Shown here: positions 1 through 64,000 of the stretch, piece after piece | Layout of the letters: the number at the start of each line of letters is the position of its first letter | Numbering within the stretch: position 1 is the stretch's first letter | NCBI RefSeq assembly: GCF_963921235.1 | Contig: NC_086105.1 | Coordinates: forward strand, 148,242,001-148,306,000 | Direction of reading: 5' to 3' | Length of the DNA: 64,000 bases | Source of the DNA: Mobula hypostoma | Taxonomy: Eukaryota | Notes under the pieces: model-generated | What the model saw: the letters and a program-made list of their open reading frames with translations, nothing else | Told to the model about the DNA's origin: nothing | Database searches by the model: none | Program-made: the position numbers and the translations under genes

Positions 1-1195
1 ATAATCAAAACATATAGAGAATACGAGATGAAGAGCCTTTTAAAGTGAATCTATAGGTTGTTGGAACAGTTCAGTAATGGAGCCAGTGAAGTTATCCCCA
101 CTGGTTCAGGAGACTAATGGTTGAGGGTTAATAACTGCTCCTGAACTTGGTATGGCCACACACACAAAGTATCCTTCACAAATTTTATGGAACCAGTTGT
201 TAGAGAGTAAATCATTTGTAAGTAGCATTTATATAGAGCAGAATGGGAATGCTGATCAGGTTAGGGCAGATCCAGGCTGAAAATATCTTGTCAGAAGTTG
301 CCTGAGTTATTATCCAAAGACTAGAGGAATGGGGACATACTAATATTTAAGAGATTTGCTGAGGTAGACGCAGTGTACAACAAAATTTTGGGCTTGCAGT
401 CTCATAGGATGAGTGTGGGAGCCATTTAAGACTCAAATTATGTAAATATTGGTAAATACTACTCCACAGGGCTGCAGAGTCACAGAATTCATACAAAACA
501 GATCAATACATTTCTGAGAATTAATTTGGAGATAAGGCAGCAAAATAAAGTTTAAGGTAGATCAGCCATTATTTTGTTGAATGATGATCTACTCTTACAT
601 CCATAAAGTTTCATTAAAGCAGAAATCAGTTCACAATAGAACCTTTAGATGTCACATAACAGGTGTGGAGTGAAATCCCAATGGGCCTGAAACACTAGCT
701 CGTTTCTCCCTTTGCTATTGCAGTTGCATTCACTGAACATTTCCAGCAGGATTTATTTTCAAAACATTCAGCACCATGTTCTTATTTCAATGTGAAGGAG
801 CATACAACTTAATACTTCTGAAGTTTAATTCAAATAATTATGAGACATTGCATTTTAGAATATCAAATGAAGGTAGCAATGGCAGGGCCTGGGGAATGTT
901 GTAGACAGATGGACCTAGAGTTTCAGGTACATGGTTCCCTAACAGTGGAGTCATGGTGGTAAACACAGGAGATTTTGCAGATACAGCAAATCCAGAGCAA
1001 AACATACAAAATATTGGAGGAACTCAGATATCAGGCAACATCAATGGAGAGGAATAAATAGTCGAAGAAGGGTTTTGGCTCTTCTGGCCTTCATTTGTCA
1101 GGGTAATGAGTATAAAAGTTGGGAGGTCATGATGTGGTTGTACAAGGCGCTGCTGAGACGCGTTCAGTTAGGCTCTGCTATAGGAAAGGTGTCAT

Positions 1196-1490
1196 ATAAG
1201 AACATAAGAAATAGGAGCAGGAGTCGGCCATCCGGCCCATCGAGCCTGCCCCACCATTCAATAAGATCATGGCTGATCTGTCAGCTCCATCTACCCGCCT
1301 TTTCCCCATACCCTTAATTCCCCTACTATGTAAAAATCTATCTAACTGTATCTTAAATATATTTGGTGAAGAAGCCTCAACTGCTTCCCTGGACACAGAA
1401 TTCCACAGATTCGCCACTCTCTGGGAAAAGCAGTTTCTCCTCATCTCCATCCTAAATCTTCTCCCCTGAATCTTGAGGCAATGTCCCCAA
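1196..1490 (-). mobile_element. Young 5'-truncated CR1 LINE 3' end nested in an older + strand CR1 fragment (~870-1590)
   Basis: EMRRNCFSQRVANLWNS...IFKIQLDRFL C-terminus with TTCTTATG tail; TGTCAT duplicated at 1190-1195 and 1491-1496. Confidence 0.85.
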
Positions 1491-1794
1491 TGTCATTAAA
1501 CTGGAAAGAGTGCAGAAAAAATTGGCAAGGATGTTGCCAGAACTTGAGGACTGAGTTTTAAGGAGAGGTTGGACAAGTTAGGACCTGAGTATGTATGTAC
1601 TTGAGCATACAAAAAGTCTAAGTATATAAGCTATCTTGTTTATTTATTGTTTTTACTTATTATTGGTGTTCTGTATCTTACTGCATATCGGATCTGGAGT
1701 CACAATGATTTCGCTCTCGTTTACACTTGGGGACTGGCAGGACATTGAACGACGTTGAACACGCCGATAAACCCGCCTTTGACTGTAATTGATT

Positions 1795-2330
1795 CAGCCG
1801 GGCGGAGGGGGCGCTCTTGCTCCCCACCCACTCACCTACAGGAAGTGACCTCTTACCCGAGGTGCCTATCATTGGCGGAGTGAACAGTGGCCGTGGTCAG
1901 ACGGAGCGGGAGCAGCTCGTGTCCTCCGTGAAGCAGCAGCTGAGGGGACGGTGGGGAATCCGGTGGCAGTGACAGCGGCAGAGTGAATCGAATCGCCAAG
2001 ACGATGGTGAGCGGGAGCAGGCCGTGAGGCGGCCACGGGAATCGGGGCCACACGAGGGCCTCAGGCTCGCGGTGACGCAGCCGCGTGTCGGGGCGGCCGG
2101 CACCTCCTCACCGGCCTGGGGCGCAGTGGGGGAGTGTCTGATGCTACCGGGTCTGCCGGGCGGTGCGGTGTCCCGGAGGAGTTGTCCCTTACGGGTCGGC
2201 TCGGCTCGGAGGAATTGTCCCTGTCAGGTCGGGCGGGAGGCGCGCGTGCGCGGTGGGGTGTTGTCTCGACCCGGTCCGGGGGGGGTGAGATCAGTCACGT
2301 GGCACCTCGGAGGGGAAGCAAAACTCTTCT
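1795..2330 (+). promoter_or_regulatory. CpG-island promoter and 5' region of SNU13
   Basis: CpG-rich; GC box GGGCGG ~1800, ETS motif ACAGGAAGTG 1838-1847, ATTGGCGG 1871-1878; overlaps the ATG exon. Confidence 0.75.
2004..2006 (+). CDS. SNU13: SNU13 coding exon 1 (ATG only)
   Basis: GCCAAGACG ATG|GTGAGC: Kozak-like context, donor at 2007; joins in phase 0 to TEQDVNPK. Confidence 0.88.
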
Positions 2331-2649
2331 CCCCCCTCCCCCAAACCCTCCACCCACGGCAGCAGCCCCTCCTGCAGATGCTCCTTGCTGGTTTCAGTAT
2401 GTTCATAACCGGGAAACAGGCCCTTCGGCCCCATTTACCATGCCGTTCAAGTCCTGACGAAACGTCGACTGCACCTCTTCCTATAGATGCTGCCTGGCCT
2501 GCTGCGTTCACCAGCAACTTTGATGTATGTTGCTTGAATTTCCAGCATCTGCAGAATTCCTGTGGTTTCCGTTCAAGATCCGTTTGCTTCAAGCCTTCTA
2601 AACTTTTCCTATTCGTGTTACCAGGTTCAGGAACTCAACCAATAGAAGT

Positions 2650-3195
2650 TCAAAGTACATATATGTCACCATATACTACCCTGAGATTCATTTTCTCATG
2701 GCCATAATCAATAAATCCATTATCCATAATAGATTTCATGGAAGACCACACCAACCGGGCAGGTAACCAGTGTTCAAAAGACAACAAACTCTGCTAATAC
2801 AAAAGAGAAAAAAAAAAATGTCAAGAACCTGAGTTGAGGAGTCCTTGAAAGTGAGTCCATAGGTGGTGGGAACATTTCAGTGATGGGGCAAGTGAAGTTA
2901 TCCCCACTGGTTCAGCAGCCTGACGGGTAATAACTGAGGGAACCTGGTGGTGTGAGTCCTGAGGATCCTGTACCACCTTCCTGATAGCAGCAGCGAGAAA
3001 AGAGCATGTCCTGGGTGGGAGGGGAGTAGTCCCTGGTGATGGTTGCTGCTTTCCTGCAACAGTGCTTAGTGTAGACGTGCTCACTGGTGGTAAAGGCTTT
3101 ACCCATGATGTACTGGGCCTCATCAACTAATTTCTGTAGGATTTTCCATTCAAGGGTATTGCTGTTTCCATACCAGTCTGTGATGCAGCCAGTCA
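2650..3195 (-). mobile_element. Rex1/Babar-type LINE 3' fragment; further copies at ~1-155, 4905-5455, 15180-15480, 22710-23350, 28400-28775, 29130-29530, 33800-34170, 38560-39205, 50000-50400, 55035-55550, 57730-58300, 59270-59810, 60490-60780
   Basis: Decayed TGCITxWYGN...LQKVVxxAQxIxG...HALFSLLPSGRRYRSL C-terminal region recurring in many ORF-track entries. Confidence 0.8.
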
Positions 3196-3546
3196 ATACA
3201 GGCTTTTGAACCAGAGGAGATAACTTAACTCAGCCCAACACTGAACTATTGACACACTTTCAAGAACTCTTCATCTCATGTCTGATATTTATTGCTTTTT
3301 ATTTATTACTATTTATTCTTTATGTATTTGCAAAGTTTAGTCTTTTCTACATTGGTGGTCTGTCATGTGCAGTTTTTCACAGATTCCCTTGTGTTTTTAT
3401 CTATTTACTGTGAATGTCGGCAAGAAGATGAATCTCAAAGTAGCATAGGTTGATATATATGTACTTTAGTAATGCATCTACTTTGTGTGAAGAAAAGAAA
3501 GTTCCCTCTCATGTTCTTAATTTACCAACCCAATGCAATTATACTA

Positions 3547-4387
3547 CAGGTCCACAGTCCCTTATCCGAAAACCAGAGTTTTTTCCGTGGAGTGTGGAGC
3601 GTGTCGTAACAAGGCTTGTTCGGCACGCCAACAGCTGACGTCACTCAGGTGTGACGTGGCAGCACTAACAGAGGCCGCCAGACGTCAGTTGTGGCTCAGC
3701 GCTCGTACTGGTTACACGTGCATTTGCTGTTCGCTGATATTTTGTGTTCACTGTTGACTTTGTGTTTAATTTCACTGTGAAAATGTCAAAAAGAGCTGCA
3801 GATACCCCTATGGGTAACAATGAGATTATGGCAGTTTACTCAGTTAAAGAGAGTTCGCTTAGACATAAACCTAGGTTAATGAGACAGATGACACTTGAAG
3901 AAGTCTTTAAAAATGTCGTCTGTCATAGCGCTGCTTCATAACTTGAGAATCATGTTCCTGGCCCATCAGGTACCTGTAGAGTTTTTAGCTTAGTTTGAAC
4001 CTGTATATGTCCTACAGTATTTACGTTCTACATTTACTCCAATAAGTTAAAAAGAGCACGGATCGGGAAAACCCAGAAGTTCTCTCTCCAGCACTCATTA
4101 TTTGAGCATGTANNNNNNNNNNNNNNNNNNNNNNNNNNNNNNNNNNNNNNNNNNNNNNNNNNNNNNNNNNNNNNNNNNNNNNNNNNNNNNNNNNNNNNNN
4201 NNNNNNNNNNNNNNNNNNNNNNNNNNNNNNNNNNNNNNNNNNNNNNNNNNNNNNCCAGGTCCCAAAGTCCTCCTGCACTGAGACAGGTTAATTATCAATA
4301 TAATTATTAATTTTCTGAAATCCAAAAAATTCTGAATTCCAAAATGCAACTGGCCCCAAGGATTTCGGATAAGGGATTGTGGACTTG
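3547..4387 (+). mobile_element. Non-autonomous Tigger/pogo (Tigger4-like) DNA transposon in SNU13 intron 1
   Basis: TA|CAGGTCCACAGTCCCTTATCCGAAA ... TTTCGGATAAGGGATTGTGGACTTG|TA: 25-bp TIRs with TA duplication; remnant MSKRAADTPMGN...LMRQMTLEEVFK. Confidence 0.85.
4113..4254. other. Assembly gap
   Basis: Run of N. Confidence 1.
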
Positions 4388-4599
4388 TATATTTTTTTGT
4401 ACCTTTATACACCAATATAAAGTCACCTCTTAAAGTCAAAGGAAAATGTCCTGTCCTATAATTCAGTTCCCCATGTTCTAGCAATATTTGTTAATCTTTT
4501 CTGCACTCTTTCCAGTTCACTATCACCTCTCCTATAGCAAAGCTGAACACAATTTCTCAAACTTCACCAACATAGAATATTACAGTACAGTATTGTGCT

Positions 4600-4733
4600 G
4601 GAGTTGGGAGTTTAAATTGCAGCTGTACTGGATGGTTTATAGGTAGTTGGCAGCTAGCGTCTTGGAAAAGGGACGCTAGCTGTCAACGATCTATAAACCA
4701 TCCAGTACAGCTGCAACTTCAACTCCCAACTCC
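4600..4733. repeat. Inverted repeat: 62-bp arms, 10-nt spacer
   Basis: 4600-4661 is the reverse complement of 4672-4733 with 5 mismatches. Confidence 0.95.
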
Positions 4734-5738
4734 GGTAATCACTGTCCTGACTGATGAAGGGCGGTGTCCCGAAAACCATCTCCCGATGGCCCACTACCCG
4801 GGGGTCCCTCTGTCCTACAGAGTGCACTGTGACAATCCTTCCTGGGTTTCACTTGGCACACAGCTTTATTCTCTCAATTTATCATTGCATAAATAGATCT
4901 AAAATCAAAGTACATATACAACCGTGAGATTCATTTTCTTGTGAGCACACTCAGTAAATCTATAGAATAACAACCATAACAGAATCAATGAAAGACTGTG
5001 AACTTGGGTGCTCAACCAGAGTGCAGAAAACAACTGTGCAAGTACAGAAAGAAAGGAAAATAATAATAATATACAAGTGATATCAAGAACATGAGATGGA
5101 GTACTTGACAGTGAGTCCATTGGTTGTGGGAGCATTTCAATGAAGGCAAGTGAAGTTATCCCCTTTAGTTCAGGATGGTTGAGGGGTAATAACTGTTCTT
5201 GAACCTGATGATGTGAGTCCTGAGGCTCCTGTACCCCATTCCTGATGGCAGCAACAAGAAGAGAGCATGACCTGGCTGGTGGTGTGGGTCCCTGGTGATG
5301 GATTCTGCTGTCCTGAGACAATGCTCCATGTAGATGTGCTCAGTGGTGGGGAGGGCTTTACCCGTGATAGACTGGGCTGTGTCCACTACTTTTGAGGATC
5401 TTCTGTTCAGGGGCATTGATGTTCGACAGCAGGCTGTCAGTCAGCTTACTCAATTGTGGATCATTTTCTGTTACTGAAAACCAAATCCAATTCTGAACAA
5501 TCGCTGAAGATTGTATTGCTGCTTTGAAGACAACGTTCATTTCATTCTCTTTTACACTCCTGTATTGAAGAATGGCAATGAACAATCTTGAAAACCTGTG
5601 ATTTTAGGGATTGGACTGTATGGAGTTTAGCTTGGTTCTTCCAATGGAATTGATACTTTGAATTTTTAAAATACCTTTTTGTGAGGATGATTAAATGCCG
5701 GGCTTTCCAAATACACACTGTTGTTCTCTGTATTGCAG

Positions 5739-5859
5739 ACAGAACAGGACGTTAATCCAAAGGCTTACCCCCTTGCTGACGCTCAGCTGACAAAGACCAT
5801 CTTAGATCTTGTTCAGCAAGCAACCAACTACAAGCAGCTTCGCAAGGGAGCCAATGAAG
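5739..5859 (+). CDS. SNU13: SNU13 coding exon 2
   Basis: tattgcag|ACAGAACAG...AATGAAG|gtactt; 121 nt; [40 protein letters not shown]. Confidence 0.97.
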
Positions 5860-7127
5860 GTACTTTTGGTTTCTGGGGTATGATATTGGAGGGGAGGCAA
5901 GTGTCCACTCAGAATTTAAGGTGTTACTTTCTACAGTGTTTAATGGTAATCGGGAGGGAAAATGGGTTTAACACAGGTAAAGACGTCTGGGTACTAATAA
6001 AGGGGCTCCACTGGAAATGTTGACTGTCATTTTCTGCAGGGATGCTGCCTGGATAAGGATACAGCAGGGAACAGGCCCTTCTGCTCCAAGAGCTGCACCA
6101 CACGGCAACCTATAACCCTAGCCTAATCACAGGACAATTTACAATGACCAGCTAACCTGCTAACCCATACGAGTGTGGGAGGAAACTCGTGCACTCCATG
6201 GGAAGAACGACCAAACTCTTACAGACAATGTTGGAATTGACCTCCAGCTCCCTGAGCTGTAATCGTGTTGTGCTAACCGCTGCACTGCCATGGCGCCGGT
6301 AGAGTTCTGAACTCATAGAACAGAACAGAAACGGGCATGCTAAACTGAGAGTCTAAACAGCCCCATCGACCAAAGCCCTCCACACCCCTCCTGTCCGTGT
6401 ACTTACAGTATGCTTAAATAAATAAACATTGAGATTGAACCTGCATCCATGACGTCTTCTGGCAGCTCATTGCACGTACCACCTTCTGAGTGAAGAAATT
6501 CTCTCTCAGGTGCCCCTTAAATATTTAATCTTTCACTCTTAACCCACGACCTCTAGTTGTCTCACCCAGCCTCAGTGGAAAATGCCTGCTTGCGTTTATC
6601 CTAACAATACCCCTCATAATTTTGTCTGCCTCTATCAAATCTCCCCTCATTCTCCTGCGCTCCAGGGAATAAAGTCCTTTCCCTGTGACTTAGATCTTCA
6701 CCGGTCTGTTTTCACTCCAGATTCCTGCACCCTGCAGCCTCTCGTGTCTCTGAAGACATCTTTTAACATTTGCTCAGATAAAGATGAGCTTTACTTTTCA
6801 TATGTACAATACATGGAAACGTACTGTGAAATAGATTTTGTTGAATCAGATTAGCAAACACTGTGCTGAGGGCAGCTCGGAAGTGTCGCCATGTTTCTGT
6901 TGCCAACAGAACATATCCACAACTTACTAACTCTAATCCATACCGCTGTGGGAGGAAATCGTAGTACCAGGAGGAAACGCGCGTGGTCACAGGGAGAACA
7001 TACAAACAGCGGTGGGAATCGAACCCTTGTTGCTGGCACTGTAAAGTGACTGAGCTCTCCGTTATGTTACTGTTCTGCCCACTACAGTGTTGAGTTTTTA
7101 AACCAACCTTTTTCCTGCCATGGAAAC

Positions 7128-8690
7128 AGAAACATAGAAAACCTACAGCACAATACAGGCCCATCAGCCCAAGATGCTGTACTGAACATGTACTTACTTA
7201 GAAATTACTTAAGGTTCCCCATAGCCCTCTATTTTTCTAAGCTCCATGTACCTATCCAAGAGTCTCTAAAAAGACCCTATCGTATCCACTCCACCACCAT
7301 CGTCGGCAGCCCATTCCACACTCTCACTACTCTCTGCTTAAAAAAAACTTAACCCTGACATCTCCTCTGTACCCCCCTCGTGTTTGCCATTTCAGCCCTG
7401 GGAAAAAGCCTCTGACTATCCACATGATCAATGCCTCTCATCATCTTCTACACCTCTATCAGGTCACCTCTCATTCTCCACTGCTCTAAGGAGAAAAGGG
7501 GCTCAGTTCACTCAACCTATTCTCATAAGGCATGCTCCCCAATCCAGGCAGCATCCTAAAGTTTCCATATCTTTCCTGTAGCGAGGTGACCAGAACTGAG
7601 CACAGTACTCCAAGTGGGGTCTGACCAGGGTCCTATATAGCTGTAACATTACCTCTTGGCTTTAAACACAATCCCACAATTGATGAAGGCCAATGCACCG
7701 TATGTCTTCTTAACTACAGAGTCAAACTGCGCAGCAGCTTTGAGTGTCCTATGGTCTCAGACCCCAAGATCCCTCTGATCCTCTACACTGAAGAATCTTA
7801 CCATGAATACTATATTTTTGCCATCATATTTGATCTACCAAAATGAACCACCTCACACATATCTGGGTTGAACTCCAACTGCCACTTCTCAGCCCAGTTC
7901 TGCATCCTATTGATGTCGCACTGTAACCTCTGACAGCCCTCCACACTATCCACAACACCCCCAACCTTTGTGTCATCAGCAAATTTACTAACCCAACCCT
8001 CCACTTCCTCATCCAGGTCATTCATAAAAAATCATAAAGACAGGGGGTCCCAGAACAGATCCCTGAGGCACACCACTGGTCACTGACTTCCATGCAGAAT
8101 ATGACCCATCTACAACCACTCTTTGCCTTCTGTGGGCAAGTCAGTTCTGGATCCACAAAGCAATGTCGCCTTGGATCCCATGCCTCCTTATTTTCTCAAT
8201 AAGCCTTGCATGGGGCACCTTATCAAATGCCTTGCTGAAATCCATATACACTACATCTACAGCTCTAATGTGTTTAGTCACATCCTCAAAAAATTCAATC
8301 AGGCTCGTAAGGCATGACCTGCCCTTGACAAAGCCATGCTGACTATTCTTAATCATATTATGCCTCTCCAAATGTTCATAAATCCTGCCTCTTCCATCAA
8401 CTTACCAATCACTGAAGTAAGACTCGCTGGTCTATAATTTTCTGGGCTATCTCTACTCCCTTTCTTGAATAAGGGAACAACATCTGCAACCCTCCAATGC
8501 TCCGGAACCTCTCCCGTCCCCATTGATGATGCAAAGATCATCTCCAGATGCTCAGCAATCTCCTCCCTCGCCTCCCACAGGAGCCTGGGGTACGTCTCAT
8601 CCAGTCCTGGTGACTTACCCAATTTGATGCTTTCCAAAAGCTCCAGCACATCCTCTTTCTTAATGTCTACATGCTCAAGTATTTCAATCT
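7128..8690 (-). mobile_element. 5'-truncated CR1 LINE (RT domain and 3' tail) in SNU13 intron 2
   Basis: KSPGLD..YPRLL, NYRPASLTS, QHGFVKGRSCLT, YMDFSKAFDKVPH, SKFADDTK; frameshifted. Confidence 0.93.
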
Positions 8691-9058
8691 TAATATCTAT
8701 ATGCTAAAGCAAGGGAGTTGTGGACTGCAGGTGATTTTACTGAATTGCAGCCAGCAGAGTAGGTCAGATGGGTGTTCTGGTTCTGTTCTCTGGGGAGTGG
8801 ACACTTTGGGTAAGAGGAAGGTGTGGCAGCTGTGTCTCCCACAGTGGGAGATGGGATGGGGTGGTGTGTGAAATCTGTCCATCTGTCTCCCATTTGGATG
8901 CAGATTCTGGAGAGGGGAGGAATCAGTGAACTCAAAATGATAGAAGAGATGGTCTTCTACTGGGGAGGTTAACATGGGGTGGGGGGAACGGGGGAGGAAA
9001 GATCACACATGGTGAGAGCTGCCCTTACCACCATGTATCTGATTCACTTTCTTTCCAG

Positions 9059-9321
9059 CCACCAAGACACTGAACAGAGGAATTGCTGAGTTTATCGTGA
9101 TGGCGGCGGATGCCGAGCCCCTGGAGATTATCCTTCATTTACCCCTTCTCTGTGAGGACAAGAATGTGCCTTACGTTTTTGTAAGGTCCAAGCAGGCTCT
9201 GGGGCGAGCTTGCGGAGTGTGTCGGCCTGTCATTGCATCTTCGGTCACCATAAAGGAAGGCTCTCAGCTGAAGCCTCAGATTCAGTCTGTGCAACAGGCT
9301 GTGGAACGACTCCTGGTGTGA
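9059..9321 (+). CDS. SNU13: SNU13 coding exon 3 (15.5K/NHP2-like protein 1, L7Ae-family K-turn binding protein); spliced CDS 387 nt = 128 aa
   Basis: ctttccag|CC ACC AAG; [87 protein letters not shown]. Confidence 0.98.
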
Positions 9322-9435
9322 CTTGCTGAAAGTAGGGTATTCAAAGCTGAACTGATTGTGGTGTCTGTCCTTAAACGGCTCTAGATTGTAGTGCTAAGAT
9401 AATGTATGCATTTTTTATGTTCTTTGGTTTTCTTA

Positions 9436-9441
9436 AATAAA
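9436..9441 (+). terminator. Polyadenylation signal of SNU13
   Basis: AATAAA 115 nt after the stop, preceded by a T-rich tract. Confidence 0.7.
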
Positions 9442-9484
9442 GTGCTCGTCAGAAGACTTGTACTCATCTTTCAAAAACAATGCA

Positions 9485-10045
9485 CTCTAGTTAATGTGGG
9501 ACCAGTACACTTCGGCCCAATTGAACCTATTAACTGAAGTTTCATGGAAATGGTTAAAAAGGGATTAAAAAAGGAACTTTAACTGAGTAATGAATTATGC
9601 ATTTAACTGAAATGGAGAACAAATTAATCACTAGCATTATCACTACAGTACTATAAAGTTGTATTAGTTCCCAATAGTTGTCAGTGGAGAAATTAATCCA
9701 ATGTTTGCTGTGAACAATAGGCACAGGCACCTAGTGCAGATAATGGACTTAAGTTAAAATGAATAACAAAATTATCAAAAAATACACTGATTTTGAATCT
9801 GTGTCTTTCTGCCCAAATGAATTATATAAACACATGCAACTGGTGCCATTTTACAAACTGTTTGCTCCAAGCACAGTGCAGTGTCCAATGGCCACTAGTT
9901 AGAAATCTCGGCAACAGTCTCCTGCCCCAATTAAACGGTGTAGTGTCCCAAATAACTGAAGGAAATTGCAGCTATTTTCTCAATTAGTTTTTGTTCTTTG
10001 TTGTCTCCAATAAGCAGCTGCCCGGATTAAATGGGATCCACCATA
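9485..10045. mobile_element. Degenerate non-autonomous Tc1/pogo-type DNA element just 3' of SNU13
   Basis: Repeated CCCAATTAA/CCCAAATAA subterminal motifs and an end ...GGATTAAATGGGATCCACCA. Confidence 0.45.
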
Positions 10046-11179
10046 CTGCCTACTGTGCAAAGTACTGACTTCAGCTGAAGTATGGGAATCAGAAGGCTGT
10101 TCAGCCCTCTGGAGCCTGTACTATCATTCAACAAGATTGTGCCAGATGAGATCTCAGCCCCATGTCCTTATCCTCTACCCCATGATGCTCAACACCGGCT
10201 AAATCAGTTGAACTGCTGCAGTGTTGTGGTGGGAATGGAATCCTGACGTTAAAGCTGGCACTGCACTACCGTGGTGAGAATTGGTAGAATTGACCATCAG
10301 AATGTTCAGGCAAAGGGTTCAGAATATGAAACAACTGTTTCTCTCTCCACAGGTGCTGCCTGACCTCTCACATCTCTTAACGTTCTGGTTTTGTGTTTCA
10401 ACATCTGCAATATTCGTGTTTATTAGACTAGGAACTGCCACTGGCAAAATCCAAATACACATTTGGGTGCTAAAACCAGTCTTTCTTACATTCTAATAAC
10501 AGAAAAAACTAAAAACCCACCCTTCCTCACTTACCAGACTTTCATCAATTAAATTTCCTAGTTATAGTCACTTTATAGACCTCAATTTTATTTATTTTTA
10601 AATTTAGAGATACAGTACAGTAACAGGCCCCATTGAGCCTGTTAATTGTGGGAGGAAACCCATGGGGTCACAGGGAGAACATACTCTTAACAATGTTATA
10701 CTGATGGCTTATAATACTGTGCTGGCCCTCTTGAATATAATTTACCTTGTCCCAAAGAAAACTCCAGCTTACACAGGTAACTATAAATCTCCAGCCCTTG
10801 CAATATACACCCCTCCACACCAGTCAAGTTCAAGATTAATTGTCAATCATACACATGAATACAGCCAAACGAAACAGTGTTCGTCTTCAATCACCTTCAG
10901 CATGTTAGCTATAACAGTCACAGGTCATGTTCCAGTTTGAATGTATTCACCTGGCTATTCTCTTACACACTTAACAAAGGCAGCGATTCCAAATGCTTCC
11001 TTATTTAATGTTCCCAACCTCGGGGATTTGCAGACATGCATCACACAGTTCCCCTCTTCCTCTTATTTATAATACATAATTAATATTCTGTTATCACTGA
11101 GAACATTTGTTTTGCAAAATGCAAAGAATTGACACTTAAAAACATGTTTAAACGGAGAAGTGAGAGAACAAAAAGGTGT

Positions 11180-11880
11180 GTAATCATGCACTTTGGTAAA
11201 AAGAATAAAGGTGTGAACTATTTTCTAAATAGGAGAGTGAATTCAGAAAACAGGTACAAAGGGAATAGGGAGGTGCAGGATTCCCTAAAGCTAACTTGCA
11301 GGTTGAATCTGTGGTGAGGAAGGCAAAAGCAATGGTAGCATTGATTTTGAGAGGACTAGAATATAAAAGCAAGGATGTAATGTTGAGACTTTATAAGATG
11401 TTGGTCAGACTGCACTTGGAGTATTGTGAGCAGTTTTGGGACCTATACAGTATACAAGAAATATGTGCTGGCATTGGAGAGGGTCCAGAGGTGGTTCAGA
11501 AAATAATCCCAGGAATAAAGATGTTAATGTATGAGAAGTTGTAAGCTTGTACTTGCTGGAGTTTAGAATTGAGTGTGGATCTCATTGAAACTTGCACAAA
11601 AAATTGGAAGGCTGAGAGAGAGTGGGTATGCAGAAGACGTTTCCAATAGTGGGGGAGTCTTGGACCAGCAGGTACAGACTCAGAATTGAGGGACATCCCT
11701 TTAGAACGGAGATGAGGAGGAATCTTTTTCGCCAGAGAGTGGTAAATCTCTGGAATTCTTTGCCAGAGGTGGCTGTGAAGGCCAAGTCATTGGGTATATT
11801 TAAAGTGGAGGTTAATAGGTTCTTGATTAGTTGGGGTGTCAAAGGTTATGGACAGTATGAAGGAGAATGGAATTGAACAC
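11180..11880 (+). mobile_element. CR1 LINE 3' fragment; similar fragments at ~18610-19060, 23590-24200, 27590-27890, 30340-30665, 31650-32215, 33150-33620, 35590-36140, 56215-56670, 62450-62980, 63470-63785
   Basis: LEYKSKDVMLRLYKMLVRLHLEYCEQFW; FRTEMRRNLFRQRVVNLWNSLP. Confidence 0.85.
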
Positions 11881-12859
11881 GAGGGGAGTACTAGCTCTTT
11901 AGGTGTTTAAAGGGATATAAACCACAATACTAGATAAGCTGGGGGTTAAAAATTGGTTAATTGCTTCACTGAAAAATGCAGAATACAGTATCAGTTATAG
12001 GGAAAGTGCAGGACAGGCAGACAACAAGGTACAAGGTCATGATGAGGTAGACTGCAAGGTCGAGAGTCACATCTTCTTGTACTAGGGATCTTTCAATAGT
12101 CTTACAACAAGCAGGAGGGAATCTGACCTTGAGCCTGCTGGCACTTGTTTTTGGCTTTAGTGTTGGACTAGGCTGTTTAATTGTTATTTCCTTTGCAGCT
12201 TAATTAATTACCTGCTTGTATTTTATACAACTACTTATACACATGTTAACTGTTTAGTATGTTTTCTAGTGGTCACAGAATGAGTATGCAGTTGTTCAAT
12301 GTGTCCTCCTAGTTGTAACAGTTCTTTGCAAGATCTGAAAAGTTCTTTTGGTATTGCGTTATTTAAATAGGGGCTATCTAATTGGTTATGTCCCATCTAC
12401 ACATTTGAAAGGAATGTTTCTTATCTATGGAGTATAAGGAGGGTTAACCACTTGGTCCACCATCTTTAATCGCCCAGTTCTTAGCTACTAAACTTTTGCA
12501 GCTCTACATTTCCAAATCCTTGTTCTCATTACACTTAATAAAATGATTAAGTTCAACATGTTTTATGCCTCTTTCCTGAGTTCCAAAAGAACCTTGGATC
12601 AGAAATGTCAGAATCCAACAGACGATTGCAAAGAAATAGTGAACTGCAAGTGAGAAATTCACTCAGGGTTCTGGAGCTGAAGGTGTGTTCACTTCCCAAG
12701 AATATGGGATTCCAGTTCAGGGGTCCCAACGTGGGCTCCACTGACCCCTCGGTTAATGGTATGGCTCCATGGCATTTAAAGAGTTCCCTCTTGAGTTAGA
12801 TTATCCAAACATTTGCTCTGTAATTACAAAAATAAATTGAAAGCCATAGAATTTACAGC

Positions 12860-12979
12860 TTTATTTAATTTGGTATACTGAGGTATAAAAGCAGTTTTGC
12901 ACATTTTATCAGGAGCAGTGGTTTTCTTAAATACCCATAGGGTTATACATTGAGTTACAGCCGTAAAAAAATCTTTATT
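12860..12979 (-). terminator. Candidate polyadenylation signals of the Kelch gene (~1.5 kb 3' UTR)
   Basis: TTTATT on + at 12860-12865 and 12974-12979, at the end of a largely repeat-free stretch after the stop. Confidence 0.45.
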
Positions 12980-14446
12980 GCTTAAATTCATGATTATATA
13001 ATCTTTATAAACTTGTGCAACATAATTTGAAACTTCACATGAACATTTTTGGAGGTGTAAAATGAGGCAGTTCTCAAACAGTTAATGTCCTAACAGCCCG
13101 AGAATACAAGGTAGTGTTCTTCAATTAGCTGACAAGAGATGACGAGAGAGACAGCACCTTCGAAATTGGTAGGGAATTAAACTGCAACAAGTTTTGTAAT
13201 AAAACCATCAGACCATTACATCCACAAAGGATGCCAGCTTCCTTGTGAAGGTCCAGAGGTACTCAGATCTTACCAATTAACCTCTCCCACCATCAGAAAG
13301 TTCTTAGCACATGACTGAGATATGCGATAAACAGGTTTAATGGGGTCAAGACTCTTGGACAGCTGGCTGTGTGGCACCAAGAAGGAGAAACCAAGGTCTT
13401 CAAGCAGTGGCTCAGAGATAAGACGTCAAAGTAGACAGTGACAGTCAACGTCAGACAATCGCAAACTTCATGTACCATCACCCATCTGGCTGGGTGTGGA
13501 CCTGAAACCCATTTAAAAAATGGGCAGTATAAAGTTTCTAAAGCACCTACCTTCATTAAACTGAACAAATTTAGAAGTTCCCATGTTTAGGATGGCAAAG
13601 AACTTTACACCATCTGCACAGTGCGAGCTCAAACACTGCAACACATAGCAATGGGTGCAACACACCAAAAGCAGCCTTCAGATCTAAACATTACCACTGG
13701 GAGAAGACTGCACACTTCTTAAACACTTTGTATACAAAGAAAAGTCCTCAACCCAGATTTAGCTACTACAAGGTACCAAAATTGACAACGTAGAAAAGTT
13801 CAATGTCAGTTCATTATTTTTCTTCAGAAGTCATGGTATCCAAGCAATGAGAAAGCAGAGATCTCTGTGCAGACGAGGTAGTCAGAACACCACCCCAATA
13901 CTTTAGGTTCTATAGAAAACACAGGAGTTTGTTTTTCTTTAAAAAAAAGGACTCCTGTACCAGTCTAATTACAAAAGGCAGAAACGTCAAGGCTAAAGTG
14001 CGGACTTCACTATATCGCTCCATGATGGAGGGTAAGAGATGTTTTACAATAGCCATTTTTTGGTATATCCAAGTACGAATCTGAAGATGTATCTTGTACA
14101 CACTCAGACCAGAGGCACACAGGAGGGTGGTGAGAACCCACCCTTAGCCAATGAACAGCAAGGAGAAATATTCTCACCACAATGCAAAGTTCAAAGATAA
14201 AAGGAAACATACCCACCCCAATCCAAGAACCCCTCCCAAATCCCTTTTGGAACCCATGGAGTTAAATACAGAAGTTACCACCCAGGCTGCAACAGTTGAA
14301 AAATGAGCCCTAAAGTGCTTCTATAAACGGTGGAGAACTGTGGAGTTTTCCAGTGGATGTCAGCTGACCGGATTCTGCAAACTGCACTTGACAATTGTTC
14401 TGCAAGATTGTAGACAATGCTCTTTATGTACAGGTAGAGTTCCCCA

Positions 14447-14588
14447 TCAATCCACAAAAATACTAGGCCACGTCTCTTTCTGGACCTGCACGGTGACACA
14501 ACTCAACCAGCTGCGACTCGCGAGCATCTCTCCAAAGATCTCCCATTTGTCATTTTCTTCATCGTACTGTTCAATGGTGTCGTGGTAC
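14447..14588 (-). CDS. Kelch-like protein last coding exon; spliced CDS 1746 nt = 581 aa
   Basis: ctcatttgcag|G YHDTIEQYDEENDKWEIFGEMLASRSWLSCVTVQVQKETWPSIFVD*; phases of all 8 exons are consistent. Confidence 0.93.
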
Positions 14589-15067
14589 CTGCAAATGAGA
14601 ACGGTTAACAGGGTGAAAGGAGAGCTCATCGGGCTGTGCAAATAAACCTCAATTAATTTATAAATGCAAGAGATTCTGCTGATGCTGAAAACCCACAGTA
14701 ACGCACACACAAAATGCTGGAGGAATTCAGCAAGTCAGACGGCATCCATGGAGAAAAATAAACGGTTTCGGGCAGAGATCGTTCATCAGGATTGAAGATC
14801 AAGACAGTTTATTCCTCTCCACAGATGCTGCCTGACCTGCTGAGTTCATCCGATGTTTTGTGTGTAGCTCTCAATTAAATTTTACCTTACCACAAACCTG
14901 AAGCTGAACATCTTTGGGCCGTGGGAGGAAACACAAACAGTCACGGGGCGGGGGAAAGGTACAAACTCCTTACCGACAGCAGGAGGAACCGAGCCCGGGT
15001 TACTGGTGTTGTAAAGCATTACATTAACCCCTACACTACCATGTCACTTGGGTTGTTTTCTCTAGAA

Positions 15068-15148
15068 CAGGGGTTCTCAACCTGGAACCCCCAAATCCCT
15101 CGGTTAATGGTAAGGGGTCCATGGCATAAAATTGGTTGGGGAGCCCTG
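15068..15148. mobile_element. ~80-bp hAT-type MITE; other copies at ~12718-12790 and ~30760-30847
   Basis: CAGGGGTTCTCAACC...GGTTGGGGAGCCCTG termini; shared core CCCTCGGTTAATGG. Confidence 0.75.
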
Positions 15149-15654
15149 GTCTCGAGTGTTAGAGGCTGAGAAACAATCTCAATCAGAATCAGGTTTATCG
15201 TCACAGGCACATGTTGTGAAATTTGCTGTTTGTGGTAACAATGCAAGACAAAAAAAATTACTACAAGTTACAATAAAAGTTAATAAATTGTGCAAAAGAG
15301 GAATAGTGAGGCAGTGTTCAGTGACCGTTTTCAAAAATCTGATGACAGAGAGGAAGAAGCTGTTCCTAAAATGTTGAGTGTGTGCCTTCAGACTCCTGTA
15401 CCTCCTCCCTGATGGTAACAATGAGAAGAGGGCATGTTCTGGGTGGTGAGGATATTTGAGGTATCACCTTCTGAAGATGTCCTCAGAGGAAACCCAATAG
15501 AGGTTTATAAAAGTAGGAGAGGCATAGACAGGGTTGTTTTCCTAGACAGCAAATTTCAAATACCACAGGGCAAAACTGAGAGGAGAAACTTCAAAGGTGA
15601 TTTAAAAGGTAAGGAGCACCTTGCACCTCTTTTGGTAGAAAGATATTTATAATG

Positions 15655-15985
15655 GAGATACTTCTCTACCAAAGGAGGTGCAAGGTGCTCCTTTGCTCCG
15701 CTAGCCTGCAGGTCACCCTTGGGCAGGGTGTAGCACCTGCTTATGTGAATCCATGGGAGCAGGTGGTGGATGGTCATATGAGCAGTTGCTGCAGATCACA
15801 AGTCCTGGTTATACAAACAGTGATGCCAGGCAAACAATCTCTGAAGAGTATTGATAGTGGCTGGGGTCACCCTGCCCAGAAGAAGGCAATGGCAAAGCAC
15901 TTCTGTAGAAAAATTTGCCAAGGACAGTCATGGATAAAGACCATGATTGCCGATGTCATACGACACAGCACATAATGATGATGTA
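15655..15985 (+). mobile_element. RTE-associated SINE-like element
   Basis: 3' AGAAGGCAATGGCAAAGCACTTCTG and (ATG)n tail; the 5' end recurs inverted at ~29565-29615. Confidence 0.6.
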
Positions 15986-16489
15986 TATAAACAGCATTTG
16001 GACCTGGATGGGGTTGCCAGGGCTGGAAGCAGATGTAAGAGGCATTGAGACAGATGTGTTTGGACTCTGGTCAGATGGGCTTAGCTTAAATAGGCATCCT
16101 TGTTGGCAGAGACATTGTGGGTTGAAGGCTCCTTTCTGTACTGGAGTGTTCTATCCTCTATGGATAGTGACACCCACCCCTGTGTTTTTCCGGGAGGTAC
16201 AATATTCTGTAATCATCCTTGGCTTTGAACCCAGCTGACAGAAGCAGGACGTACAATGAGCCACAGTAGCACAGCAGTTAGCACTTCGACGTGTTCTGGA
16301 GTTCGCAGTTCCATTCCAGTGTCGTCTATAAGAAGTTTGTATATTCTCCCATGAACGCGAGGGTTTTCCCCGAGAGCGCCAGTTTCTTCCTGCAGTCCAA
16401 AGACTTACTGGTTAGTAGGTTAATTGGTCATTATAAATTGTCCTGTGGTTAGGCTTGGGTTAATCAGACGGATTGCTCTGCGTCGTGGG

Positions 16490-17035
16490 TTGACCATGGA
16501 TGTTGAATCCTAGCTGTCCAGATACACAAACCAGGCCAGTACGCTGTTGCCTGTGTAGCAGACTCCCCCTCTCCACGCACCTGATGAACCCAAAGGAACG
16601 GCAGAGACCGATACAGTCTGACACCAATGGTGTCACAGGAGTTGCCAGTCAGCATTAAACTCAACTTAGGACTGTCTTAGGGACTCCAGCTACGGATTCC
16701 TCCCTCGGGGTTTACTCCCAAAGCCTTCCCCATGAGTGGGTATAGCCACAAGGAGTGGAGGCTTGAGATCAGAGTTTTCCTTCTCCAAGATGAGCTGCCA
16801 ACCACGGCTGACGAACCCCATCTGCCTGAAGTGACTGGCTTGTAGGCGCCTTTGGCCCTTCTCCTGTCAGTAGAGAGAAACAGTTCTGCTGGGCTTAGCA
16901 GCTAAGTCAGACGTGAAGGCCAGAAGCTGGATTTGGTTGTCAGAGGTTATTTGAGACGCAGACCATTGGGAGTATTTAATAGGTAGTGGGAGCTTTTCAC
17001 CACTACAGTCCCCAGCTATTAAAACCTTAAGGAAT
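16490..17035 (-). mobile_element. Interspersed repeat (RTE-related SINE/LINE); opposite-orientation copy at ~22125-22690, fragment at ~54070-54205
   Basis: Shared CAACCAAATCCAGCT..TGGCCTTCACG and GAGTT.AA.GCTGACTGGCAACTCCTGTGACAC in reverse complement. Confidence 0.75.
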
Positions 17036-17239
17036 CTATCTATATGTATCTGGCTATTAACTGTATCTACAGTTTAGCAGCAGTTATTGTAACACAGAGG
17101 TCTATCAGTGATGTGTGAACCCATGAATGGAAGAAATGAGCAGACTGTAGTGGCAGAGACTTCAATACATTCAGTAACTGTTGAGCAGACTGTAGTGATC
17201 ATCGAGAACTTCTGTACCATCTGCCAGAGCTGGAACTTC

Positions 17240-17660
17240 CCGGTGGTCAATTCCCATTCCCGTGGTCTCCTCATGCCACGATGAGGCTACCTTCAAACAG
17301 GGTGGAGAAGTACCACCTTATATTCTGTCTGAAGGCATGAATATCGATTTCTCCTCAGGTAAACATTCCCAGTCCCCACTCTGACCTTTCACTTCTTCTC
17401 ACCTGCCTACTACATCCGCCGGGTCCCCTCCTCTGTTCCTTTCTCCTGTGCTTCACTCCCCTCTCCTATCAGATTCCTCCTTCCCCAGCCCTTTACTTTT
17501 CCTACCTGCCTGACTTCACCTGTCACCTTCCCGCTGCCCACCTTTTTATTCTGGCATCTTCCCCCTTCTTTCTCGGTCCTGAAGAAAGGTCTCGGCACGA
17601 AACATTGACTGTCTATTCATTTCCATCGATGCTGCTGAGTTCCTCCAGAATTTTGTGTTG
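17240..17660 (+). mobile_element. Penelope-like element 3' fragment; short terminal pieces also at ~965-1075, 2450-2560, 14665-14870, 35425-35560, 49660-49920, 57380-57480, 61500-61620
   Basis: CCTGAAGAA.GGTCTCGG..CGAAAC..TGACTG...GATGCTGC...GAGTTCCTCCAG terminal motif. Confidence 0.7.
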
Positions 17661-17880
17661 TTACATAGCATGGAGTAGATGTTTTATGTTGTCAGGAACA
17701 GAACTTTATCACCTGGATTCTGTCTGTATGCATTGTTTAAGTCAGTCCCAAAGCCTCCAAGATTGATTTTTAAGGAAGGTTATGGGATGAAGACAGGAAA
17801 TGACAGATCAGACACCACGTTATATAATTCACATCACTTTGACTCATGAGTGGGTCCGTTCTTTACGTGGTGACACATAC

Positions 17881-18046
17881 CGATCCCAGCCCTCTTCTCC
17901 TCCCATCACGTAGATCTTGTCGCCAATCACAGCCACACCTGGCCGATACCGCCTCTCGTTCATTGGGGCGCACATCTTCCACATGTTGGTCTTGGGGTCG
18001 TACTGCTCCACCTTGTCAGTGTTCTCTGTCGAAGCGTGCCAGCCGC
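17881..18046 (-). CDS. Kelch-like protein coding exon 7 (Kelch 5 and start of 6)
   Basis: catcttccgcag|GGWHASTENTDKVEQYDPKTNMWKMCAPMNERRYRPGVAVIGDKIYVMGGEEGWDR|gtatgt; 166 nt. Confidence 0.95.
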
Positions 18047-20372
18047 CTGCGGAAGATGCACACCAGGTGAAAGATCCCTCACAAATCAGCACCCCCTTCC
18101 CAAAACGCTCGTTTCCCCATTAGTGATAGCAGAGGGCAGAGTCTCCTTTCATTACCTACTTGCTTAGGGTTACCACACAGAACAGGCTCTTCCAGCCCTT
18201 CGAGCCGCACTGCCCAGCATTCCACAAGTTAACCCTAGTATAATCACGGGACAACTTCAAATGACCAGTACGTCTTTGGAGTGTGGGAGGAAACCAGAGC
18301 ACCCAGAGAAAACCCACACATTCAACAGGGAGGACATACAGACCCTTTACAGGTGACATTGGAGTTGGGCTCTGAACCCAGATGCCCTGCTCTGTAACAG
18401 CATCACACTAACCCCCAAGGAGTGATTTGGCCCCTGATCTCAATGGAAAGAACTATTACTACTCTAGGGTTAAACCTAACAGATATCATCCTCCAAAAGA
18501 AGGATTCCAAAATCAAGGTTATTGTACAGTGGATACCTCACAGATTCAATGCTGGCCAGCACTGATGGTGTGATGTTCTCTGTGACTTCGACAGCTACTT
18601 CTCCTCTGCCATCAAAGGGTTAATGTATGAAATGTGTTTGATGGCTGTGGGCCTATCCTTGGAGTTTACAAGAATGAGAGGGGGATCTCATTGAAACCCA
18701 TCAAATATTGAAAGGCCTAGGTAGAGTGGACATGGAGAGGATGTTTCCTGCAGTGGGCAAGTCCTGAAGCAGAGGACGCAGCCTCAGAATAGAGGGACGT
18801 CCATTTGGAACGGAGATGAGGAGGAATTTCCCCAGCCAGAGGGAGGTGAGTCTGTGGAATTCTTTGCCATGGACGGCTGTGGAGAGCAAGCCACTGGGTA
18901 TATTTGAAGTGAAGGCTGAAGGTCCTTGATTAGTCAGGATGTCACAGGTTACGGGGAGAAGGCAGGAGAATGGGATTGGGAAGGATAATAAATCGGCCAT
19001 GGTGGAGTGGTGCAGCAGACTCGATGGGCCGAGTGGCCTGGCTCTGCTCCTGTGTCTATAGTATGGATGAGTTGGGCTGCAGGCTGAAGCCTCGCTTCCT
19101 TGCTATACGAGACCATGCCATAGACACAGGGGCAGAATTAGGCCATTCATCCCCTCCAGTCTGTGCTGCCATTCCATCGTGGCTGATTTATTAACCCTCT
19201 CAACCCCACTCTCCTGCCTTCTCCCCATAGCCTTACTGAACAAGTACGGGCACATTGCCAGTGTAATGGGAGAAATGCAGGTACCATTTCACCCACTCAA
19301 ACTGCGGGCACCCCACCTCTCCCCCTGCAGGGTCAGAACTGCCAGTGTTTCATTCACCTGCTCAAACCGTGTACAGTACCAGGATTCGCATCTAATCTAG
19401 CCCCATTTCTCTGCATTGGTCCATCTCTCTCCAAACCGCTCCTATCCACGTACCCGTCCAAATGTCTTTAAAGAACTTGAATTGGACCTGCTTCTACAAG
19501 AGGACAAAATTTTAAGATGATTGGACGAAGGTATGGGGGGGGGTGGAGAAGTAGAGGAAGGCTTTCCATACGGGGTGGTGGGAGCATGGAATAAGGCATT
19601 TGGGGTGTACATGGATGGGAGGGGATCAGCGGGACGCGGGTTGAGCGCGGGTAATCCGGGGGCCATGGGCAATCGGAGGATGCTGTGGTCAGTTGGGCTG
19701 CAGGACCCATTTCTGTGCTGTTTCATGACGACTCCTTCCAGCACGGCAGCGTAGCAGTCCACGTAACGCCAGCACAGGGCCAGCTGCAAGATTAGAGTTC
19801 CAGTCCCGTACGGAGCTTGTCTGCCTCCAAGAGGACCCCGGCCTTGTCGTAGGGTTTGGAGGTTTATGTCCCTCAATAACCCAGAGAGCCATGTTGGCTG
19901 AGGTCAGGGCTTTATGGTTTGGCCCTTGGTAGTGTTACCCATGCCAAACAGGTCAAAGGGTCGAGGTTTGGGGGTTCAACTCAGGGATAGTAACCCTGAC
20001 TGTGATGGAAATAGCAATGAAGAATCCTACATCAGAGCGCGGCCGCATTCCTGAGTTTCCACCCGGGACTCGCCTGACCAACAGTGGTGAAAACTGAGAG
20101 GAAGCTACTGACACGATGAAGGAAGCCCTGAACACCGCCCGAGGGAAGAGGTTTGTATGTCTCCCCGTGAGTGCATGGATTTCCTCCGGCTGCCCCAGTT
20201 TCCTCCCACATTCCAATAGTTTAAACATCCAGGTCAGTGAGTTGTGGGCACGCTCTAATGGTACCAAAAGCATGGTGACCCTTGTCCTCAGCGCATCCTC
20301 ACTGATTTCCACACTTGCTCTGTATGTTTCAATGTACATGTGACAAATAAAGCTAATCTTATCATTCCTTAC

Positions 20373-20519
20373 CAATGACATAGATCTTCCCCTTGAGAAC
20401 ACAGGCAGCAGAACCAGAGCGAGGAATCTGCATTGGAGCCACCTCAGTCCAGGTGTTGGTCTTTGGGTTGTAAACCTGAACCAAATTCATTCCATCTCCG
20501 TCTTCCAGCACCGCTCCTC
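20373..20519 (-). CDS. Kelch-like protein coding exon 6 (Kelch 4)
   Basis: ctgactgtgcag|GGAVLEDGDGMNLVQVYNPKTNTWTEVAPMQIPRSGSAACVLKGKIYVI|gtaagg; 147 nt. Confidence 0.94.
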
Positions 20520-21222
20520 CTGCACAGTCAGAACCCGTCAGTGTTCCATTCACCCAAACCACGGGCACCCACCTCTCCATCCTCCCGCACAGTCAGAACC
20601 CGTCAGTGTTCCATTCACCCAAACCACAGGCACCCACCTCTCCATCCTCCCGCACAGTCAGAACCCGTCAGTGTTCCATTCACCCAAACCACAGGCACCC
20701 ACCTCTCCATCCTCCCGCACAGTCAGAACCCGTCAGTGTTCCATTCACCCAAACCACGGGCACCCACCTCTCCATCCTCCCGCACAGTCAGAACCCGCCA
20801 GTGTTCCATTCACCCAAACCACGGGCACCCACCTCTCCATCCTCCCGCACAGTCAGAACCCGTCAGTGTTCCATTCACCCAAACCACAGGCACCCACCTC
20901 TCCATCCTCCCGCACAGTCAGAACCCGCCAGTGTTCCATTCACCCAAACCACGGGCACCCACCTCTCCATCCTCCTGCACAGTCAGAACCCGCCAGTGTT
21001 CCATTCACCCAAACCACGGGCACCCACCTCTCCATCCTCCTGCACAGTCAGAACCCGTCAGTGTTCCATTCACCCAAACCACGGGCACTCACCTCTCCAT
21101 CCTCCCGCACAGTCAGAACCCGCCAGTGTTCCATTCACCCAAACCACGGGCACCCACCTCTCCATCCTCCCGCACAGTCAGAACCCGCCAGTGTTCCATT
21201 CACCCAAACCACAGGCACCCAC
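20516..21222. repeat. 65-bp tandem repeat (~10.9 copies) overlapping the acceptor of Kelch coding exon 6
   Basis: Unit CCTCC(C/T)GCACAGTCAGAACCCG(T/C)CAGTGTTCCATTCACCCAAACCAC(G/A)GGCACCCACCTCTCCAT with exact 65-nt period. Confidence 0.98.
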
Positions 21223-24200
21223 TACTTCCCCTACAGTTAGAACTTGCCATTGTTCCAGTTAGAGAGACCATCTCCCTCCCTCTCCCACAAATCCAGGAGT
21301 TCAAACACACCTTTGTGCTTTTAACTCCAGAATATAGACCCAGACAAGGACGTGTGGGCTGTCTGAAGTTGCAGATGTCGCGGGCAAACGGGAACAGCTT
21401 GGAAAGGAATCAACCGCTCCGCGAGTGAAAATCGTTGTTTTGCCGGTCTCCAGTGCACAACATTCTGTTACAACAATGCATGAACTCATAATCCTTCCTA
21501 ACCAGAATTAAATCACCTGGGCAACTCACTCGCTTCTAGTCCCCCCTGGACATTCCATTCTCACCTGCAGTGCCAGGTGGCTGTTTGCACGTGACATCAG
21601 CCGCACCCCGGTGCCCCACTTCGACAGACAAGCTAAAGCAAGCGAGGGAGGCCAGAGGGTCTCATACCCGGTGAGATAGGGACGGGCCTGTCCTAGCACG
21701 TGATCCAGCGCTGCGGTAGGAACACTTCGTGGAGAGCGAAGGGCACGAGGCACAGAGGTCAGTCATCCAGCGTAACCCCAGTTGTCACGACTACTCGCAC
21801 CACTGGACTTCCGAGGCTGACAAAATGGAACTGCCCCAGGGCAACGGCTTTTCCACCTTCAAAACTCCTGCACAGTTCACATTTCAGAGGAATAGAGCAA
21901 CCTAACCTTCAGTCACTAAACTTCCTGACCAGCAGACCGTAATTCGCAAAGACAGGCACAATTATCCTCAACACGGGTGCTCCACAAGGCTGTGTCCTCG
22001 GTCCCTGGACACAACACCGTACAGCCAAATCCTGCTCCAATTCCAGCCACAAGCTTACAGGTGACACCACTATGGTGGTCTGGATCTGAATTACAATGAG
22101 CCACTGCAGGATTGTTTCTTCAGGTTGTTATAGCCGGCAGTGGGGGGTGGTAATGGGGACAAGCTCCCACGACCTATTAAATGCTCCCAATGGCATGCAC
22201 CTCAGATAGCCTCTGACAACCAAATCCAGCTCCTGGCCTTCACGTGTGCCTTGGCTACCAAGCCCGGCGGAACCGTTTCTACTGACAGGAGAAGGGGCAA
22301 AGGTGGGTTACTGGCACCGTAAGTCAGTCACTTTGGGCCAATATGGGTCGTCAGCTGTGGTTGGCAGCTCATCTACAAGAAGGAAATCTCTGATCTCAAA
22401 CCTCTGCTGCCTTGCGGCTGTACCCAATCAGGGGGAAGGCTTCAGGAGTAAACTCTTAAGGGAAGAATCCAGAGATACACTCCCCATGGCAGTCCTACAT
22501 TGAGTTCAACGCTGACTGGCAACTCCTGTGACACTGCCTGTATCAGTGTCCGCCGTTCCTTTGGATTCATCAGCGGCATGGAGAGGGGAGCCTGCTACAT
22601 GGAGCAACAGCTTGCTCCCCACATGTCCTGACCTACCCATGACAGCCTGGATGCACCATCCACGGTCGACCCTGACCAGCAGAGGGCCTCTCGAGATAGA
22701 GACTTAGCAACGTGGTGTCAGGATCACACCTTCCCCTCAGCGTCAGCAAAACACGGCCAAGAAAGATCAACAGCACCGACTTCCTCGGGAGGTTAAAGAA
22801 ATTCAGCACATCCCCGTTGACCCTCACCAAATTTTAATCCACCTACCACGGAAAGTACCCCATCCAGATGCATTACAGCTTGACACGGCAACTGCTTTGC
22901 CCGGGACCTCGAGAAACTGCAGAGAGTTGTGGACAGAGCTCGGCACATCACAGAAACCAGCCTCCCCTTCACGGACTCTGTCTACACTCCTCACTGCTTC
23001 AGTAAAGCAGCCAGTAGAATCAAAGACCCCACCCACCCCGGCCATTCTCTCTTCTCCCCCTCCCATCGGGCAGAGAATACACGCCTGAAAGCTCGTCCCA
23101 CCAGGCTCAAAGCACAGCTTCCATCCCACAAACTCTTGGATGGACGTCTTGTCGATAAGGTGGACTCTTGACCCCTCAACCTGCCTCATTTTGACCTTGC
23201 ACCTGATTGTCTACCTGCACTTCCTCTGCAGCTTAATTCCACATTGTTACTGTTTTCCTTGTTCTACCTCAGTGCACTGTGTAATGATCTCATTGGTGTC
23301 AGCACTGTGCAAGATTTTCCACTGTATCTCAGTGCATCTGACAATACCAACATCCTGTCATGTATTGTGGCACACGGGATGCTCCTACACTCCCCTGTAG
23401 CAGTACCAGACTAAGATGGGTGGAGTCTTTCTCCTAGGGTGGAAAGGTCAAATTCCAGAGGGCAGAGGTTTAAGGTGAAAGGGGGAGGTTTGAGGAGAAT
23501 GGGGGAAGTTTAAGGAAGATGTGTGGGGTAAGTTTTATTTCAGAAGAGGTTTGGGTGCCTGGAACACACTGCCGAAGAGTTATAGAATCACACAAAACAG
23601 GCCCTTCGGCCCACAATGTTGTGCCAACCTTTGAACCCATTCTTAGATCAGTCTAACCCTTCCCTCCTACATAGCCCTCCATTATTCTAATATCCAAATG
23701 CCCAGGAGTCTATTACATGTCCCTAACATATTGGCCTCTACCACCCCACCACCCCTGGCAGAGCATTCCACCCATCCACCTCTCCCTCTCAAAAAAAAAA
23801 TCTACTTCTGACATTGCATGTTTTCTTCCAAACACACTAAAGTTATGCCTGCTCCCATATTGGCCATTTCCACCCTGTGAAAAGTCTCTGGCTGTCCATT
23901 CAGTCTGTGCTTCTTATCTTGTATACCTCAATCAAGTCACCTCTCATCCTTCTCTCCAAAGAGAAAAGCCCCAACTCACTCAACCCATCCTCCTAAGACA
24001 TGCTGTCTCATCCAGGCAGCATCTTGGTAAATCTCCTCCGCACCCTCTCTAAAGCTTCCACATTCTTCCTATGATGAGGCGATCAGAACTGAACACAATA
24101 CTGCAAGTGTGTTCTAACCAGGGTTTTACAGAGATACAATATTACCTCGCACCTCGTCAACTCAATCCCCTGACTGATGAGGACCAACAGACCACACACC

Positions 24201-24269
24201 TTGCAGCAGCCTTTCACAAGGCAGTTACCTCAAGCAGCAAGTCGGCTGGGACTCGAACACCATCCTTAC

Positions 24270-24446
24270 CTGCTACGTACAAGAGACCTTTGAGTGCTAC
24301 AACAGCAGGGCTGGTCACTGCAATCTTCATGGGGGCCAGGAAACGCCAGGAGTTGGTGCGTGGGTTGTAGCACTCGATGGAGTCCAGCCTGGAAGTTCCT
24401 TCCCATCCACCTACTGCAAACACGTAGCCGTCCAGCATGGCCAGGC
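24270..24446 (-). CDS. Kelch-like protein coding exon 5 (Kelch 3)
   Basis: ccctctctcag|GLAMLDGYVFAVGGWEGTSRLDSIECYNPRTNSWRFLAPMKIAVTSPAVVALKGLLYVA|gtaagg; 177 nt. Confidence 0.95.
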
Positions 24447-24537
24447 CTGAGAGAGGGAAGGTGCCAACATCAGCACTCCAGACACGAGGTTCTGCAGGTG
24501 CCAGAAATCCAGAGCAACAGCCCACACAAAGGGGCAG

Positions 24538-24735
24538 CAAGGTGGTGTAGTGTAGTGGTTAGCACAATCTGTACAGTACCAGTGACCCAGGTTCAATTCC
24601 CACCGCTGTCTGTAAGGAGTTTGTTTGTTCTCCCCGTGACTACACGGGTGTCCCGGTTTCCTCCCACAGTCCAAACACGGACCTGTTGGTAGGTTAATTG
24701 GTCATTCTAAATGGTCTCGTGATTAGGCTGGGGTT
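24538..24735 (+). mobile_element. tRNA-derived (V-type) SINE; other copies at ~6060-6295, 6790-7070, 14915-15040, 16262-16470, 18175-18410, 20145-20360, 28890-29070, 37125-37330, 49070-49220, 55550-55650
   Basis: A box TAGTGTAGTGG, B box GGTTCAATTCC, core TTCTCCCCGTGAC...GGTTTCCTCCCACAGTCCAAA. Confidence 0.85.
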
Positions 24736-24859
24736 GAGTCGGGGGAGGAGGGGTTGTCGGGGGGAGGCTGGGGTTAAGTCAGGGGGAGGCTTAGGAAGGG
24801 GGCAGAAGGCAGATTACGATGGTGGGGTGAGGGGGAAGGAGAACAAGCTGGCAGGTCAG

Positions 24860-25544
24860 ACCAGGTCAGGGTGGGGTGAAGTAAGAAGCTGCGAGGTGAT
24901 TGGTGGAAGAGCTGAAGGAGGAGGAATCTGATTGGTGTGAGAAAGGAAAGGAGGCGGCACCAGAGGGAGGTGATGGGGGGTGGGTCGGGGGTGAGGTGGG
25001 GGGAGAACCAGAATGGGGAAGGGAAAAAGAGAGAAGGGGGAGGAAGAGAAAATAATCAGGATAGCGTAATCGATGCTCATGCCATCAGATTGGAAGCTAC
25101 CTGGAGAAAATATAGGACGTTTTTCCAACTTGAGTTTGGCCTCATCATGACAGTAGATGATTGAGAATGGAAAGTCAAATTGAAACAGGTGACCACCAGG
25201 AGATTCACGCTTTTGTGGCAGACAGAGCAAAGGTTCTCTATGAAGCAGTTCCCTGATTATGTTGCGTCTCACTTATGTAGAGGAGGCCAAACCAGGAGCA
25301 ACAGATACAGCAGGTGACCCCAAAAGACTCAGGGGTGAGGCATTGTCTGCTTGAGGCTGTGAATGGAGGTGAAGGAGGTGGTGAGCAGGCAGGTATAGCA
25401 CTTGCACTACTTGCAGGGATAAGTGTCAGGATGGAGATTAGTGCGGAGAGTTGACTGGATAAGGGAACCACGGAGAGAGCAAACCATACAGAAAGCAAGG
25501 ATGGAAAAAGATCCGTACTCTTCAAAGCCCTCAATCCTCCAGAG
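24860..25544 (-). mobile_element. Penelope-like retroelement fragment (decayed GIY-YIG endonuclease)
   Basis: ESFGVTCCICCSWFGLLYISETQH resembles the V.YCI.CS.CGLLYIGET GIY-YIG motif; followed by a pyrimidine-rich tail. Confidence 0.75.
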
Positions 25545-27372
25545 AGTCTCCCTTCTCCCATCCCATCGGACAGAATACCCACACGGACAGTCTCTCCTCT
25601 CCCCCGTCCCATCGGACAGAATACCCACACGGACAGTCTCTCCTCTCCCACGCCATCGGACAGAATACCCACATGGACAGTCTCTCCTCTCCCCCGTCCC
25701 ATCGGACAGAATACCCACACGGACAGTCTCTCTTCTCCCACGCCATCGGACAGAATACCCACATGGACAGTCTCTCCCACAGACAGTCTCTCCTCTCCCA
25801 CGCCATCGGACAGAATACCCACACGGACAGTCTCTCCTCTCCCCCGTTCCATTGGACAGAATACCCACACGGACAGTCTCTCCTCTCCCCCGTTCCATCG
25901 GACAGAATACCCACACGGACAGTCTCTCCTCTCCCCCATCCCATTGGGCAGAATACCCACACGGACAGTCTCTCCTCTCCCCCGTTCCATTGGACAGAAT
26001 ACCCACAGACCGTCTCTCCTCTCCCACGCCATCAGACAGAATACCCACACAGACCGTCTCTCCTCCCCCGTCCTATCAGACAGAATACCCACACGGACAG
26101 TCTCTCCTCTCCCCCGTCCCATCGGACAGAATACCCACACGGACAGTCTCTCTCCTCCCACGCCATCGGACAGAATACCCACATGGACAGTCTCTCCCAC
26201 AGACAGTCTCTCCTCTCCCACGCATCGGACAGAATACCCACATGGACAGTCTCTCCCACAGACAGTCTCTCCTCTCCCCCGTCCCATCGGACAGAATACC
26301 CACACGGACAGTCTCTCCTCTCCCCCATTCCATTGGACAGAATACCCACACGGACAGTCTCTCCTCCCCCGTCCCACCGGACAGAATACCCACCCGGACA
26401 GTCTCTCCTCCCCCGTCCCACCAGACAGAATACCCACCCGGACAGTCTCTCCTCTCCCCCGTCCCATCGGACAGAATACCCACAAGGACAGTCTCTCTTC
26501 TCCCATGCCATCGGACAGAATACCCACACGGACAGTCTCTCCACTCCGCCGTCCCATCGGACAGAATACCCACACGGACAGTCTCTCTTCTCCTATGCCA
26601 TCGGACAGAATACCTACACGGACAGTCTCTCCACTCCCGTCCCATCGGACAGAATACCCACACGGACAGTCTCTCCTCTCCCGTCCCATCGGTCAGAATA
26701 CCCACACGGACAATCTCTCCTCTCCCCCGTCCCATCGGACAGAATACCCACACGGACAGTCTCTCCTCTCTCCCGTCCCACCGGACAGAATACCCACCCG
26801 GACAGTCTCTCCTCTCCCCCGTCCCATCGGACAGAATACCCACACGGACAGTCTCTCCTCTCCCCCGTCCCATCGGACAGAATACCCACACGGACAGTCT
26901 CTCTTCTCCCCCGTCCCATCGGACAGAATACCCACACGGACAGTCTCTCCTCTCCCCCGTCCCATCGGACAGAATACCCACACGGACAGTCTCTCCTCTC
27001 CCCCGTCCCATCAGGCAGAATACCCACACGGACAGTCTCTCCTCTCTCCCGTCCCATCGGACAGAATACCCACACGGACAGTCTCTCCTCTCTCCCGTCC
27101 CATCGGACAGAATACCCACACGGATAGTCTCTGCTCTCCCATCCCTTCGGACAGAATACCCACACGGATAGTCTCTCCTCTCCCGTCCCTTCGGACAGAA
27201 TACCCACATGGTCGGTCTCTCCTCCCCCGTCCTACCAGACAGAATACCCACACGGACAGTCTCTCCTCCCCTGTCCCATCAGACAGAATACCCACATGGA
27301 CAGTCTCTCCTCCCGTCCCATTGGACAGAATACCCACACGGACAGTCTCTCTCCTCTCCCCCCATCCCATCA
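25545..27372. repeat. ~44-47-bp VNTR/minisatellite (~39 copies) in a Kelch-gene intron
   Basis: Unit CCCATCGGACAGAATACCCACACGGACAGTCTCTCCTCTCCCCCGT with length variants. Confidence 0.98.
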
Positions 27373-27390
27373 GGCCACTGTGCCCATTAC

Positions 27391-27519
27391 CTAGTTCAGA
27401 ACGAGCCTCGTTCATTGGGAACATCTCATGCCACATGTTATAGCAGGGGTCATAACGCCACATGTCCTTGCTGGGAGACCCATCGGGATACTCCCCTCCG
27501 GCCACATACAGCGTGTTAC
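27391..27519 (-). CDS. Kelch-like protein coding exon 4 (Kelch 2)
   Basis: ctctgcacag|GNTLYVAGGEYPDGSPSKDMWRYDPCYNMWHEMFPMNEARSEL|gtaatg; 129 nt. Confidence 0.94.
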
Positions 27520-28068
27520 CTGTGCAGAGTGAGAAAATGGCTACTGTTACTGTCCGAGTACCTGGTCACCTGCCTAAGGGAGAGATACAGAGACCACTTA
27601 CAAGGATGTTGCCCAGACTTGGGGAACGGAGTTTAGAGAAAGGTTGAATAGCTTAGGACTTTAGACCCTGGAGAATGAGAGATGATTTGAGAGAGGTATT
27701 CAAATTTATGAGGGGTCTAGATAGGGTAAATGGTGTTTTTCAGAGGTTGGGTGAGACCAGAGGTCATGGGATAAGGGTGAAAGGTGAAATGTTTAAGGGG
27801 AACCTGTTCACTCAGAGGGTGGTGAGAATGTGGAACGAGCTGCCAGCAGAAGTGGGTTTGATTCCAACATCTCAGAAAAGTTTGTAGAAGTTGGCCGAAG
27901 GCCAGTTTCCACACTCTGGTGGGGGGGGGGGGGGGGGGAGAGTGGTTGGAGATGAGAGACTGATGGGAGAGGGTATGGACCCATGGACCCAGTTGGTCAA
28001 ACAGATTCTTTAGCGGTACATCGCGAAGTGGCTACTAAATGAAAAGTGGTTCTTCGTCCTCAGCCTAC

Positions 28069-28215
28069 CTGATGCAACCAGCCCGTGTTTACTGATGGCA
28101 AAGGGCAAACAAGACAGACACTTCCATTCACGGCCAATGGGATCGAAGGATTCCACACACCGCAGAACCACCTTGTCATCTTCCCCGCCAGCCACAACGA
28201 TCACTTCGTTTATCC
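28069..28215 (-). CDS. Kelch-like protein coding exon 3 (Kelch 1)
   Basis: ctttgcag|GINEVIVVAGGEDDKVVLRCVESFDPIGREWKCLSCLPFAISKHGLVAS|gtaggc; 147 nt, phase 1/1. Confidence 0.94.
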
Positions 28216-29902
28216 CTGCAAAGCACAGAACACCAGCTCCAATGAAGGTTCACGCCGCCATAGCAGATGTGGACCTCCTGGGGGTCCCTTAACTATTTCA
28301 GCTAATACCCGGCCGGTGTACGGCCAATGGGCGCTACAGAAATTCAGTCACTGTTGCCACATTGGAAATGCAACAGCTAATTTAAAATTAGATCAGTTAA
28401 AGCTGCCAGCAGAATCAAAAACCCCACACACCCCAGACTTTCTCTCTTCTCCCATCTTCCATCGGGCAGAAAATACAAAAGCCTGAAAGCACGTAGCACC
28501 AGGCTCAAAGACAGCCTCTACTCCACTGTTATCAGACTATCAGTGGCCTCCTGGTACAATAAAATGGATTCTTCACCTCACAGTCTACCTAGTTATGATC
28601 TTGCATCTTATTGTTTCCCCGCGCTGCCCTTTCTTTGTCGTTGTTACACTTTATTCTGCATTGTTATTGTTTTACCTTGTCCTACCTCAAGGCTCTGTGT
28701 AATGGTCTGATCTGTATGAACAGTATGCATCAGAAGTTTTTCACTCTATCTCCATACATGTGACAATAATTAACCAATGCCAAAAGACCAGCAGGCCATG
28801 AAGTTCTTTGCTTGTGTGGAGCGTAGTACGCACGATAAAAAGAAATATGACAATGACAATATTGTTGGGTATTGTGACATCATTACAGCTCAGGGCGGAG
28901 TTCAGAGTTCAGAGTTCAAATCCACTGCCTCTGGAAGGAGTCTGTACGTTCTCCCTGTGACCACGTCGGTTTCCTCCAGGTGCCCCGGTTTCCTCCCACA
29001 GTCCAAAAACGTACCGATTAGTAGGTAATTGGTCATTGAAAATCATCGTGTGATTAGGCTAGGATTAAATCAGGGCGTTTGCTGCTCAGTGTGACTTGAA
29101 GTGCAGAACAGATTGTAGTGTTGTCTCAGATAGTGCCTCTACTTCCCTAGAAGTTTGCGAAGATTTGGCATGTCATCTGAAATTTTGACAAACTACTACA
29201 GATGTGTGGTGGAGAGTATACTGACTGGCTGCATCACAGCCTGCTATGGAAACACCAATGACCTTGACAGAAATTCTTACAAAAAGTAGTGGACACAGCC
29301 CAGACCATCATGGGTACAGCCCTCCTCAGCACTGAGCCTATCTACACAGAGAACTGTCGCAGGAAAGCAGCATCCATCATTAAGGACCCCCATCACCAGG
29401 ACGTGCCCTCTTCTCATTGCTACCATCAGGGAGGAGGTTCAGGAGCCTGAAGGCACACACTCAGCGATTCAGTAACAGCTTCTTCCCCTCCACCACACGA
29501 TTTCTGAATGGGCATTGAACCCATGAATACTACCTCACTATTTTTTTTTCCAATTTTTGGGTAGCAGAGGGAAGGAAAGCCTTGCATCTCCTTTGGTAGA
29601 GACGCATCTCCACCTCACCATCGGAATGTAGAGTATATTTTATGTATGACACTGTACCGCTGCAGCAAATCAAATTCACAAGATACTGTATGTCAGTGGT
29701 TCTGAAGGTCTCATTGCCCATCAAAACTGGGTTCAAGTGCAACAGCCTCTGACCAGATTACACAGTCTTAGGGAAAGGCATTTCACACATTTCAGAGGGT
29801 CTCGCCTGACATCCTACAGGCTGGAGAAGGAGCTATACAAATGCACATTCTAGGGATGGGCTGCGGGGGAGCGGTTTGGGGCACAGACACTCCAGCGTTC
29901 AC

Positions 29903-30089
29903 CTGTTGACCTCCGCGGCCTGGTCCGGGGGCCAAAGATCTCGCCTCGTCGGTCTTGTAACAACAGGTAGTCCTTGGCCTCTGCGATCAGTCGCTGGCAC
30001 GGGAGAGAGTCGTGGATAACGCTCTGCGGTTCGATGACATCATGGATGTAGTACGGACTGATCAAGGGCAGGCGGACATGCTCCAGGAT
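29903..30089 (-). CDS. Kelch-like protein coding exon 2 (BACK end and linker)
   Basis: ttcctcctcag|ILEHVRLPLISPYYIHDVIE...EAKDYLLLQDRRGEIFGPRTRPRRSTG|gtgaac; 187 nt. Confidence 0.94.
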
Positions 30090-30928
30090 CTGAGGAGGAA
30101 TTATGCACAGTTTATGCTAATTTGTATTAATTTACACCTCATTACCATGTCATGACTGTGCTGCTGTTGCCAAAAGCCAATTTTCAGTGCCTTTATACCA
30201 TATACATGTAGGGCCTTCAAGACGATAAACTTGAACTTGAGGCTGTCTGTTCCTCCTCCCCCTTTAGATGCTCTTTCCCACACTACCAAAGTCACAGCAC
30301 CCTCCCCATCTATCCATTACCAGCCACAAGACCATTAAACAATCAGGCCACTCAGCCCAAGTCTGCTCCAATATTCCGAGGCAGATTTACTATCCCTCTC
30401 AACCCCATTCTCCTGCCTTCTCTCCATAACCTTTGACACTCTGACTAACCAAGAACCTATCAACCTCTGCTTTAAATATACCCAATGATTTGGCCTCTCA
30501 GCCGTCTGTGGCAATGAATTCCAGAGATTCACCTCCCTCTGGCTAAAGAGATTCATCATCTCCATTCTAAAAACCCTTCTATTCTGAGGCTGTGCCCACC
30601 GGTCAGAGACAATCCCACTACAGGAAGCATCCTCTCCCCACCACTGGCTAGACCTTTTGATATTCTGTGGTCTCAGCCCAAAATGTTAATGGCTCATTTC
30701 TCTGCACAGACACTGCCTGGCCCCCTGAATTCCTGTACATAGACAGGAAAGGCCTAGACCAGGTGCTCCCAACCTGGGGTCCACAGACCACCAGGTTAAT
30801 GGCAGGGATCCAGGGCATATATAAAAAAATAAATCGGGAACCCTTGGCTTAGTGGGACAAGCTGGGTCAGCCAGGACCTATCAGGCCAAAAGCCTCCAAA
30901 TACAGCAGGAACACCCTCCCCCACTCAC

Positions 30929-31579
30929 CTTCTCAAAGACCAGTTTCCTCGATTGGTCCCTCTCCAGCCAGAGGAGCACGGCGTCAAAGACCATCTCCTC
31001 CCGGGAGACGTTCAGGTCGTCGTTGGAGATGATCTGGGCCAGCTTCTCGGCAGAGAGAGCGAGAAACTCCTCCTGTGTGCGGACGGCGCAGAAGTGGTGA
31101 AGGATGTAGGCCAGGCTCTTGGCCTGCAGCTCATCGCAGGAGTGGGCCTCAGCGAAGCAGTGGATGCCCACACAGTTGGTCTCGTCCATCTGCCGCTCCA
31201 GGAACTGGCAGCAGGCCTCCCTCACCGGGCCGATGTCCAGGAGGTTAGCGGCAGCCAGAAGGCCCTGGACATTAGCCCCGGAGATGTGCAGCCGGCCAGA
31301 GTAGCAGTAGCCCAGCAGCAGACCGATCATCTGTGGCTCCAGCCCGTTGACCGCCACACGTTCCTGCCGCGACTCCTGAAACCCCACCGAGAACATGGCC
31401 CGGAAGTAGGAACTGGAGGAAGCCAATACGATGCGGTGACAGGGGAACTCCTGTCCCCCACAGCACAGTGTCACATCACAAAACGCCTGCTTCTGCCACA
31501 GGCTGTGCAGACCCTCCAACACTCTGCCCGAATGACCTGGCTCCTGGAAGTCACAACCCTCGACCTCCGCGTGGTCCAT
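30929..31579 (-). CDS. Kelch-like protein, first coding exon (BTB and most of BACK); exon acceptor at 31616
   Basis: MDHAEVEG...FCDVTLCCGGQEFPCHRIVLASSSSYFRAMFS...NCVGIHCFAEAHSC...LNVSREEMVFDAVLLWLE...FEK|gtgagt; acceptor ctctctggttctag at 31618-31617. Confidence 0.95.
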
Positions 31580-32324
31580 CGAGTCCACTGCGGTCAAATC
31601 TATGTCGCCCGCTTCCCTAGAACCAGAGAGAGGAAAATCAGCTTATAACATCCTCTGAGGCTTTAGAAGGCATTGGGCAGACCACCCCTGGAGTACTGAG
31701 ACCCGATTTGGGCCCCTTATCTGAAAAAAGGATATGCCGGCATTGGAGAGGGTCCAGAGGAGGTTCACAAGAATGATCTGAGGAATAAAGGGTTAATGTA
31801 TGAGGAGCGTTTGATGTCTCAGGGACTGTACTCGCTGGAGTTTATTAGAATGATGGGGGGAATCTCACTGAAACCTATTGAATATTGAAAGACCTCAACA
31901 GAGTGGATGTAGAGAGGATGTTATAGTGGGGAAGCCTAAGACCAGAGGGCACAGCCTCGGGACATCCTTTTAGAACAAGATGAGGAGGAATTTCTTTAGC
32001 CAGAGGATGATGAATCTATGGAATTCATTGCCACAGACGGCTGTGGAGGCCAAGTCATTAAGTATATTTAAAGTGAAGGCTGATAGATTCTTGCTTAGTC
32101 AGGATGTCAAAGGTTACGGGGAGAAGGCAGGAGATTGGGGTTGAGTGGAATAAAATCAGCCATGATGGATTGGCAGAGCAGTTTTGATGGGCTGAATGGC
32201 CTCATTACTCCCCTTTGTTTTAGCCACAGGGGCAGGATTAGGCAATTCATCCCTTTGACTTTCCCACTAAAAGAAACATCCTCTCCACTTTCACTATCTG
32301 GGCCTTTCGATATTGAATAGGTTT

Positions 32325-33125
32325 CAAAGTTCAGAGTAAGTGTATTATCAAAGTACATAAATGTCACCATATACAATCCTGAGATTAACTTTCTTGCTGC
32401 ATATTCAATAAATCTATAATAGAATAATAACCATAACAGCATCAATGAAAGACTGCACCAACTTGGTGTTCAACCAGTCTGCAAAGGACAACAAACTCTG
32501 CAAATACAAAAATAATAATATGAAATAAATAAGCAATGAATATTGCGAATATGAGATGAAGTGAGTCCATGGGTTCAGTGATGGGACGTGAGGTTAAGTG
32601 AAGAACCTGATGTTTGAGGGGTAATAGCTGTTCCTGAACCTGGTGGTGTCCTCCTGTACCTCCTTCCTGATGGCAGCAGTGAGGACAGAGCATGTCCTGA
32701 GTGGTGGGGGTCCTTGATGATGGACGCTGCTTTCCTGTGACAGTGTTTCATGTAGGTGTGTTCAATGGGGGAGGGAGAGTTTTACCCATGATATACTGAG
32801 CCATATCCACTACTTTTTGAAGGATTTCCCATACAAGGGTATTGGTGTTTCCATAGCAGGCAGTGATGCAGCCAGTCAATACACTTCTATAGAAATTTGT
32901 CACAGTTTTAGATGCCAAGCTGATTTTTTGCAATCTCCTAAGGAAGTACGGTTGCTGCCGTGCTTTCTTTGTAATTACATTTACATGCAGGTCCCAGGAC
33001 AGGTCCTCCAAAATAACGCCAAGGAATTCAAAGTTGCTGACCTTCTCCACCTCTGATCCCCAATAAGGACTAGCTCATGGACCTCCAGTTTCCTCTGCCT
33101 GAAGTCAGTAATCAGCTCCCTGGTC
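32325..33125 (-). mobile_element. Rex1/Babar-type LINE, longer 3' fragment
   Basis: EKVSNFEFLGVILEDLSWDLHVNVITKKARQQPYFLRRL...FYRSVLTGCITACYGN. Confidence 0.82.
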
Positions 33126-34642
33126 AAACCCCTCCCTCCCCCACCTCATATGTTAATCCTTCCATTCCTGGGGATCATTCTTGTGAACCCCTTCTGGACT
33201 CTCTCCAATGCCAGTAAATCCTTTTAGACAAGGAGCCCACAGCTGCTCACAATACTCCAAGTGCAGTCTGACCAACACCTTACAAAGCTTCAGCATTACA
33301 TCCTTGCTTCTATATTCTAGTCCTCTCCAAATGGATGCTAACATCACATTTACCTTCCTCACCACCGACTGAACCTGCAAGTTAAGCTTCAGGGAATCCT
33401 GCACAAGGATTTTGGCCCCTGGGCACCTCAGAATTCTGTATTTTTCCTGTTTATAAGTCTACCCCTTTAACCAATTTCCCCCTGGGATCAATAAAGTATG
33501 ACTATGACTATTCCTTCCCCCAAAGTGCCTGCCTGTACATTTCCTAACAAAGTACCCCATCGGCCACTTTGCCCATTCTCCCAATCTGTCCAAATCCTTC
33601 TGCAGACACCCTGCTTCCTGCATCATTTTAGAGACCCACAGAGACAGTGTTATTTGCAATACAAGAATTCTTTATTCCAGTGAAGCTACTCAGTTTAAGA
33701 TTTGACACTTAATACAACAGAAGGCAGGCAAGCCTAAGACAATGGCACTTTCACACAACATTAATGAGCCAAGGCAGATCGTGGGGGAAGAGAAACTAAG
33801 TTCAAATTTATTATTAAAATACATCTATGGGACCATATACAACCCCAAGCTCTCTTTTCTTGCGGGTATTCATAGTAAATAAAACCACAATCGAATCAAC
33901 GAGAAAACGCACCTGACAAGACAATGTGCAAAAGATAACAAATTGCAAAATCAGAAAAGAAAAAACTAAATCATAATAAACAAAAAAAGCAAAAATATGG
34001 AGAACGTGAGATGAAGGGGCCTTGCAAGCGAGTCCATAGGTTGTGGAATCAGTTGACTGAAGTTATCCACGCTGATTCCAGAGCCTGATGGTTGAGGGGT
34101 GATAAATGTTCCTGAACCTGCCGGTGTGGGACCCGAGGCTCCTGTGCCTCCTGCCCGATGGCAGCGGTGGGAAGGTAAAGGAACTGGGGACTGGCATTTG
34201 CACCGGGCGGTCAGGGGTGGAGGGGAACTGCTGCTCAGACACGCAGCGCTGAAAGACAGCGAGAGACGGGGAACGAGCAACCGGCGTTCGCCGACACAGC
34301 CAAGTAGCCACGACACTCTCACTGCCGGAGAGAAGATCGGTACAGATTCGCGATGACACCGGGGTCACTCCCCCGCGGAACCACACACCCCTTCCCAAGA
34401 CAGAAGCTCCCTCCCCACTACTACATTTACTTCAGCAGCTCTCGAGTGATACACGGAAACTTTGTCCTCCTGTTTACAGTAATGAACGCATGTTGCAACG
34501 TTGCCCATTTAAACAAAACAGCCGTCCCGCAACCCATGCTTACACTGTGTCAGTCCCGGGTAGCCGGGGCAACTGTCAATCACCCACTCCCCAGGACCCG
34601 GAACAACTGTCAATCACCCAGGCACCCCCACACCGCACCTAC

Positions 34643-34730
34643 CTGCACTTCCCCACAATAAAAACTCCGTCCGGAAGCGGAAACCACAGTCCAGTCTTTT
34701 ATTTCCGCCAATTTGGCGCCACCCAATGCA
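34643..34730 (-). promoter_or_regulatory. Probable promoter and noncoding first exon of the Kelch gene
   Basis: CpG-enriched 34200-34730; tandem ETS CCGGAAGCGGAA 34671-34682; E2F-like TTTCCGCCAA/TTTGGCGCC 34702-34720; CCAAT boxes; minus-strand donor CAG|GTAGGT at 34642. Confidence 0.65.
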
Positions 34731-36447
34731 GCACCTAGGGGAGGGGGCTTTGCAAAAGTTAAAGCTGACTTGGTGGTCGATTCAGGCCTTGGGTCTCTTT
34801 TCCAGCCTTGCAAGTGATCCAGTTAGCCCTGCGCACTGTGCTCTTACGCCAGAGTTGGCAAAGTTTCCTCCTTCAAACGTGTATCCAATCATCTCTCAAA
34901 GTTATGTTTGAATCTGCCCGCAGTGTCCTTTAAGGCAATGCGTTTATATCCCATTAACTGTACAGAAAAGGGGGTGTCCATTTAAAATTACTAGAACGTA
35001 CACATTTATTTAATCTGTACGCAAGATTAATATTGGGCGCTCCTAACTCAGGGCTTCGAACCGGAACGTCGGCAATTCCTTCCAAAGGCGCTGTTCGTCC
35101 GGAGTTCCTCCAGCAGATTGTTGGTTAATTAACATAAAGCATATGGTTATGTGCATAATATATATTAATGCAAGGACAAAATTAATATTTCTCTCTCTCA
35201 GTTCAGATAAATGGTTTAAACGTTAACTGGTTCCAGAGACGCTGCCCAACCTATCTTAAAACAGTTACAGTTTTTAATATTATTACTGCAAGGTATCTAT
35301 GGAATGGATTTGCAAAAATTATTTTTTAAATGACAGAAAGACGATTCTGATTAGCACCATCCTCTAAATCAACAACATCCTGAACTATAGAGCCTGCATT
35401 AGTTCATATCCAGAAACACACGAGATTCTGCAGGTGTTGGAAATCCAGAGCAACACACACAAAATGCTGGAGGAACTCAGCAAGGCAGACAGCATCCATG
35501 GAAGGGAATAAGTTGAAGTTTCTGGCTGACACCCTTCATGAGTCATGATGAAGCATATTGGCCCAAAACATAAGGGCATATGGTACAGAGCAGGAGCAGA
35601 ATTAGGCCATTTGGCCCATCAAGTCTGCTCCATCCACCATGTCATCATGGGTGATCCATCTCCCACTCAGACCCAATCTCCTGCCTTCTCCCCATACCTC
35701 TTCATGCCCTGACCAATCAAGTATCCTGAACGTCTGTCTTAAATGATTTGGCCTCCATTTGGCAACAAATTCCACAGTGTCACTGCTTTCTGGCTAAAGA
35801 AATTGCTCCTCACATCCATTCTAAATGGACATCCTATTCTGAGGCTGTATTCTCTAGTCTTGGACTCTCCCACCATAGGAAACATCCTCTCCACATCCAC
35901 TCTATCATGGCCTTCCAATATTCAATAGATTTCAATGAGTTCCCCCTCTTATTCTTCAGAATTCTCGCGAGTACAAGCCCAGAGCTATCAAACGTCTCTC
36001 CTGTGACAAGCCACTCAATCCTGGAATAATTTTCATGAACCTCCTTTGAACTCTCTCCAGTTTCAGCACATCCTTTTTAAGATAAGGGGCCCAAACCTGC
36101 TCATGTTACTCCAAGTGAGACTTCACCAGTGCTTTATAAAGGCACTCTTAGGTAAGCACGTGGATGATAGAAAGATGGAGGGGTACATAGGAGGGAAGGG
36201 TTAGATCTTGGTGTAGGTTGAGAGGTGGACACAACATCGTGGGCTGAATGGCCTGTACTATTCTACGTTCTGTTCTTCCTTGTCTGCCCTTTAGAGGCAG
36301 GGATGACACAACAGTCCTGAGGAAAACGATGATATAGATGGAGCTTGGAGCTTGACAGGGCGAGTGGGTGGTTTCGTGCATCATTGCCCTTTCCACTGTT
36401 TACACACAGTTTCCATCTGCTGCTGTCAATGTGTTTCCCAACACTCA

Positions 36448-37036
36448 CAGACATCCCACCCTGCAAAAACTCATTTCAGGGAGGTAGCACCATCAGTTTA
36501 CGGGAGACTTCCAGAACTTCCGGGAGAGGTGGGATGTCTGCAATAGAGTAGCTCCTTAGCAGCCAGCCAGCTAGTTTAAATAAGTTAGCTATGCTAATGA
36601 ACGAATGACACCTGTTAAACTCACCTCAACATGTCTTTTACAGTCTTAACCCACCATGGGCAATAGAAAAGTCACTGTTGCAAACAGTGCAGTGAGCAAC
36701 ACTGTCATTATTTTTGACCCCTATTAGGCAGGGGTACACTTTAGTGTAGTCTGGGGTGACGTACATTTTATATTTTCTTTTTTTGGAACACTCTGCTACT
36801 CTGCCTTTTTTTGGAACTCTCTTGCTCTCTCTCTCTCTCTCTCTCTCTCGCTCGTGGTCGCTCTCACTCGCGCTCGCTCTCTCGCGCTTGCTTTCTCGCT
36901 CTTGTTCTCGCTCTCTCTCTCGGTCGGTCTCAAAAAAAATCAATTTCTGGTACATTGTATATAATTTGCGGGCATCAGGGAGCCACTATTAATACGCGGG
37001 AGACTCCCGGAACTTCCGGGAGAGGTGGGATGTCTG
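36448..37036 (-). mobile_element. Non-autonomous hAT transposon with transposase N-terminal remnant and (CT)n tract
   Basis: TIR CAGACATCCCACC (36448) and GGTGGGATGTCTG (ending 36540 and 37036); minus ORF KKRKYK...YPCL...AHCTVCNSDFSIAHGG (BED-like zinc finger). Confidence 0.75.
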
Positions 37037-37345
37037 CGCTCATCCACGAGAGATTCCACCTGTACATGTTTCCGGAAGCCCTTAACGCAGCCGTACGGTG
37101 TTTTCTCTATCGAAGGAAGGCACAGCAGTGTAATGGTGAATGTAACACTTTACAGAGCCAGTCTAGCCGCTGGCCGTAAGGAGTTTGTACGTTCTCCAAG
37201 TGACCAGGTGGGTTTCCTCCACATTCCAAACACGGAGGGATTAATAAGCATTAGTAAAATGTGGCATGCAAAACTTACGGGCTGCCCCCAGCACATCCTC
37301 AGACTGTGACACAAGTTGATGAATTACGCTCTGCTCTTTGGTGTA

Positions 37346-37865
37346 CAGTACTATACAAAAAGCCTTAGGTACATATATACAGCTGGGCTGTCTAAGACTT
37401 TTGCACAACAGTCCTTGTCAACATGGAAAGGAGAGTGAGCTTATAAATCTCGTGGGAGCAAAGGATGTTGTGAATGGTGAGGGTGGAGCATTGGGGTGGG
37501 TAGCAAAGAAAGAGTGCCAGGGGTGGGGTGATGTAGGTGCAAACACACCCAACCCTGAGACACCAGGCAAGGTCATTTGATTCCAAACAATTGGTTTATT
37601 GATCATTATAGAAAGTCTCTCTGGTGCTTCCCACTCCCTCTCCTCTCCCTTCCCCTTTCCCAACCATGATTCCCTTCTCCCTGCCCTCTTCCCACTCTCA
37701 GTCCGCAACAGAGACCCACATCAGAATCAGGTTTATCATCACTCATCTATGTCTTGAAATTTGCGGCAGCAGTACAGTGCAATATGAAATTACTACAGTA
37801 CTGTGTAAAAAATGTGTTAGGCACCCTAGCTATATATATGTACCTAAGATTTTTGCACAATACTG
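37346..37865. mobile_element. Tc1/mariner-type non-autonomous element
   Basis: TA|CAGTACTATACAAAAAGCCTTAGGTACATATATA ... TATATATGTACCTAAGATTTTTGCACAATACTG|TA. Confidence 0.8.
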
Positions 37866-39929
37866 TACATATGACAAGTAAAGCTAATCTTTAATCTTCA
37901 AATGTAAAGAAAGCTTGTAAAAAATGTAAGGCATGTGCTGTAAGAAAAATTGAAATAAGTATTGATTATTATTGTTAGAAATTATATTTACAAATGAAAA
38001 CTTAATTGAATATTGTAAGTACTATTTTTATATTGAAAACACATTCTTTACAAGTTATAGAACCAGAAATTACTCCTTCATTTCAACAGTTTGACAACCA
38101 GTGATTTACATGAAGATAAACACAAGCACTGTGAAATATTACGTACCAGATAATGACAACATTACATAATTAGTTATTCCTCTAAATCATTGAATCACTA
38201 ATTATGAATGCATATTATATGTGTACTCATTACATATAATTAAGCTCATTTTCTCTGTTTAACGCTGCAAACCCAATCATTTTATGTTGGTTGGACTGAT
38301 GAAGGAAAAATGTTTTAAACAGTATTTATTTCACACAATTCTGTCAGCCAAAGTGTAGGTTTTCGCAAATAAAACAGCGTGAGGCATTTTATGTTTAAGA
38401 AAAACCATAACAACTCATATTTTGTACTCCATACACAGAACACAAAGTGCGTAACAGAACTTCACAGAATTACAACATCATCTCAGACCAGCCTCTTAAG
38501 GTGAACCCCAAATCAATGTCGGTGGTTGTGAATTATGTACATTTCCCTCAGTTACATTATCAGAATCAGGTTTATTATCACTGTTATGTGACGTGAAATT
38601 TGTTAACTTAGCAGCAGCAGTTCAATGCGATACGTAATATAGAAGAAATAATAATAATCAATTGATCAATTACAGTATACATATATTTAATAGATTAAAA
38701 TTCGTGCCAAAATCAGAAGTAATATATATATTAAAAAAGTGAGGTAGTGTCCAAAGATTCAATATCCATTTAGGAATCAGATGGCAGAGGGGAAGAAGCT
38801 GTTCCTGAATCACTGAGTGTGTACCTTCAGGCTTCTGTACCTCCTACCTGATGGTAACAATGAGAAAAGGGCATGCCCTGGGTGCTGGAGGTCCTTAATA
38901 ATGGACGCTGCCTTTCTGAGACACCACTCCTCAAAGATGTCCAGAGTACTTTATGGGCTAGTACCCAAGATGGAGATGACTAAATTTACAACCCTCTGCA
39001 GCTTCTTTCGGTCCTGTGCAGTAGCCCCCACCATACCAGACAGTGATGCAGCCTGTCAGAATGCTCTCCACGGTACAACTATAGAAGTTTTGAGTGTATT
39101 TCTTGACATACCTAATCTCTTCAAACTCCTAATGAAGTATAGTTGCTGTCTTGCCTTCTTTATAACTGCGTCAATATGTTGGGACCAGGTTAGATCCTCA
39201 GAGATCATTCCTCTCCAAAAGTATATTTAGTGTCAAAGTACACGCATGTCATCAGATAGAAAGAAACATTGAAAAGCCCTCAGCACAATACAGGCCCTTC
39301 AGCCCACAAAGCTGTGCTGAACATGTACTTACTTTAGAAATTACCTAGGGGTTACCCATAGCCCTCTATTTTTCTAAGCCCCATGTACCTATCCAGGAGT
39401 CTCTTAAAAGACACTGGTGGATTTCTGGATACTGTACTACCTAGAAATTCATTTTCTTGCGGGCATTTACAAGAAAATAAAGTACTGAAATAGAATTTAT
39501 GATCAACTATACATAAACAAAGACTACCAAATAACCAATGTGCAAAAAAATTTTGGAAATTAATTTTAAAAAGGTAATACTGAGTTACAGAGTCTTGAAA
39601 GTGAGTCTATAGGTTGTGGAGTCAGTTGAGTGTTGGAGTGAGTGAAGTTATCATCTCTGGTTCAGGAGCCTGATGGTTGAGGGGTAATAACTGGTCCTGA
39701 ACTGGGTGGTGTGGGTCCTGAGGCTCTTTCTGTCCCAGGGATGAGGTCTTTGGAGCTTCTGTTGGTGTTTCTATAGCTTTGAGTTTTTTTTTACTGGGAT
39801 GGCATTGCAAAGCCGGGCTTAGGACTGACCATGTCAGAGTTCATAAACGCTAGGATCAGGAATAGTTGATAGGACCATCCCAACTGCCCTGCTACTCAAT
39901 AAATTCAAGGGTAGCCCTGTGCTTGGTCC

Positions 39930-42922
39930 TGTCTTGTACAAAAAGGACGGGTTGCACTTGAATCTGAGGGGAACCAATATCCTGGCAGGGAGGTTTACTA
40001 ATGCTATTGGGGAGGGTTTAAACTAGATTTGCAGAGATCTGAAGAGGCAGAGAATGGAAGGATTAGTGCATAAGTAGAGGCAGCTTGTAGGGAGTTTGTG
40101 AGGAAGGACAGGCAGATGTTATAGCAAAGATGCACTCAGCCTGATGGTTTGAGATGTGTCTATTTTAATGCAACGAGTAGTATAAACAAAGTGGATGAAC
40201 GTAGAGCATGGATCAAAACATGGAACTATGACGTTGTGGCCATTACAGAGACTTGGATGTCTCAGGGGCAGGAATGGCTGCTGAGTGCGCCGAGCTTTAG
40301 ATGTTTCAAAAAGGACAGGGAGGGAGGCAAAAGAGGTGGGGCTTGGCATTGGTAATCAAGGATAGTATCACAGTTGCAGAAAAGGAGGAAGTCATGGAGG
40401 GAATACTGAATCAGTGTAGGTAGAAGTCAGAAACAGGAATGAGGCAATAACTCTATTGGGTGTTTTTAAAAGACCCCCCCCCCCCAATAGTAACAGAGAC
40501 ATCGAGGAGCAGATAGGGAGGCAGATTCTGGAATGGTGCAATAATAACAGAGTTGTTGTGATGGGTGATTGTAACTTTCCTAATATGGACTGGCATCTCC
40601 TTAGCGCAAGGGGTGGAGTTTGTTAGGTGTGTTCAGGAAGGTTTTCTGAAGCAATATGTTTGATAAGCCAACTAGAGAAGAGGCTGTACTTGATCTTGGG
40701 TATTGGGAAATTAACCTGGTCAGGTGTCAGATCTCTCGGTGGGAGAACATTTTGGAGGTAGTGATCACAACTCTATCTCCTTCACCATAGTGCTGGAGAG
40801 GGATAGGAGCAGATCATTTGGGAAAACATTTAATTGGGATAGGGGAAATATGATGCTATTTGGCAGGAACTTGGGAGCATAAATTGGGAGCAGATGTTCT
40901 CAGGGAAATGCGTGGCAGAAATGTGGCAAATGTTCAGGGAATATTTGCATGGCATTCTGCATAGTTATGTTCCATTGAGGCATGGAAAGGGTGGTAGGGT
41001 AAAAGAATCATGGTGTACAAAGGATCTAGAAGATCTAGTTAAGAAGAAACAAAAAACTTATGAAAGGTTCAAGAAACTAGGTACTGTTAGAGCTCCAGAA
41101 AATTACAAGGGTGCTAGGGAAGGAGCTTAAGAATGAAATTAGGAGAGCTAGAAGGGAATATGAGAAAGACATGGTGAACAGGATTAAGGAAAACCCCAAG
41201 GCACTCTACAGGTATGTGAAGAGCAAGAGGATGAGTTGTGTGAGAGTGAGAGTGGAAACACATGCATGGAGTCAGAGGACATAGTGGTGGTACTGAATGC
41301 CTCCTTTGCTTCAGTATTCACCAGGGAAAAGGACCTTGGTAATTGTGAGGATGTCTTACAGTGGAGTGAAACACTTGAGCATATAGACATTAAGAAAGAG
41401 GATGTGCTGGAGCTTTTGAAAAGCATTAAGTTAGATAAATTGCCGGGACTGTACGAGATATACCCCAGGCTACTGTGGGAGGCGAGGAAAGAGATTACTG
41501 AGCCTCTGGCAATGATCTTTGCATCATCAATAGAGGCAGGATAAATACTGGAGGATTGGGGGGTTGCAAAGATTGTTCCCTTGTTCAAGAAAGGGAGTAG
41601 AGATAACCCATGAACTTATAGACCAGTGAGTTTTAGTTCAGTGGTGAGCAAGTTGTTGATGATCCTGAGAAGCAGGATTTCTGAGCATTTGGAGAAACAT
41701 TATCTGATAGTCAGCATGGCTTTGTCAAGAGCAGGTCATGCCTTGCAAGCCTGATTGAGTTCTTTGAGGATGTAGCAAAACACATTGATGAAGGTGGAGC
41801 AGTGGATGTAATGTATATGGATTTCAGTAAGGCATTTAATATGGTTCCCTATGCAAGGCTCATTCATAAAGTAATGAGGCATGGGATCCAAGGAGACCTT
41901 GCTTTGTGGATCTAAATCTGGCTTGCCCACAGATGGCAAAGGGTGGTTGTAGATGGGCCGTATTCTGCATGAATGTCGGTGACCAGTGGTGTTCTGCAGG
42001 GATCTGTTCTGGGACCCCTCCTCTTAGTGATTTTTATAAATGACCTGGATGAAGAAGTAGAAGGGTGGGTTAGTAAGTTTGCTGATGACACAAAGGTTGG
42101 AGGTGTTGTGGGTAGTGTGGAGGGCTGTCAGAAGTTGCAGCAGGACATGGATAGGATACAGAACTGGGCTGAGAAGTGGCAGGTGGAGTTCAACCCAGGT
42201 GAGTGTAAAGTGGTTCATTTTGGTTGGTCAAATTTGAAGACAGAATATAGTATTAATGGTAAGACTCTTGGCTCTGTGGAGGATCAGAGAGATCTTGGGG
42301 TTCGTATCCATAGGACACTCAAAGCTGCTGCACAGGTTGACAGTGCTGTTAAGAAGGCATATGGTGTGTTGGCATTCATCAACCGTGGGATTGAGTTCAA
42401 GAGCCGTGAGGTAATGTTACAGCTCTATAAGACCTTGGTCAGACTCCACTTGGAGTACTGTGTTTGGTGCTGGTCACCTCACTATAAGAAGGATGTAAAT
42501 ACTATAGAGTGCAGAGGAGATTTACAATGATTTTGCCTGGATTGGAGGGCATGCCTTATGAGAATAGGTTGAGTGAACTTAGCCTTTTCTCCTTGGAACA
42601 ACAGAGGATGAGAGGTGACCTGATAGAGGTGTATAAGATAATGAGGGGCATTGATCATGTGGATAGCCAAAGGCTTTTTCCCGGGGCTGATATGGTTAGC
42701 ATGAGTAGGCACAGTTTTCAGGTGCTTGGAAGCAGGTACCGAGGGGATGTCAGGGGTAAGTTTTTCAAACAGAGAGTGATGGGTGTGTGGAATGCACTGC
42801 TGGCGGCGGTGGTGGAGGGGGATAAAAGGGTCTTTTAAGAGACTCTTAGGTACATGGAATTTAGAAAAATAGAGGGCTATGCGAGAGGGTAATTCCAGGT
42901 AGTTTCTAAAGTAGGTTACATT
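39930..42922 (+). mobile_element. Long decayed CR1 LINE: ORF1 esterase end, ORF2 APE endonuclease and RT, 3' UTR
   Basis: LYKKDGLHLN; CVYFNA..INK...YDVVAITETW; GSDHN; YMDFSKAF; QGSVLGPLL; SKFADDTK; many stops and frameshifts. Confidence 0.95.
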
Positions 42923-42984
42923 AGACAAAAAGAGGATTTTGAATGGAGGATGTCAGATAGCATTTACAGGATAAAAAGTGGGGG

Positions 42985-43320
42985 GGCACAGTCGTGTAGT
43001 GGTTAGCACAACAATTACCAGTACAGGTGGCATGGCATGGTAGTGCAGTGATTAGCACAATGATTTACAGTAATCTGCATGGTAGTGTAGTGATTAGCAC
43101 AATGATTTACAGTAATCTGTATGGTAGTGTAATGATTAGCACAATGATTTACAGTACAGTCAGTATGGTAGTGTAGTGGTTAGCACAATGATTTATAGTA
43201 CAGGCAGCTTGGGTTCAATTCCAGTCAATGTCGCTTGGGTTTTCTCTGGGTGGTCCGGTTTCCTCCCACAGTCCAAAGGTGTACAGGTTTGTAGGTTCAT
43301 TGGCCATTGTAAATTGTTAG
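42985..43320 (+). mobile_element. tRNA-derived SINE with five tandem head units
   Basis: ~42-bp ATGGTAGTGTAGTGATTAGCACAATGATTTACAGTA unit repeated before one B box GGTTCAATTCC. Confidence 0.85.
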
Positions 43321-43989
43321 GCCCTTGTCAGGAACAGGCCCTTCAGCCCATTTAGTTTGTAACAAACTATTAATCTGCCTAGTCCCATCGATTTGCACCT
43401 GGACTATAGCCCTCCAACCTCTTCCATCCATGTACTTATCCAAACTTCTCTTCGGTGTTGAAATTAAACTCAGATCCACCACTTGCATGGGCAGCTCACT
43501 CCACACTCACACCACCCTCTGAGTGAAGACATCCATCTCAGGCTCCCCTTAAACATTTCACCTTTCCCTCCCCCCTAATCCATGACCCCTAGTTGTAGTC
43601 TCAACCAACCCTAGGGGAAAAAGCCTGCTTTCATTTACCCTATCTATACCCCTCATAATTTTGTATATTTCTATCAAGTTTCCTCTTATTCTCCTCCGCT
43701 CCAGGGAATAAAGAACCTTTCCCTATAACTCAGCTTCTCAAGTCCCAGCAATATCTTTGTAATATTTGATAGAAATTAAAAGAAAACATTTCCAGCCTGT
43801 TGTTATATTTCCAGCCTTTTTAATATGATAAGTGATCTAAAATAATTAATTTACAACAATTAGATCAGTCTCAGAAATTTGCTTGCTTGAATAACTTACC
43901 GTTGAGTGGTGGCAGTCAGCACATTTTGTGCACCACAATTCCCAGGGAGACTTTGGACTGGGTATAGTTAGGCACTTGACAAGGGCCGA

Positions 43990-46900
43990 TAAAAAGTAGT
44001 TAGGGTTAAGCAGAATAGCCATTTGGGAGTGGGTCAGTGTTGGATTGGGGAGTTAAGGGCTTAGCTTATCAAAGCTTTGGCAAGGGGAGGCAAAGAATAT
44101 AGGTAGACAAAGATTTTTTTCCTCCATTATTTATTCTTTATTTCTTTCTTATTGCACATTTACAGCAGTGAAGATGTCAGGCAGGATAGTGGAATGCTCC
44201 TCTTGTGAGGTGTGGGAAGACAGAGAGAGCTCCAGTGTCCCTGAAGAATACACCTGCGCGAAGTGCATCCAGCTGCATCCTCTAACAATGCACATTAGGG
44301 AGTTGGAGTTGAACTTGATAAACTCTGGATCATTCAGGAGACTGAAGGATTGGCAGGACATTTAGAGAGGTAGTTGAGGGACATAGGAAACTGGGTGACA
44401 GTCAGGAGGGGGGAAGGGGTTAAGGGACCTGTGCAGAGAACCCCTGTGGCCTTTCCCCTCAACAACAGACATATCACTTTGGATACTGTTGGGGGGATGA
44501 CCTAACAAAGGAAAGTCACAGTGGTCAGGTCTCTGGCACTGAGTCTGGCTCTGTGACTTAGAAAAGAAGGGGGGAGAAGATGAAAGCTGTAGTGATTGGG
44601 GATTCATTGGTTAGGGAAACAAGAAGGAGGTTCTGTGGATGAGAATAAGATTCCTGGATGGTTTCTTGCCTCCCAGTTGCCAGGGAGAGGGACACCTCAA
44701 ATCAAGACCACAGCATTAAGTGGGAGGGTGAGCAGCCAGTGGTCATGGTCCACATCGATATCAATGACATGGGTGATGAGGTTCTGCGAAGTGTGTTCAG
44801 TGAGTTAGGTGCTAAGTTAAAGGACTTTCAGAGCCTCCAGGGTTGTGATCTCCAGATTGCTACCTGTGCCATATGCTAGTGAGGCCAGAGTGGAAAGATT
44901 ATACAGTTTAACACATGGCTAAAGCGTTGGTGCAAGAGGGAAAGCTTCAGATTTTTGGATCATTGGAGTCTCTTCCAGGGAAGGTGGGATCTGTACTGAA
45001 GGGGCAGTTTGCACCTGAACCAGAGGGGACTAATATCCTAGTGGGAAGGTTTGTTAGTGATGCATGGGGAATGGGACAGGACAGGTGACAGAAGTTTGTG
45101 TAGGGAAGCATTTGGCATCTAGTGATCATAATGCCATTAGTTTCGTGATAATTATGGAAAAGGATAGGTCTGGTCCTGGGGTTGAGATTCTAAGTTGGAG
45201 AAAAGTCAATTTTGATGGTATCAGAAAGGATCTGGCAAGTGTGGATTGGGACAGGCTGTTTTCTGGCAAAGATGTACTTAGTAAGTGAGAGGCCTTCAAA
45301 AGAGAAATTTTGAGAGTACAGAGTTTATATGTTCCTGTCAGAATAAAAGGCCAGGATAACAGTTTTAGAGAACCTTGGTTTTTGAGAGATATTGAGGCCC
45401 TGGTTAAGAAAAAGGAGGTGTATAGCAGGTGTAAGCAGGAAGGAGCAAATGAGGTACTTGAAGAGTATAAGAAATGCAAGAGAACACTTCAGAAGGAAAT
45501 CAGGACTAAAAGAAGGCATGAGGTTGCCTTAGCAGATAAGGAGAAGGAGAATTCTAAGGTCTTCTACAGATACATTAAGAGCAAAAGGATTTCAAGGGAC
45601 AAAATTGGTTCTCTGAAAGATCAAAATGGTATACTGTGTGTGGAGCCAAAAGAGGTGGGGAGATCTTAAATGGATTATTTGCATCTGTATTTATTTGGGA
45701 GAAGGACACAGAGTCTATAGAAGTGAGGCAAAGCAGCATCAATTTCATGGACCCTATACAAATTACAGAGGAGGAGATGTTTACTGTCTTGAGGCAAATT
45801 AAGAATGGACAAATCCCCAGGGCCTGACATTATGTTCCCTTGGGCCCTCAGGGAGGCAAGTGCAGAAATTTCAGGGGCCCTGGCAGAGATACTTAAAACA
45901 TCCTAAGCCACAAATGAGGTGCTGGAGGATTGGAGGATATCTAATATTCTGTTGTTTAAGGAAGTCTCTAATAAACCAGGGAATTACAGGCCAGTAAGCC
46001 TAACATCAGTAGTAGGAAAGTTATTGGAAGGTATTCTAAGGGACCACATATATAAGTATTTGTATAAACAGGGACTGATTGGTGATGGTCAACATGGCTT
46101 TGTGCGTAGTAAGTCATATCTAACCAAGGATGTTATCAGGAAAGTTGATGAAGGCAAGGAAGTGGATGTCATCTACATGACTTTAGCAAGGCCTTTGACA
46201 AGGTCCCACATGGGAGGTTGGTCAATAAGCTTCAGTTGCTTGACATTCAAGGTGAGGTAGTAAATTGGACTAGATTTTGGCTTAGTGGAAGCCAGAGAGT
46301 GGTTGTAGATGGTTGCCTTTCTGACTGAAGGTCTATGACTACTGGTGTGGTATCCTTTGTTGTTGTCATCTATATCAATGATCTGGATGATAATGTGGTT
46401 AACTGGATCAGCAAACTTGTGGATGACACCAAGACTGGGGTGTAGTGGACAGCAAGGAAGACCACTAAAGCTTGCAGCAGGATCTGGACCAGCTGGAACA
46501 ATGGGCTGAAAAATGGCAGATAGAATTTAATGCAGACAAGTGTGAAGTGTTGCACTTTAGGAGGAACTACCAAGGCAGATCTTACGAGGTGAGCAGTAAG
46601 GCACTGTGGAGTGTGATAGAACCGAGGGATCTGGGAATACAGATTCATTACTCCTTGAATGTGGCATCATAGATAGATAGGGTTATAAAGAAAACTTATG
46701 GCACATTGGCCTTCATAAATCAATGCACTGAGTCTGGGAGGTGGAATGTTACATTGAAATTGTTTAAGATATTGGTGAGGCCTAATTTGGAGTATTGTTA
46801 AAGATGTAAATAAGGTTGAAGGAGAGCAGAGAAAATTGTCAAGGATGTTGCTGGGACCTGAGGACCTGAGTTATAGGGAAAGGTTAAACAGGTAAGGAAT

Positions 46901-47295
46901 TTATTCCCTAGAACATTGGAGAATGAGGGGAGATTTGTTAGACGTATATTAAATTATGAGGGGTATAGATAGGGTAAATGCAAGTAAGCTTTTTCCACTG
47001 TGGTTGGGTGAGACTAAAAATTGAGGTCATGAACTAAGGGTGAAAGATCAACCGTTGAAGGGGAACTTCTTCACTCAAAGACCAATGAAAGCGTGAAGCG
47101 AGCTGCCAGTGCAAGTGGTGGATGCAGGTTTGATTTCAACATTACAGAGAAATTTGGATAGGTACATGAATGGGAGGGTAGTGAAGGGCTATTGTCTGTG
47201 TGCAGGTTTGTGTGACTAGGCAGCTTAAAGGTCTGGCAGAGACTAGATGGGCCGAAGGGTCTATTTCTATGCTGTACTGTTCTATGATTCTATGA
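43990..47295 (+). mobile_element. Near full-length, internally deleted CR1 LINE (ORF1 zinc finger, zipper and GDSL-type esterase; ORF2 RT)
   Basis: ECSSCEVWE...YTCAKCIQL...IRELE; VVIGDSLVR; SSDHN; PGNYRPVSLTSVVGKLLE; (TTCTATGA)n tail at ~47280. Confidence 0.92.
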
Positions 47296-47767
47296 CTCAT
47301 TGTTCTACTGTGAATACTTGCAAAAATGAATCTCAGGACAGCATAAGGTAACATATATATACTTTGATTATAAATTTACTTTGAGTTTGAAAGGATACAG
47401 TGAAAAGTTTGTTTTGTATACTGTTCATACAGATCAGACCATTACACATTGCATTGAGGTAGAACAAGGTAAAACAATAACAGAAGAAAGTGTAACAGCT
47501 ACAGAGAAAATGCATTGTAGGCAAACAATAAAGTACAAAGTTGTAATGAGCTAAATTGTGGGGTCAAGAGTCTATCTTATGAAGTTTATTATGATGGGCA
47601 TAGATACCATGAAAATTCACTTTTTACAGAGCAGTCCATGACAAATATGGCAAACATAGAACAGTACAACACTGGAGAGGCCACTTAGCCCAAAATGTTG
47701 TGCAAATCCTGAAGCCAATTTATACAAAATGTCCTCCTCCTCCTCCATATCCTCCATTCCCTTATGG

Positions 47768-48735
47768 CAGCAGTCCCCAACCACCGGGCCGCAAAGCATG
47801 TGCTACCGGGCCACGAGGAAACGATATGATTTGGCGATATGAGTCAGCTGCACCTTTCCTCATTCCCTCTCACGCCCACTGTTGAACTTAAACACACACG
47901 AGGTAATTACACACGCGTCATCCATGTCAGCGCGGGAAGAAGAGCAGCTCCTCGAGCTTGCAGATGACGGCGGGCTGAAAAGTATGTTTGACATAACATC
48001 TCTGCTGGCAATCTGGATCAAAGTCAAGGCTGAATATCCTGAGATAGCCACGAAAGCACTGAAAACATTGCTTCCATTTCCAACGTATCTCTGCAATGAA
48101 TGCAACGAAAACAAAATTGCGGAATAGATTGGACATAAGGAACCCCCTTCGAGTATCGCTGTCTTCCATCACCCCCCGATGGCACCGTCTTGTTGCAGGG
48201 AAACAAGCCCAGGGCTCCCACTGATTCAGCGATATTGGTGTGTTGCAATGATTTTATATGTTCATACAGGGAAAATATGTGCTGTGTGTTTAATATCCAA
48301 ACATTACTTAAAATGTTATGATGCTATTGACTTAGGTGACTTATATAACCATATAACAATTACAGCACGGAAACAGGCCGTCTCTGCCCTTCTAGTCCGT
48401 GCTGAACGCTACTCTCACCTAGTCCCACCGACCTGCACTCAGCCCATAACTCTCCATTCCTTTCCTGTCCATATAGCTATCCAATTTTTCTTTAAATGAT
48501 AATATCGAACCTGCCTCAACCACTTCTACTGAAAGTTCGTTCAACACTTACTTCAAGCTCCCCTGTCCTCCCCAGATAATTGACTTATCACTATATTCAT
48601 GCAAGGAAAATATGCGCTGTATGTTTAATATTAAATTCGTTAGATAAACCCTTTTAGAAACGAAATTGAGTGTATTAGCCACTTATCACCTATATTCCAG
48701 TCGTGATTAACAACCCCCCCTCCCCTCCCCCCCGC
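47768..48735 (+). mobile_element. hAT-Charlie (Charlie3/MER1-like) deletion derivative with transposase C-terminus
   Basis: 5' CAGCAGTCCCCAACC; WIKVKAEYPEIATKALKTLLPFPTYLC, then TKTKLRNRLDIRNPLRVSLSSITPRWHRLVAGKQAQGSH* (hAT dimerisation domain). Confidence 0.85.
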
Positions 48736-51099
48736 CATACAGAATTGCCAAAAATGATTTGTAGGGAAAAAATCGGCATGTACACACATGCGCACACTGA
48801 TGCCCGTGCAAGGCCTCATGGTCATTGTAGTCTTTCTCGAGGTAAACACAACGTATTTGACTGGTACTTTTGTCCGTTGGCAACCTTACCATTGTAAATA
48901 TAATGGTATCTGATTGTAAATATATACAAACAAATGAGGCAATGTTCCGCCAGAAACTCGGTACACAAACAAATATGTATCACACACTGCACATATAACA
49001 ATCAAATCAATAATCATAAAGAGTATAGAATTATATAAAGTTAGAAAGGGTGATAAGGTAGCATTACAGTACCTCCCACAGTCCAAAGACGTAAAGGCTG
49101 GTAGATTAACTGGTCATTGTCAATTGTCCTGTGATTAGGCTGGGGTTAAACAGGTGGGTTGCTAGGCATCATGGCTCGAAGGGTGGGTAGGGCCTGTTCT
49201 GCACTGTATCTAAATAAAATAAAATGTACATAAACACCAGCATGTGTTTTCAATGTAAACAGCACTATAGAGCTTTTTAAAGTGTTTACAGTACAGTGAC
49301 GGGGTAATAGATGGGTGGTGGGGAGGACTAACTAGAATGGTTGATCAGATTAACTGCCTGGAGATAAAATAAAACTGAGAAACAGGGTTAATGTTCTGGA
49401 CTGATCCTTCATCAAACATTTCATCTTTGCCTTTTTAAGTTTGAGTTTTTATAAAGACTTATAGGTCAATGAACCCCCACCCCCACCCCGAGGGCATCCA
49501 TCTTGTTAAATGTGTTCAGTCAGAAAAAGGAACAAGCTTAACTAGAAATCTCAGATTTTCTCCTTGGCTTGAGTTCAGAGAATTGGGTTGATGAATCAAT
49601 CAAAACCCCAGTGTCAGGCTGTAACACCACCCAGGGCGGGTGGCTGGGATAAAGGAGAAACTGCCTCCTGCCCCTCCTCCTCTAATTCACTCTCCTCTCC
49701 TAACAGATTCCTTCTTCTCCAGCCCTTCACCTTCCCTACCCACCTGGCTTCACTTATCACCTTCTAGCTTGTCCTCATTCCTCTCCTCCCACCTTTTTAT
49801 TCTGGCTTATCCATCCTTCCCTTCCAGTTTTGAAGAAGGGTCTCAGCCCAAAACATAAACTGTTTATTCATTTCCAAAGATGCTGCCTGACCTGCTGAGT
49901 TCCTCCAGCATTTTGTGAGTTTCTCCTTTACTGTCCTCTGCTAAATCCTTCACTGCTATCTTCCTCTTCCCTCCACTTTCAATCACTTCTTTCCCTTTAC
50001 AAAGTTCAGAAGTGCAAAGTAAATTTATTATCAAAGAATGAATATGTCACCATATTCTACCTTGAGAACTATTTTCTTGTTGGCATTTACAGAAAAGTAA
50101 AGAAATACAAAATAATTTATGAAAACTAAGATGGACAAATGACCAATGCAGTAAAGAAGACAATCTCTGCAAATAAAAAATATATAATGCTGAGAACATC
50201 AGTTATAGAGTCCTTGAAAGTGAGTCTAGGTTCAGTGTTGAGGTGAGTTAAGTTATTCACACGGTCAAGGGCCTGATGGTTGAGGGGTAATAACTGTTCC
50301 TGAACCTGCTGGTGTGGGACTGAGATTCATGTACCTTCCTCCTATTGGCAGCAACGAGAGCGTGAACTGGGTGCCGGGGGTCTTGATGATGGAAGATCTT
50401 TCCTTGTAAATATGCTAAATGATGAGGGTTTTGCCTGTGACAATCCTTCTCTGACAGCCCTCCCCATTAGTCCTTTCCTCAGAACCTACTCTACCCTCAG
50501 ATTATCCACCCTATATTCCCTCCCGCTCCCTCAGATAATTTTCCCATTATCATCCCTCCCTCAGAACTTAAATACTCCTTGTTCAGCTACTCCTCCCACA
50601 GAATTTCCACTCTCACACCATCCCACAGATAGTTCACCCTCAATACCCTCCCTTTGGGTACACCTTACAAGACTATCTTCCCTCAGGGCCCCTCCATCAG
50701 TTCCCTCCCTCTAACCTCAAAGTCTGCACTGGTAAATGTTCCTCCCTCAGACCATCCTCTTCAAATTCCCCCTCCCTTTCCCACAGATCCTCCTCTTCCC
50801 TCAGACTCTCCTCCTTCCCACAGACCTTTCTTCTCTCGGATTCTCCTCCTCCTTCCCTCAGATCCTCCTACTCTTCCCTCACGCCCTCTTCTCCTCCTCC
50901 TTCCCTCAGACCCTCCTACTGTTTCCCTCGGACCCTCTTTCTCCTCCCTCAGACCATCCTCTTCAAACTCTTCCCTCAGGCCCGCCTCTTCGTGCTTTCC
51001 CCTCTGCCATCGGACTCCCCTCCTCCCGTAGACCCACCCTCTCCCTCCGCTCCCAGTCCCTCCCCAAGGGAAGGCCGTAGCCGGGGAGGCGGCAGCGAG

Positions 51100-51263
51100 A
51101 TGGCGGCGGCTCCGCTGTACTTGAGCGCGGCCGAGGTGGCGCGGCTGCTGGAGGAGCCGGGGCTGCTGCCGCTGTTGGAGGTGGCGCTCGGCCGCTTCTC
51201 GAGCGCGGACGGCGGGGTGGAGCAGCCGGTGCGGAGCACGGTGGCACTGCGGCGCTACCGCGG
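51100..51263 (+). CDS. CRYM: CRYM exon 1 (ketimine reductase mu-crystallin)
   Basis: MAAAPLYLSAAEVARLLEEPGLLPLLEVALGRFSSADGGVEQPVRSTVALRRYRG|gtaaag in a CpG island; matches the CRYM N-terminus (LSAAEV, FSS..GGV.QPVR). Confidence 0.93.
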
Positions 51264-51359
51264 GTAAAGGCGGCCGCGAGTGTCGGGGACCGGCCGCTGA
51301 GCTAAACCACATTGTGCCCCCGCCTCCTCACACCCCCTCACCGGCTCGGAGACCTCGGA

Positions 51360-52990
51360 CACCCCTCCCCGCCGTCCGTCTCCCCCCCCCCGCCGTCTCC
51401 CTCCCCCTCCCCTCCCCCTCCCTCCCCCTCTCCTCCCCTCCCCCTCCCTCCGTCTCCCCCCCGCCGTCTCCCTCCCTCCCCTCTCCTCCCCTCCCCCTCC
51501 CTCCATCTCCCCCCGCCGTCTCCCTCTCCTCCCCTCCCCCTCCCTCCGTCTCCCCCCCGCCGTCTCCCTCTCCTCCCCTCCCCCTTCCTCCCCCTCCCTC
51601 TCCCTCTCCTCCCCTCCCCCTCCCTCCGTCTCCCCCCCCGCCGTCTCCCTCTCCTCCCCTCCTCCTCCCTCCGTCTGCCTCTCTTCCCCTCCCCCTCCCC
51701 GCCGTCCGTCTCCCCCCCGCCGTCTCCCTCTCCTCCCCTCCCCCTCCCTCCGTCTCCACCCCCCCGCCGTCTCCCTCTCCTCCCCTCCCCCTCCCTCCTC
51801 CTCTCCTCCCCTCCCCCTCCCTCCGTCTCCCCCCCCGCCGTCTCCCTCTCCTCCCCTCCTCCTCCCTCCGTCTGCCTCTCTTCCCCTCCCCCTCCCACCG
51901 TCCGTCTCCCCCCCGCTGTCTCCCTCTCCTCCCCTCCCCGCTGTCCGTCTCCCCCCCACCGTCTCCCTCTCCTCCCCTCCTCCTCCTTCCGTCTGCCTCC
52001 CCTCCCACCGTCTGCCTCTCTTCCCCTCCCCCTCCCACCATCTATCCCCCTCCCACCATCCGTCTCCCCCCCGCCGTCTCCCTCTCCTCCCCTCCCCCTC
52101 CCTCCGTCTGTCTCCCCTCCCACCGTCTGCCTCTCTTCCCCTCCCCCTCCCACCATCTATCCCCCCCGCCGTCTCCCTCTCCTTCCCTCCTCCTCCCTCC
52201 GTCTGCCTCTCTTCCCCTCCCCCTCCCACCATCTATCCCCCTCCCACTGTCTGATTCCCCCCCCCGCCGTCTCCCTCTCCTCCCCCCTCCTCCTGCCGGC
52301 TATCTCCCTCCCACCGTCTGTCTCCCCTCCTGCCGTCTGCCTCCCCCTCCCTCCGTCTGTCTCCCCTCCCACCATCTGCCTCTCCTCCCTTCCCCTTCCC
52401 GCTGTCTATCCCCCTCCCACCATCCGTCTCCCCCCCGCCGTCTCCCTCTCCTCCCCCCCCTCCTGCCGGCTATCTCCCTCCCACCGTCCGTCTCCCCTCC
52501 TGCTGTCTGCCTCCCCCTCCCTCTGTCTGTCTCCCCCTCCCTCCATCTGTCTCCCCTCCCACCATTTGTCTCTCCTCCCTTCCCCTTCCCGCTGTCTATC
52601 CCCCTCCCACCGTCCGTCTCCCCTCCCGCTGTCTGCCTCCCCTCCCCTTCCCCCTCCCGCTGTCCCCCTCCCACCGTCTGTCTTCCCTCCCCCTCCCGCT
52701 GTCTCCCTCTCCTTCCCTGCCCCTCCCGCTGTCTGCCTCTCCTCCCCTCCCCTCCCACCGTCTATCCCTCTCCCAACCGTCCATCTCCCCCCCGCCATCT
52801 CCCTCTCGTCCCCCGCCATCTGCCTCTCCTCCCGTTCTCCCTCCCACTGGCCCCCCTCCTATCCCCCTCCCGCCATCTGCCTCTCCTCCCCTCCCGCTGT
52901 CAGCCTCTCCACCCCTCCCCCTCCCACCATCTGTCCCCGTCCCCTCCCCCTCCTGCCATTCCCCTCTCCCCCCAACCGTCTGCCTCCCCA
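51360..52990. repeat. C/T-rich degenerate tandem array in CRYM intron 1
   Basis: Units such as CCCCCCGCCGTCTCCCTCTCCTCCCCTCCCCCTCCCTCCGTCT; very few A on +. Confidence 0.97.
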
Positions 52991-53420
52991 CTGCCGTGAA
53001 GTGTGAACTAGATCCTGTCTCACGCCTTCCATACAGATCATTTCATTGAGGTAAAACAATAATAATGCAGAATAAAGTGTAAAAACTACAGGGAAAGGGC
53101 AGTGCAGGGAAACAATAAGATCATAACAAGGTAAATTGTGAGTCCAAGAGCCCATTGTACAAAAGGTCTGTTCAATAGGTGTACTTCAGTCGGGTAGAAG
53201 CTGTTCCTGAGTCTGGTGGTACATGCTTTCAGGCTTTTGTAAGTTCAGTTCGATGGGGGTGGGTGTAAAGAGAGAATATCACTAGTGGGTGGGGTCCTTG
53301 GATTCTGCTGGCTGCTTTATAATGAGGTAGATTGTGAGGTCCATGATATGGTACGAGGGGACCGATCAACAGCCCTTTCACAGTGGGGTAGCTTGTCTCC
53401 AATTGTGGACTCACGGGTAA

Positions 53421-53582
<162 letters not shown>

Positions 53583-53714
53583 TGAGTAAATCCTACTGTG
53601 TCTGTCAGATCTGTGTGGGTTGCCCACCCTTTTCTCCATCAGAATCACTGGGAGACTGTTGTCTTTTATCCCTTCCTTGTATCTGCTGAGTTAGAGTGTG
53701 GTTGTTATATGTAC

Positions 53715-54060
53715 TTCTGCTTGTATCTGTTACTTCTGACTGTTGTGTGTTCACTTGTATCCATCAAGTTTGACTGTGTGTTCACTTGTATCCATCATGT
53801 CCCACTGTTATGTCTTCATTTGTATCCATTGACTGTTATGTGTTCACTTGTATCCATTATGTCTGACTGTTGTGCATCCTCTCTCCTGTATTCATTACAC
53901 CTGACTGTCGTGTGTTCACTTGTATCCATCATGTCCCACTGTTGTGTGTTCATTTGTATCCATCATGTCTGACTTGTGCATCATCTCTCCTGTATTCATT
54001 ACGCCTGACTTGTGTGTTCTGTTCCTTGTATCTGCCACATTATATGACTGTTGTGTCAGA
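53715..54060. repeat. Degenerate TG-rich tandem repeat in CRYM intron 2
   Basis: Recurring GACTGTTGTGTGTTCACTTGTATCCATCATGTC. Confidence 0.8.
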
Positions 54061-54823
54061 CTCTGCCATTACTTTGGGTGCATCAGATGTGTGGAGAGAG
54101 GGAGCTTGCTACATGGGCAACAGCTTGCTCTCTATATTATACTGCCCAGGCTTGTATCTAGACAGCTAGGACCGGACATCCATAGTTAAAACCCTGACCA
54201 ACAGAGTCCCACACGGTATATTCTCTTCCCTGTATCTCTCACATTGTGCACTCTCCTCCCTGTATATGTCACATTGTGTGACTGTTGTACACACTGCCCA
54301 CCCTGTATCGTCGAGTCAGACTGTGGCTCCTCCTTTCCACATTATGTTCCTCAGTTCCCTGAAGACCGTTGACTGCTGTCTGGATGGGTGGTGGGACAGT
54401 GATTGCTGCAGTCATGTTTTCTGCAGGACGGGAGCTAGACAAGAACCACACCCATCTCCGCTGATTTCTGCCTTCCAAACCAGCTCCACCTTAGTGCTCC
54501 CCATCCTGCACCGTCTCTCCTGGGAGGCAGCAGATCCTGGGGAGTCTCTTATGGGTGTATTTAGAGATACAGTTGTACACTCTGCTCAGCAGCCTATTTA
54601 TGTAACCCTGGCTTAGTCAAGCCAAGTTCATTGTCATTTAACTATATAGGTGCATATAATATATATAACTATATAATGTAATGCATATAGAAACAAGACA
54701 ATGTTTCTCCGAACCAGGGTGTAAAGCACATAACACACAGTAACTTATGAAGGTAAGGTTAAGATCTACAGATGAATCACACATAAATTAGAAACTAGAG
54801 CGCATAAATTAAATATTGTAAGG

Positions 54824-55032
54824 CATTGGTTCCCAACACACGCAAAGCATGTGTGACCGGGCTGCGAGGAAACGACATGATTTGGCGATATGAAACGATA
54901 TGAGTCAGCTGCACCTTTCCTCATTCCCTGTCACGCACTGTTGAACTTGAACACGCCCCCCGCCCCCCCAGTCGGCAAGAATATTGTCAATATTAAACCG
55001 GTCCGCAGTGCAATAAAGGTTGGGGACCCCTG
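54824..55032 (+). mobile_element. MITE of the same Charlie family with 8-bp target duplication
   Basis: TTGTAAGG|CATTGGTTCCCAAC...GGTTGGGGACCCCTG|TTGTAAGT; shares its 5' ~120 bp with the 47768 element. Confidence 0.88.
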
Positions 55033-55784
55033 TTGTAAGTTAGGGAACAGTTTAACTTGTGACACTTCGAATATGATGCATCCGGGAATTCAGAAACCTA
55101 ACGGCCTGAGGGGAGAAACTGTTTCCCAAACTGACTGTTTCTGATTTTTTGCATTGTAGTCTCCTGCCTGATGGTAGAAAGTCAAAGAGGATTCTGGATG
55201 GATGGGTGGGATCCTGAATAACAGTGAGGGTCCTGTGTACACAGCGCCCCTGATGAATGTCCCCAGTGGATGGTAGAGAGACCTCTGTGATCCTCTCAGC
55301 TGTTCTCACAGTCCTTTGTAGGGACTTTGGGTCCGATGCTCGGCTGCTCCCATACCAGATGGGGATGCAACTTGTCAGGACACTCTCCATGGTGCTCCTG
55401 CAAAACTCAGTTAAGATGGGCAGGGGCGGAGGGGGGAGCCTTACTTGCCTGAATCTCCTCAGGAAGTGGAGGTGCTGCTGTGCCTCTTATTCAGGGAGGT
55501 GATGTTGAGGGACCAGGTGAGATCATCTGTGATGTGAATCCCCAGGAACTTGCAGTGACCAATTAACTTACTAACCGGTACGTCTTTGGACTGTGGGAGG
55601 AAACCGGGGCACCTGGAGAAAACCCACCCACCAACGGGACGAGCATTCAAAATATGAGATTAACATACGGGTGACTGGGGCTGGTGGGACGTTCCACAAC
55701 AGCTGAGGCCAGGTGGAAGGATGCAGGCTGGCAAGCTGGTTCTGTCTCTGTCGTTCTCCAGATATTTCTGTTGGTCCCCTTCAG

Positions 55785-55847
55785 GTGATGGACGGTATAG
55801 TGATCACGGACAAACGGACGGCTGCAGTGTCCGCCATAGCAACCAAG
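55785..55847 (+). CDS. CRYM: CRYM exon 3
   Basis: cccttcag|VMDGIVITDKRTAAVSAIATK|gtatgg; 63 nt. Confidence 0.96.
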
Positions 55848-56699
55848 GTATGGACTGGCTGGCGCCCCTCAGCAGGGAGGGGTAAGTGGGATGGGAATGA
55901 CTCTGTTCCTGTGCTCACTGTGTGGTTGTACCTTGTTCCATGTGATGGGTCCGTTTCCTCAGATCCAGGGGACCTTCCCCTGTCACCCAACTGTTGCTGT
56001 CCACATCTGGGGAACCCTTGCTGCACTTTGACCACAGAGTCACATTCACAGCCACATCAGAGTCAGGTTTATCAGTACTGACATACGGTATGTCGGGAAA
56101 TGTGTTGCTTTACGGCAGCAGTACAGGGCAATACATAAGATACTGTAAGTTACAATAAAATATGTAAAAAGTAAATAATGCTAAAAGAGAGGAAAACAGT
56201 GAGGTAGGAAAACGATAAGAGGTAGGAGCAGAACTAGGCAATTCAGTCTATCAAGTCACAGCTGGTTTATTAACCCTGTCAACCCCATTCTTCAGCCTTC
56301 TCCCTGTAACCTTTGGCACCCCGGCTAATCACGAACCTATCAATCTCTGCTGTAAACATATCCAATGACTTTGCCTCCACAGCCGTCTGTGGCGATGAAT
56401 TCCACAGATTCACCTCCTGGCTAAAGAAATTCCTCCTCATCTCTGTTCTAAAGGAATGCCCTTCTATCCTGAGGCTGTGCCCTCTGGTTCCAGACTCTCC
56501 CACTTTTGGCAACATTCTCTCCACGTCCACTCTATCCAGCCCTTTCAATATTCAATAGGTTTCAGTGAGATGCCCTCCCCCATTCTTCTGAACTCAGAGA
56601 GTACAGGCCCAGAGCCATAAAACACTCCTCCTACATTAACCCTTTCATTTCTGGAATCATTCTGAGAATCTCCTGAGATTCTGCTCAATCTGAATCAAT

Positions 56700-57350
56700 T
56701 GGTATAGATTCTGATCTATACCAATGATAGAAAAACATCATCTGACCTCTTCAGCTTGTCAGATGATTGCTTTTGTTACTCTAATGGCTAGAAGATCTAT
56801 ACTATTGAATTGGAAAGAGATTAATCCTCCTAATACATTTCATTGATTTTCTCAAACTATGTCTTGTTTAAATCTAGAAAAAACTAGAAGTGTCATTTAT
56901 GACCCATCTATTAAATTTAATGAGACTCAGAGACCATTTATTCAATATTTCCACATGATGTAATTTGACCCTTGCCAATCTATTTTGTGATTTCAATATA
57001 TGGGGAGAGGAGCGGAAGTGGCCACACTATTGGTTCTATCTGAGGTATCATAATAGCCCTTTCTTTTATTTTTTTTCCCGTAGTTTTCTTTTAGTTTGGG
57101 TAGATTAGTAAAAAAACTAATGGGATATATTTTTTTCTTTTTCTGTTTTTTTTAATGATATTTTTGTATTTTATGTATACTTATATATTCAGTTGCTAAT
57201 TTGTGAGATTTTGGGAGGTTTACTAACTGTGTTACTTGACTGTATACTTTTATAGCAATTATTATTAATTAATACAATCCCAATCGCTCTGCACTTATTT
57301 TTTGTAATGTGTATGATGTTGAAACTAATAAAAAGATTGAAAAAGAAAGA
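56700..57350 (+). mobile_element. L1-clade LINE 3' end
   Basis: IAFVTLMARRSILLNWKEINPP...CLNLEK...RPFIQYF*, T-rich 3' UTR, AATAAA and A-rich tail. Confidence 0.75.
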
Positions 57351-58463
57351 TTCTCCTGTGATTATATACCCTTTTCTCCAGTCCTGCCGAAGGGTCTCGG
57401 CCCAGAACGTCTACTGTACTTTTTTGTCATAGATGCTGCTTGGCCTGCTGGGCTCCTCCAGCATTTTGTGTGTGTTGCTAATATATATAATTACTTTAAT
57501 TTCAGTTATTTTTTCCTATTGTTATGTACTGCTGCTGCAAAGTTAACACATTTCACGACACGTGCCGGTGATATTAAACCGGATTTTGCCCCCGGGGTGG
57601 AACCCCTGACCTAGAGGAAACTCACGTGGTCACGGGAAGAATGTACAAACAGTGTCAGAGCTGCACGCGAGTCGCTGGTGCTATCATTCTGTTAAGCTAA
57701 CTGCTACACCACTACGTCACTCCTGTGCACTGAGATACAGTGAAAGACCTGTCTTGCATCCCGTCCATACAGATCAATGAGGTCGTACAAGGGAAAACGA
57801 GGGAAGAAACTGTCAGAGTTACAGAGGAAGGGCAGTGCCGGCAGACAATAAGTTACAAGGCCGTGACAAAGTGAGGTCCAGAGTCCAACTTATTGTATTA
57901 GAGGACCATTCACAACAGCTGGTTAGAAGCTGTCCTTGAGCCTGATGGGACGTGCTTTCAGGCTTTTGTAACCTCTGCCCGATAGGAAGGGGAGAAGAGA
58001 GAATGTCTGGGGTGGTTGGGGTCTGTCATTACGTTGATTGCTTTACTGAGGCAGCAGGAAGTATAGACAGGAGTCCATGGAGAAGAGGCTGTTTTCTGTG
58101 ATGTGCTGGGCTCCAGTTTCTTGCAGTGACGTGCAGAGCAGTTGCCGTGCCAACCTGTGGTGCATCCGGATATGGTGCATTGATAAATATTGGTGAGGGC
58201 TGACGGCCAAATTTCTTTAGCCTCCTGAGAAAGGAAAGGCAAAGGTGAGCTATCTTGGCCATGGTGTCTACGTGGCTGTTGCTGAATGGCACTCCTGGGA
58301 ACTGAAGCACTCAAAGTCCTCTCAACTCAGTGGAAACTGCTGAAAGGGTCTCTGGTGCATTGCTACACTCCCTGCCTACACCCTCACTTGTCTTTCCTAG
58401 AAACTAAAGCTGTTGGGTCGAATGTGGACTCTTCCCCCCTAACCCCTTTGTCTGTCTGTGCAG

Positions 58464-58565
58464 TACCTGAGACCTCCGTGCCTGGATGTGCTGTGTATCC
58501 TGGGAGCAGGTGCTCAGGCCGTGAGTCATTACCAGATCTTCACTCAGATCTTCCCGTTTAAACAG
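58464..58565 (+). CDS. CRYM: CRYM exon 4 (Rossmann GxGxxA motif)
   Basis: tgtgcag|YLRPPCLDVLCILGAGAQAVSHYQIFTQIFPFKQ|gtatgt; 102 nt. Confidence 0.96.
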
Positions 58566-58855
58566 GTATGTTTATCTTACGTGCACATGCCTCTCCCCCG
58601 CCTCCCCCTGCCTCGGAGTTTGCACAGGGAATGCCTTATGGTTCTGTAGTCTATGGGCCGAAGGGCCTGTTTGTGCTATGTTCTGTGTGAGACCCTAGGA
58701 CATAGGAGCAGAATTAGGCCATTCAGCCCATTGATTCTGCTCTGCAATGTAAGCCACTTCTGCATTCCATTCTCCCCACCTGTTTACCGCCCCGGCCCCT
58801 GCACCCATTCTCCATCGGAGATGTGGAACTGACTGCCGCCGTTGGAATCCCGCAG

Positions 58856-59039
58856 GTGAAGGTGTGGAGCCGAACCCGCGAGCGGGCAGAGAGATTTGCA
58901 CAGAGGGCAGCAGGTCCCGTGCAAGTGTGCGGATCTGCTCAGGAGGCTGTCAGCGGCGCAGACGTGGTGATCACGGTGACCATGGCCACTGAGCCAGTGC
59001 TGTTCGGGGAGTGGGTCAAACCCGGAGCCCACATCAACG
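58856..59039 (+). CDS. CRYM: CRYM exon 5
   Basis: cccgcag|VKVWSRTRERAERF...GADVVITVTMATEPVLFGEWVKPGAHIN G|gtagga; 184 nt. Confidence 0.97.
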
Positions 59040-60859
59040 GTAGGAAGCAGCCGGAGGCTCCCACAGCCCGGAAAAAACACTCAGGCTCAGTCCGGAGTTT
59101 GAATTGGGAATGTACAGAAAGTTCAGGGGAGTTTTTAAAAAGTTTAACCCTAGCTCTTTGCATTATAACCTGTCACTGTCCTAGAACAGATCCTGCACAA
59201 TCAGGAAAGATCACCAATGCCTTTATTTTCTGAAGAGAGCTGAACTTTACATATCTATACTCACATCATTCTATAGATTTACAGTAGGGAGCATCCCAAC
59301 AAGCTGCATCACTGCATAGTACAGAAACTGCTCTGCGACAGACAGGAAGGCTCGACAATGGGTAGTCAAAACTGCCCAACGCATCTCCAGCACCACCCTA
59401 ACCACCTTCAAGGACATGTATACAGAAAGGTGCCGGAAAAGACCAGCAATATCACGGAGGATCTCACCCACCTTAATCATAGGCTGTTTGTCCCACTCCC
59501 ATCAGGGAGGAGACATGTACCACCCACATCAGGACCCCCAGACTCAAAAACTAACTTTCCCCAAGCAGTAAGGCTGATCAACACCTCCACACACCCCCAA
59601 CCACCACTACTTTATCATTTCCTGTCAGTCACCTTATGGACATACAATCAATCTATGTATATAAGCTATTTTACATATTTATATCTAATGTGTTTTTTAT
59701 CATTGTGTTCTTTATCTTATTGTGTTTTTAGTGCAGCATCAGATCCGGAGTAACAATTATGTTGTTCTCCTTTACACTTGTGTACAGGAAATGACATTGA
59801 ACAATCTTGAATCTTATTGTACAAGAGAACTGTTTAATAGTCTTATACCAGCAGGACAATTGAACAGTTTCTTTGTACAATAAGATGGCTACTGACCTCG
59901 CAATCTGCCTCATTATGATCCAGCGCTTTACTGTCTGCCTGCACGGCACGTTCTCTGTAATTAACACTTTATTCTGCATTGTTAGTGTTCTCCCTTGTTC
60001 TGGTGGGGAGTTGCCGAGATCCCGAGAGCGATGTTGTCGGGAGTTTGGCGGTTTGGCAATTAGCTCCAGGTGGGGTCACCCATGGCGGTGGAGGTCAAGG
60101 GGGAGGCTCCAGACAAAGAGCAGTCCAACCAAGATGTCGGTGGTGGAGCTGGCGGAAGATGATGCCACATCACAACGGCAGTGAAGATGGGGGGAGGCTG
60201 CAGCAGTGACCAATCCCCGGTCGTCTAACATTCCAGACCACTGGACCCTGACCCCAATCTGTCAAGGACCGTGTGGTGGCTGCCCATGCATCAGCCACCC
60301 CACGTTAAACTAAATCACGCCCAGGCACTCTCGTTTAAGGGAATAATCACTTAAAAGAACATCATATTCAACTTGAGTCACCACACTAGTTCTACTTCAA
60401 TTATAACCTGTAAGGATGGCATTCAAAACAGTATTTCACTCTACATGCAACAACATTAAACCAATTTATGAATGTATTATTGGCATCTGTCATCCAGGAC
60501 ATGTCCTTTTCTCATCACTACCATCACAGAGGGGATCCAGGAGCCTGAAGACACACACTCAACATTTCAGGAATAGCTCCTTCCCCTCTGCTATCAGATT
60601 TCTGGATAGACAATGAACCCAGGAACGCTGCCTCATTTTTTCGCTTTCCCATTGCACTGCTTATTTAATTTATTTCTTATTGTAATTTATATATTTTTAA
60701 TATATATTGTAATATACTGCTGCCACAAAACAACAAATTTCATGCGACGTGCTGGTGATATTAAATCTGATTCTGATCATGTGTAGTGAAGTACAGTGAA
60801 AAATTGCATGTCATGCTCTGCACGAAAACTTCCAGGAGTAGTTGTAGCAATAGTTAGTG

Positions 60860-61170
60860 CCCGTTACACCACTGGTGCTTGGGGCAGCAATGGAGGCCCT
60901 CCATCTCTGTCCTTGGCCATCTTTTCCATTGTGTCCCAGGTGTGTTTCGGGGTCCTCATTTCTGCCTCTGCGGTACGGCACCAAGTTGTCTTTGGTCTCC
61001 TGAGTTTCCTCTGTCATTCAGGGGTCCAGTGAAGTGCTGTCTTGATGGTGGAGTTGGCCTCTCTTCTCATCACATCTCCAATGTTTGCTCATGATGATTG
61101 TGGCCATGTCCTCTTGATAACACTGATGGGGTAGGGCGTAGTTGGAGATCTTTCTTGGCCGGAAAATATG
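60860..61170 (-). mobile_element. RTE-clade LINE 3' fragment
   Basis: Minus-strand ALHWTPE..RK.RRPKTTW.RTAE...QRWRASIAA-type C-terminus. Confidence 0.65.
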
Positions 61171-61784
61171 GAGGATAATACTAGAAAATGGAAAAAGTAA
61201 ACAGGATGGAGGATGAAGTGTTCCGGAGAAGGTGCAGTGCAAGTAGACAAGGTCAAAGATCAAACTGAGGTTTAAAAAAACTCTGCTCACACTCCTAATG
61301 AAGTAGGGCTGCTGGTGTGGCCTTCTTAGTGAACTTTGTAAAGGTGGAGAGGGTGAGGGAAATCTTACTCAGTGGGTGGGGGTGCTCTCTGGGTCTGTGT
61401 GTGTATGTGTGAACTGTGTTCCTCTATTGCACGTCAGGCCCACATTCAGATTCATCTATGAATCACATTGAGCCATACACTGAATACACATACAGACCTG
61501 TCCGGCCGAAGGTTTCTCAGCCCGAAACGTCAACTGTACTCTTTTCCATAGACGCTGCCTGGCCTGTTGAGTTCCTCCAGCATTTTGTGTGTGTTGCTTG
61601 GATTTCCAGCATCTGCAGATATTCTCGTTAGTGAAATGTGTTGTTTGGGTTAACGAGCAACACAACTTAACGATGTGGTGGGGGCAGCCCACAAGTGACA
61701 CCACACATTCCAGCTCCAACATAACATTTCCACAGTGTTCAGCAGAACAACACAAACAACAACAGAAGAACAAGCAGCTTTTCT

Positions 61785-61992
61785 NNNNNNNNNNNNNNNN
61801 NNNNNNNNNNNNNNNNNNNNNNNNNNNNNNNNNNNNNNNNNNNNNNNNNNNNNNNNNNNNNNNNNNNNNNNNNNNNNNNNNNNNNNNNNNNNNNNNNNNN
61901 NNNNNNNNNNNNNNNNNNNNNNNNNNNNNNNNNNNNNNNNNNNNNNNNNNNNNNNNNNNNNNNNNNNNNNNNNNNNNNNNNNNNNNNNNNNN
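61785..61992. other. Assembly gap in CRYM intron 5
   Basis: Run of N. Confidence 1.
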
Positions 61993-62155
61993 CAGCTCTG
62001 GCTCTCCAGTCCTTGGTCTGGACTCTCACGTATTGAGCCTCTGACTTTCAGAGCTCCCTCTCCATCCCAGGGGCCTCAACTATCAGGGCTTGGACTTCTA
62101 GTCTGTGGGGAGGCTGGAGGTCAGGGGGAGGTGACCTGGCTCTGAGCCTTGCTAA

Positions 62156-62329
<174 letters not shown>

Positions 62330-63964
62330 TGAGAGTTCTCCCCCTCACCACCGGGCATTGACAGGGTGCAGAGCTGGATTGTGAGCTCAGCCCAGAGATC
62401 TGTGAAGTGATTCATTTTGTGAGGTCGACTGTGAAGGCAATTTTCTTTGCGGCGTGGAGGAACAGAGGGATTTCAGGGTCCATGTCCAAGGATCCCTCAA
62501 AGTTTCCGCTGGTGTTGATAGGGTGGTTAAGAAGGCGTATGGTGCTTCCGCCTTCATTAGTCGGAGGAATAAGTTCAACAGCCACGAGATAATGTTGCAG
62601 CTCTTATAGAGCTGCCTGGTTAGCAACCCTGGTTAGACCACACTTGGAGTTTTGTGTTCAGTTCCGGCCGCCTCATTGTAGGAAGAATCTGGAGCATTAG
62701 AAAGAGGTGCAGGGGGGATTTACCAGATGTTGCCTGGATTAGAGTGTTGTATGAGCTAGGGCTTTTCTCTTTGGAACGAAGGAGGATGAGAGGTGACTTT
62801 ATAAAGGTGTACCAGATAAGAGGCATAGATAGAGTGGACAGCCAGAGACTTTTTCCCAGGGCAGAAGTGGCTAATACAAGGGAGGCATAACTTTAAGGGG
62901 ATTGGAAGAAAGTATGAGTGGGATGGTCAGAGGTAGTTTTTTTTTATACGGAAAGCGGTGGGTGCATTGATCACGCTACCAGGAGAGGTGGTATATTACT
63001 TTGAGTTTCATTTTCTTTTAGGCACTTACAGGAAAATAAAGAAATACAATAGAATGTATGAAAAGCTATACATAAAAAAGGACAGTTGCACAGGGAGGTA
63101 TCAAGTGGAGCTTAGTGATAGCTCTGAGGGAAGGTAGCGTTGACTGCCGAGCTGTAGTCAATGGAGAGCATCCTGATGTATGCATCTTCATTGTCCAGGT
63201 TTTCCAGAGCTAGATGAAGAGCCAATGAAATGGCATCTTCTGTTGGTGGTGGTCAAATTGGAGTGGATCCAGGTTGCTTCTTGGGCAGGAGTTGATGTGC
63301 TTCATGATCATCCTCCCGAAGGGCCCTATCACAGTGGATGTACAGTAAATGCTTTACACTGATCGGACGATGGTCACTGAGGCAGGTTATCATGTTCTTT
63401 TGGGCAACCAGAATGATTGAAGCCTGCTTGAAAAAGGTGGGTACTTCGAATGGGTGAAAAGGTTGGCAAAATGTTTGAGGCTTTATTAGCGTTGTTCAGA
63501 CCACACACGGAGCATTGTGAACAATTTTGGGCCCTGTATCTAAGAGGAGGTAGGTTGTCACCGGAGAGGGTCCAGAGGGGGTTAACAAGAATGATTCCAG
63601 GAATGCAAGGGTTAACATGAGGAGCATTTGATGGCTCTCGGCCGGCACTTGCTGGAGCTCAGAAGAATGGAGCGGGGGTGGAATCTCATTGAAATCAACT
63701 GAATATTGAAAGTTCTAGATGGAGTGGATGTGAAGAGGGTGTATCCTATGGCGGGGGAGTCTAGGACCAGAGGGCACAGCCTCATGTGAAGGTCCTATAA
63801 GATTCAGGGCTGTAGGTCCCGTACTGTTCTCTGTTCGATATTCTCATAGTAGAACAGAGCCCCAGTATTGTGATAGCTGACCTGTATTTGATGATAATTG
63901 GATATAGCCGCCTGTCTAATTGTGAGCGATGCAGTGCTGATTAGATTTTGTCCTGCTCTCACAG

Positions 63965-64000
63965 GCGGAGATCTTTGCAGAGCTGGGAGAGGTGATTGTG
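63965..64000 (+). CDS. CRYM: CRYM exon 7 (truncated by the window end)
   Basis: ctctcacag|AEIFAELGEVIV. Confidence 0.92.

Follow-up and report, generated by a model that had tools for sequence, protein, structure and literature searches.

A tandem array of 65-bp units spanning the exon 6 acceptor of a BTB-BACK-Kelch gene in the ray Mobula hypostoma

Tandem arrays whose terminal monomer lies across an exon-intron boundary have been described on the donor side of the human F7, IFI6/6-16, CBS, LMNB2 and PDGF genes, among them the arrays of F7 IVS7 (37 bp), IFI6/6-16 intron 2 and CBS IVS13 (PMC1557585). The authentic first site is used in such human arrays, as reported for F7, LMNB2 and PDGF, sometimes together with the next one or two copies (PMC1557585). 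The 'mirage' repeats of intron-exon boundaries found in amphioxus, with units of 10-160 bp that show concerted evolution, also leave regular splicing undisturbed; those of BflGb6 repeat the 3' end of an intron together with the start of an exon, and many of their units, though not all, keep AG/GT (PMC3087553). At the ABCA7 locus, the length of a 25-bp VNTR in intron 18 was measured to correlate with skipping of the next exon, and an isoform retaining one unit was seen (PMC5954066).

Here we describe an array of 65-bp units at the boundary between intron 5 and exon 6 of a gene on the minus strand of a 64,000-nucleotide stretch of Mobula hypostoma DNA, hereafter the window. The array is an acceptor-side vertebrate form of the boundary-spanning class: its units are arranged head to tail and fall within roughly 10-160 bp, its terminal monomer lies across the boundary, and the exon-proximal site is the one spliced at the level of assembled contigs. 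No acceptor-side minisatellite of a vertebrate was found in the literature searched, the amphioxus case being the nearest. Like the amphioxus mirages, of which BflGb6 is likewise on the acceptor side, the ray array spans a boundary, contains units whose splice signal is no longer intact and coexists with normal splicing; the mirage units, however, include a sizeable piece of exon, whereas the ray unit copies only 5 exonic nucleotides. Length polymorphism has been shown in amphioxus. The ray array sits in a vertebrate, and most of its copies have specifically lost the AG. With the human donor-side arrays it shares a terminal monomer across the junction that repeats the splice site in the intron, and a donor-like site in its units reads G/GTGGGT, as does the F7 donor. 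The human arrays, in contrast, repeat 5' splice sites downstream of the exon and their pseudo-sites are often identical to the real one, whereas the ray array repeats a 3' splice site upstream of the exon and 8 of its 10 pseudo-sites are mutated at the AG. Finally, the ABCA7 VNTR resembles the ray array in carrying a splice signal in each unit, in lying between two exons and in the occurrence of downstream-exon skipping, but its unit begins with a donor and the ray unit carries an acceptor.

The host gene and its surroundings

The eight GT-AG exons of the gene (Table 1) encode a protein identical to M. hypostoma XP_062915486.1 (isoform X1, 581 aa). Exon 1 aligns with the BTB-BACK regions of KLHL3, KBTBD2, gigaxonin and KEAP1 (E-values down to 3e-45), the C-terminal part aligns with the Kelch domains of KEAP1 and KLHL20 (E ~1e-62), and the precomputed Pfam matches are PF00651, PF07707 and PF01344. 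On this domain order, a BTB and a BACK domain followed by six Kelch repeats, the product is predicted to be a KLHL (BTB-BACK-Kelch) CUL3 substrate adaptor. The gene family, located by a profile-free search and then by a word-indexed search, carries the NCBI automatic names KLHL20, KLHL24, KLHL3 or diablo, is identified in UniProt as the orthologue of zebrafish si:ch211-256e16.3, and ranges from molluscs and amphioxus to fishes, amphibians and cartilaginous fishes. The cluster that it forms at 90% identity contains isoforms of Hypanus sabinus, Hemitrygon akajei, Mobula birostris and M. hypostoma. The start codon of M. birostris and the stingrays (MDLTAVDSMDH...) is ATA in M. hypostoma (31603-31601, minus strand; ..D I D L T A V D S M D H..), so that the M. 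hypostoma protein begins 8 residues later, which fits the annotated 581-aa form.

Table 1. Positions, in window coordinates, of the coding exons and of the splice-site copies in the array.
Feature	Position	Strand	Basis or remark
BTB-BACK-Kelch gene, coding span	14447-31579	minus	eight exons, exact translation
Exon 1	31579-30929	minus	exact-translation exon model
Exon 2	30089-29903	minus	exact-translation exon model
Exon 3	28215-28069	minus	exact-translation exon model
Exon 4	27519-27391	minus	exact-translation exon model
Exon 5, Kelch blade 3, 177 nt	24446-24270	minus	donor CAG/GTAAGG
Exon 6, Kelch blade 4, 147 nt, phase 1-1	20519-20373	minus	donor TTG/GTAAGG
Exon 7	18046-17881	minus	exact-translation exon model
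Exon 8	14588-14447	minus	exact-translation exon model
GG pseudo-acceptors (first base)	21171, 21106, 20911, 20846, 20781, 20716, 20651, 20586	minus	units read in register
Nearest pseudo-acceptor, unit 10, GG	20585-20586	minus	65 nt upstream of the real acceptor
AG pseudo-acceptor, unit 3	21040-21041	minus	same as the real site from -48 to +5; CTGAC branch-point A (-19) kept
AG pseudo-acceptor, unit 4	20975-20976	minus	branch-point A at -19 changed to G (CTGGC)
Authentic acceptor AG of exon 6, terminal unit 11	20520-20521	minus	exact-translation exon model; spliced joint in three RNA runs
Hypothetical in-frame 12-nt segment, GAGGATGGAGAG	21028-21039	minus	GTGGGT directly after; sequence and translation
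Second hypothetical 12-nt segment, also GAGGATGGAGAG	20963-20974	minus	GTGGGT directly after; sequence and translation

The window is rich in minisatellites. A second one within the gene, in intron 4 (25545-27362, minus strand), is larger than the array at exon 6; it extends over 1.8 kb in about 35-40 copies of a unit of ~46 bp and starts ~28 nt downstream of the exon 4 donor (GT at 27390-27389). The possibility that this unit is a copy of that donor was rejected, the 45 nt compared scoring 15 against the unit, with an average of 13 and a maximum of 24 among shuffles. Exon 4, which adjoins the 46-bp array, is exactly the exon missing from isoform X2 of M. birostris. Smaller arrays lie at 43035-43200 (42 bp) and 53735-54032 (34 and ~105 bp). 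A tandem region of low complexity, 1.5 kb long and rich in C/T (in G/A on the minus strand), occupies 51365-52895; its nested periods range from 10 to 197 bp. On the plus strand, two open stretches, whose translations were judged by eye, resemble an exon of SNU13/NHP2L1 (~9043-9318) and a mu-crystallin/ketimine-reductase-like exon (~58718-59230). A search for structured RNA in the introns between 17500 and 28500 gave no Rfam match at gathering score.

Architecture of the array

Tandem Repeats Finder delimits the array at 20515-21222 on the minus strand, with a period of 65, 10.9 copies, 97% matches, no indels and a score of 1325, and its final partial unit reaches 5 nt (GAGGA) into coding exon 6. 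On the minus strand the 21-nt acceptor motif GGTTCTGACTGTGCRGGAGGA is found 11 times, where chance would predict 0.01 occurrences, and the 32-nt inner part of the unit is likewise present 11 times in the array and nowhere else in the 64-kb window. Read in register, the units end in ...CACTG(A/G)CGGGTTCTGACTGTGC(A/G)G, followed by GAGGATGGAGAG and then by GTGGGT, and the acceptor dinucleotide is GG in eight copies and AG in two pseudo-copies and the real site. The array of 65-bp units copying the exon 6 acceptor, with eight GG and two AG copies (20976-20975 and 21041-21040), each AG being followed by an in-frame 12-nt segment closed by a donor-like GT, is thus as described in the original prediction, which had also put the likeness of the copy at 21041 to the real site at ~47 intronic nt; the identity runs over 48.

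Only four positions vary among the full units (2-11), whereas the first 12 nt of the 5'-most unit are degenerate. At position -49 a single unit differs, and position -43, at a CpG, is either C or T. The other two, numbered so that the A/G of the acceptor dinucleotide is column -1, are that column itself and column -18, where the branch-point-like A of the first CTGAC alternates with G. All four combinations of the states at columns -18 and -1 are present among the units, pointing to recurrent mutation or to exchange within the array. Unit 3 differs from the real terminal unit at 1 of 65 positions (-49), its final 48 intronic nucleotides being identical; as the identity covers -48 to +5, any 3' splice-site score must be equal for the two.

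In DNA run X22, which probably derives from the assembled sample, k-mer depth reaches 149.4 at 20579 and 14.8 in single-copy intron, indicating ~10 copies, in line with the assembly, where the 12-nt segment stands in 10 copies. Neighbouring dispersed repeats, unlike the array unit, reach DNA depths of 10^4-10^5. A transposon-derived or dispersed origin of the unit was rejected on its confinement to the array within the window and on its DNA depth of ~10x single copy.

Splicing across the array

To follow splicing over the region 20200-24600, we used RNA runs X4 and X26 of M. hypostoma, RNA run X5 of a ~98% identical relative, probably M. birostris, and DNA run X22. The RNA records are assembled contigs, which lose rare variants, with a sensitivity of roughly a tenth or more of transcripts. 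A joint at 20518/24269, equivalent to splicing from 24270 to 20519, skips a 3750-nt segment that, on the minus strand, has GT..AG ends; the joint is present in X4, X26 and X5 and absent from the DNA run, and in X26 a single 3558-nt mRNA contig carries it at a depth of 61.7. None of the contig joints listed for the three RNA runs lies at 21039, 20974, 21028 or 20963. These results demonstrate, at contig level, that the authentic exon-proximal acceptor is spliced and that the other copies are silent or nearly so. The original prediction had named a deep RNA record containing only the 24270 to 20519 junction as evidence against itself; this junction is indeed the only one between exons 5 and 6 among the contig joints listed, and at contig level the result stops short of a full refutation.

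In X4, a contig that runs unspliced over the intron 5/exon 6 boundary (20494-20551) has a depth of 3.6, about a third of the 11.4 reached by the spliced joint. The last array unit has a depth of 3.9 in that run, and the unique intron at 21229-21522 a depth of 0. This boundary contig could be pre-mRNA under patchy sampling or read-through from an upstream AG. The deepest run, X26, has no boundary contig, and its single-copy intron pieces occur at depths of 3-5, as in ordinary pre-mRNA. The RNA of the relative (X5) contains a 95-nt piece of a unit that carries GG and departs at one position from the M. hypostoma sequence (20579 A>G on the plus strand, giving GAGGACGGAGAG), and therefore the array, or at least a duplicated unit, predates the split between the two species. 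All 10 M. hypostoma units carry GATGG at this place, against GACGG in the one contig of the relative, M. birostris, a difference in keeping with the way repeats evolve.

Origin of the copies and competing readings

Most probably the array does no harm and belongs to a repeat type of which amphioxus and human genes already provide examples. Specifically, we assign a probability of about 0.68 to its being a locally born, boundary-spanning minisatellite on the acceptor side that behaves as neutral or nearly neutral intron DNA. Its origin would lie in the head-to-tail duplication of a 65-nt piece, in which the final 60 nt of intron 5 are joined to the 5 nt that open exon 6, and in the later amplification of this piece to about 11 copies. 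The duplication probably arose through slippage or unequal exchange involving two GAGGA motifs, one where the exon begins and one 65 nt upstream of it. The exon 6 boundary is ancient, the same limits recurring where isoforms of rays, teleosts, a caecilian and a lungfish skip the exon, and because the array holds 5 exonic nucleotides, the repeat copied the splice site and not the reverse.

The silence of the copies is what would be expected from exon definition, from the AG dependence of 3' splice sites and from the skipping of very short exons. The acceptor of exon 6 has the poorest pyrimidine tract in the gene (8/17, versus 11-14/17), and a 3' splice site with so weak a tract should depend on its AG; the eight GG pseudo-acceptors would be silenced by the loss of that AG. 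Lying 455 and 520 nt upstream, the AG copies of units 4 and 3 are probably too far away for exon-definition pairing with the exon 6 donor, and a 12-nt exon would be too small for definition unless special enhancers were present. The GG state reads GCGG, so that one CpG-to-CpA transition restores GCAG, and such a transition is a plausible source of the two AG copies. The copies closest to exon 6 are GG, and there an active AG would create a frameshifted exon of favourable size, 212 nt; this exon-proximal bias fits purifying selection, in a tiny sample of ten units.

An alternative, which we hold to be unlikely, is that the array modulates the inclusion of exon 6, either through G-runs acting as intronic enhancers or through decoy branch-point and pyrimidine sites placed upstream of a weak acceptor, in which case copy number would shift the balance between the full-length protein and an exon-6-skipped form missing one propeller blade. 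The array is indeed rich in G, with 46% on its sense strand and 40 runs of at least three G (5.7 per 100 nt, versus 1.7 in the rest of the intron); the acceptor tract it adjoins is the weakest of the gene, the exon 6 donor reads TTG/GT, an isoform skipping exon 6 (X2, 532 aa) is annotated in M. hypostoma, and the ABCA7 VNTR offers a precedent for intronic repeat length correlating with skipping of the next exon (PMC5954066). The Kelch exons, however, are all symmetric (phase 1-1), so every skip is in frame and visible. The loss of exon 6, and with it of Kelch blade 4, is also annotated in H. akajei (X2), Perca flavescens, Etheostoma spectabile, Rhinatrema bivittatum and Protopterus annectens, and thus need not depend on the array; its occurrence in these five other species, across four vertebrate classes, weakens the case for skipping as an array effect. 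The recurrent in-frame skip may represent either a five-bladed isoform that has been conserved or noise of the kind common at weak exons.

It is distinctly unlikely that the two AG copies act as low-level cryptic acceptors in which the donor of the 12-nt segment is ignored, sending transcripts to nonsense-mediated decay and imposing a small, allele-dependent drain on expression. The consequences of such use are as originally predicted: 455 or 520 nt would be added with a frameshift, and the computed translation from either AG (...GGWRGGCPWFG, then stop) ends after 10 codons. The identity of unit 3 to the real acceptor from -48 to +5 agrees with cryptic use, as do the boundary contig and last array unit recovered from X4 next to unique intron at zero depth. 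Against it, joints from 24270 to 21039 or 20974 are absent among those listed, X26 shows the pattern of ordinary pre-mRNA with no boundary contig, and the resulting exons, of 602-667 nt, exceed by a wide margin the lengths suited to exon definition.

The original prediction favoured another reading, in which one or both AG copies delimit a real 12-nt microexon that places WRGG after the GG doublet of Kelch blade 4, with array length and A/G state tuning the isoform ratio; inclusion might be limited to some tissues. Its translation was correct, in that inclusion of one segment would give ...VAGGWRGGAVLEDG...; inclusion of both would insert WRGGWRGG. The loop after the Kelch GG doublet lies on the substrate-binding face of KLHL propellers, as seen in KEAP1/KLHL structures. 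The site GAG/GTGGGT fits 7 of 9 donor consensus positions, within the range of the gene's real donors, and UGC, a feature of neuronal microexons, directly precedes the AG. The same GTGGGT opens the intron at the authentic F7 donor, UGG/gugggu (PMC1557585). In addition, the predicted isoform X3 of Mastacembelus armatus has a 3-aa MKR insert at exactly the exon 5/6 junction (LLYVTG-MKR-GAVLEDG), from an alternative splice site or a 9-nt microexon in the homologous intron, so small inserts at this junction are at least predicted elsewhere.

Evidence from RNA and from proteins nevertheless makes a functional 12-nt microexon very improbable. The corresponding junctions are absent among the listed joints of the three RNA runs, and the WRGG insert is found in 0 of 9 annotated isoforms of four ray species, exon-skipping forms included. 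Neither GGWRGG nor GGRRGG occurs in any of 430 retrieved homologous proteins, and a search of short protein fragments across the exon 5/6 junction returned only exon-level, teleost-like fragments containing neither string. Among 213 homologues aligned over the junction, the sequence ...Y(V/A)xGGA(V/I)LEDGDG is shared, with hardly an exception, by the ~130 orthologues that align ungapped, leaving the loop GGAVLEDGDG nearly invariant. The peptide itself differs within the genus, the single M. birostris unit seen reading GAGGACGGAGAG, with RR instead of WR; unit 4 has lost its branch-point A; and 12-nt exons are normally skipped unless dedicated enhancers are present. Regulated vertebrate microexons are 3-27 nt long and SRRM4-dependent. 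The ray segment resembles them, hypothetically, in its AG/GT flanks, in-frame length within that range, UGC before the AG and placement in a surface loop, but they are conserved in sequence across species and supported by inclusion junctions in RNA, and neither holds for the ray segment. The microexon and the tuning role put forward in the original prediction thus lack support at contig and protein level. Should the two AG copies be live in some tissue after all, for example in neurons under a UGC-dependent programme, which we likewise consider highly improbable, they would insert WRGG or WRGGWRGG into the blade 4 loop. The outcome would be a new protein isoform, variable between alleles and produced by a minisatellite that is young and mutable, and further copies would in time become armed as CpG decay turned GCGG into GCAG.

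Tandem arrays are error-prone in assembly and the sole DNA run is probably the assembled sample itself, but it is hardly credible that collapse or expansion of a repeat produced a false copy number or the two AG states, given a k-mer depth that agrees with a 12-nt segment in 10 copies, the lack of alternative letters in contigs that cover the AG copies, and the presence of the unit in RNA runs of two species.

Nothing in the array suggests a changed KLHL protein. The array constitutes a clean, natural vertebrate counterpart, on the acceptor side, of the well-studied donor-side boundary minisatellites. With eleven near-identical 3' splice sites, among which both the AG and the branch-point A vary naturally between A and G, it provides a substrate for asking how exon distance and the AG decide the choice of a 3' splice site.
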